A stretch of 64,000 nucleotides of DNA from Escherichia phage GEP001: the sequence record PV173775; one strand, given 5' to 3'. This document shows positions 1 to 64,000 of this stretch, in pieces (positions within the stretch are counted from its first letter, which is position 1; every line of letters starts with the position of its first letter). The position numbers were made by a program, and so were the translations under genes. The notes beneath the pieces are model-generated. The model made no database searches and was not told the origin of the DNA. It saw only the letters and a list, made by a program, of their open reading frames with translations.

Positions 1-633
1 ATTCGTTACTTGTCTCCGTATAAAGATGCCCTGTGTGTAATTAACAAATTAAAAGAAGATTATAATTTTGTAGCTGTTACAGCATTGGGTGATTCTATTG
101 ACGCTCTGTTGAATCGTCAATTTAATTTGAATGCTCTTTTTCCCGGTGCCTTCTCAGAAGTAATGATGTGTGGTCATGATTCTTCAAAAGAAGAGCTGTT
201 CAAAAAGGCAAAAGAGAAATATAACGTAATTTGTTATATTGACGATCTCGCTCATCACTGCGATCATGCGAGTGAAATATTAAATGTTCCTGTTTATTGG
301 ATGGCTCGAGGAGAGCGTGACAATATTCCAAAAACTGCACAGCGAGTTTATACATGGAATGATGTAGAAAATAAGCTTTTTTCGCCGAAGGAAAATAAAG
401 AAAGTTTTGATAGTGAAAAAGCTATAAAAGATTTAATTGAGAAGATGGTTAAAAACGATTCTTTTCCTTGGAACACTACCTGGAGAACGCCTGGATTTAA
501 TCCTTATAATCATCTATATCATCCATATCAGACACATCCGTTTCAGACATGGAACTATATTAAACCTGGTGGCATAGAGTATTTGTATAATAGACCTACT
601 TGTGGTGATAATATTTTCCAAGGAGCATTCTAA
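1..633 (+). CDS. hypothetical protein, 5'-truncated at window edge (position of T4 30.2)
   Basis: Frame-1 ORF open from nt 1 to stop at 631-633; lies upstream of ligase as the T4 30.x ORFs do; no motif recognised. Confidence 0.5.
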   Translation: MRYLSPYKDALCVINKLKEDYNFVAVTALGDSIDALLNRQFNLNALFPGAFSEVMMCGHDSSKEELFKKAKEKYNVICYIDDLAHHCDHASEILNVPVYWMARGERDNIPKTAQRVYTWNDVENKLFSPKENKESFDSEKAIKDLIEKMVKNDSFPWNTTWRTPGFNPYNHLYHPYQTHPFQTWNYIKPGGIEYLYNRPTCGDNIFQGAF

Positions 634-902
634 TGTTTGTTGTTCACACTATTTATGAAAATGAAGGTAATACTACACGTGATTATGGTCACGTAAATCA
701 ATTTTTTAGATGCAATCCAGAATTCCGAGCTCAAAAAGACGAACGAATTTTTAAAAAATGTGTAGAGCAAGGTTTCATTTACGTCAAGCACTGGATGCAA
801 GGAAATAAAGTTAGAACTACATATCATAAGTCTTTGCCTGAGCTTAATGATGAATTGATTTATAATAGAGCTGTAAATCAAACTCTGAAGGATGAACAAT
901 GA
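633..902 (+). CDS. hypothetical protein, 89 aa (position of T4 30.1)
   Basis: ORF whose stop overlaps the ligase ATG (ATGA junction at 899-902), suggesting translational coupling. Confidence 0.5.
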   Translation: MFVVHTIYENEGNTTRDYGHVNQFFRCNPEFRAQKDERIFKKCVEQGFIYVKHWMQGNKVRTTYHKSLPELNDELIYNRAVNQTLKDEQ

Positions 903-2359
903 TTCTTAAAATTCTGAATGAAATAGCATCTATTGGATCAACTAAGCAGAAGCAAGCAATTCTTGAAAAGAATAAAGATAATGAATTGCTTAAACGAGTA
1001 TATCGTCTGACTTATTCTCGTGGGTTACAGTATTATATCAAGAAATGGCCTAAACCTGGTATTGCTACCCAGAGTTTTGGAATGCTGACTATTACCGATA
1101 TGCTTGACTTCATTGAATTCACGTTAGCTACTCGGAAATTGACTGGAAATGCAGCAATTGAGGAATTAACTGGATATATCACTGACGGTAAAAAGGATGA
1201 TGTTGAAGTTTTACGTCGAGTTATGATGCGAGACCTTGAATGCGGTGCTTCAGTATCTATTGCAAACAAAGTTTGGCCAGGTTTAATTCCTGAACAACCT
1301 CAAATGCTGGCAAGTTCTTATGATGAAAAAGGCATTAGTAAGAATATCAAGTTTCCAGCTTTTGCGCAGTTAAAAGCAGATGGAGCTCGGTGTTTTGCTG
1401 AAGTTAGAGGTGATGAATTAGATGATGTTCGTCTTTTATCACGAGCTGGCAATGAATATCTAGGATTAGATCTTCTTAAGGAAGAGTTAATCAAAATGAC
1501 TGCTGAAGCCCGCCAGATTCATCCAGAAGGTGTGTTAATTGATGGCGAATTGGTATACCATGAGCAAGTTGAAAAGGAACCAGAAGGCCTAGATTTTCTT
1601 TTTGATGCTCCTGAAATCAGTAAAGCTAAAGAGTTTGCCGAAGTAGCTGAATCTCGTACTGCTTCTAATGGAATCGCCAATAAATCTTTAAAGGGAACTA
1701 TTTCAGAAAAAGAAGCCAAATGCATGAAGTTTCAGGTCTGGGATTATGTTCCGTTGGTAGAAATATACGGTCTTCCGGCGTTTCGTTTAAAATATGATGT
1801 ACGTTTTTCTAAACTAGAACAAATGACATCAGGATATGATAAAGTAATTTTAATTGAAAACCAGCTAGTAAATAACCTAGATGAAGCTAAGGTAATTTAT
1901 AAAAAGTATATTGACCAAGGTCTTGAAGGTATTATTCTCAAAAATACCGATGGATTGTGGGAAAATGCTCGTTCAAAAAATCTCTATAAATTTAAAGAAG
2001 TAATTGATGTTGATTTAAAAATTGTAGGAATTTATCCTCACCGTAAAGACCCTACTAAAGCAGGTGGATTTATTCTTGAATCAGAGTGTGGAAAAATTAA
2101 AGTAAATGCAGGTTCAGGCTTAAAAGATAAAGCTGGTGTAAAATCACATGAACTTGACCGTACTCGCATTATGGAAAACCAAAATTATTATATTGGAAAA
2201 ATTCTAGAGTGCGAATGCAACGGTTGGTTAAAATCTGATGGCCGCACTGATTACGTTAAATTATTTCTTCCGATTGCGATTCGTTTACGTGAAGATAAAA
2301 CTAAAGCTAATACATTCGAGGATGTATTTGGTGATTTTCATGAGGTAACTGGTCTATGA
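899..2359 (+). CDS. 30: ATP-dependent DNA ligase (T4 gp30)
   Basis: 486 aa; N-terminus MILKILNEIASIGSTKQKQAILEKNKDNELLKRVYRL matches T4 DNA ligase as recalled; adenylation motif K-A-D-G in FAQLKADGARCF. Confidence 0.95.
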   Translation: MILKILNEIASIGSTKQKQAILEKNKDNELLKRVYRLTYSRGLQYYIKKWPKPGIATQSFGMLTITDMLDFIEFTLATRKLTGNAAIEELTGYITDGKKDDVEVLRRVMMRDLECGASVSIANKVWPGLIPEQPQMLASSYDEKGISKNIKFPAFAQLKADGARCFAEVRGDELDDVRLLSRAGNEYLGLDLLKEELIKMTAEARQIHPEGVLIDGELVYHEQVEKEPEGLDFLFDAPEISKAKEFAEVAESRTASNGIANKSLKGTISEKEAKCMKFQVWDYVPLVEIYGLPAFRLKYDVRFSKLEQMTSGYDKVILIENQLVNNLDEAKVIYKKYIDQGLEGIILKNTDGLWENARSKNLYKFKEVIDVDLKIVGIYPHRKDPTKAGGFILESECGKIKVNAGSGLKDKAGVKSHELDRTRIMENQNYYIGKILECECNGWLKSDGRTDYVKLFLPIAIRLREDKTKANTFEDVFGDFHEVTGL

Positions 2360-2544
2360 AAGCTTACTTAGAAACAATTGTTATAGCTCAAAAAGAAGGT
2401 GGAGATGTTTCTACTTCTGTATCACAAGTCATTCTCGAATTTGTAGATGCATATGCTTATAATAAATTTACAGAAACATTTGATGCCTATGAAAAAGGGC
2501 CAAAGTTTGAAATATATCGTACTCTCTTACCATTAGATTATTAA
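2356..2544 (+). CDS. small hypothetical protein, 62 aa
   Basis: ORF overlapping ligase stop (ATGA), followed by hairpin terminator at 2543-2560; no homology recognised. Confidence 0.35.
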   Translation: MKAYLETIVIAQKEGGDVSTSVSQVILEFVDAYAYNKFTETFDAYEKGPKFEIYRTLLPLDY

Positions 2545-2560
2545 AGGCCTTCGGGCCTTT
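2543..2560 (+). terminator. hairpin terminator after ligase-region ORF
   Basis: AAAGGCC-TTCG-GGCCTTT then AATTTT. Confidence 0.5.
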
Positions 2561-2565
2561 AATTT

Positions 2566-2573
2566 TATAAATA
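2566..2573 (+). promoter_or_regulatory. T4-type late promoter TATAAATA upstream of alt copy 1
   Basis: Exact TATAAATA about 20 nt upstream of the ATG. Confidence 0.6.
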
Positions 2574-2593
2574 GAATAAACACTAGAGAGGAT

Positions 2594-4690
2594 ATGATGG
2601 AACTCATTACAGAATTATTTGACGAAGATACTACTCTTCCGATTACAAACTTAAATCCAAAGAAGAAAATACCGCAAATTTTTTCAGTTCATGTTGATGA
2701 CGCAATTGAACAACCAGGCTTTCGTTTATGTACCTATACATCTGGAGGTGATACTAACCGTGATTTAAAGATGGGCGATAAAATGATGCATATTGTTCCT
2801 TTTACATTAACTGCTAAAGGTTCAATTGCTAAATTAAAAGGTCTCGGTCCAAGCCCAATTAATTACATCAATTCAGTTTTTACTGTTGCAATGCAGACGA
2901 TGCGCCAGTATAAAATTGATGCCTGTATGCTTCGTATTCTTAAGTCTAAAACTGCTGGTCAAGCTCGACAAATTCAAGTTATTGCTGATAGACTTATCCG
3001 TAGTCGTTCAGGCGGCAGATACGTCCTTCTTAAGGAACTCTGGGATTACGATAAAAAGTATGCATATATTCTTATACATCGCAAAAATGTATCACTAGAA
3101 GACATTCCAGGAGTTCCAGAAATTAGTACCGAGCTCTTTACTAAAGTTGAATCGAAGGTCGGCGATGTTTATATCAATAAAGATACTGGAGCTCAAGTAA
3201 CTAAAAATGAGGCAATTGCAGCATCTATTGCGCAAGAAAATGATAAACGTTCTGACCAAGCTGTAATCGTTAAAGTTAAAATTTCCCGTAGAGCAATTGC
3301 ACAAAGTCAGTCATTGGAATCTTCTAGATTTGAAAGTGAATTATTCCAGAAATATGAATCTACCGCAGCTAATTTCAATAAACCTGCTACAGCTCCTTTA
3401 ATTCCCGAAGCAGAAGAAATGAAGCTTGGAATTAATTCATTAGCTTCTAAAACTAAGGCAGCAAAAATTATTGCCGAAGGAACCGCAGATGAACTTCACT
3501 ATGACTATAAATTCTTTTCAAAAAGTGATGTTAATGAAGTTTCTGAAAAAATTAAAGATGTAATTCTTAATGCGATTAAAAATGAACCAACTACTTCAAT
3601 AAAATGTTTAGAGAAGTATGCAGCAGCTATTAATAAATTCTTTGAAGAATATAAAGATACTTGGCTTGATAAACATAATAAAACTCGTAAAGGGCAGCCA
3701 GATGAAGTCTGGGAAGAAATAACTAAAAATTCCTGGAACGCAGCAAAAACTAAATTCCTCAAACGAATGATTTATAGCTTTTCTGGAATTGGTGCAGGTC
3801 CAATGATTGATATTACTATTGCCCGTGATGGTTCTAAATATACTCCATCACAAAAGCGCGGCATTAGAGAGTATTGTGGTTCAGGATATACTGACATCAA
3901 TAATCTTCTTTTGGGTCGTTACAATCCAGAACGATATGATGTAATGAGTGAAAAAGAAATTGAATCTGCGATAAATAATTTAGATTCAGCTTTTGAAAAT
4001 GGTGACCGTATACCAGAAGGCATTACAGTTTATCGTGCTCAAAGTATGACTGCTCCTATATACGAAGCGCTAGTTAAAAATAAAGTGTTCTATTTCAGAA
4101 ATTTTGTATCTACTTCTTTAACTCCTATCATTTTTGGACGTTTTGGAATTACACATGCTGGTATCGGTCTTTTAGAACCAGAAGCTCGTAATGAATTAAC
4201 AGTTGATAAAAATGAAGAAGGAATAACTATTAATCCAAACGAAATAAGAGCGTATAAAGAAAATCCTGAATACGTTAAAGTTCAAATAGGATGGGCAATT
4301 GATGGAGCTCATAAAGTTAATGTTGTATATCCAGGAAGTCTCGGAATAGCAACAGAAGCTGAAGTAATTCTACCACGCGGATTGATGGTCAAAGTTAATA
4401 AAATAACTGATGCTTCTAATAATGACGGAACAACATCTAATAATACAAAACTCATTCAAGCTGAAGTTATGACTACGGAAGAACTCACCGAATCAGTCAT
4501 TTATGACGGTGACCGTCTAATGGAAACCGGCGAAGTAGTTGCAATGACAGGTGATATTGAAATAGAAGACAGAGTTGACTTTGCATCATTTGTTTCATCA
4601 AATGTTAAACAGAAAGCAGAATCATCTCTCGGAATTATTGCGTCTTGCATAGATATTACAAACATGCCTTACAAGTTCGTTCAAGGATAA
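2594..4690 (+). CDS. alt: Alt-like NAD-protein ADP-ribosyltransferase, copy 1 (capsid-packaged)
   Basis: 698 aa; N-terminus MELITELFDEDTTLPITNL resembles T4 Alt; C-terminal R / S-T-S / E-x-E ART motifs (TVYRAQ, FVSTSL, EAEVILPRG); late promoter TATAAATA at 2566-2573; true start may be the second Met (2597). Confidence 0.85.
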   Translation: MMELITELFDEDTTLPITNLNPKKKIPQIFSVHVDDAIEQPGFRLCTYTSGGDTNRDLKMGDKMMHIVPFTLTAKGSIAKLKGLGPSPINYINSVFTVAMQTMRQYKIDACMLRILKSKTAGQARQIQVIADRLIRSRSGGRYVLLKELWDYDKKYAYILIHRKNVSLEDIPGVPEISTELFTKVESKVGDVYINKDTGAQVTKNEAIAASIAQENDKRSDQAVIVKVKISRRAIAQSQSLESSRFESELFQKYESTAANFNKPATAPLIPEAEEMKLGINSLASKTKAAKIIAEGTADELHYDYKFFSKSDVNEVSEKIKDVILNAIKNEPTTSIKCLEKYAAAINKFFEEYKDTWLDKHNKTRKGQPDEVWEEITKNSWNAAKTKFLKRMIYSFSGIGAGPMIDITIARDGSKYTPSQKRGIREYCGSGYTDINNLLLGRYNPERYDVMSEKEIESAINNLDSAFENGDRIPEGITVYRAQSMTAPIYEALVKNKVFYFRNFVSTSLTPIIFGRFGITHAGIGLLEPEARNELTVDKNEEGITINPNEIRAYKENPEYVKVQIGWAIDGAHKVNVVYPGSLGIATEAEVILPRGLMVKVNKITDASNNDGTTSNNTKLIQAEVMTTEELTESVIYDGDRLMETGEVVAMTGDIEIEDRVDFASFVSSNVKQKAESSLGIIASCIDITNMPYKFVQG

Positions 4691-4693
4691 ATC

Positions 4694-6751
4694 ATGGAAC
4701 TTATTACAGAATTATTTGACGGCGCTTCGGCGCCGGTTGTTAACTTAAATCCTAAGCATAAAATACCTCAAATTTTTGCTATTCAAGCCGGTGAAGAAAG
4801 CGTGCTTCCTGGATTTAGATTTTGTACATACACCTCTGGCGGTGATACAAATAAAAACGTTAAGCCAGGCGATAAAATGATGCATATCGTAATGATAGGT
4901 GTTAATGAGAAACTATCATTAGTTAAACTTAAAAACTTAGGTGGAAATCCAATTGGTGTCATTAATGCGGTTTTTGATACTGCTCTTCAGACAATGAAAC
5001 AGTACAAAATTGACGCATGCTTATTCCGCGTACTAAAGAGTAAAACAAATGGCGCAGCTCGACAAATTCAAGTTATTGCTGACCGTTTAGTACGTACTAA
5101 AGGAGCAGGTCGATATGTTCTTTTAAAAGAAATCTGGGATTACGATAAAAAGTACGCATATATTATGGTTTACCGTAAAAATGCTAATTTAGAAGACATT
5201 CCAGGTGTACCTCCTATTTCAACTGAGTTATTCACAAAAGTTGAATCAAAGGTTGGTGATGTTTATGTAGATGTTAAAACAGGTAATGCTGTTCCTAAAG
5301 CTGTTGCTGTTGCTGCTTCTATTGCTTTAGAAAATGATAAGCGCACGGATCAAGCTGTTATTCAGAAAACTAAAATTAGTCGTCGATTAGCAGCACAAGC
5401 TCAATACTCTACTGTCGATGCTTCACTTCAGGGTGATAGCTTCGCTGCTAAGAAATATCAAGAGTTTGAATCTAAAGTTCCGGTATATAAAGCAGAAGGA
5501 CCAATGAACTCCGGCGTTATTCAGGTTGGTTCAAACTTCAGCAAAGGAGCTATCGGTGGTATGAGAAGTGCTTCTCGTTTTAAATCTAATGATTATGAAC
5601 TAGAAAGCTTCCGAAATCATATTGCATTGGCTCATGCACGTTTACGTGATCCATCTATCAAGTTACAGAGCGATATAACATATCAAGGTTCTCAAGAATA
5701 TTTAAAGAATAAAGAATTTTTTGATTATAAAACTGATAAAATTTTAAGCGATCTTGCTGACATTAATATTTCTAATAGCTTTGATGTTATTAAGAAAATT
5801 GTCAATGATTTAGTTAAAGGTTCTAAAGCCACACCAGATGAAAAGGTAGCTATTGTTCAATTTGTCATGAATGGCATTTATAAATTGATTAATGAGTCTG
5901 CTTCTCAAGCGTATGAATATGCAAGTACTGAAGTACCCCCAAAAGGATTAACTCAAGCTGAGTCTGATGTAATTGAAGATTATTGCGCAGATTCATATGT
6001 TGAAATGAACTCGTTCCTTTTAGGTAAACCAGATTCTACTCGTGAAGAATATATGGAACGAGCTATTAAACACATCGAGACAATGGATTCTGCTTTTGCC
6101 AAAGGATCAGTTCTTCCTCCAGGAACTACGCTTTACCGTGGCCAAGAAGTTACCTTTAAAACTTTACGTCATAATATTGAAAATAAAATGTTCTATTTTA
6201 AGAACTTCGTATCCACATCGCTTAAACCAAATATCTTCGGTGAGTATGGTAAAAACTATATGGCCCTAGATGATTCCGGCACAGTATTTTCTGGTGAAGG
6301 AGAAGGTTCAGTTGATGCTGAAGATTTGATGCATATGGGCAGTCATTCTGCGTATGCCAATGAAGATGCTGAAACTAGCGTTGGTATGGTAATTAAAGGA
6401 GCTGAGCGAATCAAAGTTATCGTTCCAGGTCATTTATCAGGATTTCCATCAGAAGCTGAAGTTATTTTACCGCGTGGAATTTTGCTGAAGATTAATAAAG
6501 TGAGTACGTACATGATGAAAGAAACTGCTTATAACAAGTATCTAATCGAAGGCACAATCGTTCCTCCTTCTGAACAATTAGAAGAATCGGTATATGATGG
6601 TGACCATCTGATGGAAACTGGTGAAGTTCGTCCAATGACTGGATTTAACCAATTCCTTGTAGAAGAATCAAAAGAAGAGGAAAACGAAGTTTCTCAAATC
6701 TTGGCTTCTTTGGTTAACATCAACGGAATGTCTAAAAAGTTCAAGATGTAG
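4694..6751 (+). CDS. Alt-like ADP-ribosyltransferase, copy 2 (tandem paralog)
   Basis: 685 aa; N-terminal ~230 aa clearly homologous to copy 1 (MELITELFD..., GFRFCTYTSGGDTN, KMMHIV, QYKIDAC, RQIQVIADRL); middle region diverged; ART motifs retained (TLYRGQ, FVSTSL, SEAEVILPRG). Confidence 0.8.
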   Translation: MELITELFDGASAPVVNLNPKHKIPQIFAIQAGEESVLPGFRFCTYTSGGDTNKNVKPGDKMMHIVMIGVNEKLSLVKLKNLGGNPIGVINAVFDTALQTMKQYKIDACLFRVLKSKTNGAARQIQVIADRLVRTKGAGRYVLLKEIWDYDKKYAYIMVYRKNANLEDIPGVPPISTELFTKVESKVGDVYVDVKTGNAVPKAVAVAASIALENDKRTDQAVIQKTKISRRLAAQAQYSTVDASLQGDSFAAKKYQEFESKVPVYKAEGPMNSGVIQVGSNFSKGAIGGMRSASRFKSNDYELESFRNHIALAHARLRDPSIKLQSDITYQGSQEYLKNKEFFDYKTDKILSDLADINISNSFDVIKKIVNDLVKGSKATPDEKVAIVQFVMNGIYKLINESASQAYEYASTEVPPKGLTQAESDVIEDYCADSYVEMNSFLLGKPDSTREEYMERAIKHIETMDSAFAKGSVLPPGTTLYRGQEVTFKTLRHNIENKMFYFKNFVSTSLKPNIFGEYGKNYMALDDSGTVFSGEGEGSVDAEDLMHMGSHSAYANEDAETSVGMVIKGAERIKVIVPGHLSGFPSEAEVILPRGILLKINKVSTYMMKETAYNKYLIEGTIVPPSEQLEESVYDGDHLMETGEVRPMTGFNQFLVEESKEEENEVSQILASLVNINGMSKKFKM

Positions 6752-6780
6752 TTTACAAGTCCCTCGTGTTGTGTTATAGT
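6752..6780 (+). promoter_or_regulatory. sigma70-type early promoter for the 96-aa ORF
   Basis: -35 TTTACA (6752-6757), 17 nt spacer, -10 TATAGT (6775-6780). Confidence 0.55.
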
Positions 6781-6811
6781 AATTTTACTTACATAACATG
6801 AGGAACACAAA

Positions 6812-7102
6812 ATGAAATCTTCTTTGCGCTTTTTAGGTCAAGAACTTGTAGTTGAAGGCGTTATTCCTGCTGATAATGCTTTTAATGAAGCAGTTTATGA
6901 TGAATTTATCAAAATTTTTGGAACAGATAAAAAGTTTGGAATTTTTCCTTCTGAAAATTTTTCAAAGCCACAGCAGACTGAAAGCATTTTCCAAGGTGTA
7001 GTAACAGGTAAATTTGAGTCAGAAGCTCCGGTAAAAATTGAAGTTTATATTGAAGACAGTTTAGTTGCTTCAGTTGCTGCTTTTATTTCATTCCGTAAAT
7101 AA
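6812..7102 (+). CDS. hypothetical protein, 96 aa (early-gene cassette)
   Basis: ORF with SD GAGGA, preceded by sigma70-like early promoter (6752-6780) and followed by hairpin 7107-7128. Confidence 0.5.
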   Translation: MKSSLRFLGQELVVEGVIPADNAFNEAVYDEFIKIFGTDKKFGIFPSENFSKPQQTESIFQGVVTGKFESEAPVKIEVYIEDSLVASVAAFISFRK

Positions 7103-7106
7103 AAAT

Positions 7107-7128
7107 ATGGGGACCGAAAGGTCCCCAT
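7107..7128. terminator. bidirectional hairpin terminator between the 96-aa ORF and gene 54
   Basis: ATGGGGACC-GAAA-GGTCCCCAT flanked by A-run upstream and T-run downstream. Confidence 0.65.
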
Positions 7129-7132
7129 TGTT

Positions 7133-8098
7133 TTATATTGCTCCTAATATTTTACTTTGCGAGTTGACAATTCCCGTCATAGTATTAATGTTTGAAATGC
7201 TTCCAGCAGTTCCTCCTAATCTACTAAGTCGTGAAAGCGAATTAGATAGTCCAGTAACGCCTCCGCTATTTCCGAGAACGCTTTGAATGCCATTTATAGC
7301 AGCAGATTCAAGCCACTCAAGCGCAGCTTGTCTATCAACTGCTCCAGCCTGCATAACTCTATACGCAAAAGTAACATCAAATGTAGTTATTTGGTTATCT
7401 CCATCATATGATAACTCAGGAGCGCTCACTGACACTGGAATGCATCCGGTGAACATCACTGCAGTATGAGGTAATCCATTACGAGCATGAAGATTAACTT
7501 GAATATCTGCCTCGACATCTTGTGGTAAAGCACGCAGTCCAGTTACTGGGTCTTGAACAGAGTTAACCCAGTCTTGCATTGCACGATAGTTACATGCTTC
7601 TGAATCCATTCTAAATGAAATAACCAAAGGGTCTAATTCTCTCCCAGTTATACGAATATTAGGAGAATTATAGTTCCAGTCAGTTTCATAGGATAATCTA
7701 TTCTCTGGCATTTTTACAGAATATATCATCAATCCAGATGAGTTATATGCCATGTTAAAGAAGTCAATTAAATATGTACCAACTGTAAATGAGCCCAATA
7801 AACTTTGAACTGTACGTTGACTCATGGCACCAATAAGATATTTACTAACCCCTGATTTTCTTATCAGTTTTTGTGTGCCAGCTGTAATTAGCGTGGTAAT
7901 TCCCTGATTAATATCGCCTTGAGTCAATCCTAACCAATCTGAATTTAGACCCAAGTTATTATAAGAAAAGTTGCTAATTGAACTTATCAACGAAGAGCTT
8001 TTAGTTGATGGAGTTGTCGCAAAAACGCAGCTAAACATATTATTACGTTGGAAATCTGCGTTTATTGCTTGATTATTAAATTCCTCTAAAGAATACAT
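7133..8098 (-). CDS. 54: baseplate tail-tube initiator (T4 gp54)
   Basis: 321 aa, length and position match T4 gp54 between alt region and gene 48. Confidence 0.85.
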   Translation of the reverse strand: MYSLEEFNNQAINADFQRNNMFSCVFATTPSTKSSSLISSISNFSYNNLGLNSDWLGLTQGDINQGITTLITAGTQKLIRKSGVSKYLIGAMSQRTVQSLLGSFTVGTYLIDFFNMAYNSSGLMIYSVKMPENRLSYETDWNYNSPNIRITGRELDPLVISFRMDSEACNYRAMQDWVNSVQDPVTGLRALPQDVEADIQVNLHARNGLPHTAVMFTGCIPVSVSAPELSYDGDNQITTFDVTFAYRVMQAGAVDRQAALEWLESAAINGIQSVLGNSGGVTGLSNSLSRLSRLGGTAGSISNINTMTGIVNSQSKILGAI

Positions 8099-9192
8099 TA
8101 AAAAGTCCCCGCATATAAAGAAGCACGGTTTAACGTGATAATTTCTCTCATAGTAATCTCAAGAGTAAATGTACTAGGGAGGTTTGGAGCAATAGCTAAT
8201 CCGTTAAAGTTACCATTAGGTGTTTTATCAAATCTGATGCTCTGTATTTGGCATGGGCCAAATATTTCCGTTTTTCCATCAAACTTAGATGTTGCACCAA
8301 AGTTTTTCACCATCCAAATTGTCGGGTTTGAAACTACTAGAACGTTAGTTAAACTCGATGTCATTTTCTCAAATAGTGTTTTATTTTTAGCTGCGTCTTC
8401 CGGAGATAAAGGTTCAATTAACGTAGAACGATACCAATCATCTAAATACCCCTTTATTTCAGCAGCATATTGAGATTTGCCAGTTTCACCATAAGAAAAA
8501 TAGTTAAAATATTGATAGATATTAATAATAGCCATCAAATCTTCTGTTGAACGTGGAGTCAAATCCCATGTAAACACTTTAGTTCTATTCTCAGCACCAC
8601 CATACATACTTCTGGCTGTCGTATAAATCTGTTCATTATTATCAGCCATTATACCTTGTGTTATACTTTCCAGTGCCCCAAATACTGCAGTTGAAGCAAT
8701 ATTACTTAGCACACCAGTAGCAGTACCTCCGCCTCTGCTGATAAGACTTTCTTGAACATCATTAAATCTATGTGATGATGTATCAACATCAGATTTAGAT
8801 CTCGGTAAAAGAATGTTTGCGACAGGGGCTTTACTTATTGTTCCTGAATTATTATCTGATATTAATCCATTTGACAGTTTTGATACTGTATTACTGATAG
8901 TGTTTCTGGCTGTACGTAAAATACTCGAAGATGAAGAAGAGTAGTTAGATCTCATCGATCTAAGACTTCCAGAATCCCTAGATGACATATTGTATGCAGT
9001 AAATAATAATCCATTCTTATATAGATCTGTTACCTGGAAGTCCCCTGTAGTGTCATTACCACTAGCACGCCCAGTTGGAAACTGGGCAGTGTATGTTTTA
9101 GTTGCTACTTCTGATTTAGTACTCTGTCCGGCTGAAATTTTCTCACCGGACTTTTTAATTAAATCAGCAGTTATTTCTTTAACAATTGCCAT
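8098..9192 (-). CDS. 48: baseplate tail-tube cap (T4 gp48)
   Basis: 364 aa, same as T4 gp48; synteny 54-48-29. Confidence 0.85.
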   Translation of the reverse strand: MAIVKEITADLIKKSGEKISAGQSTKSEVATKTYTAQFPTGRASGNDTTGDFQVTDLYKNGLLFTAYNMSSRDSGSLRSMRSNYSSSSSSILRTARNTISNTVSKLSNGLISDNNSGTISKAPVANILLPRSKSDVDTSSHRFNDVQESLISRGGGTATGVLSNIASTAVFGALESITQGIMADNNEQIYTTARSMYGGAENRTKVFTWDLTPRSTEDLMAIINIYQYFNYFSYGETGKSQYAAEIKGYLDDWYRSTLIEPLSPEDAAKNKTLFEKMTSSLTNVLVVSNPTIWMVKNFGATSKFDGKTEIFGPCQIQSIRFDKTPNGNFNGLAIAPNLPSTFTLEITMREIITLNRASLYAGTF

Positions 9193-9200
9193 ATTATTCC

Positions 9201-10973
9201 TTAATTAACTCCTGTCGCGTCAAATACACCGGGAGCAGTTGTACTCGTAACAGGTGTCATATTATGAACGACAGTATTTTTCTTAATAACATTATTAGTA
9301 TTATTGATCGAAGGAGATGCTTGTTGAACAGGAGCTTGTTGTGCTTTGTTCTTTTCTATTACCTGGACTTGTTTTGCTTCTGGCGATTTAGCAGAAGTTT
9401 CAGGTTTGGCATTAGGCTGATTTTTCTTGAGCTCTTGATAAGTAGCATCAATTTTAGAAAATCTAGCAGCAAGTTCTTTTTTAACTGCCGGTGAATTATT
9501 TAAATCCGGGTCATCCATCCGTTTTTTAAGGTCTTCATAGGCAGCTTCAACTGATTTAACTGTTGAGTCTTTACTCATGTCAGCTGAATCAGCATATTTT
9601 TCAAAGCGAATCATCGCGGCGCGCGCTTCATTAGCCTTCATTAAAGCATTTTTTCTTTCTTCAGGTGAAAGTTGCTTTAATTTTTCTTCTTCTGCTGCAC
9701 GTTCTTCGTCGGTAGTTAGTGCTTCTTTATTATCAACTCCACGAATCCAGTTAGATGCACGAGTTTTCCAATTAGCAATTTTATCTAATCCTTTTGCTAT
9801 CGGACCAAGGTCTCCGTTCATTCGTTTATCTTGATAATTTGCAACTTTTTCCTGGTCTTCTTTATTGAGAGATGCTCCAGTAGAATTTTGGAAATTTTCT
9901 AGTGCTCTTCCTTCTACTTCATCAGCGGTATCCTTCATGCCAGGAATGACTCGAAGAATTGCAGCAGATAATTTAGCCATTCCAAGCTGAATAAGTTCTC
10001 CTAAATTATAAAGAACCTTTCCAAGCCCTTCTACAATAGCTACCGTCAAACCGCCCCAATCTCCCTCTTCCCAGAATTTTTTAATTTCATCAATAGAACT
10101 AAAGATGCTCTGTAATAAAGGACCCCATGTTCCGGTTTCGCTAGAGAATTTAGTAAAGTTTGAACTAAACAAATCCCAAGCCTGCGAAAATTTATCTGAC
10201 CAATATTTAAAGTGAACCATCAGCAGATCTATTCCAACAACAACAGCCAATATCATTGCAGTCATTTTAGCGGCTTCAATAGCAGCACTGACGGTGTACT
10301 TAAATAACATGCTTGATATTTTATCAGTAATTGAAATGGACTTCTTAAATCCAAAATCAACAGTCTTCGTTAATTTATCTAAAGCTTGAGATAATTTTAA
10401 GTTAAATGCGTCTTTTTTCTGTTTTTCTTCTGGTGATTCTTGTTTGGGTTCAACTGGCTGAGGGGTAGGGAAAAAATCAGCATCAGGATCATTATTAACT
10501 GCTTCAGGAGCCGGTAATAAAGGACCCACAGATTCAGCTGTATCATCCTCAACAACTTTAACAGGAATAGCGCTTTCAACCGTGGCTAAACTGGTTCCTG
10601 TTTGTTGAATTCCAGCTGTCTGAATTTTTTGCTCTAGTAAACTTGTTAATTTATCTAATTTGCTCCCGAGTGATTCACCGATTTCTTTATTAATATTGTT
10701 GCCAATTTCAACAGTTTCAGCAATTAACTCAGAACCGGCAGTAGTATCACTCACTGCGTTTTCTACGTTGTCAATTGCTCCAATTATTTCATTCGATTTT
10801 TCTTCGACAGTTTGAGCAATTAATTCAGAAGCAGCTTGAGCATCATCCAATTTCGTAGATATATCGTTAAGTCCAGATAAAGTGTTAGAAGCGGATTTAG
10901 CCGCTTCCTGTGTTGGTTTATTATCTGAAATAACTTTTCTACGCATCGTTTGCATTTCTTGTGGCTTTTTCAT
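9201..10973 (-). CDS. 29: baseplate hub / tail length determinator (T4 gp29)
   Basis: 590 aa, same as T4 gp29; synteny. Confidence 0.85.
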   Translation of the reverse strand: MKKPQEMQTMRRKVISDNKPTQEAAKSASNTLSGLNDISTKLDDAQAASELIAQTVEEKSNEIIGAIDNVENAVSDTTAGSELIAETVEIGNNINKEIGESLGSKLDKLTSLLEQKIQTAGIQQTGTSLATVESAIPVKVVEDDTAESVGPLLPAPEAVNNDPDADFFPTPQPVEPKQESPEEKQKKDAFNLKLSQALDKLTKTVDFGFKKSISITDKISSMLFKYTVSAAIEAAKMTAMILAVVVGIDLLMVHFKYWSDKFSQAWDLFSSNFTKFSSETGTWGPLLQSIFSSIDEIKKFWEEGDWGGLTVAIVEGLGKVLYNLGELIQLGMAKLSAAILRVIPGMKDTADEVEGRALENFQNSTGASLNKEDQEKVANYQDKRMNGDLGPIAKGLDKIANWKTRASNWIRGVDNKEALTTDEERAAEEEKLKQLSPEERKNALMKANEARAAMIRFEKYADSADMSKDSTVKSVEAAYEDLKKRMDDPDLNNSPAVKKELAARFSKIDATYQELKKNQPNAKPETSAKSPEAKQVQVIEKNKAQQAPVQQASPSINNTNNVIKKNTVVHNMTPVTSTTAPGVFDATGVN

Positions 10974-11503
10974 TCAAATAATCCAATAATATTGCCAATT
11001 CCGGTTATTGGACCATTAGGGCCAGGAATTGCTAAAGTTGTAAAAATATCATTTGCCCATTTTAAAACGAATGCTGGCATCTCAAGAAAATTAATTTCTT
11101 TAACTTCATCATTGACCTTAAGCAAGCATTTGGATAACATATCGCTCACAGTTAAAAATTGTTCAAATTTTCCAGGCGGTCTAAAATAAAATGTATTTCC
11201 TTGGTATTGAAATTCCAATCTTTGGCATACATAAACATCATTAATGTCATAAGTATAACCATCTATTTCTTTGCGAGATTTAATCTTTCCATTAAATTCC
11301 AATAAATGAATAGAAACGAAATCAACTTCTGCCGGTGATAAATTTGGACAAATAGAATCGATCAAAAGTTTTAAATTTTCATCAGGACCTTTAACATCTT
11401 TTAAAATGTTATAATGTTTAAGACCCATTTTAGGAATAGAAACTTCTTTATTGCTTATTGGAAGAACTACTTTCTTCAGTGGTAGTATCAGATTTAAATT
11501 CAT
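10970..11503 (-). CDS. 28: baseplate hub distal subunit (T4 gp28)
   Basis: 177 aa as in T4 gp28; overlaps gene 27 3' end. Confidence 0.8.
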
Positions 11504-12623
11504 TTTTAACCTTAACTGGGTCTATTGTTTCCAGTTTCGTTGCATTAGTGAACATATATAGATGAGTTACTGAATTATTATTGGATAATTCATGGATGAC
11601 TTCATCAACGTAAAATTCTGTTTTAAATTGGTTTTTACTATCATTAAAAATAATTTTAACGCCAGGTGTCAAGTTAAAATTACCGACAGTAGAACATTTA
11701 GCATAGCCATCGTATTGTGCCATAGTTTGAAGACGAATAGCTTCTTCATATCCATTCCTATAAGTCATTTCAGAATAAGCACCTGACCTTGACACTACAA
11801 TAGAGTTTTCGCCTTTTCCTGTAGTAATCATTGGCAATGAAGAATCTAAAAATGAATGCGCGTAGATAGTAGCGTTTTTCATTGGGTCGCGTTTGTGAGG
11901 ATTCGATTTAGTCAACCAAACGAAATCATACGCTAATGGATATTTTAATTCTTGGATGAATTGACCTATTAAAGATGGCTCACCGACAATCATTGGATAG
12001 GGTTCTTGATTTATCATCATATCATAGTCCATCATGTTAACTCCCATGATGTCTTGCCATACAAATACAAATTTGTCACTTCCTACAGCTAGAGCAACTT
12101 CTCTAACATATGACAAATAGTTTTCAAATGTGCTAGTCCACGGAATATCAGGAACATAAGCATTTATAGCATTTATTGCTGGAGTTAATAACGTGCGATC
12201 CTGATAAATGACACCAAGCATTTCCTTTATAGATTCACCTGCATCAGAGAAAAACGGTCTGCCAAATTTAAGATTTTCTATAGAATGAATAGTTCCCAAT
12301 TCAATAGCAATGATGTTATCACCCTTTGAATCTACTGACACGGAAAAATGCTTACATCCATAAATTCTTGTTTTAACATTATTAATATCGTTTGCATTAG
12401 CTACAGAAATCTGAATTATTTCATTTCCATCCATTTTTGTATGGATGTTTTTAGAATCATAAAACTGCAGCATTCCTTCATTTCGGCCATAAAGAGAATC
12501 CCGCATAGTTAATGTGGTAATAGTAGCAGCTAATTCAACAAATCTATTATTACTCCAAGCGTCGTAGCTATCAAACAATTTAACGCTGAGATTTGGATAT
12601 CCTGGGCGTTGCAACATACTCAT
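11448..12623 (-). CDS. 27: baseplate hub subunit (T4 gp27)
   Basis: 391 aa as in T4 gp27; synteny. Confidence 0.85.
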
Positions 12624-13372
12624 TATTGTTTATCCTTCTCAATCAGTTTTAATACGAATCCGCGCTCGGCAGGAATCATTTTCATTATTGAATTTAAACT
12701 ATAATTACTTTTTACGAGTGTGTGATTAATTTGATAAAAAGTAAATATCTCATCTGGGTTAACTAATAGCTTAAACACATCTACTATATCAGTGTATTTT
12801 TTTACATACTTATCACAGCATGACATGTGTAGCGTTAAATTAATAGGATTCATTGCATCGAGAATTTTTTCTAATGTTTCTATCTCGATGGCGTCAACAA
12901 GTTCTATTTGACTTGATTCACTAATTTCCTTCCAATCATACCATGTTTCATCTACTTGAACAGAATGAATATTTTCAGTAATCATCTTTGCTTTATTTTC
13001 ATAAAACTCAGAAGGAAACTTTAATTTAATTTTAACATTAGCTACATCAAAAACAGGTTCCTTTAGTTCTTTTTGATATATTTCAAATGGAACTGTCTTT
13101 TCTTTTTTACATTTTGGACATACAAATGTGACCGGTACTTTAGTTTTACCTATTGACCCTACAAATACCTGCAAAAATATAAATGGTTGCCAAGTCTTCG
13201 GATAGTCTCCAAAATAATCAGCAATTAAATCAGCAATTATTTCTTTTTGTTCTTGTGGTGACCGATGTTCTATATCGTTTCGAACTAACAAAAAATCTCG
13301 ATAATCTTCTACCGTAAATGGTTTAAAACGATGAACACCATCTGGTAATTTACAACGAATAATGTTTGCCAT
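12623..13372 (-). CDS. 51: baseplate hub assembly catalyst (T4 gp51)
   Basis: 249 aa as in T4 gp51; divergent late promoter at 13390-13397. Confidence 0.85.
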
Positions 13373-13389
13373 AGATGCTCCTTTTATTC

Positions 13390-13401
13390 TATTTATAAAT
13401 A
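13390..13401. promoter_or_regulatory. divergent overlapping late promoters for genes 51 (minus) and 26 (plus)
   Basis: TATTTATAAATA contains TATAAATA on both strands between divergently oriented late genes. Confidence 0.65.
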
Positions 13402-13422
13402 TGATAAATAAAGGAGCTAAAT

Positions 13423-14049
13423 ATGTATGAATACAAATTTGACGTGAGAGTTGGTTCTAAAATAATCAACTGTCGCGCATTTACTCTTAAAGAATATCTA
13501 GAACTTATTACTGCTAAAAAGAACGGTTCAGTAGAAGAGATCGTTAAAAAGCTAATCAAAGACTGTACAAATGCAAAAGATTTAAACCGTCAAGAATCAG
13601 AACTACTATTGATTCATTTATGGGCGCATTCTCTTGGAGAAGTTAATCACGAAAACTCCTGGAAGTGCACCTGTGGAACTGAAATACCAACCCATATAAA
13701 TCTATTACATACACAAATAGATGCACCAGAAGACCTCTGGTATACACTGGGTGACATTAAAATTAAGTTCCATTACCCTAAAATTTTTGATGATAAAAAC
13801 ATAGCCCACATGATAGTATCATGTATAGAAACAATTCATGCTAACGGTGAAAGCATTCCAATTGAAGACTTGAATGAAAAAGAGTTGGAAGATTTATATT
13901 CTATCATCACAGAGTCAGATATTGTAGCTATAAAAGATATGCTTTTAAAGCCTACTGTTTATTTGGCTGTTCCAATTAAATGTCCAGAGTGTGGAAAATC
14001 TCACGCTCATGTAATAAGAGGACTCAAAGAATTCTTTGAGCTATTGTAA
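13423..14049 (+). CDS. 26: baseplate hub subunit (T4 gp26)
   Basis: 208 aa as in T4 gp26; late promoter TATAAATA 13394-13401, SD AAGGAG. Confidence 0.85.
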
Positions 14050-14447
14050 TGGCAAATATTAATAAGCTTTATTCTGACATTGACCCGGAAATGAAAATGG
14101 ATTGGAACAAAGATGTTTCCAGATCACTTGGATTAAGGTCAATTAAAAACAGTCTTTTGGGAATTATTACAACAAGAAAAGGTTCAAGACCGTTTGACCC
14201 TGAATTTGGATGTGATTTATCAGACCAGCTTTTTGAAAATATGACTCCTCTTACTGCTGACACAGTTGAGCGTAACATCGAAAGCGCAGTAAGAAACTAC
14301 GAGCCACGTATTGATAAATTAGCAGTTAATGTAATACCAGTTTATGATGATTATACTTTGATAGTAGAAATACGCTTTTCGGTCATCGATAACCCTGATG
14401 ATATTGAGCAGATAAAACTACAACTAGCTTCCAGTAACAGAGTATAA
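14049..14447 (+). CDS. 25: baseplate wedge subunit (T4 gp25)
   Basis: 132 aa as in T4 gp25; start overlaps gene 26 stop. Confidence 0.85.
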   Translation: MANINKLYSDIDPEMKMDWNKDVSRSLGLRSIKNSLLGIITTRKGSRPFDPEFGCDLSDQLFENMTPLTADTVERNIESAVRNYEPRIDKLAVNVIPVYDDYTLIVEIRFSVIDNPDDIEQIKLQLASSNRV

Positions 14448-14473
14448 TGCTTCACGTATAAACGTGGTATAAT
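14448..14473 (+). promoter_or_regulatory. MotA-dependent middle promoter upstream of uvsY
   Basis: MotA box TGCTTCA (14448-14454), 13 nt spacer, -10 TATAAT (14468-14473). Confidence 0.6.
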
Positions 14474-14513
14474 GAATCTAAGTCCATCCAATAACAATTG
14501 AATAGAGAACAAT

Positions 14514-14927
14514 ATGAAATTAGAAGATCTTCAAGAAGAATTGAAGAAAGATGTGTTTATAGATTCGACTAAATTGCAGTATGAAGCAGCTAATAATGTG
14601 ATGTTATATAGTAAATGGCTTAATAAGCATTCAAGTATTAAAAAGGAAATGCTTAGAATTGAAGCACAGAAAAAAGTTGCTCTTAAAGCTAAATTAGACT
14701 ACTACTCGGGACGAGGAGATGGTGATGAATTTAGTATGGATCGTTATGAAAAATCAGAAATGAAGACAGTTCTATCAGCTGATAAGGACGTTTTAAAAGT
14801 TGATACTTCATTACAATATTGGGGAATTTTATTAGATTTCTGTAGCGGAGCTCTTGATGCTATTAAATCACGCGGATTTGCTATTAAGCATATTCAAGAC
14901 ATGCGAGCATTTGAGGCTGGAAAATAA
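14514..14927 (+). CDS. uvsY: recombination mediator UvsY
   Basis: 137 aa; N-terminus MKLEDLQEELKKDVFIDSTKLQYEAANN matches T4 UvsY as recalled; MotA-type middle promoter upstream. Confidence 0.9.
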   Translation: MKLEDLQEELKKDVFIDSTKLQYEAANNVMLYSKWLNKHSSIKKEMLRIEAQKKVALKAKLDYYSGRGDGDEFSMDRYEKSEMKTVLSADKDVLKVDTSLQYWGILLDFCSGALDAIKSRGFAIKHIQDMRAFEAGK

Positions 14928-15142
14928 TGAAATATAGCATTGATGATGCTTTTAATTATGAAGAAGAATTCGAAACGGAAATTCAATTCTTAATGAAAAA
15001 GTATAATCTCAAGCGTCAGGATATTCGTATCCTGGCCGACCACCCATGCGGTGAAGATGTACTTTATATTAAAGGAAAATTTGCCGGATATCTTGATGAA
15101 TATTTTTATTCTAAAGATATGGGCATTGATATGCGCATATGA
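14927..15142 (+). CDS. hypothetical protein (T4 uvsY.-1 position), 71 aa
   Basis: ORF coupled to uvsY stop (ATGA). Confidence 0.6.
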   Translation: MKYSIDDAFNYEEEFETEIQFLMKKYNLKRQDIRILADHPCGEDVLYIKGKFAGYLDEYFYSKDMGIDMRI

Positions 15143-15181
15143 GAGTTATATAAATAGATATATAATTTAGAGGAGACAATC

Positions 15182-15349
15182 ATGTCAGATAAGATTTGTG
15201 TTGTCTGTAAAACTCCAATCGATTCTGCATTGGTTGTTGAAACAGACAAAGGTCCTGTACATCCTGGGCCTTGCTATAATTACATTAAAGAACTACCAGT
15301 TTCAGAAAGTTCGGAAGAACAATTAAATGAAACTCAACTTTTGCTATAG
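15182..15349 (+). CDS. small Cys-rich protein, 55 aa (T4 uvsY.-2 position)
   Basis: ATG at 15182 with SD GAGGAG and late promoter TATAAATA at 15149-15156; C-x2-C ... C pattern (CVVCKTPIDS...GPCYNY); below ORF-track length cutoff. Confidence 0.5.
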   Translation: MSDKICVVCKTPIDSALVVETDKGPVHPGPCYNYIKELPVSESSEEQLNETQLLL

Positions 15350-15404
15350 TGTGACCTTTAGTCTATAGTTTTGGCCCTTCCTTTTTGGTTGGGCCTTTTT
15401 TAAT

Positions 15405-15647
15405 TTAAAAGCTTTCTTCTACTTCATCGTCTGAATCTTCTAATTCAGCTCTTTTTCCTGCCAAAGCATCTCTCACGGAGATGTCATCAGTATCTTTTAA
15501 TTCAGTTTCTTTAACTCTTTTCTTATAATAAGCTTCAAGTTCTTCTAGACCTTCTAATGTTTGGCAAGAGGCAATTTTACCCATAAATTCATCAATAGAA
15601 GCTTCATAAAGAAATTGTTTAAATTCTAGTAACATCTTTTTCTCCAA
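15405..15647 (-). CDS. UvsW.1-like small acidic protein, 80 aa
   Basis: ORF immediately downstream of uvsW on same strand, as T4 uvsW.1. Confidence 0.65.
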   Translation of the reverse strand: MEKKMLLEFKQFLYEASIDEFMGKIASCQTLEGLEELEAYYKKRVKETELKDTDDISVRDALAGKRAELEDSDDEVEESF

Positions 15648-15660
15648 AGGGCCGAAGCCC

Positions 15661-17172
15661 TTATAAATTAACTGTTTTCATTACGTAATTAAATTTTTCA
15701 TCTGCGTATCGCTGAATACGATCAATGCCGTGTTTTAAAAGATAGTTCAAATGAACATATTTCTTTTTCGTATTAGCAGATTTTGGCTTAACACCGCAAT
15801 CATCTATGAGGTCCCAGACCGTTGCAATTGTTTTAGAACCATGCTTACGTAATACACGACCTATTGTTTGCAATACAATAATTTTAGATTTAACACCGTG
15901 CGCTAAAACAACGTGATGCAGATTTTTAACTGAAATACCAGTAGAAAATACACCATAACTAGCTACTATAATTATTCCTTTACCGTTTTCAGCTAAGGTT
16001 TTCATTACGTTGCGTGTTTCAGTATCAACTTCCCCTGATACGTAATAAACTTTATCGTATTCATTTTTAATTAAATCGAAAATAGCTTTACCATGTGATA
16101 CATGCTTAAACATGACAAAAGTGTTTTCATCTTTTTGCGCAAGTTTAATAGCTAATTTAGCGATCCATTTATTTCTTTTACTGAGTCCAGTAATAATTTT
16201 TATTTCTTCTTGGTAAGTTTTTCCCTTTAATTTAGTAGTGAACTCATCAGGATAGCGAAGAAAAATACTATTAATTTTTAACTCAGTTACTTGTCCATCT
16301 TCCATTAATTTAGAAGTCGTTACTGGCTTAAATATTTCACCAAACATTCCAACATACTGCATGATATTAGCTTTGCCATCACGTAATGAACCTGATAGAC
16401 CAAATTTGAACATGCAGTTATTTAAACCTGATATGATAGATGAAATACTTTTTCCTGTGGCAAGATGGCATTCATCATTCATCATCATTCCAAACTGTGA
16501 GAACCATTCTTTTGGTTGTTTTACTACAGTTTGCCATGTACCAACAATTACCGGTGCATCATTTTTATATTTATCATCTTTTGATGCTCCACCACCGATT
16601 TTCTTTATCATTGCATGACTGAATAAACGATAGTCAACAAAGTCATCAGCCATCTGAGTTGTCAGAGCAGTTGTTGGAACAATGATAAGAATTTTACCTT
16701 CATAATTTTCCAAATAATAACGTGCAAGCAAAGCTTGAATTAAAGATTTACCTGCGGATGTTGGAAGATTAAGAATTCTACGACGATTAACTAATCCTTC
16801 GAACACTGCATCTTTTTGATACCAGTGTGGTTCAATTCTTTTATTTCCTGAATAGATTTCTAACTTAGAAAGCCATTCATCAAAATCTTTTCTTGATAAT
16901 TCTTCTTTTTCGTTAATTTGCGGGTCAATCCAAGCTTTATAGCCAAAGTTATCGCAGAACTTTTTAATTTGCCCAACTAAGCCGAATGGAAGAAGGCGAT
17001 TATAATCTAAAAGACGGATTCGTCCATCCCAGTGACCATATTTGTATTTCGGATTAAAACGATACCCATCAGCTTCAAAGCTAAAGAAATCACGGAGTTC
17101 ATGAAATGTACTTTCTTCACAATCAATTCTCACGTGACTAAAATCATAAAAATGTACTTTAATGTCAGTCAT
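15661..17172 (-). CDS. uvsW: UvsW SF2 DNA helicase
   Basis: 503 aa; Walker A LPTSAGKS and DExH-type box MMNDECHL; synteny with uvsY and inh. Confidence 0.9.
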   Translation of the reverse strand: MTDIKVHFYDFSHVRIDCEESTFHELRDFFSFEADGYRFNPKYKYGHWDGRIRLLDYNRLLPFGLVGQIKKFCDNFGYKAWIDPQINEKEELSRKDFDEWLSKLEIYSGNKRIEPHWYQKDAVFEGLVNRRRILNLPTSAGKSLIQALLARYYLENYEGKILIIVPTTALTTQMADDFVDYRLFSHAMIKKIGGGASKDDKYKNDAPVIVGTWQTVVKQPKEWFSQFGMMMNDECHLATGKSISSIISGLNNCMFKFGLSGSLRDGKANIMQYVGMFGEIFKPVTTSKLMEDGQVTELKINSIFLRYPDEFTTKLKGKTYQEEIKIITGLSKRNKWIAKLAIKLAQKDENTFVMFKHVSHGKAIFDLIKNEYDKVYYVSGEVDTETRNVMKTLAENGKGIIIVASYGVFSTGISVKNLHHVVLAHGVKSKIIVLQTIGRVLRKHGSKTIATVWDLIDDCGVKPKSANTKKKYVHLNYLLKHGIDRIQRYADEKFNYVMKTVNL

Positions 17173-17201
17173 GTCTAAATACCATGTAATAAATATATCT
17201 A

Positions 17202-17209
17202 TATTTATA
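17202..17209 (-). promoter_or_regulatory. late promoter for uvsW
   Basis: TATAAATA on minus strand about 30 nt upstream of uvsW ATG. Confidence 0.55.
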
Positions 17210-17222
17210 CTGAGGAAATATT

Positions 17223-17903
17223 ATGATAGATAAAGATTATATTGCAGAGCTGAAGGCTCTTGATGATAATAAAGAAGCTAAGGCTAAATTAGCTGAATAT
17301 GCTGAACAGTTTGGTATAAAGGTCAAAAAGAATAAATCTTTTGATAATATCGTTAATGATATTGAAGAAGCCCTCCAGAAGCTCGCTAGTGAACCTATGC
17401 CAGAGACTGATGGGTTATCTATTAAAGACTTAATTAATGCTGCTGATGCTGCAGAGGGATTAAAATATGACGATGAAGAAGTCAATCCAGAAGCAGCACT
17501 TCTGATTGATTCTCCGGTTAAATCTGATATTAAAATTGAAGTAGTAGAAACGGATAAAATTCCTGAAAATACCGATGTTTTGATTGAAGATACTCCTTTT
17601 GTTGAAGAAAAATTCGAACAGGCTGTAGCTGAGATTATTGAATCTGAAAAACCGTCTGTATTTACTCTTCCGGAAAACTTTAGTCCGAATCTTCAGCTGA
17701 TTGGGAAAAATCCAGGATTTTGTACTGTTCCTTGGTGGATTTACCAGTGGATTGCTGAAACTCCGGATTGGAAATCTCACCCAACTAGTTTTGAACACGC
17801 GTCAGCACACCAAACTTTATTTAGCTTAATTTACTACATTAACCGTGACGGATCAGTTTTAATTCGTGAAACACGCAACTCTTCTTTCGTAACATTAAAA
17901 TAA
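17223..17903 (+). CDS. inh: inhibitor of prohead protease (T4 Inh)
   Basis: 226 aa as T4 inh; adjacent to hoc. Confidence 0.75.
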   Translation: MIDKDYIAELKALDDNKEAKAKLAEYAEQFGIKVKKNKSFDNIVNDIEEALQKLASEPMPETDGLSIKDLINAADAAEGLKYDDEEVNPEAALLIDSPVKSDIKIEVVETDKIPENTDVLIEDTPFVEEKFEQAVAEIIESEKPSVFTLPENFSPNLQLIGKNPGFCTVPWWIYQWIAETPDWKSHPTSFEHASAHQTLFSLIYYINRDGSVLIRETRNSSFVTLK

Positions 17904-17912
17904 GGATAACTT

Positions 17913-19043
17913 ATGGCTTTTACAGTTGATATAACTCCTAAAACACCTACTGGAGTTATAGATCAGACTCAGCAGTTTACTGCTACACCCAGTGGTGAAA
18001 CTGGAGGTGGAACTATTACCTATGCTTGGACTGTAGATAATGTTCCACAAGATGGAGCTGAAGCAACTTTTAGTTATGTACTAAAAGGACCTGCCGGTCA
18101 AAAGACTATTAAAGTAGTTGCAACAAACACAGTTCCAGAAGCTGAGGCTGAAACAGCAGAAGCTTCTACAACTATCACAGTTCAAAATAAGACACAGACA
18201 ACTACCTTAGCTGTAACTCCTGCTAGTCCTGCTGCTGGAGTAATTGGAACTCCTGTTGAATTTACCGCTGCCTTAGCTTCTCAACCATCAGGTGCATCTG
18301 CTACGTATCAGTGGCATGTAGATGGTTCTCCTGTGAGCGAAGCAACTAGTGCTACATTCAATTACACTCCTACTACAAGCGGAGTTAAAAAAATTAAGTG
18401 TGTAGCCCAAGTAACAGCGACAGATTATGATGCAAAGGAAGTTACTTCTAATGAAGTATCATTGACGGTTAATAAGAAGACAATGAATCCACAGATTGCA
18501 TTGACTCCTCCTTCTATTAACGTTCAGCAAGATGCTTCGGCTACATTTACTGCTAATGTTACTGGCGCACCTGACGCAGCACAAATTACTTACTCGTGGA
18601 AGAAAGATTCTTCTCCTGTAGAAGGGTCAACTAACGTATACACTGTTGATACATCATCTATTGGAAGCCAAACCATTGAAGTTACTGCAACTGTTACCGC
18701 CGCTGATTATGATAGCAAAACTATTACAGCAGAAGGCCAAGTTCAAGTGACTGATAAAGTTGCTCCGGAACCAGAAGGTGAATTACCTTATGTTCATCCT
18801 CTTCCACATCGTACTTCAGCTTATATCTGGTGCGGTTGGTGGGTTATGGATGAAATCCAAAAAATGACTGAAGAAGGTAAAGATTGGAAAACTGACGACC
18901 CAGATAGTAAGTACTACTTGCATCGTTACACTCTTCAGAAGATGATGAAAGACTATCCAGAAGTTGATGTTCAAGAATCGCGTAATGGATACATCATTCA
19001 TAAAACTGCTTTAGAAACTGGTATAATCTATACCTATCCATAA
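17913..19043 (+). CDS. hoc: highly immunogenic outer capsid protein Hoc
   Basis: 376 aa as T4 Hoc; Thr/Ala/Val-rich tandem Ig-like segments; terminator hairpin at 19048-19063. Confidence 0.85.
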   Translation: MAFTVDITPKTPTGVIDQTQQFTATPSGETGGGTITYAWTVDNVPQDGAEATFSYVLKGPAGQKTIKVVATNTVPEAEAETAEASTTITVQNKTQTTTLAVTPASPAAGVIGTPVEFTAALASQPSGASATYQWHVDGSPVSEATSATFNYTPTTSGVKKIKCVAQVTATDYDAKEVTSNEVSLTVNKKTMNPQIALTPPSINVQQDASATFTANVTGAPDAAQITYSWKKDSSPVEGSTNVYTVDTSSIGSQTIEVTATVTAADYDSKTITAEGQVQVTDKVAPEPEGELPYVHPLPHRTSAYIWCGWWVMDEIQKMTEEGKDWKTDDPDSKYYLHRYTLQKMMKDYPEVDVQESRNGYIIHKTALETGIIYTYP

Positions 19044-19047
19044 TCTC

Positions 19048-19075
19048 AGGGGCTTCGGCCCCTTTCTTCATTTTG
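19048..19075 (+). terminator. hairpin terminator after hoc
   Basis: AGGGGC-TTCG-GCCCCT then TTCTTCATTTT. Confidence 0.6.
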
Positions 19076-19131
19076 AAAGCACATAAAACACAATCAGAAA
19101 ACGATGTATATAATGGCACCAACTCGATAAC

Positions 19132-19347
19132 ATGAGATTGATTATGAGAACTGAGGTTGTGGTGTTTACACTCCATGAGTCTGGAAAGTCATTCATTGAA
19201 ATTGCTCGTGAATTGAACTTACAGGCAAAGGAAGTGGCTGTATTATGGGCTCGAGCTATGACTGCTAAGAATAAATTTGAGACTCGAGAAAAAGTTGTCT
19301 ATAGAAAAAGACATATTAATAAGAAGGTGAAAAATGGAACAGTATGA
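19132..19347 (+). CDS. hypothetical protein (T4 24.3 position), 71 aa
   Basis: ORF between hoc and rnlB. Confidence 0.5.
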   Translation: MRLIMRTEVVVFTLHESGKSFIEIARELNLQAKEVAVLWARAMTAKNKFETREKVVYRKRHINKKVKNGTV

Positions 19348-19612
19348 TCTTTATGAAAATGAATCTTTTGCTAATCAATTACGCGAAAAAGCACTTAAAA
19401 GCAAACAGTTTAAACTAGAGTGTTTTATTAAAGATTTTTCGGAACTTGCTAATAAAGCAGCTGAACAAGGTAAAACATATTTTAGTTATTATTGTACTGC
19501 TCGCGATAAATTGATTACTGAAGAAATTGGTGATTGGCTGAGAAAAGAAGGATTTAGCTTTAAAGTCAATAGTGATCAGCGTGATGGTGATTGGTTAGAA
19601 ATTACATTTTGA
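19334..19612 (+). CDS. hypothetical protein (T4 24.2 position), 92 aa
   Basis: ORF between hoc and rnlB. Confidence 0.55.
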   Translation: MEQYDLYENESFANQLREKALKSKQFKLECFIKDFSELANKAAEQGKTYFSYYCTARDKLITEEIGDWLRKEGFSFKVNSDQRDGDWLEITF

Positions 19613-19621
19613 GGATTAATT

Positions 19622-20626
19622 ATGTTTAAAAAGTATAGCAGTCTTGAAAATCATTACAATTCTAAATTCATTGAAAAACTTTATAGTTTAGGATTGACTG
19701 GCGGCGAATGGGTAGCTCGCGAAAAGATTCACGGTACAAACTTTTCATTGATTATTGAGCGTGATAAAGCAACTTGTGCTAAACGTACTGGACCGATTCT
19801 TCCTGCTGAAGATTTCTTTGGGTATGAAATTATTCTAAAGAATTATACTGATTCCATTAAAGCAGTACAAGATATTATGGAAACTTCAGCAGTTGTATCT
19901 TATCAAGTCTTTGGCGAATTCGCTGGACCTGGTATTCAGAAGAATGTCGATTATGGCGATAAAGATTTTTATGTATTTGACATTATTGTTACTACCGAAA
20001 GTGGTGATGTGACTTATGTCGATGATTATATGATGGAATCATTCTGTAATACATTTAAATTTAAAATGGCTCCACTTTTAGGTCGCGGTAAATTTGAAGA
20101 GCTTATTAAATTGCCAAATGATTTAGATTCTGTCGTTCAAGATTATAATTTTACAGTAGACCATGCTGGATTAGTTGATGCAAATAAATGCGTTTGGAAT
20201 GCCGAAGCAAAAGGCGAAGTATTTACCGCTGAAGGTTATGTATTGAAACCTTGTTATCCTTCTTGGATGCCTAACGGAAATCGTGTAGCTATTAAATGCA
20301 AGAACTCTAAATTTAGTGAAAAGAAAAAGTCTGATAAGCCTATTAAAGCTAAAGTTGAGCTGTCAGAAGCTGATAATAAATTGCTGGGAATTTTAGCTTG
20401 CTACGTTACACTGAACCGAGTAAATAACGTTATTTCTAAAATTGGCGAAATTGGTCCAAAGGATTTTGGAAAGGTGATGGGACTAACTGTTCAAGATATT
20501 TTGGAAGAAACTTCTCGTGAAGGTATTACTTTAACTCAAGCGGATAATCCTTCTTTGATTAAGAAGGAATTAGTTAAAATGGTACAAGATGTACTTCGTC
20601 CGGCTTGGATTGAATTAGTGAGTTAA
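19622..20626 (+). CDS. rnlB: RNA ligase 2 (Rnl2)
   Basis: 334 aa; nucleotidyltransferase lysine motif K-I-H-G ([10 protein letters not shown]). Confidence 0.9.
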
Positions 20627-20630
20627 ATAA

Positions 20631-20652
20631 AAAGGGACCGAAAGGTCCCTTT
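20631..20652. terminator. bidirectional hairpin terminator between rnlB and gene 24
   Basis: AAAGGGACC-GAAA-GGTCCCTTT then TGTTTTATT; same GGGACCGAAAGGTCCC core as the hairpin at 7110. Confidence 0.65.
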
Positions 20653-20655
20653 GTT

Positions 20656-21939
20656 TTATTCATCAACGATAATTTTTGGTAGCTTAACACCCAATAAAAC
20701 AGACAAATCTGAACGACCCGCCATTTTATCCATGTCTCCACCATCAATTATTCTTGCTTCTTTTTCATCTTTTGCTACAGTGTAAGGATTTGCAGATAAA
20801 GCATATCTAACCAATAAACCGATAGATGGCTGCAAACTTTCTGGATCAACTACAACTTTAAATGCACCTACATGTTCAGGGTCATCTAAGTCAAGACCTT
20901 CTGTATACGGAGCATAGAAAATTGATCCAACAATTTCTTTTTCGCCAATATTTTCTACCACACCGACGATTACATAATCTAATGGGCTGTTAGTATCGCA
21001 ATAAAGCGGTAAACCATTAGCTAAAAACCCGTAGGCATTTTGTGAAAGATATTTATCATCTTCTGGTTTATGTTTTAACCAACCTGATGCAGCAAGAATC
21101 GCAGCAGCACGAGCTGAAGCAACACAGAACGTTGCTGTATAAGTTGATTCTTTTTGGATATGTGAAACCATTTCACATACCATTCGGTATAATGAACGAC
21201 CAGCTTCAGGTGCAGATGCATAGCTCAAATCAATGAATCCAGTGTCAGTAATTCCTGTAACTTTATATCGTTTTGATACTGTAATCAAAGACTGTAGAAT
21301 ATCTTTATTGATTTCATCCGCCATTTCAGTTGCAAGCAAATCTTCCAAGAAATTAGGAGCATCGAATCCATTTGCTTCTAAATCTTGTGCTAATTCAACT
21401 GTGATGCCAGTTTTAAGTTTACGAGATTTAACTGCGGTTTGCCATTTATTAATCTGGAATCTAGCATCCGCAATTTCGCTATCAGAGCTTTCAAATTTGC
21501 TCGTTGACGCTGCGTCAGAAAATAGACGAACCTTTAAAAGAACAATTGCAATCTGAAGAGCTAATTCTAAATCGCTTTCTTCAATAGTAGCAAATGGTGT
21601 ATCTTCTAATACTTTATAGACGATATTATTGTATTTGAATAAATCGCCTTTATTGAGAGTTAATTTAGACTCTTCTGTTAATTCTGTGATTTGTTCTCGG
21701 TCTACATATCCAGCTTCGCCAGCGTAAGTAGCACCAGTTTTAAATGTAAATTCGTTATCTGGATTAAGGTATTTGATACCATAAAAAGCAGCAACAGGTT
21801 GATTAGTTCTTTGCGTTGCTACAATGTCAGAATATATTAATTTAGTGGTAGCGCGAGTCAAAGCAACGAGATTTGGGCGACCGATTGAGTTGCTATTCGT
21901 TGTGGTTGATTCGCGCAGAAGTTCGTTGATTTTAGCCAT
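20656..21939 (-). CDS. 24: capsid vertex protein (T4 gp24)
   Basis: 427 aa as T4 gp24; late promoter at 21968-21975. Confidence 0.9.
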   Translation of the reverse strand: MAKINELLRESTTTNSNSIGRPNLVALTRATTKLIYSDIVATQRTNQPVAAFYGIKYLNPDNEFTFKTGATYAGEAGYVDREQITELTEESKLTLNKGDLFKYNNIVYKVLEDTPFATIEESDLELALQIAIVLLKVRLFSDAASTSKFESSDSEIADARFQINKWQTAVKSRKLKTGITVELAQDLEANGFDAPNFLEDLLATEMADEINKDILQSLITVSKRYKVTGITDTGFIDLSYASAPEAGRSLYRMVCEMVSHIQKESTYTATFCVASARAAAILAASGWLKHKPEDDKYLSQNAYGFLANGLPLYCDTNSPLDYVIVGVVENIGEKEIVGSIFYAPYTEGLDLDDPEHVGAFKVVVDPESLQPSIGLLVRYALSANPYTVAKDEKEARIIDGGDMDKMAGRSDLSVLLGVKLPKIIVDE

Positions 21940-21967
21940 TGCGCTTTCCTTGTTGAGAGTATATGTT

Positions 21968-21975
21968 TATTTATA
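21968..21975 (-). promoter_or_regulatory. late promoter for gene 24
   Basis: TATAAATA on minus strand about 30 nt upstream of gene 24 start. Confidence 0.6.
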
Positions 21976-21983
21976 AAAGTTGT

Positions 21984-22012
21984 TTACAGCAAGGTTATCA
22001 CATGTTACTATA
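21984..22012 (+). promoter_or_regulatory. sigma70-type early promoter for the 88-aa ORF between genes 24 and 23
   Basis: AAAGTTGTTTACA with -35 TTTACA, 17 nt spacer, -10 TACTAT. Confidence 0.6.
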
Positions 22013-22041
22013 GACCTATCAAAAACATGAGGAGATTAAAA

Positions 22042-22308
22042 ATGAACAAGTTAAACTTTATTCGTACTACTCTGTCCGCTCTTGATAAAGACATCAAAGC
22101 CCTGGTAGAAAAATATGGTTCCAATCCTAACGGTAATGCAGTGAATGCCCTAGTTAAGAAATATGAAACCATGGCTTATGCTACTGACTTCTGGTGGAAC
22201 GGTGAATATTCTACCCATACCAAAGACAAATCTGGTAACTGGCTGAAAATCCAAGAAAATCGTATTGACTTCCGTGACATCATCAACCGTCGAGTTAAGA
22301 TTGCGTAG
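22042..22308 (+). CDS. hypothetical early protein, 88 aa (cassette between genes 24 and 23)
   Basis: ATG at 22042 with SD GAGGA (track ORF starts 22027); early promoter 21984-22012; hairpin 22322-22343; opposite strand to flanking late genes. Confidence 0.55.
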   Translation: MNKLNFIRTTLSALDKDIKALVEKYGSNPNGNAVNALVKKYETMAYATDFWWNGEYSTHTKDKSGNWLKIQENRIDFRDIINRRVKIA

Positions 22309-22321
22309 TATAGAAACAAGA

Positions 22322-22343
22322 ATGGGAGACCGAAGTCTCCCAT
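22322..22343. terminator. bidirectional hairpin between the 88-aa ORF and gene 23
   Basis: ATGGGAGAC-CGAAG-TCTCCCAT between convergent gene ends. Confidence 0.6.
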
Positions 22344-22357
22344 AATAAGGTTATATC

Positions 22358-23923
22358 TTAGATACCTTTAACATATACACGGCGGAAGTAAGCGTTTTTA
22401 CCAAGGCTATTCAGAATAGAAGGCATACCGCTCTGGATGCGAGAAGCCGGAGCCTGAGCAGCGGATTCTGCAAATGGGTTGATACCGATACCGTAACGAG
22501 TTTTGAATCCCATTACTGGTTGGAAGTTCTTCGGATCAGAACCACGCAGCGGAGTCAGAGCTACATATGGAGCATAGTAAATACCAGCATCCATTTCGTT
22601 CGGACCTTTATAACCTACAGTGAAATAATCCTGTTTAGCATACTGGTCGATATATACACGGTATTTACCACCCAGAACACCAGCAAATACTGACTTGGTA
22701 GTATCAGTGTTAAAGCCGGTAGCCAGACCCTGTGCAGCATAAGAAATGCCAGTATCAACTGAAGCCAGAACGTTAACTACGTTACGGGAAGCGATAATGA
22801 AGTTACCTTCACCACGACCGGTCTGACGAGCAATTTCAACTGCTTCTTTGTCAATCTGGAACAACAGAGCTTTAAAGGATTCACCCGCCCAGCGAGCACC
22901 ACGAATATCAATCGGATCCTGGAAGTCAAATACACCAGCTTTAGAACCCGGAGTCAGGGTCATACCAGATTTACCAACCTGAGCTGAGTAGTTAATCCAA
23001 TCAACAACTTCACGGTTGATTTCCAGCATGATTTCGGTAGCCAGAATACCAGACAGTTCAGCATCAGCATCCATACCGTGAACAGCGCGGAGGTCTTGTG
23101 CTAATTCGATAGAGTAAGCAGCTTTCAGCTGACGAGATTTAGCTTCGATAACTTGTTTATCGATACGGAAGCCCATTTCATTCCATGGGTTATCGGTAGA
23201 ACCGTTGAAACCTTCCTGGAGTTCAGCGATAGAAGTAGCCATACCTTCAGCGATTTCTACCAATGCACCAGCTTCCATTTGTTTCTTAATTTCAGCATCT
23301 AATTTAGCTGCATCAGTTGCGCTTGCACTAATTGTTACTTGAGCAGAAGCCTGCAGATACACAGTACCAGTGTCCTGGAAGAAGTGAGTATAGATATCAC
23401 CTACTGTGGTTTCTGTGCTAGCAGCCAGAGCCGGGAATTTCTTAGCAGCGCCCTGACCAGAGAACATTGCATCTGGACCATACATTGGGTGGAATGCTTC
23501 TTTAGCGCCGGCAGCGATTGGGTCTTTACCATATACTGCGCGCAGTGCGAATACCTGACCGGTCGGGCTGTTCATCGGCTGAACACCGCAAATATCGAAA
23601 GCAATCAGGTTAGGAATAGCACGACGTACCATACCCATAACAGCTGGGCCAATCTGAGTTACTGCGCCAGAAGTCTGACCAGCAGCGATGTTAGTAGCGT
23701 TGTAACCGTGGTCACCACCGATTTCAGCTTCTGTTAAGAAAGAACCGAATGCCTGAGCAATTTTTTCGTCTTTGTACTCTGGAGCTGTCTGGAAATCTTT
23801 TTCCTGGTTTTCAAAGATTTTAGCGATAATCGCTTGTTTGCTATTAGCAATTTCCGGTAAACCTTCACCTTCCAGTAATGGCTTCCATTTGTTCAAAAGT
23901 TCAGCTTTAGTTTTGATAGTCAT
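22358..23923 (-). CDS. 23: major capsid protein (T4 gp23)
   Basis: 521 aa; N-terminus MTIKTKAELLNKWKPLLEGEGLPEIANSKQAIIAKIFENQ matches T4 gp23 as recalled. Confidence 0.95.
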   Translation of the reverse strand: MTIKTKAELLNKWKPLLEGEGLPEIANSKQAIIAKIFENQEKDFQTAPEYKDEKIAQAFGSFLTEAEIGGDHGYNATNIAAGQTSGAVTQIGPAVMGMVRRAIPNLIAFDICGVQPMNSPTGQVFALRAVYGKDPIAAGAKEAFHPMYGPDAMFSGQGAAKKFPALAASTETTVGDIYTHFFQDTGTVYLQASAQVTISASATDAAKLDAEIKKQMEAGALVEIAEGMATSIAELQEGFNGSTDNPWNEMGFRIDKQVIEAKSRQLKAAYSIELAQDLRAVHGMDADAELSGILATEIMLEINREVVDWINYSAQVGKSGMTLTPGSKAGVFDFQDPIDIRGARWAGESFKALLFQIDKEAVEIARQTGRGEGNFIIASRNVVNVLASVDTGISYAAQGLATGFNTDTTKSVFAGVLGGKYRVYIDQYAKQDYFTVGYKGPNEMDAGIYYAPYVALTPLRGSDPKNFQPVMGFKTRYGIGINPFAESAAQAPASRIQSGMPSILNSLGKNAYFRRVYVKGI

Positions 23924-23941
23924 TTGTGTTAACCTTTAAAA

Positions 23942-24751
23942 TTAGAAACGAGATGCGACTTTCGCATATACACTTACAATATCTTCTGCACCAGGTGCAG
24001 CTTTATCTTCTACAGCTTCAGTGACGAAATTCAGTCCGGCTGCTTCAGTATCAGGAGTATTTATACCCTCAGTAATAGTGCTTTCATCTTTATTAGACTT
24101 CTTCACCATTTCTACGATGGCACTCAATTTATTTGAGAATTCATCTGAATAATCCATACCTTCGACCAGAGCAGAGACTTTTTCTTTTTGAGACTCAGTC
24201 AGATCTTTAGTACTTTCGCTCAATGCCACTTCACGCTGCACATAATTGATATATGCGTCGCGCATATTGAGTTCTTCGAACAGACGAGCTGATTCTTCTT
24301 TATGTTCTTGCAGCTCTTCTTCCATTTCAGCCACAACATCAACTGATTCTTCTGGAACAACAACGTTGTGTTCAACAAAGAGCTCTTTTAATCCACCAAG
24401 CATGGATTCAAACAGTTCGGCTTTGATGCCTTTATCAACTGCTAATTTATTTTCAGCGAGCCATTCTTTCGCAAGATGGTCAATGAATTTAGAAGCTTGC
24501 TCAGCGATTTTCTTCTCAGCTTTTTCTTCGGCTTCTTCTTTATTTTTTTCTACTTCTTCTTCTGCTTTTTCAGCAATTTTAGCGATATGAGATTCAGCTA
24601 ATTTAACGGCGTGCTGCTTGACGGTAGCTTCGAATACAGTGCCGAAAGTTTCTTTTGCTTCCGGAGAAATATTAACTGATTCGAAAATACTATCAAGAGC
24701 AACGGAAGCATCAATTTTTTGCGCTTCAGCAATCAGTTGTTCTTTAAGCAT
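23942..24751 (-). CDS. 22: prohead core scaffold protein (T4 gp22)
   Basis: 269 aa, Glu/Lys-rich coiled coil; synteny 21-22-23. Confidence 0.9.
   Translation of the reverse strand: MLKEQLIAEAQKIDASVALDSIFESVNISPEAKETFGTVFEATVKQHAVKLAESHIAKIAEKAEEEVEKNKEEAEEKAEKKIAEQASKFIDHLAKEWLAENKLAVDKGIKAELFESMLGGLKELFVEHNVVVPEESVDVVAEMEEELQEHKEESARLFEELNMRDAYINYVQREVALSESTKDLTESQKEKVSALVEGMDYSDEFSNKLSAIVEMVKKSNKDESTITEGINTPDTEAAGLNFVTEAVEDKAAPGAEDIVSVYAKVASRF
24058..24065 (-). promoter_or_regulatory. candidate late promoter for gene 23, inside 3' end of gene 22
   Basis: TATAAATA on minus strand about 135 nt upstream of gene 23 ATG. Confidence 0.4.
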
Positions 24752-24781
24752 TTTGTAGTCCTGTTGTTTAGATAATAATAT

Positions 24782-25420
24782 TTATAACGCTTTTTTCATG
24801 GCCTCTGCGAGAGCCATATAGGCGTCATCGGCACTTGTATCGGCTTCCGCCGTCTGTGATTCGGTAATTTCCTTAGGAGTTACCCATGCATCTGGAGCAC
24901 TTGGACCCCATACTGCATCAACACCTACAGTTAATTTGAATCCTTCGTTTACGATACGATAACCTTTATTTGTGTCAGTCAATGAACCTAATCCACGAGA
25001 AGAAACTCCTGGAATCCATCCGGCACGAATATTAGCTGCTAATTTATCTCCAGGACCGTGGTCACCTTCAATAACACGAGCTCGTCCGTATACGTCATTT
25101 CCTTTCCACCACATATCTTCTATAATGATAGCGGCTTGCATCGGGTCAACATTAGCGCGTGGAGGATGATTTAATTCTCCGAGAGCTTGTTTAGTTAAAA
25201 CTTGCTCATTAATATAGTCTTTTACCGCTTTTTCTAATATGCGTTTTGGATAAAGACGTTTATTTCTATTGACGACTTCTGCTTGCATGAATATTCCTTC
25301 GATGTATAAACCCGGTTTTAAACCTAAGTCTTTTCCATCGTGGGATTCAAGCATTGGCACACCATCAATAATTTCGCCAGGTTGACCCCAAGTTTCAATT
25401 AGTAATTGGGGTTCATTCAT
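24782..25420 (-). CDS. 21: prohead core protease (T4 gp21)
   Basis: 212 aa as T4 gp21; synteny. Confidence 0.9.
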   Translation of the reverse strand: MNEPQLLIETWGQPGEIIDGVPMLESHDGKDLGLKPGLYIEGIFMQAEVVNRNKRLYPKRILEKAVKDYINEQVLTKQALGELNHPPRANVDPMQAAIIIEDMWWKGNDVYGRARVIEGDHGPGDKLAANIRAGWIPGVSSRGLGSLTDTNKGYRIVNEGFKLTVGVDAVWGPSAPDAWVTPKEITESQTAEADTSADDAYMALAEAMKKAL

Positions 25421-25845
25421 TAGCTTAATCCTAATGCTTTACGGCGTTTAAGAGCTTTTTTACGCTTACGCTGAGCACGAGATTGACCTGCTGGATTGGC
25501 AATCTTCGTTTTGGTAGCTTTGCGAGCAATTTGTCTACGTTTTGCTTTAGACAGCCCAGTGGTTTGAAATGCATTACGTTCGCGTGTTTTGCGGTCTTTA
25601 GTACGTGTAATTTCACCACGAGCTGAAACGTGCTTAACAATGAATTCATTTAACGGCATGTTTTCATTAATAGAAGCTAATGCAACTGCTAAATCAGTTT
25701 CATCATCAAGCATATTCTCGACAATTGTATTTATATCGTCTTTATTTAAAGCAGAAGACAATTCGTCAAAGCGACCCTGTGCTTCAGGAATAAGTGCTTC
25801 GACATTCTCGAGAACTAATTCATGAGTTTCAGGGATCAGAAGCAT
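25420..25845 (-). CDS. 68: prohead core protein (T4 gp68)
   Basis: 141 aa as T4 gp68. Confidence 0.8.
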
Positions 25846-26074
25846 TATTCATCATCCTCGTCTTCGTCATCTTCGTCTTTTTTGTCGTCTTTATCATCAC
25901 CGTCTTCGTCATCATCCTCGTCTTCAGGTTCTTCACCTTCGATTAAGAAATTACGAGCGATAGCGATTTTTTCTTCTTTAATTAAATCAATCGTTCTTGC
26001 AGCCATGGCTTCAGCAAATAATTTACGAGCGGCTACGAGGTCGTTTGATTTAATAGCTTCAATTAAACCTTCCA

Positions 26075-26075
<1 letters not shown>
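25845..26075 (-). CDS. 67: prohead core protein (T4 gp67), polyacidic C-terminus
   Basis: 76 aa ending [29 protein letters not shown]. Confidence 0.8.
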
Positions 26076-27700
<1,625 letters not shown>

Positions 27701-27732
27701 TTAAGCAGGATGGGGATTTCTCCCCATTCATT

Positions 27733-28224
27733 TTATTCCCAATAATCGAGAGCGAGAGTTACTTCAAAGGTTTGGATTTCATTGTTTGAATCCCAATCTA
27801 ACTGAAGTTCACCCACGTTAGTAGGCCACAGGCCTTTAATTTCGACTTCTTTTGTTACAGTTTTAGCGTCACGAGCATATTGGCGTACAATAGCACTCTT
27901 TTTATACTCTGCTGGTTTTCCACCAGTAATTTCGTTTCCTTGCCCAGCAGCAATGCTTTGCCAATCAACAAACTTCTGACGTGCATCATGCGCCTCATCA
28001 TTCATTACTGTAATAGTCCAGTCATCGAATGTACGATCGCCTGCTACGTTAATTTTACGGTTCATAAATCCGACTGGAATTTTTTCTACAATACCAGCTG
28101 GTAAAGCAGTGGCTTTACATTGAAACGTAAAATTTTGTCCAAGATAAGAAATTTCTACTTGGAATAAGTTAGGTCGAGCAAAATCACCAGATTCAAACGC
28201 TCGTGTTACATCATCTACAAACAT
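27733..28224 (-). CDS. 19: tail tube protein (T4 gp19)
   Basis: 163 aa as T4 gp19; late promoter at 28239-28246. Confidence 0.9.
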   Translation of the reverse strand: MFVDDVTRAFESGDFARPNLFQVEISYLGQNFTFQCKATALPAGIVEKIPVGFMNRKINVAGDRTFDDWTITVMNDEAHDARQKFVDWQSIAAGQGNEITGGKPAEYKKSAIVRQYARDAKTVTKEVEIKGLWPTNVGELQLDWDSNNEIQTFEVTLALDYWE

Positions 28225-28238
28225 ATTAGCCTCTGTAG

Positions 28239-28246
28239 TATTTATA
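28239..28246 (-). promoter_or_regulatory. late promoter for gene 19
   Basis: TATAAATA on minus strand upstream of tail tube gene. Confidence 0.6.
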
Positions 28247-28340
28247 TCCCTATGTTTAACCTAGGGCATATAGAATTAAAGAATTAAGGATATAGTGTAT
28301 TTATATGGCCTGCCGAAACAGGCCTTTAGAATGCACCGTA

Positions 28341-30320
28341 TTAACCTGCAAGACCAGTTAACTCATCGAAATCTGCACCTGTAGCAGTTGCTACGAAGTT
28401 CAAGGTAATGTAGTTAATGCTTCTAGCCGGTTGGATGTAGAATGTTGCAACAAACTCATTTCTATCAATTACTGACGGAGTGTTATTTGTTGTATCGCAA
28501 ACTACACGATATTCATAAATTCCACCGAGAGCTTTAATTCCCTGTAAGTATTGGGCAGTTTCTGTGCGGAATGATGAACGAGTAAACGCGTTGTTTAATT
28601 CGAACAAACGATATTTTGAACTACGTCCGATATTCGTTTTCAACATATTAAACAGACGACGAACGTTAATACGATCAAATGGAGAAGGAACAGAAGTAGC
28701 TGTTTTATCACCATATAATACGTAACCATCACCACCTGTACCAGTTACTGGGTTGATAGCTTCTTGATATAAACGGTCGCGCTGAGCTTGGCGAGTTTCA
28801 ATAGCAAGTTTAATAACGTTAAGAATCTGGCCGCGATTATAACCAGCTGGAGACATCCAAGTCTGAGAAACGTTATCGGTTCTTGCACATAAACCGGCAA
28901 TATCAGCTGCTAATGGAACCCAGCGATTGACATCATTATATTTGTCATACTGATATTTGTAGTTACCATCAATTGCTGCGTAGGTTGAACTGATATTAAA
29001 GTTATTATCAGTGTATGAACCTGTTGCGGTTCTCCAATTGACTAAGTTGTCAACAGCGCGAGTTACAGGAATTCCAACTACAGTTTCGCGCGGTGGTGAG
29101 CACAATACTAAGCAATCCTGGCGAGCATCCCCAATCGAAACGACGTGTTTTTGGACAGTAGATGCTGTTTCCAAAGATTCACCGGCACAAGAACCCGCAA
29201 TAAACAACTGAACGTCAACAGATTCACGGTCAGCAAAGAAGTCCCAAGCTTCCATCAAATCTCCTGCTGTTACTTCAGCATTTGATGATAATCCACCAGA
29301 CAGAGTTAAAATTCCAGAGAATCCTTCTGGCCAGTTTTGTGCAGTTGCGAAAATATATTCTGAACCGCCTTTTGCGAAAAAGTCATCAATGTAGATGTTA
29401 CTATCGTAAATATCTTTTTCACCACGCTTTGTTGAAAGAACAACGCTTTGAACAATAGCATCATTACGACGAACTATAATAGCGTATTGCGAATCAGTTT
29501 GTGGTCCATATCCAAACACTGCCTTAGCAGTAGATGCGCGTGTTCCGCCACCTGGATAAATTGGGAGTAATGCAGAAGCTCCTTTTGCGTAGTCAGCTTT
29601 AGATACGATTTCAATTTCGATTTTATCGCCCAACTCGCCTGGATAAAGAGCTACTACTCCTGGAATTCCATATTTTTCGAGATTTGTTTGAAATTCAACT
29701 GCTGTCATAGCAGCTTCAGCATTTTCAATCTCAGCTAATAAAATACCGGAATCAGTAATAATTTTTCCAAGAGTTATTACTGCAGCTAAACCAGATGAAG
29801 ACGAAGAAATTTCCGCGGTCCAGTTAGAACCTAATGCTGGATATTCACCGACTTCTTTCGCTTTAGCGATAATTTTTGCAGTAGGAATATTAATTTTCTT
29901 AATTTTTCCATCAGCATCTACTTCGGTAATTTTACCTTCCGTTTCAATGTCTTCTGAAACATACTTAACTGTGATTTTATCTCCAACCGCGTAGTTACTA
30001 CCTGGGGTAGAAATAGTGTATTCAATATTACCAGCAATCGGAGATGAGTTTTTAGCGGTATCTCTATCGACAGCACGCACAACTCGCAAATCATTTCCGT
30101 ATTGTAAGAAATTCATTGCAGACATAAAATAATCAGCAGTTTCAGCTGTAGGTTGACCAAAAGTATTAACTAAATCTACTTCATTTGTAACCTGTTTGAT
30201 CTGAAAAGCAGGACCCCACTGGAATTTACCGGCCAAAGCTGCTGTACCAGTAGAGTTATTAACCACGGTGCTTTGAACCGTAGTTTCTTTGAGCTCAATG
30301 CCCGGAGATAATAAAGTCAT
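28341..30320 (-). CDS. 18: contractile tail sheath protein (T4 gp18)
   Basis: 659 aa as T4 gp18; late promoter at 30349-30356. Confidence 0.9.
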   Translation of the reverse strand: MTLLSPGIELKETTVQSTVVNNSTGTAALAGKFQWGPAFQIKQVTNEVDLVNTFGQPTAETADYFMSAMNFLQYGNDLRVVRAVDRDTAKNSSPIAGNIEYTISTPGSNYAVGDKITVKYVSEDIETEGKITEVDADGKIKKINIPTAKIIAKAKEVGEYPALGSNWTAEISSSSSGLAAVITLGKIITDSGILLAEIENAEAAMTAVEFQTNLEKYGIPGVVALYPGELGDKIEIEIVSKADYAKGASALLPIYPGGGTRASTAKAVFGYGPQTDSQYAIIVRRNDAIVQSVVLSTKRGEKDIYDSNIYIDDFFAKGGSEYIFATAQNWPEGFSGILTLSGGLSSNAEVTAGDLMEAWDFFADRESVDVQLFIAGSCAGESLETASTVQKHVVSIGDARQDCLVLCSPPRETVVGIPVTRAVDNLVNWRTATGSYTDNNFNISSTYAAIDGNYKYQYDKYNDVNRWVPLAADIAGLCARTDNVSQTWMSPAGYNRGQILNVIKLAIETRQAQRDRLYQEAINPVTGTGGDGYVLYGDKTATSVPSPFDRINVRRLFNMLKTNIGRSSKYRLFELNNAFTRSSFRTETAQYLQGIKALGGIYEYRVVCDTTNNTPSVIDRNEFVATFYIQPARSINYITLNFVATATGADFDELTGLAG

Positions 30321-30348
30321 TTTTAATCCTCTTTAATATGCTTTAATA

Positions 30349-33489
<3,141 letters not shown>

Positions 33490-33530
33490 GATTTCTCCTA
33501 ATCTGGGCTTTAATTAGTTTATAATATTTA

Positions 33531-35232
<1,702 letters not shown>

Positions 35233-35245
35233 TTAAAAATCCTTT

Positions 35246-35263
35246 GGGGCCTTGCGGCCCCAT
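35246..35263 (-). terminator. hairpin between wac and gene 13
   Basis: TGGGGCC-TTGC-GGCCCCA in the 32 nt intergenic space. Confidence 0.4.
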
Positions 35264-35264
35264 G

Positions 35265-36722
35265 TTATGCTGGTGATAAAAAGGTAGAAAGTAGTACCCA
35301 TTCGCCGTCTTTACGAACGTAAGCTTGACCATCCTTTGGAGCTTCAGGAATATAACCTGCTTCCTGTAAAGTCTGAACATCCCCCTGTAATGAAGATACA
35401 TTACTTTTAATACTACGCATTTCTTGATTAATAGAAGAAATGTTAGTTTCATTAGCTTTTATTGAATTAGTTAATCCGCGCTCTTCTACCGTTGAACCAT
35501 TTGGATTTGTGCCGCTTACTAGTTTATTTAGTGCAACAACTTGGCCTTTAATTCCAGTAGTGTTATTACCAATTTCAACTTGTAAGTTTTGAACATCATT
35601 GTTCAGTCTATTAACTGAAGTTTCAATAGTTGAAACCCTATTTAAAAGAGACCCAGGAGGAGAAGGCTGACCTCCGCTAGAATCAGTTCCAACGATTTGA
35701 TTTAACCATGAAACGTTTGCTCGTAGTCCAGATGAAGTGTTTTCACCAACAATTCCATTTAAAAACTCAATAGATGTTGTATTATCTTTAATTCTACCTT
35801 TAATACTAGAAGGAATATCATCTGAGCCAATTGACGTTTCAATGACAGTCAATCGTTGTTTAATACCTCCGCTTTTATTTAGTTCATCATTTAAAGCTGA
35901 AACTTCTCGTGTATTAGTGTTAACATCTGTGATTATTGAAGTATTTCCTGGATATCCAATAGAAGTTTTGATAGATTTAATTTCGGAACTAAGATTAATT
36001 TGAGATTGATCTAAATTATGCACACGTGAATATATGCTTTCACTGAATGAAGATGGTCTTTGTCCAAGTTCTTGTCTAAGATTTCCGACTTCAATTGTCA
36101 GTGAACCTACATCAGATTCAATAAATTTTTCTTCCAAATCACTTAGACGTATTCCTTGGGAAGTTATAGCATCTGTATTATTAATGATGCGGTGCTTCAT
36201 ACCCGTGCTGCTATTTCCTACAACAGGAAGACCATTAATGTCTTGCCCAGCATATTGTCCTAATTCCCTTTTAATCCATAACAAATCATTTCTAATTGTT
36301 CTATAAACTGAATTTGCTTGCGAATTAAATGGACCAATATCAGAAAGAATATTATCAACCGTAGTATTTGTACCATTTAATATATCAGTATGTTCATTCG
36401 TGAGTGTCTTTAAATTTGATATATCATTTTTATTAACACTGATCTGTGATAGCGCTTCTATATCTCCTGATACATCTAAAATGCCTTGAATGGTTTTAAT
36501 ATCTTCCTGAGATGTTTCAATGGCAGTTTTAAGAATTCCTACATTTTCGTCGAGAACCTCGACATTTTTAAACACAGAAACAGTTGGTCTATTCATTGAC
36601 CCATCGTTTCCATACTTAGTACTAGCTCCTAATATTTCTTCACCATTTTTAATCCATGAAATACGTTCCTGACCTTCGCCAGGAACGCTATCAACAAAAG
36701 GTAACTCTTTTAATTCAATCAT
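35265..36722 (-). CDS. wac: fibritin (whisker antigen control) with C-terminal foldon
   Basis: 485 aa; C-terminus [27 protein letters not shown] is the foldon trimerisation motif (T4 has R where this has K, from memory); heptad-rich body. Confidence 0.9.
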
Positions 36723-36731
36723 TTGTAATCC

Positions 36732-38282
36732 TTAGTAATGAATTTTAATAATATAGTTTAATGATATATTCCATGGTCTAGTTTCATAACCAATTAATCC
36801 TTCACGATTAAGTGTACCAAGGGCATCTCTCGGTCCACCCAATTCAAATCCATCATTAGTGAAGTATGAAGCATTATCCCAGTCGGAATATTTTCTAGTT
36901 CCAAGATATCCTTGATAAACGGACGCGCCAAATGGAGCTTCATGTCTTTGGTATTCTCCCCAACCACCAGCGTGTTTATGGTATGACATTTGTTGTGCCT
37001 GAACACCACCAACATGCATTCCGTCACATCCTACGCCAAGTCTATCCTTCCCATAACCATCTTGTCCACGTTGATTTAAAATATGACCGCCCGTGCCAGC
37101 TCCTCTAACAAAAAGACCTCTCATATCAGGAATCCCTGGATTATTCCAATCACCACCAAATCTTGCTCCAACCGTGTTTCTATAATCAGGATATTGATCT
37201 CCTGACACGGTTCCGCCGTGGCACATAATCCAACCCGGAGGTGCTGAATCACCCGCAAACATCATAATAGTTCCGACTGGAACCCTTTCGGACGCATATC
37301 TTTCAGTGGCAACAGGTTGATCGCCATTTTTCCACATTCCGCCGCGTGACCAAATTCCGTTTGCTGTAAGATGGTCTAAATTTAAAGAACCATTAATAGT
37401 TTGTCCACCACGAGTATTAATTACATCTGCGTTCCATGCTAATGCACCAGAGCTATCACCTTCAGGGGCAATACCGGCTTGCGTCGTTAATTTAACTACT
37501 CCACGCATAGAACCAGTAGCTCCTCGACCATTTAGTGTTTCACCTGTTACTGCAACATCTCCTAAATTACTGTTAATTTCCGATTGTGTTCCTAAACGTA
37601 TAACACCCTTATATTCTTGTGTTGCAACAGAATTCATAAAGGTATACGGAGAAATTGCATATCCTTCGCGGAGAGTTCCTTGACGAGTTTGCGCAACAGT
37701 AGATAATTGAACTACACCTCTCACAGATTCTGATGCAGTATCTTCGGAAGGAGCTATTTGTGAAATTAATTTTATTGCAAGTTTTTGGGTTTTTAATGGA
37801 GTCATTGCCGTAGTATCATCTACACCAGCTAAAGCTGCAGGTGTAGATGATATTTTAATAACCCCGTTTGATGACTCAGACGAATATCTATTTTGGAACA
37901 CATCGTCAGTATGATATTTCAGTTTTTGCGGCGTTATTGATGAATTATTATCTGAACCTTCTAATGTTTCTTCATTTGTTGAATAACGCGTTAAACCATA
38001 TTTAGTTTCAGTAGCATTTGGATACAATAATCTTGTTGCTAATGTAGCTGGTGTAACGATTTTAGAATTATTAGTTCCATCTAAAACCTCTTGCTCTGAC
38101 GCAATCATTGCTATTCCTTTAACTTCCATAGTTGCATCAGGAATACCATTTACGCCGATATTACTTATTTTTGATAATGCAGACTGCACTGTCGTGACAG
38201 TGTCAGGAAAATTCGATCCAGTAGGATCGAATTTAACATATTTTGATTCATTTGATACGTGCTGATATGTATTGTTACTCAT
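36732..38282 (-). CDS. 12: short tail fibre protein (T4 gp12)
   Basis: 516 aa (T4 527 from memory); position between wac and gene 11. Confidence 0.85.
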
Positions 38283-38956
38283 GCTATTCTCTCAAAATAA
38301 TAAAATACCGTAGGTTGTGTGTGACTATCTAGCGTGACAGTTTGCGCACCTAATAATTGCCAAGTTCCGTATCCAGGTTTAGAAGGAGAAATTATTTCCT
38401 GTTTGAAAGTAATTCCTTTATCAGAGTATTGTTCTAAGATATGTTCTTGGTTATCTAAATACTTAACTTGTATTTTATTTCCTATGGTAGGATGGTCTTC
38501 AAATGAATCAATTGCAATAAATTTTGCAACCATTTCCTGTAGAGCTGTTCTAACGGCACTGGTAAATTCGATTGAAGTCATTCCGTTGGTAGCTTTAACA
38601 GGAATGCCAAACATGTTAACAATAACTGGGTCACCTGGTTTGGCTGAAGTATCATTGACAGTTCCTTCAAATGACCAATAGTCTGTTTGCTGCACGCCAG
38701 TAGGAGATACGCCACTTATATTAACTAATACAGCTCCAACCTGTTGCTCTGCCATATTTCTAACATCATTAATAGCAGATTCTACATTTGGGTCATAAAA
38801 CCCTTTTGCTATTTGTGAAATTGTTACAGCACCTACTGGCTGATTATTCATAACCGAAATATCATTTTTCTTAGTTCTAAAACCAAGAAAATCTGCTAAG
38901 CGGGAAATAACTCCCGCTTTATTATTAAGTAAACTCATTATGCAATCCTTATCCAA
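38279..38956 (-). CDS. 11: baseplate wedge / short-fibre attachment protein (T4 gp11)
   Basis: ORF of 225 aa (T4 219 from memory; start probably an internal Met). Confidence 0.8.
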
Positions 38957-40743
38957 CGATATACAGTAATAGACGGTTGAATATTACTAATATTAGCAGG
39001 AGGAGTATGTGAAGAGTTTGTTGTTGCATAGTCTTCACGATATTTTGTATATATAGGACCAGTTTCGTCTGGGTCATATTGGCAACCTCCAATAATAACC
39101 GATCCATTTTCGTCTTCAATTAAAACTCTTTCGTCGGTTTTAGTTGCAGGAAGATTTGCGTTTTCAAGCGTTACTGATGTTGTTCCAACTGTTCCACCGG
39201 CAGTATGTGAAGGATTTCCGCTAGAATCTAAATCATTATTGTTTAAAGCAAAGTTTGGATCCGTAACATCATCATTCCATCCTACTAAAACTTGTCCTTT
39301 ACCAAATAATTTCCATGAACCAAATCCCATATAAGTCACCGGATTATTTGGATTTATAGCATTTTCATAAATTGAACCTACAGGATAAATGCTATCGAAA
39401 ATAGATGATATTGAATTATACGTTCTAGTATAAGAATCAACTTTTTCAACATTTGGCCAACCGATTTTATCAAAATCTGTTAAGGCTACATCACCAGTAA
39501 CTTCGGTAGATGATCCTTTACTAACATAACGGTCATCAGTCAATTCAATAATGTCATCTTTTTCTAAAAGAGTTCCTAAATCGTTATTGAACCATGTTAT
39601 AACGATAATGTCACCTGATTCAAATTTTCTATCAAATAAAAGACTGGTAGGTTTTCCATCTTCATATTCTATAGAATAATCTGTGTTTGATTCTTTCCAT
39701 TCGCCACCAAGAGATATACATCCTTCTTGTGTATCTGAACTAGCGCCTTCACACAAAAACAGAGGATATCCAGCTGTTCCAGCCTGCTGCTGTAAAATTC
39801 CATTAAAACGAACCTCAAGAGAGTTAGGATTAATGGGTTCACCAGGAATTAATCCAAATGCAGAAAATGGAATTGATTTCATCGCCGATAAATCAGTAAC
39901 ATAAATGCTTCCTTCTAAAGAAGTCTTTGATGTTAGTTTTGAATCTAGTACTTTTATTTGGCGTCTAGTATATGAACTTCTCCATTGTGATACACCATCC
40001 ATAAATGTTTCAATTTGAACAGTGTCACCAATATTACAAGGCTGTCTTAATCGAATATTAAATCCATCAAGAGGAACTAATTCGCCTTCATTTTCGCCCG
40101 GAGAGCCAAAGTCACTGTTTTCGCTAAATACATCGCCGTAATACAATTCGTTACCACGATGTTTTACTCTGATGTTATTGACATTATAACTAGTTCCATT
40201 GAAAACATCTAAAAAGTCTGTTTGTCCTTGAACTTCAACTAAAAATTCTTTGCGAGCTACATTACTAATGTCTGAACTAATAATTTTATCAATTTGCTTA
40301 TTTTTGACATACTCCCAGCGTCCTGGAGCGCAATAAACGAGCTCTAAATCACTAAATTGAATATTAATTTCAACTGATGATGACGACCCTTTAATTGTAT
40401 CTCCGGAAGCAGCTACTAGTGTAACTGGATTGATGTTCCACGTTGCAAATACATCCCTGGCTCTAATTACCTTGTTGTAATCATTGACAGTTCCTTTAGG
40501 AAGTTGTAGAGTTACTCTTCCAGAAGAGGTATTAATAGCGTATGATTTTCCCCATTCTGCCGTTAGTGTTTGACCAGATGAAGCATCATAAGTTTTCCAG
40601 GCACCGGCTGAATATGGAACATCTCCATCACCAAGTTCATAATAAAGCTCATCAAAGTTTTCATTTATTTTTATACCACCTTTACGCAGGTAGTCACCGG
40701 TACCATCATCAACAACATTACCGATATTAATATTTTGTTTCAT
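38938..40743 (-). CDS. 10: baseplate wedge protein (T4 gp10)
   Basis: 601 aa (T4 602). Confidence 0.85.
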
Positions 40744-41609
40744 TATTGAGCCACCCCGATTTTCTGCGTAGCGATAACTTTAACTGCTGCTCTCATACCG
40801 ACAGTTGAAGAACTTATAGTCGCCGTTACATAATTTTCTTTAATACTAAATGCAATATTAGCGATTTCGTCTTCTTCGGTTTCATTCCCAACCCGCATGA
40901 CAGCATATTCAGAAGAAATGACCGTTGAATTAACAGTATCTACAAGAATATTTATTTCTGCCGTTTTAATTTTTCTTCCATCTACCGATTGACAAGTAAC
41001 TAGCAATTTAGCCATATTGTATTCAGTACGATGAAATAATGGAATGTCAACTGATCCGGATGTAGAAATATTCCATGTACCTTCAGCCGGTGATTCCTTT
41101 TGGCCAAACATACTTTCAATAGAATAATTCCAAACTGACGTAGAATTATCAGATGAAATACAACGTAAAGTAACTTTACTATATGGGCTAGTTACTACCA
41201 AATTACCTGAAACACCTTTAATTGAATCAATGGCTTGAATTGTTAAAGGATTAGTAACTGATATCGATCCGTTAGAATTAATGAATTCAACACAGTCACC
41301 GAGTTCTCCTCTTTCAATGATAACTTTAACACCAACAGTAGAGGTATCAATATCATGCCTAGTACCAACTTTCACCGGAGTTGCGTACTCTGTGATAGAA
41401 TGCTTTTGATAATATCCAGTAGCATGGATAATTTGGCCGTCAGCACCAGTACCATTTGCTACTGCCATTTTACGCTGATCGCCAAACGCGTTATAAATTG
41501 CATTAAAATCACTATTAATTTTATTACCACCGTCGAATAAGATATCACCAGTAGAAGCGTTACCAATTTCGCCGGTATCAATCAATTTCTTTGGTTCTTG
41601 AATGAACAT
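40743..41609 (-). CDS. 9: baseplate wedge / long-fibre socket protein (T4 gp9)
   Basis: 288 aa as T4 gp9. Confidence 0.85.
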   Translation of the reverse strand: MFIQEPKKLIDTGEIGNASTGDILFDGGNKINSDFNAIYNAFGDQRKMAVANGTGADGQIIHATGYYQKHSITEYATPVKVGTRHDIDTSTVGVKVIIERGELGDCVEFINSNGSISVTNPLTIQAIDSIKGVSGNLVVTSPYSKVTLRCISSDNSTSVWNYSIESMFGQKESPAEGTWNISTSGSVDIPLFHRTEYNMAKLLVTCQSVDGRKIKTAEINILVDTVNSTVISSEYAVMRVGNETEEDEIANIAFSIKENYVTATISSSTVGMRAAVKVIATQKIGVAQ

Positions 41610-41648
41610 AGCGGTTTCCTTATGAGTTTATAGTATTTATAAAGAAAA

Positions 41649-41668
41649 AGGGAGCCCATGGGCTCCCT
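41649..41668 (-). terminator. palindromic hairpin between genes 9 and 8
   Basis: AGGGAGCCCATGGGCTCCCT, a perfect palindrome in the intergenic space. Confidence 0.4.
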
Positions 41669-41672
41669 TAAT

Positions 41673-42677
41673 TTAAAATGTAAACAGAATATTGATTTCT
41701 TCTGTTTGATCCATTGCCATAATAATAGGTGGCCTATTTTCCATATAAATCATTTCGCCCGAATGCCTCATTAAATCTTCCGGATCATAGTAATCCTTTT
41801 CAGCTTTAACGTTTGGGTCATTTGGATGAACTTTAGCTTCAAGAGGATTCGTGATTATCGATATTTGTCTAAATCCTTTATTTCCTGGCAATGCAGCTTC
41901 AGGAAAATAAACTGAATCTAAGTATGCTTTAAAACGAATAGTATTTGCCTTAACCCGGTAAATTAATCCAAAATCATCTTGCTGCCAAGTGAGGTTATCT
42001 TCATACCCCCATCTAGTCGGGTCTTCTTTTAATTCCTCGGGCCAAGGAACCACGATATATTCATTCGTGCATCTGTTTATAGATACATCAGGCGGAATCT
42101 CAAAAAGATATTCCCATACATACCCGTCTCCAGGTTCGATTGTTCCTTCCGCGTCTCCTCGACCTTCAGGAGGAGTCATTGACCTAACAGAAGGAGTCCA
42201 TTTTCCACCTAGCTTAAGGCATTCATCCTTATTAGTTAAAGACTCAATTGAGCACATTCCAGTATCAGGAACATCTAAACAACGATATACTAACCAGCCT
42301 GCGCCTGATTCGGTAGCGTTGTAAGGAGCTGAGTTACACACTACAATATCGTTAATTCTAAATGTGTATGGATCCGGATATCTAGTATCTCCCCAATCTC
42401 GACGAGGAATAACTGCATCAAGCATAGATGGAAGAACCTTCACGGTTCCCATCATATGAGTCCACATGTCAGTTACACCTAACACAGAATCGGTGGGATA
42501 AGGTGGGGCAAATCCCACCTCATTTTCGTTTGATGACCACGGTTCTGATCTTCCAAATGTAATAAAGATAGTGTTTTTATCCGGACCACTTCCAATTGAA
42601 TTATAAAAATTCAACATTTTTTCTGTTCTAAATTTTGAAGTAACTATCGCACGATAGATAACACTTGAATCATTCAT
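41673..42677 (-). CDS. 8: baseplate wedge protein (T4 gp8)
   Basis: 334 aa as T4 gp8. Confidence 0.85.
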   Translation of the reverse strand: MNDSSVIYRAIVTSKFRTEKMLNFYNSIGSGPDKNTIFITFGRSEPWSSNENEVGFAPPYPTDSVLGVTDMWTHMMGTVKVLPSMLDAVIPRRDWGDTRYPDPYTFRINDIVVCNSAPYNATESGAGWLVYRCLDVPDTGMCSIESLTNKDECLKLGGKWTPSVRSMTPPEGRGDAEGTIEPGDGYVWEYLFEIPPDVSINRCTNEYIVVPWPEELKEDPTRWGYEDNLTWQQDDFGLIYRVKANTIRFKAYLDSVYFPEAALPGNKGFRQISIITNPLEAKVHPNDPNVKAEKDYYDPEDLMRHSGEMIYMENRPPIIMAMDQTEEINILFTF

Positions 42678-45600
42678 CTATTTTAACCTGTGTTGGATTT
42701 TCATGGTCTCTTGGATTTCCTATATTATCTTTTAGACGTTTATTAACTAAATCCCTAAATTGTGCAAATGTTGTTCCAGATGCATCAAATAGAGGACTCA
42801 TTAATTTACGTCGTTCAGATGGCAATTGACCTTGAAATATTGAATTATTATTTTCAGCATTATAGTCATCAGGAAGAGGATATTCTACACCAGCCATTGG
42901 GCCAGGTTCATAAATTGCTTCGCCTGTTACTGAGTCATGCTCAATTTCACCGGTTGGAGTCAATTTGGCTACTCTATCAGCATATTCAGTAGGCAATCCA
43001 GAATCCCATTTATAGTTTTTGTATTTATTAATTATAGTCTCTGTGTGTTTAAGAGTTAAACCAACATTAATAAACATTGTTAAAAGGGTAATTGCTATAA
43101 ATCCAAATCCTACTGGATGAACAAAACGAATAACGTCAGATTTCCAGCGGGAAGAAGGTAAATTGGATTTAATTTTCATTACATAATATGATCTACTTCT
43201 ATTAATATAGTCTATATTATTTTGAAGCAAATCCTTTCCTTTAACCCCGCGAATAATTTCGCCTTCGAAACTAGGGAGTCTTTCTGCTTTAACTTCTTGA
43301 CCGGCAATTAATCTTCCCAAAAGATTATGAATAGTTACGGTCCATTGCAATTTACCATTAGAATAGCTTCTTTCTATATAAGTAACATTACATCTTCCTG
43401 TAGCTGTATAAATCGTTTGTCCTACTAAGTCTTCGGTTAAAGAATCAGATTGAACGATTATATCATATTCAGTACCAGCTCCAGATTCAATTTCAATTTC
43501 AACTTCTTCATTATAAAGAACTTTAAAAAGAAATTTGTATGATGCTTCAATTCCTTTAGTAGAATAAAAATCATAGCTACGTGATTCAAAAAATCTTGCA
43601 ACAGCATCACGTTTATCAGCATTTAAATAAATGTTTCTTTTATATATCTCTGACCACAAATATTCCCACGCGTGCTCTTCTCGCGGATATTGGTTACGAA
43701 TTAAATTTCGTAAATTATTATACTGAGTTCCATATCCATCAGAAAGATACTGAATATATGCTTCACAGAATGCCTCAAAATTAGAATCCTGTAGCAAATA
43801 AGAATCAGGCATCATTGTGCCAATCAATGGTCTTAAATCAGGATCAGCTAATCCATGCTCTTCTTCCGGGGACCAAGGAGTTTCACGCTCTTGGTTTTGT
43901 AAAAATGCTTTTAAAAATATTCCAGTTGGCTTCCAAATTATTTCAACCGTGTCTCTCACTCGATAGTTAAAATCATAGTAAGAAATTATTTCACCAGAAG
44001 ACTTATAAAAAAGCATCCCAGACGCGTATTTTTTAAATCCCGTGAATTTAACATTTGGCATTACTATCGTGCAATCACCATCATCCCAATATTCATGAAC
44101 TAATCTATCTGGTGATGTTTCAGGAATATTTTCTATAACTTTAGTGTATTTTAAATCAGCATAAACTACTACAGCTCTGTCAGAGTTGTTTATCCAACAA
44201 CGTGTGTTAGATTTTTTAGACCAGTTAAAGAATGGTTCTGCATAGTATTTCATCGGCTGAGGCGTAAAAGTTTCCCAATCAGATTTTTCATCTGCTATAA
44301 ATGCCATCATATGATAATGCTTATCAGCTAGCCATTCACGTGGAAATTCATATTTAACAGCACCGATTAACTGATATTTCGCTGCAGTTTCAGGGTCATT
44401 AACAATGTTATCACTTAAAAATTTAAAATTACTCGAAGACAGAGAAACTAATTTACCGTCAGTTGACATATTCGCATATCCAGGTTGAATACGTCTTCTT
44501 TCTTCTTCAGTGTTGCCAAAAACTCTTTTCCATGTTTTCGTGCCATGATTTAAAACATATATTCCTTTATCGGCAGAATCAATTATTTTTGATGTTCTAG
44601 GATTAGCATTTAATGTTTCAACTTCTCCAACAATAAGAGCAAAAACTTTATCACCAATAGAATCCATTTTATAACATACTGCTTTAGGATTTCCGGTTAT
44701 AGTCATCGTATCAGGTTCAAATAGCCTTTCCGAATATGTTGGAGATAATGGGTCAGAATCTATAGGTGCATTACTCGTTTTTATGTATCTAACTTTGTCT
44801 CTGGCGACAACGTAAATGTAATCATCGGTGCAAGTAATAGCTTCTGCAATACGGTATACATTAGCTGGCAAAGTCGCGTAAGTGGCAAAAATTTCTACAT
44901 CAAATCCTAGATGTAATTGGTCGCCAAGTTTAGCGAATGTTATATCCTGCGAACTAAATCTGACATCATCAGCTGACCATCTAACATCAGTAGATTTGCG
45001 GCCGTAGAAAATCTTGTCGTATCCTAGAACGTATGTTGTGTTTGCAGATTGGTAATATACAGTCTTAGATAAAGGATATCCTACGCGGTCATTGAAGAGC
45101 TTTACAGCTTTCCAGGTTTGTCCTTTATCATTAGATACTTTAACTACAGGTTGATAACGCTCAAAAAGATATAGAATCCCTTCTGATTCCATCAAATAAA
45201 CTCGGTTAATATCCTTACATACTTGCTGAATAGAACCTTGTATTTCATGATACTCATTTTCACCAATAATAAAATTACTTATTGATGAAACATCAACATA
45301 TGATGGGCTGAATTGAAACGATTCATTCATCAATGCAGCCATTATAGTGTCATTGTTAAAATTGACATAGTCAGAATTATTAAGAGTAAATTTTTCCTGA
45401 ATGAATTTATTAGCTAATTGCATTTCAATCATGTTTTGAAATGTATAAGCGTTTGTAGCAAAAGTTTCAAACTCTTCAGTATAAATCCAATCAGACTGCT
45501 CAAAATCCTGCGCAGCTGTAGCTACTCTAATAATGTACGATGTCAATGGATTAGCATTATCAAAAAAGAAGCTGTTATTTGCAGTATATCCTAAGTTAAT

Positions 45601-45768
45601 CCATCGGTATTGATTGCTCGGGAGATTTTCTCCCGAGTTTGTTTTTGTCTCAGCGATTTCTACAAAATAGTAGAAATTAGCACCAACGTCATCCCAGCGT
45701 ACTTGCACCTGATTTGCGGATAACTTGGAAATTCTGAGACTAGTGACTGAAGGTGCTTTTACTGTCAT
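42670..45768 (-). CDS. 7: baseplate wedge protein (T4 gp7)
   Basis: 1032 aa as T4 gp7. Confidence 0.9.
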   Translation of the reverse strand: MTVKAPSVTSLRISKLSANQVQVRWDDVGANFYYFVEIAETKTNSGENLPSNQYRWINLGYTANNSFFFDNANPLTSYIIRVATAAQDFEQSDWIYTEEFETFATNAYTFQNMIEMQLANKFIQEKFTLNNSDYVNFNNDTIMAALMNESFQFSPSYVDVSSISNFIIGENEYHEIQGSIQQVCKDINRVYLMESEGILYLFERYQPVVKVSNDKGQTWKAVKLFNDRVGYPLSKTVYYQSANTTYVLGYDKIFYGRKSTDVRWSADDVRFSSQDITFAKLGDQLHLGFDVEIFATYATLPANVYRIAEAITCTDDYIYVVARDKVRYIKTSNAPIDSDPLSPTYSERLFEPDTMTITGNPKAVCYKMDSIGDKVFALIVGEVETLNANPRTSKIIDSADKGIYVLNHGTKTWKRVFGNTEEERRRIQPGYANMSTDGKLVSLSSSNFKFLSDNIVNDPETAAKYQLIGAVKYEFPREWLADKHYHMMAFIADEKSDWETFTPQPMKYYAEPFFNWSKKSNTRCWINNSDRAVVVYADLKYTKVIENIPETSPDRLVHEYWDDGDCTIVMPNVKFTGFKKYASGMLFYKSSGEIISYYDFNYRVRDTVEIIWKPTGIFLKAFLQNQERETPWSPEEEHGLADPDLRPLIGTMMPDSYLLQDSNFEAFCEAYIQYLSDGYGTQYNNLRNLIRNQYPREEHAWEYLWSEIYKRNIYLNADKRDAVARFFESRSYDFYSTKGIEASYKFLFKVLYNEEVEIEIESGAGTEYDIIVQSDSLTEDLVGQTIYTATGRCNVTYIERSYSNGKLQWTVTIHNLLGRLIAGQEVKAERLPSFEGEIIRGVKGKDLLQNNIDYINRSRSYYVMKIKSNLPSSRWKSDVIRFVHPVGFGFIAITLLTMFINVGLTLKHTETIINKYKNYKWDSGLPTEYADRVAKLTPTGEIEHDSVTGEAIYEPGPMAGVEYPLPDDYNAENNNSIFQGQLPSERRKLMSPLFDASGTTFAQFRDLVNKRLKDNIGNPRDHENPTQVKIDE

Positions 45769-47747
45769 TGTGATATAGGCTCCAAATCGATAGTTAAGTA
45801 TTGTGGGCGTAAATCATTTTCAAATACAATCAGTGAACCATCGCGTGTGAAAATAACATCGTCTATTGGATCAGAATATAGCTCAATAGTCTGAACCTCA
45901 AATTTATCGGATGTTAAATTAATTTTAGCGATATTCCAATAAATCATGTCAGCTGGATAATTTATTTCACCGATAACATAGTATTTGTCACGTCCATCGG
46001 AACTTGCTAATTTATTAAAATCATTGCCTGTATATGGCTGAATGTTTTCATTTTCTGTAACATCACCCGAAGCAAATGGACCAATAATAACTTTACCAAT
46101 TCCTTTAGAATCTCGGTCTGTTGATACTATACGAACGTCATATAATACATCTTCTTCTAAGCCAGTATCAGGATTTACAACCTTTCGTCCTGAATTAAAT
46201 GAAAACGTATTAGATTCCATAGAACGATCTTTTATTTGATTATTGTATTTAATACCCGCTTCAGGCGTTTTATAGAAGTTTTGTACTTCACGTACCATCT
46301 GAATTGTCGCTGATGAGCCAATAATAGAATGATCTGCATCATCTACATATGTCAACATCTTAGATTTAGCGAAAGATGAGTTAAAAATTTCTACATCTTC
46401 GGTATAATAACGATCAATTTTATCAATTATTTGACCTTCTAGCCACTGTTCTGATTCTTGCAGCTTATTTAAAGCATATGTGACTTTTAAATTAGTCTTA
46501 ACAAAAAGATAATTAGGAGAAATAATTGATGGTGTAATAGGAGCTAAATTATAATCTTTGAGATAATTTTTAATATCTTCACGTTGTACAGTAGTTAAAT
46601 ATAGTCCTGATTTAGGTTTAGCAGCAATAAATGCATAACCAGGTTTAGTAGAATCAGTGAAAGTCTGAACCGCTTGAATAATAGAACCGAATCTTTCTGA
46701 AACAAATGTATCATAGTCGGTCGCAGTTACGCAGCGTTGCTGGGTTTCGCGTTTAATAGTACCCAATTCGCGAATACGCTCAATATCTTCTGGATCGCCA
46801 CCGCCATCTGCCCCAACAAAATCTGGGTCATCATTTGGATTTTCGTTAATATTGATGACAGTTATATTTGTTAATGTATCTGCGTATGAAAATCCGACTG
46901 CACCATTCGCATCTGCACCGTTAGTACTGATATACTCAATAACAATCGTAGAGTTCTGAGTAGGTTTAAGACCTCCAATATAATTAGCGGTCAATGCTCC
47001 TTCTGCCGCGTTAACAGAAATCTCACCTTCACCAAAATAAAATTCAGTATTTCCATCAATAGTTTCACGCATGTAGTAAATTGTTGATGTAGAACCAGCA
47101 TGAACCATTGACTTTCTTGTCCAGTTAATCCATTCTGCTCCATCAACGTATAGTTTAACTTGGTTTCTATCTATATTTTTGTCATAAATGATAATAGGTG
47201 TTAATTTATCATAAATGATTTCAGTTCTTACTATACGTCCTTGGGCCAATTTTAAACGTGGAAAATACTGGTTATTTTTATCACGAATAGCAATAACATC
47301 TTCGGTAGATACAAAGTTGTAAGGATTAACGGAAGTATCTTTTGCATATGCTAAAAAGCGAGTACCACGAGGAATAGTAATGTAATTTCTATTCAATGCG
47401 TCTGTGCAAGTTAGCATAATTTCAGTTTGAGCAGCTGATTTTGAAGTAGGTAAATATCCATTATCTTGTGCCGCTTGAACTACTGAACTACGTAAGTTAG
47501 CAGTACGCATAAAGCTTTCATATACGGCAGCATTACCAAACTGCTGAATGTATAATGTATTATAAGCTAAAAGGTCACACAGAACGTTTAATCTTGAGCC
47601 TTCAAAATCATAATCCAAAAATTCATTTTGACCATTAAGCCATTCAATGAGGTTTTGTTTTATTTCAGCAAATGTACCCCCGACGAATATCTCGGGAATA
47701 GCATTTGCTGTTCTTGTTAATTGATAATTTACAGGGGTATTTGCCAT
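45765..47747 (-). CDS. 6: baseplate wedge protein (T4 gp6)
   Basis: 660 aa as T4 gp6. Confidence 0.9.
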   Translation of the reverse strand: MANTPVNYQLTRTANAIPEIFVGGTFAEIKQNLIEWLNGQNEFLDYDFEGSRLNVLCDLLAYNTLYIQQFGNAAVYESFMRTANLRSSVVQAAQDNGYLPTSKSAAQTEIMLTCTDALNRNYITIPRGTRFLAYAKDTSVNPYNFVSTEDVIAIRDKNNQYFPRLKLAQGRIVRTEIIYDKLTPIIIYDKNIDRNQVKLYVDGAEWINWTRKSMVHAGSTSTIYYMRETIDGNTEFYFGEGEISVNAAEGALTANYIGGLKPTQNSTIVIEYISTNGADANGAVGFSYADTLTNITVININENPNDDPDFVGADGGGDPEDIERIRELGTIKRETQQRCVTATDYDTFVSERFGSIIQAVQTFTDSTKPGYAFIAAKPKSGLYLTTVQREDIKNYLKDYNLAPITPSIISPNYLFVKTNLKVTYALNKLQESEQWLEGQIIDKIDRYYTEDVEIFNSSFAKSKMLTYVDDADHSIIGSSATIQMVREVQNFYKTPEAGIKYNNQIKDRSMESNTFSFNSGRKVVNPDTGLEEDVLYDVRIVSTDRDSKGIGKVIIGPFASGDVTENENIQPYTGNDFNKLASSDGRDKYYVIGEINYPADMIYWNIAKINLTSDKFEVQTIELYSDPIDDVIFTRDGSLIVFENDLRPQYLTIDLEPISQ

Positions 47748-47755
47748 TTTGAATC

Positions 47756-48049
47756 CTATTTAATGAATACTTTAGATGATGCCTGAGCCACAGTATCACC
47801 GCATGATATTGGATCAGCCATTTGAACAGCTTTCTTTCCAGTGACATATACCTTAGAAGTTCTAGGTTGTGTCACTCCGCCATGTGTTTCATATGGTTTT
47901 TTAATTTCTGTATGTTCTGTAATTGGATCACCTGCCACGAGAACAGCAATTCCTCCAGTGAATACTTTACTTTGTGTAGCATTCACAACTGTTGGAGGCC
48001 ATGCTTCATGGCCAGCAGTAACACACTTATCATAACTTAATCCTGACAT
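47756..48049 (-). CDS. 5.4: PAAR-repeat spike tip protein (T4 gp5.4)
   Basis: 97 aa as T4 gp5.4; small Gly/Val-rich beta protein between genes 5 and 6. Confidence 0.8.
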
Positions 48050-48607
48050 TTATTGCCTCTCATACACGTAGCTTCTTAATTTATTAGCCCAACGACTCCA
48101 ATTTCCAACTATAGTTTTTGTGTAATTTTTAACAAGGGTTTTTCTTATTGGAGCTGGAGGATCGGTTGGTTCAGTAGTATCAGAAGATGACCTAGAATTA
48201 CTGCCAGAACCTCCAGATTCACTTTGTTCTTGGTAGTCATATATTAACGTTACTTCATAAGTGAATGTCTTCTGGAGGTTTTGAGGAGCTTTCCATAGAT
48301 ATAACTGAGTATTAGAATCAGTTGGAAGGTCTTCCCATGAAGCAGCAGTTTTAAATTCATTATCTAAACGATATTTCAATGCGTCATTTCCAAATCCAAA
48401 TACAGATTCATACGTTCCATATAAACGATTTTCTTCTACTAAAACCCCAGGAGTTTCTTCGTAACTAGTTATATTTATAGATACTAACGTTTCACCTGTT
48501 TCTAATTGAGCGGTAAAGGTGACGTCGATAGAAGAACCTTCCATGGATTCTCCTAAATCAGCGCTCATTGGAAGTATATTAGCCAATGTCAATCCTCGAT
48601 CCATCAA
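48050..48607 (-). CDS. hypothetical protein (T4 5.1 position)
   Basis: ORF of 185 aa on track overlapping the gene 5 3' end by 29 nt; true start probably an internal Met. Confidence 0.55.
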
Positions 48608-50306
48608 TTGTGTATTGACCAGATGAAATAGAACTCATAGATGCCATTTTTTCTGTCCAATCACCACCAACATCCCAATCAACTGTTCCAGCAACTTTCC
48701 AAGAAAGATTTCCATTTACTGTATTAGTCTGGTTTCCTTCAACTAAAGTAGTAGCATCTCCTTTAACTGTAATGTCAGCATTGCCTTCAACTACAATAGT
48801 AACATTACCTTTGACTAGGATAGTTCCATTACCTTCAACTGTCTTAGTTTCATCGCCACGGACAAATATCGTATTGCTTCCATCTATTTGGTGAAGACGA
48901 TTATCCATGTTGTAATAAATTTCTGATCCACCGACGTTAGTCTTTTTATCGCCGGCTACCAAAAAATTACCGTCAGCATTTGTTATATCATACAAATTAT
49001 CAACAGTTTTTCTTGTTCTTCTTCCTGATGGTGATACTTCCTCATACGTTCCAGTCGGATGAACTAATCTGTATCGCTCTTGCCCAGGGGTATCATCAAA
49101 TTCCTGAATATGACCGCTTTCAGTTTCCATTGTGTGAACATACGGATATTCGCCTTTATATGAAGAAACAGGTTCTTTGAATAAAATTCTTGAATCATTC
49201 GGAATAGGAGGGTCAGCTGGGTCAGAAGACTTTGCTACAGTAGCAGCCATTGCAGACAAAGACCTAGCTGGCGTTTTCACTTCAATACCATATGATTCCA
49301 AATTCCCTGTAAGAATAATCATGGTAACACGGGATGCACGGCCTTTTGTTTGTTGATACCACAACGAATCACGACCGGCTTTATATGCTTTTTCCCAATC
49401 TCCGGCTAACATAGCAGTTAACATTGTGTTAAATTTAGCTACACCGCCAACGCCCATTTGGAATGCCATATTTTCTAACGCCATTTGACGAGAACGATTA
49501 ACTGCTTTCCAAACTGGGCCAACTTTAGAATGTGATTTAATGTCACGTTGCATATCAGCCAAATCGCGTTCAAATAAAGTTACCGCTTCTTCCATTGTAA
49601 TAGAACCTGGATTTCCGGTAATTTCACGACCAACTTGTTTTGATAAAACTTTATTAATTTGGGTCATATCACGAACTGGCTGCTTCATGATAAGATGACC
49701 AATACCAATTGTCGGATATCCTTCAGTATCCCAATAAACTTTTAGTCTTAATCCTTCATCGCGGCGAAGCATTTCAGCCATTGACATATTTGGATTATCA
49801 TCAGTTGGAATTTCTGATAGCGGTCTATCATCAGGATTTATCGCAGTATCTAGATTGCTATCTTGGATAATATTAGAAGACGAATCATATCCTACTTCTC
49901 CGCCTTGGTTTAATACGTTAGTATCATTTCCTAGACGTCTAGGATACTGTCCAGTTGGGTCAGAAAAGCCTTCAAGTCTATTAGGTTTTTCACGAACTAT
50001 CCCACCATACGTGCCAAGGACAATTCCGTTAGTTTTCCATTTGTCTAAAAAATGACCATAAACTCTAGTTCCTTCTACTGGACCAGTAACGGAGCCTCCA
50101 ATTCCAGACATTGCTGCAGAAGTTATCGGTTGAATAACTGACATCCATGGCAATTTATCGGTTGGAATACCCATTACATCGCCTTGTGCTCTTTGAGGCG
50201 GATGCAGACCAACCACACGAACACGAACACGACCTAATTTTAATGGGTCCATTCTATCTTCAACAACGCCAACAAACCAGTTGAGGTTATTACTTATCAT
50301 TTCCAT
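48579..50306 (-). CDS. 5: baseplate central spike with lysozyme domain (T4 gp5)
   Basis: 575 aa; internal lysozyme motif DEGLRLKVYWDTEGYPTIGIGHLI paralogous to gene e; C-terminal V-x-G-x repeats of the beta-helix needle. Confidence 0.95.
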   Translation of the reverse strand: MEMISNNLNWFVGVVEDRMDPLKLGRVRVRVVGLHPPQRAQGDVMGIPTDKLPWMSVIQPITSAAMSGIGGSVTGPVEGTRVYGHFLDKWKTNGIVLGTYGGIVREKPNRLEGFSDPTGQYPRRLGNDTNVLNQGGEVGYDSSSNIIQDSNLDTAINPDDRPLSEIPTDDNPNMSMAEMLRRDEGLRLKVYWDTEGYPTIGIGHLIMKQPVRDMTQINKVLSKQVGREITGNPGSITMEEAVTLFERDLADMQRDIKSHSKVGPVWKAVNRSRQMALENMAFQMGVGGVAKFNTMLTAMLAGDWEKAYKAGRDSLWYQQTKGRASRVTMIILTGNLESYGIEVKTPARSLSAMAATVAKSSDPADPPIPNDSRILFKEPVSSYKGEYPYVHTMETESGHIQEFDDTPGQERYRLVHPTGTYEEVSPSGRRTRKTVDNLYDITNADGNFLVAGDKKTNVGGSEIYYNMDNRLHQIDGSNTIFVRGDETKTVEGNGTILVKGNVTIVVEGNADITVKGDATTLVEGNQTNTVNGNLSWKVAGTVDWDVGGDWTEKMASMSSISSGQYTIDGSRIDIG

Positions 50307-50880
50307 AAGATTTCTCCATTATACGTATAAGGTCGTTCATAAATGAATTGATGTCTGATTTTGCTATTATTTTTATTTGACGAAGTTTTTCATTTTCAAG
50401 AACAGCAGCTTCATACGTATCGACCGCAGCAAGTGCTCCTTCGTATTGAGGATATTTTCTAGCTTTATCGCCTTTATCATACCAAACATATGGATTATCA
50501 TCGTATGATATTAAATTATAAAATTTTTCACCATTCTCATTCACGTGATATACTATTTGGTCTCCACCTACATTTTTGTATTTTTGTATAGATGCTTGAT
50601 AAGCAGCTTCTTGCGAAGTAATCCATCCATAATACGGATCATAATTATCATTACACATCAATAAAACCCAATACAACTGTGGATTTCCATATATAGCATT
50701 TGCTAATTCTTCCGGGCGTGGTGAACCTTTAATATAATAAGTACGTAAGCGATATCCCGCAAGAGCACGTTTGAAATAGTCTTTATAGTTTCTAAAAATA
50801 TCTGTCATAGGAATAGTCGGCGCGTTTTTATTCACCGTTTTGGCCGCATATTCAATCGGATCAAAAAATGTAAAGAGCAT
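50290..50880 (-). CDS. 53: baseplate wedge protein (T4 gp53)
   Basis: 196 aa as T4 gp53; late promoter at 50909-50916. Confidence 0.85.
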   Translation of the reverse strand: MLFTFFDPIEYAAKTVNKNAPTIPMTDIFRNYKDYFKRALAGYRLRTYYIKGSPRPEELANAIYGNPQLYWVLLMCNDNYDPYYGWITSQEAAYQASIQKYKNVGGDQIVYHVNENGEKFYNLISYDDNPYVWYDKGDKARKYPQYEGALAAVDTYEAAVLENEKLRQIKIIAKSDINSFMNDLIRIMEKSYGNDK

Positions 50881-50893
50881 GGGCCCTCCTGTT

Positions 50894-50916
50894 TATAAAT
50901 ATATTATCTATTTATA
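50894..50916. promoter_or_regulatory. divergent late promoters for gene 4 (plus, 50894-50901) and gene 53 (minus, 50909-50916)
   Basis: Two TATAAATA elements on opposite strands in the 47 nt intergenic region. Confidence 0.65.
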
Positions 50917-50927
50917 AGGAGAATCCA

Positions 50928-51380
50928 ATGGCATATTCTGGAAAATGGGTTCCTAAAAATATATCAAAATATAGAGGTGACCCTAAAAAAATTACGTATA
51001 GATCAAATTGGGAAAAATTCTTTTTTGAATGGTTAGATAAAAATCCAGAAATTATTGCATGGGGTAGTGAAACAGCAGTAATTCCTTATTTTTGTAATGC
51101 AGAAGGGAAAAAACGTAGATACTTCATGGATATTTGGATGAAAGATTCTTCTGGACAAGAATTTTTTATTGAAATAAAGCCTAAAAAAGAAACACAACCA
51201 CCAGTTAAACCAGCACATCTAACAACTGCAGCGAAGAAAAGATTTATGAATGAAATTTATACATATTCCGTTAATACTGACAAATGGAAAGCAGCTCAAG
51301 CTTTAGCTGAAAAGCGTGGAATAAAATTTAGAATTTTAACAGAAGATGGATTACGAGCTCTTGGCTTTAAGGGGGCATAA
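50928..51380 (+). CDS. 4: head completion protein (T4 gp4)
   Basis: 150 aa as T4 gp4; late promoter 50894-50901, SD AAGGAG. Confidence 0.85.
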
Positions 51381-52204
51381 TGGCTATTTTTCAAATAATT
51401 AATGAAAGCACTCCCCAAGTTCCAAAGGTTAAGCAATCATTAAACGAAAAGAAATGGATTCAGATAGGTCTTGAATACAGAAAGGCCAAAGCAAAAGGAA
51501 TGACAGGAAAGCAATTTGCTGAAGAAAGAGGAATCAAATACTCTACGTTTACTTCGGCAATGTCAAAATATGCTTCAGGAATTAAAACGGCTGAAAAGAT
51601 TCAAAAGCTTGAATCAAAACCAATGAATAAACTCAATAAGCAAGAAAGACAACTGCTTATGATAAATTCATTCAGGCAAACGTTGCGTGATAAAATTCGT
51701 AATGAAGGTGCAGCAATTAATAATAAAACCAGAAAGTGGTTTGCTGAAACTATTAAGCAAGTAAAAGGACATAAAGTTGTTCGCCCGCAGCCGGGACGAA
51801 TATATGCTTTTGCTTATGATGCTAAACACAAGGAAACTCTTCCTTATTGGGATAAATTTCCTTTGATAATTTACCTTGGTTTAGGTAAACACAATTTAAT
51901 GTACGGATTGAACTTGCACTATATTCCACCTAAAGCTCGTCAGCAATTTCTAGAAGAGCTTTTAAAGCAATATGCAAATACGCCTACTATTACTAATAAA
52001 ACGAAATTAAAAATTGATTGGAGTCAAGTGAAAGGATTTAGGGGTGCAGACCAAATGATTAAGGCATATATACCTGGTAATATCATGGGTAGTCTTGTTG
52101 AAATCGCCCCGAAAGACTGGGCGAACGTTGTGTTGATGCCACTTCAGCAGTTCGTTTCAAAAGGAAAACGTTTCTCTGCAAACAAAGTCTGGTCAAATAT
52201 CTAA
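51380..52204 (+). CDS. 2: DNA end protector protein (T4 gp2)
   Basis: 274 aa as T4 gp2; start overlaps gene 4 stop. Confidence 0.85.
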
Positions 52205-52310
52205 TTCTATTATCTTCCATTCTTTTCTATTGTTTGTTCTAATTGGAATTGAATGGAAGGGACTTAGACCCATTATACCACCAACATTTATAAAGCATTA
52301 TGAGGAATAT

Positions 52311-52841
52311 ATGTCGCAAGCACTACAACAAATTTTTAACCAAGCAAATACAACTAACTTTGTAGTATCAATACCGCATAGTAATACTACATCTGCTTTT
52401 ACTTTAAATGCTCAGTCAGTTCCTATTCCAGGAATTAGAATACCTGTTACTGATACCGTGACTGGGCCGTTTGGACTAGGCAGAGCGCAACGTCCAGGAG
52501 TTACATTTGAGTACGACCCACTCATTGTGAGATTTATAGTTGATGAAGAGCTTAAGTCGTGGATAGGAATGTATGAATGGATGCTAGGAACTAGTAACTA
52601 TCTTACGGGTGAAAATACTGCCCAAAAAACAGGTCCTGAATACATTACGCTTTACATTTTAGATAATAGTAAAACTGAAATCGTGATGTCAATAAATTTT
52701 TATAAGCCTTGGGTTTCTGACCTGTCTGAAGTAGAATTTAGCTACACGGAAGATTCAGACCCAGCTTTAGTATGTACAGCAACGATTCCTTATACGTATT
52801 TTCAAGTAGAAAAAGATGGTAAAATTATAGCAGAAGTTTAA
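52311..52841 (+). CDS. 3: tail completion / sheath stabiliser (T4 gp3)
   Basis: ATG at 52311 with SD GAGGAA gives 176 aa as T4 gp3 (track ORF begins upstream at 52230). Confidence 0.8.
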   Translation: MSQALQQIFNQANTTNFVVSIPHSNTTSAFTLNAQSVPIPGIRIPVTDTVTGPFGLGRAQRPGVTFEYDPLIVRFIVDEELKSWIGMYEWMLGTSNYLTGENTAQKTGPEYITLYILDNSKTEIVMSINFYKPWVSDLSEVEFSYTEDSDPALVCTATIPYTYFQVEKDGKIIAEV

Positions 52842-52842
52842 T

Positions 52843-52866
52843 GCTTCAGTTTCATGTGTTATAATC
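52843..52866 (+). promoter_or_regulatory. MotA-dependent middle promoter upstream of gene 1
   Basis: MotA box TGCTTCA (52843-52849), 11 nt spacer, extended -10 TGTTATAAT (52858-52866). Confidence 0.6.
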
Positions 52867-52890
52867 TTAACTAAATTTGAGGAGAAACAT

Positions 52891-53615
52891 ATGAAACTAA
52901 TCTTTTTAAGTGGTGTAAAGCGTAGTGGAAAAGATACTACCGCAGATTTTATCATGAATAATTATTCTGCAGTTAAATATCAACTTGCTGGTCCTATTAA
53001 GGATGCATTGGCTTATGCATGGGGCGTATTTGCAGCAAACACTGACTATCCTTGCTTAACTCGTAAAGAGTTTGAAGGAATTGACTATGATCGTGAGACT
53101 AATTTAAATCTGACTAAATTAGAAGTAATTACGATTATGGAACAAGCATTTTGCTATCTTAATAGTAAAAGCCCAATTAAAGGTGTGTTTGTTTTTGATG
53201 ACGAAGGAAAGGAATCAGTTACTTTCGTAGCATTTAACAAGATTGCTGACGTTATAAATAATATTGAAGATCAATGGTCAGTCCGTCGTCTGATGCAAGC
53301 CCTAGGTACGGATTTGATTGTTAATAACTTCGACCGCATGTATTGGGTAAAATTATTTGCTTTAGATTATCTTGATAAATTTAACTCAGGTTATGATTAT
53401 TATATCGTTCCTGATACTCGTCAAGATCATGAAATGGATGCGGCTAGGGCGATGGGTGCTACAGTAATTCATGTAGTTCGTCCTGGTCAAAAATCCAATG
53501 ATACTCATATTACAGAAGCTGGATTGCCAATTCGTGATGGTGATTTAGTAATTACAAACGATGGTTCTCTTGAAGAACTTTTTTCTAAAATTAAAAATAC
53601 ACTAAAGGTACTATA

Positions 53616-53616
<1 letters not shown>
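52891..53616 (+). CDS. 1: deoxynucleoside monophosphate kinase (T4 gp1)
   Basis: 241 aa; P-loop LSGVKRSGKDT; MotA-type middle promoter at 52843-52866. Confidence 0.9.
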
Positions 53617-54313
<697 letters not shown>

Positions 54314-54326
54314 TTTCACAAAGTTG

Positions 54327-54355
54327 TTTACACGCTGATGAGGTAGTGATACTAT
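54327..54355 (+). promoter_or_regulatory. early promoter for ipI
   Basis: TTTCACAAAGTTGTTTACA...TGATACTAT; -35 TTTACA, 17 nt spacer, -10 TACTAT. Confidence 0.65.
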
Positions 54356-54385
54356 TATCTCATCAAAATTAATTAGGAAAATAAA

Positions 54386-54673
54386 ATGAAAACATTTAAA
54401 GAATTTACTTCTACAACTACCCCGGTTTCTACCATTACCGAAGCTACTCTTACTTCTGAAGTTATTAAAGCAAATAAAGGACGAGAAGGTAAACCAATGA
54501 TTAGTCTGGTTGATGGCGAAGAAATCAAAGGTACTGTTTACCTAGGCGATGGGTGGTCTGCTAAAAAGGATGGTGCTACAATCGTTATCTCTCCTGCTGA
54601 AGAAACTGCGTTGTTTAAAGCTAAACATATTTCTGCGGCACATCTCAAGATTATTGCTAAAAATCTTTTGTAA
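54386..54673 (+). CDS. ipI: internal protein I (capsid-packaged, anti-restriction in T4)
   Basis: 95 aa; N-terminal capsid-targeting sequence MKTFKEFTSTTTPVSTITE; early promoter 54327-54355. Confidence 0.85.
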   Translation: MKTFKEFTSTTTPVSTITEATLTSEVIKANKGREGKPMISLVDGEEIKGTVYLGDGWSAKKDGATIVISPAEETALFKAKHISAAHLKIIAKNLL

Positions 54674-54693
54674 TAAATATTTCACAAAGTTGT

Positions 54694-54722
54694 TTACATA
54701 GGGTTTTAGTTGTGATACTATT
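54694..54722 (+). promoter_or_regulatory. early promoter for the 61-aa membrane protein gene
   Basis: The same 19-nt TTTCACAAAGTTGTTTACA as the ipI promoter, then -10 TACTAT after 17 nt. Confidence 0.65.
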
Positions 54723-54749
54723 ACCCTATCAACTACTGAGGAGAATAAA

Positions 54750-54935
54750 ATGAAACGTTGTGAATTAATTCGAAATGTTGCTATTGCAATTTCTGCTTCT
54801 GCTTTTAGTTTTTCAATGTTTGTTGGATTTATATGCGGATTATTGACTACAGCAGAAAACGTTTTTTCACTTGTAGTAGCATTTTTAATTGGTTTAATCG
54901 CTATTGTTATGGATAAAATTTCTAAAGGTGAATAG
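54750..54935 (+). CDS. small membrane protein, 61 aa, two predicted TM helices
   Basis: Hydrophobic segments AIAISASAFSFSMFVGFICGLL and FSLVVAFLIGLIAIV; own early promoter 54694-54722. Confidence 0.55.
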   Translation: MKRCELIRNVAIAISASAFSFSMFVGFICGLLTTAENVFSLVVAFLIGLIAIVMDKISKGE

Positions 54936-55320
54936 AATGTATAAAGTGTACGCGGATTATCAGGCTAATCCATCTAAAAAGCCAAGCTGTCAAATAGGAT
55001 GGGCTCATGATACTTTGCTTGAAGCAGTAGATGCTGCTCAAAAATTGGGATATAAATATGTAGAGATTGTTCAACTTCCATCAGGAACAGTTATTACTCT
55101 CGAAGAGTTTAATAATATTAAATCAAACTTTTTACTTTTTGCAGGTGATAATTATTATCCTCGTGGTGGATATGCTGATTTAATCGCGAAAGCCGCTACC
55201 GAAGATGAACTTCGTGATATTATTAAAGAAAATGAAAATAAACCGATGTATGGTTCTAATCGCTTTGATTGGTGGCAAATCGTAAATGCCCATACTCATA
55301 CTATTGTTGATGAAGGCTGA
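54904..55320 (+). CDS. hypothetical protein
   Basis: ORF of 138 aa on track; likely start is Met at 54940 (MYKVYADY). Confidence 0.55.
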   Translation: MLWIKFLKVNRMYKVYADYQANPSKKPSCQIGWAHDTLLEAVDAAQKLGYKYVEIVQLPSGTVITLEEFNNIKSNFLLFAGDNYYPRGGYADLIAKAATEDELRDIIKENENKPMYGSNRFDWWQIVNAHTHTIVDEG

Positions 55321-55322
55321 TA

Positions 55323-55628
55323 ATGATTCTTTATGCGAAAGTATCGTCCATTGAAAATGGATATAAATATGATCAAGAAGCAGCTAAAGCCTTGATTGAT
55401 GATTATGGCATTTTAACGTGTTTTGAAGTTGAAAAGGTTTACATTGACCGTTCATCTTCTCAAGTTAAATTAGTGAAGGAAGACCGTAAATTTAATACAG
55501 TAAATTTTGATTTCTTTATTGAAACAGAAAAAGGTCCTCTTGAATATGATATTTTCAAGAATCCTTTGGGTCTTGAATGTATTAAATATACTTACATTAA
55601 TATGGTGAACAAATGTATATTCGTTTAG
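55323..55628 (+). CDS. hypothetical protein, 101 aa
   Basis: ORF closely packed with neighbours; no motif recognised. Confidence 0.5.
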   Translation: MILYAKVSSIENGYKYDQEAAKALIDDYGILTCFEVEKVYIDRSSSQVKLVKEDRKFNTVNFDFFIETEKGPLEYDIFKNPLGLECIKYTYINMVNKCIFV

Positions 55629-56128
55629 GCAGCACAATTCCTAAGGGTTACGTAATTGATGTCACTACCTGGGAAAATGATGGTGACAACTATAAAACAA
55701 AAACTCTGTTTGGCGTAGAAGAGCATGAGCTCCAACAATTTAAATATCTCTTGAAGAAGTTTAAGAGTCGTCATTCTAGTACCAAAGTTGAACGTTATTG
55801 TGGTAATGGTTTGTTCAGCGAGCAAGAGCTTTTTATATATGAATATTTGGTTGAAGGACTGTTCTCAGACCAACTTTATCCAGAATTCATTAAAAAGGTC
55901 TTTGACATAGAAGTTGACCTTGGTAATAAATCCGAAGAAGATGAAGAACGTGTATTTGACTTATTCTTTGTGAATGGTAATAAGATATCTGAAGGCCTCA
56001 TTGATATTCTTGGTCATGCTTCTGAATACTATGAATATGATTTCTTGCGTGTAGTTGAACATGTAGAATTTGCTTATATCGAAGAAGAAATTGTTTTGCC
56101 GACTGTTAAAATGGTTGATTTGCTTTAA
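55613..56128 (+). CDS. hypothetical acidic protein, 171 aa
   Basis: ORF overlapping previous ORF end; no motif recognised. Confidence 0.55.
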   Translation: MYIRLGSTIPKGYVIDVTTWENDGDNYKTKTLFGVEEHELQQFKYLLKKFKSRHSSTKVERYCGNGLFSEQELFIYEYLVEGLFSDQLYPEFIKKVFDIEVDLGNKSEEDEERVFDLFFVNGNKISEGLIDILGHASEYYEYDFLRVVEHVEFAYIEEEIVLPTVKMVDLL

Positions 56129-56214
56129 GAATTATTTGTTATTATTAACTCATATCGCACTGATTAATACCCTCTATCATCAAGGGTTCTTATTTGAGAG
56201 CCTTTGTTAATAAT

Positions 56215-56287
56215 TGGGAATTAGCCAAGTTGGTAAGGCACTGGATTTTGATTCCAGGATGCAAAGGTTCGAGTCCTTTATTCCCAG
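56215..56287 (+). tRNA. tRNA-Gln (anticodon UUG)
   Basis: Cloverleaf read by hand: acceptor TGGGAAT/ATTCCCA, anticodon stem CTGGA/TCCAG with loop TTTTGAT, T-loop TTCGAGT; CCA not encoded. Confidence 0.85.
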
Positions 56288-56288
56288 C

Positions 56289-56375
56289 GCGAGAATGGTC
56301 AAATTGGTAAAGGCACAGCACTTAAAATGCTGCGGAATGATTTCCTTGTGGGTTCGAGTCCCACTTCTCGCACCA
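56289..56375 (+). tRNA. tRNA-Leu (anticodon UAA), type II
   Basis: Acceptor GCGAGAA/TTCTCGC, anticodon loop CTTAAAA, long variable arm, T-loop TTCGAGT, encoded CCA; starts 1 nt after tRNA-Gln. Confidence 0.85.
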
Positions 56376-56380
56376 AATTT

Positions 56381-56454
<74 letters not shown>

Positions 56455-56464
56455 ATTTAATTTA

Positions 56465-56538
56465 CTCCGTGTAGCTCAGTTTGGTAGAGCGTCTGCTTTG
56501 GGAGCAGAATGTCGTAGGTTCAAATCCTGCTACGGAGA
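56465..56538 (+). tRNA. tRNA-Pro (anticodon UGG)
   Basis: Acceptor CTCCGTG/TACGGAG, D arm GCTC...GAGC, anticodon loop TTTGGGA, T-loop TTCAAAT. Confidence 0.85.
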
Positions 56539-56540
56539 CT

Positions 56541-56630
56541 GGAGGCGTGGCAGAGTGGTTTAATGCACCGGTCTTGAAAACCGGCAGTCGCTCCGGCGAC
56601 TCATAGGTTCAAATCCTATCGCCTCCGCCA
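56541..56630 (+). tRNA. tRNA-Ser (anticodon UGA), type II
   Basis: Acceptor GGAGGCG/CGCCTCC, anticodon stem CCGGT/ACCGG with loop CTTGAAA, long variable arm, T-loop TTCAAAT, CCA. Confidence 0.85.
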
Positions 56631-56636
56631 GTTTTT

Positions 56637-56712
56637 GCTGATTTAGCTCAGTAGGTAGAGCACCTCACTTGTAATGAGGACGTCGGCGGTTCGATTCCGT
56701 CAATCAGCACCA
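56637..56712 (+). tRNA. tRNA-Thr (anticodon UGU)
   Basis: Acceptor GCTGATT/AATCAGC, anticodon stem CCTCA/TGAGG with loop CTTGTAA, T-loop TTCGATT, CCA. Confidence 0.85.
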
Positions 56713-56713
56713 A

Positions 56714-56788
56714 GGCCCTGTAGCTGGAAGGTTCAAGCAAGCGACTCATAATCGCCAGATGGTGGTTCAATTCCACCCAGGGCCACCA
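56714..56788 (+). tRNA. tRNA with anticodon CAU (T4 tRNA-Ile-type reading AUA after modification, or Met)
   Basis: Acceptor GGCCCTG/CAGGGCC, anticodon loop CTCATAA, T-loop TTCAATT, CCA; T4 tRNA-Ile carries a modified CAU-type anticodon. Confidence 0.75.
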
Positions 56789-56797
56789 AATTAATTT

Positions 56798-56884
56798 GGG
56801 GAGTTATCCCGTAGAGGTAGCGGTGTGGACTGTAAATTCATTGTCATTGCGACTCGGGTGGTTCGACTCCATCACTCCCCACCA
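56798..56884 (+). tRNA. tRNA-Tyr-like (anticodon GUA), type II, irregular D arm
   Basis: Acceptor GGGGAGT/ACTCCCC, anticodon stem GTGGA/TTCAT (two G-U pairs) with loop CTGTAAA, long variable arm, T arm GGTGG-TTCGACT-CCATC, CCA; D stem only 3 bp with 4 nt linker. Confidence 0.6.
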
Positions 56885-56888
56885 ATTT

Positions 56889-56963
56889 GGATGTGTAGCT
56901 CAATGGCAGAGCGATCGCCTGTTAAGCGATTGGTTATAGGTTCGAATCCTATCACGTCCGCCA
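56889..56963 (+). tRNA. tRNA-Asn (anticodon GUU)
   Basis: Acceptor GGATGTG/CACGTCC, D arm GCTC-AATGGCA-GAGC, anticodon stem ATCGC/GCGAT with loop CTGTTAA, T arm ATAGG-TTCGAAT-CCTAT, CCA. Confidence 0.8.
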
Positions 56964-56967
56964 AATC

Positions 56968-57043
56968 CGAGGCATAGCTCAGAAGGAAGAGCAAGGACCT
57001 TCTAAGTCCTAGGTCGTAGGTTCGATCCCTACTGCCTCGACCA
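56968..57043 (+). tRNA. tRNA-Arg (anticodon UCU)
   Basis: Acceptor CGAGGCA/TGCCTCG, D arm GCTC-AGAAGGAA-GAGC, anticodon stem AGGAC/GTCCT with loop CTTCTAA, T arm GTAGG-TTCGATC-CCTAC, CCA. Confidence 0.85.
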
Positions 57044-57059
57044 ATTAAGTGAGGAAAAT

Positions 57060-57410
57060 ATGAAAGGTAATGTTTATTTAGTAGTTCATGATTTAACATT
57101 CTATTTTAATCACAATGACACTGTTATTTCTGAACGTGTAATTAATTTACTTTATCAGCACGCAGATTATGTTTATGTCGAAAACGAATATGGTCATTGG
57201 CAATTTCTCAAAAATCGTTCATTTGGTTTAGATGGTTACGAATACTTTGAACGTAAAGACCTTTTAGATAAAATTCCGTTATCTACACAATATCAAAATC
57301 ATAAGTCTTTACATAAATGCCGTCAAATTCGAAATGCTGAATCTGCGTATGAAGCAATTGATTTATGGCGTAAACGTCGTGAACAGATTGATGCATTAAA
57401 AGAATATTAA
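57060..57410 (+). CDS. hypothetical protein, 116 aa
   Basis: ORF with SD GAGGAAAA immediately after tRNA-Arg. Confidence 0.5.
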   Translation: MKGNVYLVVHDLTFYFNHNDTVISERVINLLYQHADYVYVENEYGHWQFLKNRSFGLDGYEYFERKDLLDKIPLSTQYQNHKSLHKCRQIRNAESAYEAIDLWRKRREQIDALKEY

Positions 57411-57414
57411 GAAG

Positions 57415-57717
57415 CCGGGTCGCTACCGGTAAGTCGTCGGACTGATGTTCCCTGGAGTATAGTTTCTCCCACAGTTTTACTGTGTTCTGATTCTTTACTA
57501 TCACAGCAGAAACGGCGCACAGAATTATCGATTCGAGGAAATATCTTTGCCGTAAGCCGAGTAGCGTTTTTGACGGAACGTTCGGATATGGTCGAGATAT
57601 GGCCTTTTAAAAATATTGAGTAGCGTCAACTGCTTAATAACCGGGTTCGAATCCCGGCGTTTCGTACAAACACTTGCCTTAGCAGGTGGAACCCCGACAA
57701 GGTTGCCGCAAGGCTTA
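57415..57717 (+). ncRNA. candidate tRNA-like stable RNA(s) (cf. T4 species 1/2 RNAs rnaC/rnaD)
   Basis: ~300 nt with no long ORF next to the tRNA cluster; contains T-arm-like CCGGG-TTCGAAT-CCCGG (57640-57656) and several GC-rich stems; ends at terminator 57718-57745; boundaries approximate. Confidence 0.4.
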
Positions 57718-57745
57718 GCCCCGACCGAAAGGTTGGGGCTTTTTG
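57718..57745 (+). terminator. rho-independent terminator ending the tRNA / stable-RNA transcription unit
   Basis: AGCCCCGACC-GAAA-GGTTGGGGCT then TTTTT. Confidence 0.7.
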
Positions 57746-57878
57746 GTATCTAGGCCTTTCTGGACCTCTCTAGGCATCATTTAGTTTCTACCCTTTATAA
57801 TATATTATCCTATCCTTTAATTGCCCCTCCCTTCCCTAGAATTCCCTAAAACTTTTTAAAAAATTTTTCACAAAACTG

Positions 57879-57908
57879 TTTACATCCCTGTTCTTCCATG
57901 GTACTATA
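57879..57908 (+). promoter_or_regulatory. early promoter with A/T-rich UP element
   Basis: TTTTTCACAAAACTGTTTACA, -10 TACTAT; upstream A/T tract. Confidence 0.55.
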
Positions 57909-57950
57909 TCAATATCAACTACTGATACAGAAAACAACTTGGAGAATAAA

Positions 57951-58214
57951 ATGGATAATTACGGCGAACTGTTCAACTTCTTTATGAAATGCGTTTCAGA
58001 AGATTTCGGTCGTACGGTGAATGATATTAAAGTTATCGGTCCTGACCATCCGATGTTTGAAACTTACGCAGTAATGGGTAATGAAGATGGTCAGTGGTAT
58101 ACTGTAAAGGTTGTGATTAACATGTTCACTGCTGAAGGTTATGTTAAACTGTCTTCTAAAGTTTACCACGATAACGACGAAATCGCAGAAGAATATTTCA
58201 ATAATATGAAATAA
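57951..58214 (+). CDS. hypothetical protein, ~87 aa
   Basis: ATG at 57951 with SD GGAGAATAAA (track ORF starts 57939); early promoter 57879-57908. Confidence 0.5.
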   Translation: MDNYGELFNFFMKCVSEDFGRTVNDIKVIGPDHPMFETYAVMGNEDGQWYTVKVVINMFTAEGYVKLSSKVYHDNDEIAEEYFNNMK

Positions 58215-58282
58215 ATGTGTACAAACACCAAGGACGGTGTTATTATAGATTTATCAAAACAATCACAGAAGCGGAGAAATAA

Positions 58283-58459
58283 ATGACTACTTTAACTATT
58301 TGGTTTGACGAAAATGAAGAAACATACTGTGTGAACATTAATGAAAGTCCAATGCCTGACTTTGAATCTTCAGATAAGAAGTCGGTTATATCTTGGGCTA
58401 AAGGTTATAAAGCAGCAAAAGGCGATGTCGAAATAGTTTATAAACTCTTTGGAGTATAA
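58283..58459 (+). CDS. small hypothetical protein, 58 aa
   Basis: ATG at 58283 preceded by GGAGAAATAA; below ORF-track cutoff. Confidence 0.4.
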   Translation: MTTLTIWFDENEETYCVNINESPMPDFESSDKKSVISWAKGYKAAKGDVEIVYKLFGV

Positions 58460-58502
58460 TATTCTCACGGATTTTAAATCTCAATTAACCTAAGGAAATA
58501 CT

Positions 58503-59096
58503 ATGAACACACTGAAGAAAATTATTGAGTTTATTCGCACTAAACTTGGTTCTGCTATGGCTAAAAATCTATCTGTTGAAGAACAGTATACTGCTGCAGC
58601 AGCAAAACTTCTTGATAAAATTAAAGACCTAAAAACTGCTTCTGTTAAATCTATTAATGAAGAAAAACGTATTCGTGAACTTGTTATCGAAAAGAATCGA
58701 CAAGCCGAATCAAAAGAGCGTGAAATTCGCAAACTTCTTTCCGAAGGTCAAGATGTAACAATGCATGCTAAACTCGGTTTACTATATCGTCGAACAGCTG
58801 AGCAGTTGACTACTAAGGCTGACGGTTATGCTGAAATGCGAATTGAAATCGCCAAGAAAGTAGTTGAGTTAGATGATGCTCGCCAAGAACTTGCAGTTAA
58901 ATTGGAATATATCCGTGAAACTCGTGCGGCAAATGCCCTTGGAATTAGTACTGCCGATGATGTAGTTGAAATTGCAGCACTGACTAAGGTTGATATTGAA
59001 GATACCCTTGCTCGAGTTGAAACCTTTAATGGTAATATTTCTGGGGTTGAAACTACCTCTGCCGATGTTCAGGAATACATCAATTCTCTGAAATAA
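58503..59096 (+). CDS. coiled-coil protein, 197 aa (possibly PspA/IM30-like)
   Basis: Ala/Glu/Lys/Arg-rich heptad-like sequence throughout; terminator hairpin at 59102-59117. Confidence 0.55.
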
Positions 59097-59101
59097 TGAT
59101 A

Positions 59102-59122
59102 AGGGGCTTCGGCCCCTATTAC
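59102..59122 (+). terminator. hairpin terminator after the coiled-coil ORF
   Basis: AGGGGC-TTCG-GCCCCT then TATT. Confidence 0.5.
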
Positions 59123-59137
59123 TTGGAGTAAATAGGA

Positions 59138-59746
59138 ATGAGAATGCAAAATGATTTCAATTCAATGTTTGAAGAGTTCCAAAGACAGGTTGATGTTCCA
59201 GACCAATTACTGAATGCTCTTAAACGTATGGCAGAAGGACGTAATTACTATTGGGGGTCTTCATATGAAACTGACGAAAGTCTTTCTGGAAGATTTTATA
59301 GAGGTAAAAAGTCTTTAATACGTCCTGGAATACTTATTAACAGTATTGAATCAATTCATTCATTGACATGTGATTTTGATGTTGAATTTACTGATTTCAT
59401 TTCCCCTGAATGGACGGTATGCTATTTAAACGACGATTATGACTATCTTGGCATTTATAGTTTAAGTGACGCGGGGTTTAGACGTAATTTACAAAAGTCA
59501 AATTTATTTTATATTGATACTACAGTAAAATTTCAGGGAAAGAAATATTTCTTTACTCTTATAGTTGACTCTGAAACAAAATATGAAAATAAGCGTATTC
59601 TTAGTAAAAAGAATATCTTAACTATTGTTGATGATCTTTTTGATAAATTCGTAGAAAATCCCAATTTTGAAAGCGATTTATTATTAGAAAAATTTGTTAA
59701 GGAATGTAGAGAATATGTCAAAGCCATCACTATACCTTCCAAGTAA
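59138..59746 (+). CDS. hypothetical protein, 202 aa
   Basis: ORF with SD GGAGTAAATAGGA; no motif recognised. Confidence 0.55.
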   Translation: MRMQNDFNSMFEEFQRQVDVPDQLLNALKRMAEGRNYYWGSSYETDESLSGRFYRGKKSLIRPGILINSIESIHSLTCDFDVEFTDFISPEWTVCYLNDDYDYLGIYSLSDAGFRRNLQKSNLFYIDTTVKFQGKKYFFTLIVDSETKYENKRILSKKNILTIVDDLFDKFVENPNFESDLLLEKFVKECREYVKAITIPSK

Positions 59747-60107
59747 ACCTGTGAAGTATGAACTAAAGCGCCAGATAATTTCTACCGATGTATTAATGGG
59801 TCCTGTGGTAGCTGTATCATTTGTGATTCTGCTAATTGCTGGAATGGTTATAGACGTTATGACTGATATTGAATCTGGTGTAATATTTGGAGCAACACTA
59901 ATTCTTCCAATGATAGTTCCATTTTTATTAGTACCTGTAAATTGGGTAGGATACTGGTATCAAGGAAGACATTATCGTAAACGCGTACGTGAATGGAAAG
60001 CTCAGTGTAAAAAGATTAAAAATGAACACCAGCTTAAACTAGATATGTATGAATTTAACGAAATTATGAAATTTGTTAAGGAATCACGATGCAAAAGCCA
60101 AAACTAA
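59715..60107 (+). CDS. membrane protein, ~130 aa, two TM helices
   Basis: ATG at 59715 (MSKPSLY) with SD AAGGAA inside the upstream gene; hydrophobic VVAVSFVILLIAGMVI and VIFGATLILPMIVPFLLV. Confidence 0.55.
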   Translation: MSKPSLYLPSKPVKYELKRQIISTDVLMGPVVAVSFVILLIAGMVIDVMTDIESGVIFGATLILPMIVPFLLVPVNWVGYWYQGRHYRKRVREWKAQCKKIKNEHQLKLDMYEFNEIMKFVKESRCKSQN

Positions 60108-60451
60108 ATAAAGTCAAATATTCGCTTCCTGAGTCATTTTTAATTTTTGCTGTGGCGTTGGCTGCAGCTCTTGCGGGTAGTCTTTTTGGATTGTTAATTG
60201 ACTGTCTTATTTTAAACATCGATGGCACAGTAAATATAATAGAAGTTTGGAGTGAACTTCGCTATACTAAAATTATTTCATTATTTTCATTCTTTTGTAT
60301 CATTCTATATTTTCATTATGATAATTTTAAAATAAATTGGCAAAGAAAAAAGGATTACAAAATACAATTAAAAGAATATAATAACCATATGTCTTATATT
60401 GAAAATGAATCAATGAAAGAGTTTGTGAGTGATTGTAGGAAAATCAGATGA
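60089..60451 (+). CDS. membrane protein, 120 aa
   Basis: Start with SD AAGGAA in upstream gene; hydrophobic LIFAVALAAALAGSLFGLLIDCLIL and IISLFSFFCIILYF. Confidence 0.55.
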   Translation: MQKPKLNKVKYSLPESFLIFAVALAAALAGSLFGLLIDCLILNIDGTVNIIEVWSELRYTKIISLFSFFCIILYFHYDNFKINWQRKKDYKIQLKEYNNHMSYIENESMKEFVSDCRKIR

Positions 60452-60756
60452 TTTTAAAAACTCGCTGGTATGATTTAGATGATGGGGATGATGGCATTCC
60501 AGTTGATAGAGTTGACTGGAATGGCTGTTCCGAAGATATGAAAAATTTGTTGATTAGGGAGTTTAGAATGGGATATCAACCAGTTAAGCCATCTACTGCA
60601 ACAGATGATAAATTTGTGTGTATTCATAATGGTCGCGCTAAATTAACGAACGCTGATTGGTTCACAGATAAAATTATGATTCTGTGGTATATTATTAGTC
60701 TTCCTGTGACATCATTCGTATTTTACTTTTTTATAAAAATCCAATGGACAGAATAG
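60448..60756 (+). CDS. hypothetical protein with C-terminal TM anchor, 102 aa
   Basis: Start overlaps previous stop (ATGA); C-terminal IMILWYIISLPVTSFVFYFFI. Confidence 0.5.
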   Translation: MILKTRWYDLDDGDDGIPVDRVDWNGCSEDMKNLLIREFRMGYQPVKPSTATDDKFVCIHNGRAKLTNADWFTDKIMILWYIISLPVTSFVFYFFIKIQWTE

Positions 60757-60915
60757 GAGATTGGATTCTTTTAACTATACTTGTTAATATTTTACAGCAG
60801 CAATATTATCTGGAATATGGTATACGTTCATTGAAATGCCATGGCGGCGACGCAGACAACAAAAGATTTTTGATGAAAAGAAATATACTCAAAATTTAAA
60901 TAACTTTATCGCTGA

Positions 60916-61371
60916 ATGCAGGAAATTAAAATGAAAACAATATCAGCTGGTATTATCTTTATGACAGAAGATAAAGATTTATTCATGGGACGGGTTACTG
61001 GTTCTCGTAAGCCTGGAATGATGGCACATCGCTGGGATATTCCAAAGGGCCGTGTAGAAAATTCTGATTTAAGCGCACTAGATGCAGCACGAAGAGAATG
61101 CTTAGAAGAGACTGGTTTTAGCAATTATAATCCAGACCTTCTAGAAGACCTAGGTGTATTTAAATATTCTAGTAATAAAGACTTACAGTTATTTTATTAC
61201 ACGATTCCAGTAGAGCATGAGATGTTTAGAAATTGCCATTGCGAGTCTTATTTTGAAAATAAAGATGGTGTTATGATTCCAGAGATGGATGCTTTTGCTC
61301 TTATTCCTCGCACTCAGTGGCAATATGTGATGGGTCCTTCACTTTACCGAATAATGAACAACCTCTTTTAA
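60916..61371 (+). CDS. nudE: Nudix hydrolase (T4 NudE / e.1)
   Basis: 151 aa; Nudix box G-x5-E-x7-REC-x-EE-x-G in GRVENSDLSALDAARRECLEETGF; alternative start at 60931 has the better SD. Confidence 0.85.
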   Translation: MQEIKMKTISAGIIFMTEDKDLFMGRVTGSRKPGMMAHRWDIPKGRVENSDLSALDAARRECLEETGFSNYNPDLLEDLGVFKYSSNKDLQLFYYTIPVEHEMFRNCHCESYFENKDGVMIPEMDAFALIPRTQWQYVMGPSLYRIMNNLF

Positions 61372-61902
<531 letters not shown>

Positions 61903-61906
61903 AGTT

Positions 61907-61935
61907 GTTTACTTTCTCCTAGAACTGTGATAGTA
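61907..61935 (+). promoter_or_regulatory. early promoter for the IPII-like gene
   Basis: AAGTTGTTTACT, 17 nt spacer, TG-n-TAGTAT. Confidence 0.55.
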
Positions 61936-61973
61936 TATTCATAGTTACTAATTAAAATATTTAAAGGAACCAT

Positions 61974-62291
61974 ATGAAAACGTTTAAAGAATTTATTGCA
62001 GAATCTGCCCAAGGACAACGTGTAGAAGGCGGTTATATCTGGATTGAACAAGTTGAGCCGCCAAGTCGCACTTCTACAGGTAAATGGAAAATCACTGTTG
62101 ATGGTCCTGGTGGTAAACGTAGGACTCTTAAAGAAATTAACGGGTACTATGAAGAAGCTCTTTCTGACGCGGGTACTTATATGATGCAAATCATGATTAA
62201 AAACCCAGAAAATCGTTTTGCGGCTAGAGTTTTCCGCCGTATTGGAAATAAGCTTTATGATGCATATTCTAAAAACTTCCCTAAAGAATAA
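61974..62291 (+). CDS. internal-protein-like capsid-targeted protein (IPII-like position), 105 aa
   Basis: N-terminus MKTFKEFIAE matches the capsid-targeting sequence shared with ipI; early promoter 61907-61935. Confidence 0.7.
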   Translation: MKTFKEFIAESAQGQRVEGGYIWIEQVEPPSRTSTGKWKITVDGPGGKRRTLKEINGYYEEALSDAGTYMMQIMIKNPENRFAARVFRRIGNKLYDAYSKNFPKE

Positions 62292-62307
62292 AAATTAAAG
62301 GATACAC

Positions 62308-62781
62308 ATGAAAACATATCAAGAATTTATTACTGAAGCAGCTATTAATTCTCAAATTATTGCTGAATCTTTTACTGATCTTTTGAAATTTAAAAAAGGA
62401 CAGAAAATCACTGCTGTATTGGATGATGGTACAGAAGTTGAGATGGATGTACAGGGATATAATTATGCAGTAGATGGAAAACTGTATAATAAATCTCATG
62501 CTAAATTTGATTCATTTGACGACTTTGTTAATACAGTTGAAGATGAAAAAACTCGTCGATCCATTGCAACTGGTGATGCTAAGGTTCTTATGGCACATGG
62601 TCATGAACGCATTCGCGCTAAACAGAATAAAATGGGTGAAGATAATTTTGCATTAGTTGGTTATCAATCTGGTAAGCAAACTTATGGCTATCAGCGTACT
62701 GCTACCATGTATAATAAAAATGGTAAAATCGCTTTCGTGAATAGTAAAGGTTCTATTCAGTACGTTAAATCGTTCAAATAA
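62308..62781 (+). CDS. internal-protein-like capsid-targeted protein (IPIII-like position), 157 aa
   Basis: N-terminus MKTYQEFITE (capsid-targeting-like); directly downstream of previous IP-like gene. Confidence 0.7.
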   Translation: MKTYQEFITEAAINSQIIAESFTDLLKFKKGQKITAVLDDGTEVEMDVQGYNYAVDGKLYNKSHAKFDSFDDFVNTVEDEKTRRSIATGDAKVLMAHGHERIRAKQNKMGEDNFALVGYQSGKQTYGYQRTATMYNKNGKIAFVNSKGSIQYVKSFK

Positions 62782-62921
62782 TATGGGAACAACCTGGACC
62801 TCATGATTCTGTGAGGGATTCCCGCCAACCTGTAATAAGGTCGAGCCCAAGTGCGGTAATGGGTAAATACAGAAATGGACAATTCATGCGCCACGGAATG
62901 GCCCAAATTTAGAGAGAAGAA

Positions 62922-63461
62922 ATGAGAACATTTTTAACTGGTCCTTATCTATCCCTGATGAATGCTTTTACACACCATTCTGATGCTAGAGTAGAAGAAA
63001 TTTGTAAAAACGAATATATCCCGCCATTTGAAGAATTACTTAAACAGTATTGCACACTTCGACTAGACGGTGGACGTCAATCCGGTAAATCAATTGCTGT
63101 GACTAACTTTGCTGCTAATTGGTTGTATGATGGCGGAACAGTTATTGTTCTTTCTAATACTTCAGCTTACGCTAAAATTTCTGCAAATAACATTAAAAAG
63201 GAATTTTCGCGTTATTCTAATGATGATATACGTTTTCGTTTATTTACTGATTCTGTGCGCAGTTTTATCGGTAATAAAGGAAGCAAGTTCAGAGGTTTAA
63301 AGCTTTCGCGAATTTTATATATAATTGATGAGCCTGTCAAATCTCCTGATATGGATAAGATTTATAGTGTCCATATTGACACTGTACACTGCTGCTGTAA
63401 TATTAAATGTTGCATTGGTGGTATTACTCGTCCACAGTTTTTCGTAATCGGAATGCAATGA
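62922..63461 (+). CDS. hypothetical protein with P-loop motif, 179 aa
   Basis: Walker A-like GGRQSGKS; Cys cluster near C-terminus (HCCCNIKCC); not similar to T4 DenV as recalled. Confidence 0.5.
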   Translation: MRTFLTGPYLSLMNAFTHHSDARVEEICKNEYIPPFEELLKQYCTLRLDGGRQSGKSIAVTNFAANWLYDGGTVIVLSNTSAYAKISANNIKKEFSRYSNDDIRFRLFTDSVRSFIGNKGSKFRGLKLSRILYIIDEPVKSPDMDKIYSVHIDTVHCCCNIKCCIGGITRPQFFVIGMQ

Positions 63462-63787
63462 TGACAGACACTCAGCTTTTCGAATATCTCTATTTTTCGC
63501 CAAAAACTATTAAAAATAAATTGGTGAATCATTTTGAAATTTTAGCAAAAAATAACATTTTGAGCGAATTTTATCCTAAGCAATACAAATTACAAAAAGG
63601 CGTATTCAAAGGATGCAGAGTTTTGTGCACGGCTCCTAATGCACGGCTAATGAATAAAATTCCATATTTTACTATGAAATTTATTGATGGGCCTTTTAAA
63701 GGACTAATCACACAGAGTTTAATGGCATATGATTCTGAGCCATTTTTAATTAAAGAACAATCTTGGATAAATTTATTTTCTAATTGA
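63458..63787 (+). CDS. hypothetical protein, ~109 aa
   Basis: ATG overlapping previous stop (track ORF starts 63407); no motif recognised. Confidence 0.45.
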
Positions 63788-63794
63788 GGTTTAT

Positions 63795-64000
63795 ATGAAA
63801 GCATATCAAATTCTTGAAGGCACACACAAAGGTACTATTTATTTTGAAGACGGTATTCAAGCACGAATTATTGTATCTAAAACCTTTAAAGAGGACTCTT
63901 TTGTAGACCCAGAAATTTTCTACGGTTTGCATGCCCGTGAAATTGAAATTGAAACACAACCTAAAGTTAAAATCGAAGGCGGTCAACACCTGAACGTTAA
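63795..64000 (+). CDS. hypothetical protein, 3'-truncated at window edge
   Basis: ATG at 63795 with SD GAGG; ORF open to end of window. Confidence 0.45.

Follow-up and report, generated by a model that had tools for sequence, protein, structure and literature searches.

The window analysed here comprises 64,000 nucleotides of Escherichia phage GEP001. It is a Tequatrovirus segment whose orientation is opposite to that of the T4 GenBank record, and over positions 61400-64000 its closest matches are phages G50 and REP4, at 98.8% identity. Near the end of the window, a 179-aa ORF encodes the Walker A-like motif GGRQSGKS and a Cys-rich C-terminus, HCCCNIKCC, exactly as described at 62922-63461 in an earlier note made from the sequence alone. 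The ORF is a real gene of PHROG 1488, with homologues in 1009 phage records by tblastn. The genes at this locus, from upstream to downstream, are as follows.

In the stretch starting at 60916, + strand: nudE, upstream of e
61408-61902, + strand: lysozyme gene e, with the translation of T4 lysozyme (endolysin / glycoside hydrolase in the annotation of relatives); left anchor of the variable cassette
61974-62291, + strand: internal-protein-like gene, 105 aa, with the N-terminus MKTFKEFIAE of the capsid-targeting type (phrog_3966, E = 2e-33)
62308-62781, + strand: internal virion protein gene, 157 aa, DUF7412 (PF24183, E = 6e-96; phrog_3155 "internal virion protein", E = 6e-102)
62922-63461, + strand: vs.8 orthologue, 179 aa, ATG start (PHROG 1488; 95% identity to T4 Vs.8)
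63458-63787, + strand: vs.7 orthologue, 109 aa (99% identity to T4 Vs.7; phrog_2049, E = 2e-52)
63796-64000 and past the window end, + strand: 5' part of vs.6, a GrcA-type autonomous glycyl-radical cofactor according to the annotation of relatives (97% identity to T4 Vs.6 over 68 aa)

Both internal-protein-type genes carry the capsid-targeting N-terminus MKTxxEFIxE. They are otherwise unlike T4 ipIII and ipII, as only this N-terminus of ~12 residues is shared. The 105-aa gene is not T4 ipIII, since its tblastn match to T4 IPII/IPIII is confined to the first 12-14 residues, and the 157-aa gene is not T4 ipII. An internal-protein gene of the DUF7412 type is also present in T2. A gap of 137 nt lies between the internal-protein gene ending at 62781 and vs.8, and the ATG of vs.7 overlaps the vs.8 stop by 4 nt (ATGA). 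Further upstream, 10 tRNA genes are clustered at 56215-57043 (Gln, Leu, Gly, Pro, Ser, Thr, Met/CAT, Tyr, Asn, and Arg); T4 has 8 tRNA genes, and those for Tyr and Asn appear to be extra in the window.

The phrog_1488 profile matches the 179-aa ORF with E = 5.4e-79, covering residues 3-179, and a tblastn search with T4 Vs.8 aligns at 95% identity over 219 columns at 62811-63458. The T4 record has the order e, ipIII, ipII, denV, vs.8, vs.7, vs.6, vs.5 ... regB. The order vs.8-vs.7-grcA-...-regB is found in G50 and Shigella phage A2, as in T4, and the position of vs.8 upstream of vs.7 and vs.6 is kept in T4-like genomes. By sequence and gene order, the 179-aa ORF is orthologous to vs.8, a gene of the T4 early region, and stands where that gene usually does, ahead of vs.7 and vs.6. 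The two ORFs that the earlier note saw behind it do follow, but it had listed them as unknown; the first is Vs.7 and the second is Vs.6. T4 Vs.8 (NP_049732, PHROG 1488) shares with the GEP001 gene its neighbours vs.7, vs.6 ... regB and the leader sequence. The two loci differ directly upstream of vs.8, where T4 has denV and GEP001 has an internal-protein gene. vs.8 is thus already known as a gene, though uncharacterised. We consider the explanation as a whole, namely a vs.8 orthologue, a cassette without denV, and a predicted ATPase, to be highly probable.

In one T2 record (PV648363, L048 2638-3173), vs.8 is present as two short CDSs and three tblastn pieces. This copy is either a pseudogene or the product of sequencing errors.

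The denV cassette

The earlier note placed denV directly after the internal-protein genes in T4, and the T4 record confirms this. T4 DenV (endonuclease V, a pyrimidine-dimer glycosylase) shares with the 179-aa ORF only its map position relative to the internal-protein genes. No ORF in the window has sequence similarity to DenV, in agreement with the note, and tblastn searches of the 64-kb window with three DenV variants, from T4, A2, and RB69, gave only short chance matches (best E = 0.09). Outside the window, the presence of denV in GEP001 was judged using G50 as a proxy. A tblastn search found no DenV in G50 1-70000 and 120001-167728 (118 kb, 70% of the genome), and G50 70001-120000 would match the window sequence by synteny, as inferred from G50 matches at both window ends.

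We compared the two places at which relatives carry denV.

61949-61959: empty site, at which relatives of the Shigella phage A2 type have a denV module of ~420 bp (alignment to L002)
62782-62784: junction holding denV in T4 and several other T4-like phages, consisting here of the internal-protein stop, 3 nt, and the conserved leader (T4 alignment)

In the A2-type alignment, window 59729-61949 corresponds to L002 1315-3550 and window 61959-64000 to L002 3974-6015. The A2 denV CDS is at L002 3563-3979, between e and the internal-protein genes. RB69 similarly has denV ahead of three small internal-protein-like genes. At the second site, homology between GEP001 and T4 resumes at GGGAACAACC, which in T4 follows the denV TAA without any gap. 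This resumption point, GGGAACAACCTGG at 62785, is 3 nt past the stop of the DUF7412 gene. Upstream of 62785, T4 has ipIII-ipII-denV where GEP001 has two different internal-protein genes. As in T4, the DenV C-termini directly abut the leader in five further loci from several T4-like genera (L010, L021, L025, L034, and L036). The T2 locus contains e, one internal-protein gene, the leader, and vs.8, without denV. By these alignments, the interval from e to the vs.8 leader is a variable cassette, which in GEP001 holds two non-T4 internal-protein genes and no denV module. denV itself, on the same comparisons, is an optional module that shifts position within the cassette, and the GEP001 lineage is without it.

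The earlier note proposed a locus replacement, which would mean that three unknown foreign genes, the P-loop ORF first, took the place of denV. denV is indeed missing, and the ORF is the first coding position after the internal-protein genes. However, the 179-aa ORF matches a known T4 gene of this region, vs.8, and all three genes are T4 vs.8, vs.7, and vs.6 at 95-99% identity, which lie downstream of denV in T4 itself. The T4 junction shows a clean presence or absence of denV plus different internal-protein genes, and we give the displacement of denV by foreign genes virtually no credence. The earlier interpretation is half right, in that denV is absent but nothing replaced it. It is also conceivable that GEP001 does have denV and that the gene has moved outside the 64-kb window, as its position varies between phages: after the internal-protein genes in T4 and before them in A2 and RB69. 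We regard such a move as distinctly unlikely. Both known denV positions are inside the window, and both are empty. G50 is the closest complete genome here (98.8% over 61400-64000), and it has no DenV in the 118 kb examined, the rest corresponding to window sequence by synteny. T2 likewise is without denV at this locus.

With this layout, the UV sensitivity of GEP001 should be close to that of T2 or of a denV mutant of T4. Historically, the v/denV gene was reached through the greater UV sensitivity of T2 compared with T4. Natural T-even phages without denV are therefore not new, and the variability of the denV cassette fits this classical difference. The comparison does away with a false reading of replacement, gives the ORF the name of a T4 gene, and shows denV as an optional part of the cassette whose position varies.

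A conserved RNA-like element ahead of vs.8

The leader between the internal-protein gene and vs.8 is more conserved than the Vs.8 protein, with 76-84% identity by blastn in RB69-, JS98-, and KP15-type phages. Its central 43 nt are 86-95% identical to rV5-like Vequintavirus phages, also by blastn. Covariance modelling and covariation point to the following features.

62785-62902, + strand: conserved structured RNA-like element, 118 nt
62785-62789 / 62819-62823: 5' stem-loop of the element, GGGAA / UUCCC, with an inner hairpin at 62799-62816
62824-62864: core, with closing stem P1, the hairpin ACCU-GUAAUA-AGGU at 62828-62841, a mini-hairpin, GGUAA at 62855-62859, and a bulged G
62890-62902: 3' hairpin of the element, GCCACGGAAUGGC

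Our covariance model, R1, has one match in the window, at 62815-62875 on the + strand, with 70.4 bits and E = 3e-19. R1 places the T4 copy at NC_000866 64,848-64,908 (L003 4849-4909, - strand), inside the annotated vs.8 CDS. We tested the structure on a MAFFT alignment of 32 distinct cores. Across these cores, the structure consists of a closing stem with a bulged purine, an ACCU-GUAANA-AGGU hairpin, a mini-hairpin of 2-3 bp, and a single-stranded GGUAA, and 87.5% of the proposed pairs are formed. In the closing stem, 11-50, 12-49, and 13-47 are paired in 100% of the cores, and each occurs as 3-5 pair types. Covariation scores 0.356, whereas shuffles give 0.104, with none of 500 as high, and slid partners give at most 0.089. 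The folded strand is the gene strand, because G-U pairs read from the opposite strand would become A-C. The 5' stem-loop and the 3' hairpin are additions of the T4-type copies; GGGAA/UUCCC becomes GGGAG/CUCCC in L034.

When folded alone, the leader did no better than its shuffles, with z values of 0.47 (+ strand) and -0.49 (- strand); the structure emerges only when sequences are compared. The consensus from RNAalifold on a mixed alignment of T4-like copies was weak, since 5' domains cannot be aligned from one subtype to another. A pseudoknot joining the GUAANA loop to UUACA further downstream was considered as well and is not supported; the best helix was 4.8 nt vs 4.5 nt in shuffled flanks, and the pairing is absent outside the T4-like phages.

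Pattern scans of IMG/VR found the core in all T4-like genera sampled and in rV5-like phages, as well as in ~46-kb Klebsiella/Escherichia phages, a 360-kb contig, and contigs of 75-100 kb. A match to the core in Aeromonas phage AhSzw-1 is weak, at 24 bits. Outside the T4-like phages, no linkage of the element to vs.8 or vs.7 was found. In most loci checked, the element is beside or inside a tRNA gene cluster on the same strand; three have no tRNA gene in the stretch examined. A host origin of the leader was rejected, as there is no match in 5,426 E. coli genomes, and exact-pattern scans of 596 Gb of bacterial genomes gave 33 hits, where we estimate that ~70 would be expected. These 33 matches are in unrelated taxa and at chance level. 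A cmscan search of Rfam 15 gave no match overlapping 62785-62921 at E <= 10, and none in an rV5-like copy. The exact core sequence is absent from the searchable literature, and the element may be among the unnamed csRNA candidates of PMC10690425.

We tentatively propose, with somewhat less belief than doubt, that 62785-62902 belongs to a so far undescribed family of structured phage RNAs, spread over T4-like, rV5-like, ~46-kb, jumbo, and Aeromonas phages and often found at tRNA clusters. The core of ~45 nt is nearly invariant. The element could be a stable small RNA, or a cis element to which a conserved host factor is recruited, perhaps so that poorly translated transcripts are protected or anti-terminated. 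If new, it would make T4 a tractable system for studying a widespread phage RNA common to unrelated virulent phages.

The element seems to resemble lambda nut boxB, the HK022 put RNAs, and the stable non-tRNA RNAs of the T4 and T5 tRNA regions. The likeness would lie in a small hairpin whose loop is purine-rich and GNRA-like (ACCU-GUAAUA-AGGU vs GCCCU-GAAAA-AGGGC), and in a place within untranslated, tRNA-rich transcription units of virulent phages. The element has a different and larger architecture and no boxA.

Several loci show further arrangements. In Klebsiella phage PKO111, an internal-protein gene lies between two copies of the element (L008 1008-1068 and 1530-1589), the second of which looks like a chimera of two subtypes. 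Two copies are in tandem in L025, at 5085-5143 and 5196-5256. The presence of two copies per locus, flanking an internal-protein gene in PKO111 where one seems chimeric, suggests that the element is a recombination boundary for internal-protein cassettes. In rV5-like phages (Escherichia phage nimi, L004 2429-2677; L037/L039/L044), the element is in an intergenic region of 250 nt. Read by eye, it is followed there by a strong sigma-70-like promoter, TTGACA-17-TAAAAT, and in some is preceded by a TGnTATACT promoter. With these promoters, the rV5-like element would form a small transcription unit of its own, ~560 nt ahead of the tRNA cluster.

A similar motif was seen in viral contigs of ~25-52 kb (L058, L068, L087, L088, L090, L100, L101, L117, and L140). 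It consists of a hairpin, GAG, CCUGUAANAAGG, 12 nt, GGUAA, and CUC, then an intrinsic terminator. We rejected the ~48-kb phage group with GAG-CCUGUAANAAGG-...-GGUAA as a member of the element family, as R1 found none at E <= 0.01; the GAG-CCUGUAANAAGG motif may be a related small RNA.

The Vs.8 protein

A profile search of 1.84 billion representative proteins gave 50 Vs.8-family matches, mostly of 130-185 aa (range 66-259) and all without a long partner domain. In a search of 5.8 billion proteins, the family forms 27 clusters. It appears to be small and confined to T4-like phages as far as named records show. We assessed conservation in a 19-member alignment with identity down to 40%. The Walker A motif GGRQSGKS is at residues 50-57 (nt 63069-63092), and D49-G-G-R-Q-S-G-K56 is invariant in 19/19 sequences, giving the motif LDGGRQSGK[ST]. 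R113 and R124-G125 are also invariant, the Arg-Gly being 12 residues ahead of the Walker B aspartate. Walker B, I134-E137 (nt 63321-63332), is part of the motif ILYIIDEP, in which L132, I134, I135, E137, and P138 are invariant and D136 is conserved in at least 90% of the sequences. The C-terminal strand FFVIGMQ is likewise invariant. Vs.8 thus has the Walker A GxxxxGK[ST] and the Walker B hhhhD plus Glu that define ASCE P-loop proteins. The AF2 model (pLDDT 80.8) shows a three-layer alpha/beta RecA-like fold, and the predicted fold is a single RecA-like domain.

By sequence, Vs.8 is weakly linked to the large terminase. The phrog_2 profile (terminase large subunit) matches Vs.8 with E = 1.3e-5, and Pfam PF03237 Terminase_6N scores 12.7 bits, under its gathering cut-off of 22. 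The window has its own normal large terminase.

30352-32184, - strand: gp17, 610-aa ORF (stop included)

In an hhalign alignment of Vs.8 with this gp17, at a probability of only 16%, GGRQSGKS pairs with LSRQLGKT and FRG..ILYIIDEP with VRG..MIYIDEC, so that the P-loop Arg and the Arg-Gly before Walker B are aligned in both proteins. The same alignment, at that 16% probability, pairs FRGLKLSRILYIIDEP of Vs.8 with a 14-residue segment of gp17. Searches of PADLOC, NCBIfam, and PDB sequences gave no significant family, and Foldseek against the PDB gave weak matches. We found no experimental work on Vs.8 in the searchable literature.

The core of Vs.8 resembles the ATPase subdomain of the large terminase and RecA1 of SF2 helicases. 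Unlike the N-terminal domain of T4 gp17 (PDB 2o0h), Vs.8 is ~180 aa and ends 42 residues after Walker B, so it has neither a lid subdomain nor a C-terminal nuclease domain. The terminase TTT coupling motif is not recognisable in Vs.8, and the Q motif is not conserved. SF2 helicases (DEAD-box, RIG-I-like, and Mfd) depend on a second RecA domain and on motifs Ia-VI; Vs.8 has neither. From its motifs and modelled fold, Vs.8 appears to be a stand-alone ASCE ATPase core of the terminase/helicase type, for which ATP hydrolysis would be expected. A protein called "hypothetical" since the annotation of T4 can thus be described as a probable terminase/helicase-like ATPase core with a probable arginine finger.

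We propose that Vs.8 would bind and hydrolyse ATP through K56, D136, and E137. It would most likely act as a homo-oligomer or with a partner, because it has a single RecA-like domain and a terminase-type putative arginine finger, R124. Vs.7 would be the best partner candidate, as the vs.7 start codon overlaps the vs.8 stop; a translational coupling of the two genes is read from this 4-nt overlap only. vs.8 is probably an accessory gene and not an essential one, as it is disrupted in the T2 record. Our best guess, because of the gene neighbourhood, is that Vs.8 is a nucleic-acid-dependent NTPase in host takeover or counter-defence. Within the block of genes that contains vs.8, tk.4/adfM counteracts DarTG2, and some of the internal proteins inhibit type IV restriction (10.1101/2025.11.20.689424).

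The start of Vs.8 also has to be considered, since the annotated T4 protein has 219 aa, starting from an upstream GTG, and the conserved protein has 179 aa. GEP001 has a counterpart of the T4 extension.

62811-62912, + strand: 33-codon GTG ORF, counterpart of the N-terminal extension of the T4 219-aa Vs.8; closed by TAG at 62910-62912 and not part of Vs.8

If the true protein were 219 aa, the GEP001 allele would be truncated at its N-terminus by a nonsense mutation followed by re-initiation. This would agree with the T4 vs.8 frame, which is open from a GTG 40 codons upstream (T4 CDS, NC_000866 64,253-64,912), and with the highly conserved nucleotide sequence of the extension. However, the extension frame is closed by the TAG, with a 9-nt gap, in GEP001 and G50, and is shifted by a 1-nt deletion in A2 and another 1-nt indel in RB69, which rules out the leader as coding sequence. 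Homologues of Vs.8 with as little as 37% identity begin at the downstream Met (MRTFL/MKxxL). RNA structure accounts for the conservation of the extension, the compensatory changes and the G-U pairs agreeing with the + strand only, and the RNA core is also found in phages without vs.8. We therefore consider a 219-aa Vs.8 highly improbable. The T4 vs.8 gene model is probably 40 codons too long, to judge from these alignments, with the excess overlapping the RNA element. Vs.8 might instead be a catalytically dead P-loop scaffold or a decaying gene without function, as the gene is disrupted in one T2 record and the family is small and without a characterised member. Against this, Walker A, Walker B, the catalytic Glu, and two Arg are invariant across several T4-like genera at 37-45% identity. 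Invariant motifs at such low overall identity indicate purifying selection on the active site, and we regard a dead or decaying Vs.8 as unlikely compared with an active ATPase.

The Cys-rich C-terminus pointed out in the earlier note is present in GEP001 (HCCCNIKCC, residues 156-164, nt 63387-63413), but it is not a feature of the family in the 19-member alignment. Only close relatives keep the CC pair. The cysteines are not conserved across the family, as they would be in a family of metal-binding proteins with a Cys cluster. Members at 40-58% identity have no Cys, or have 1-2 at non-equivalent positions, and the region of the run has a pLDDT below 50 in the AF2 model. By this comparison of sequences, the Cys run is specific to the lineage.
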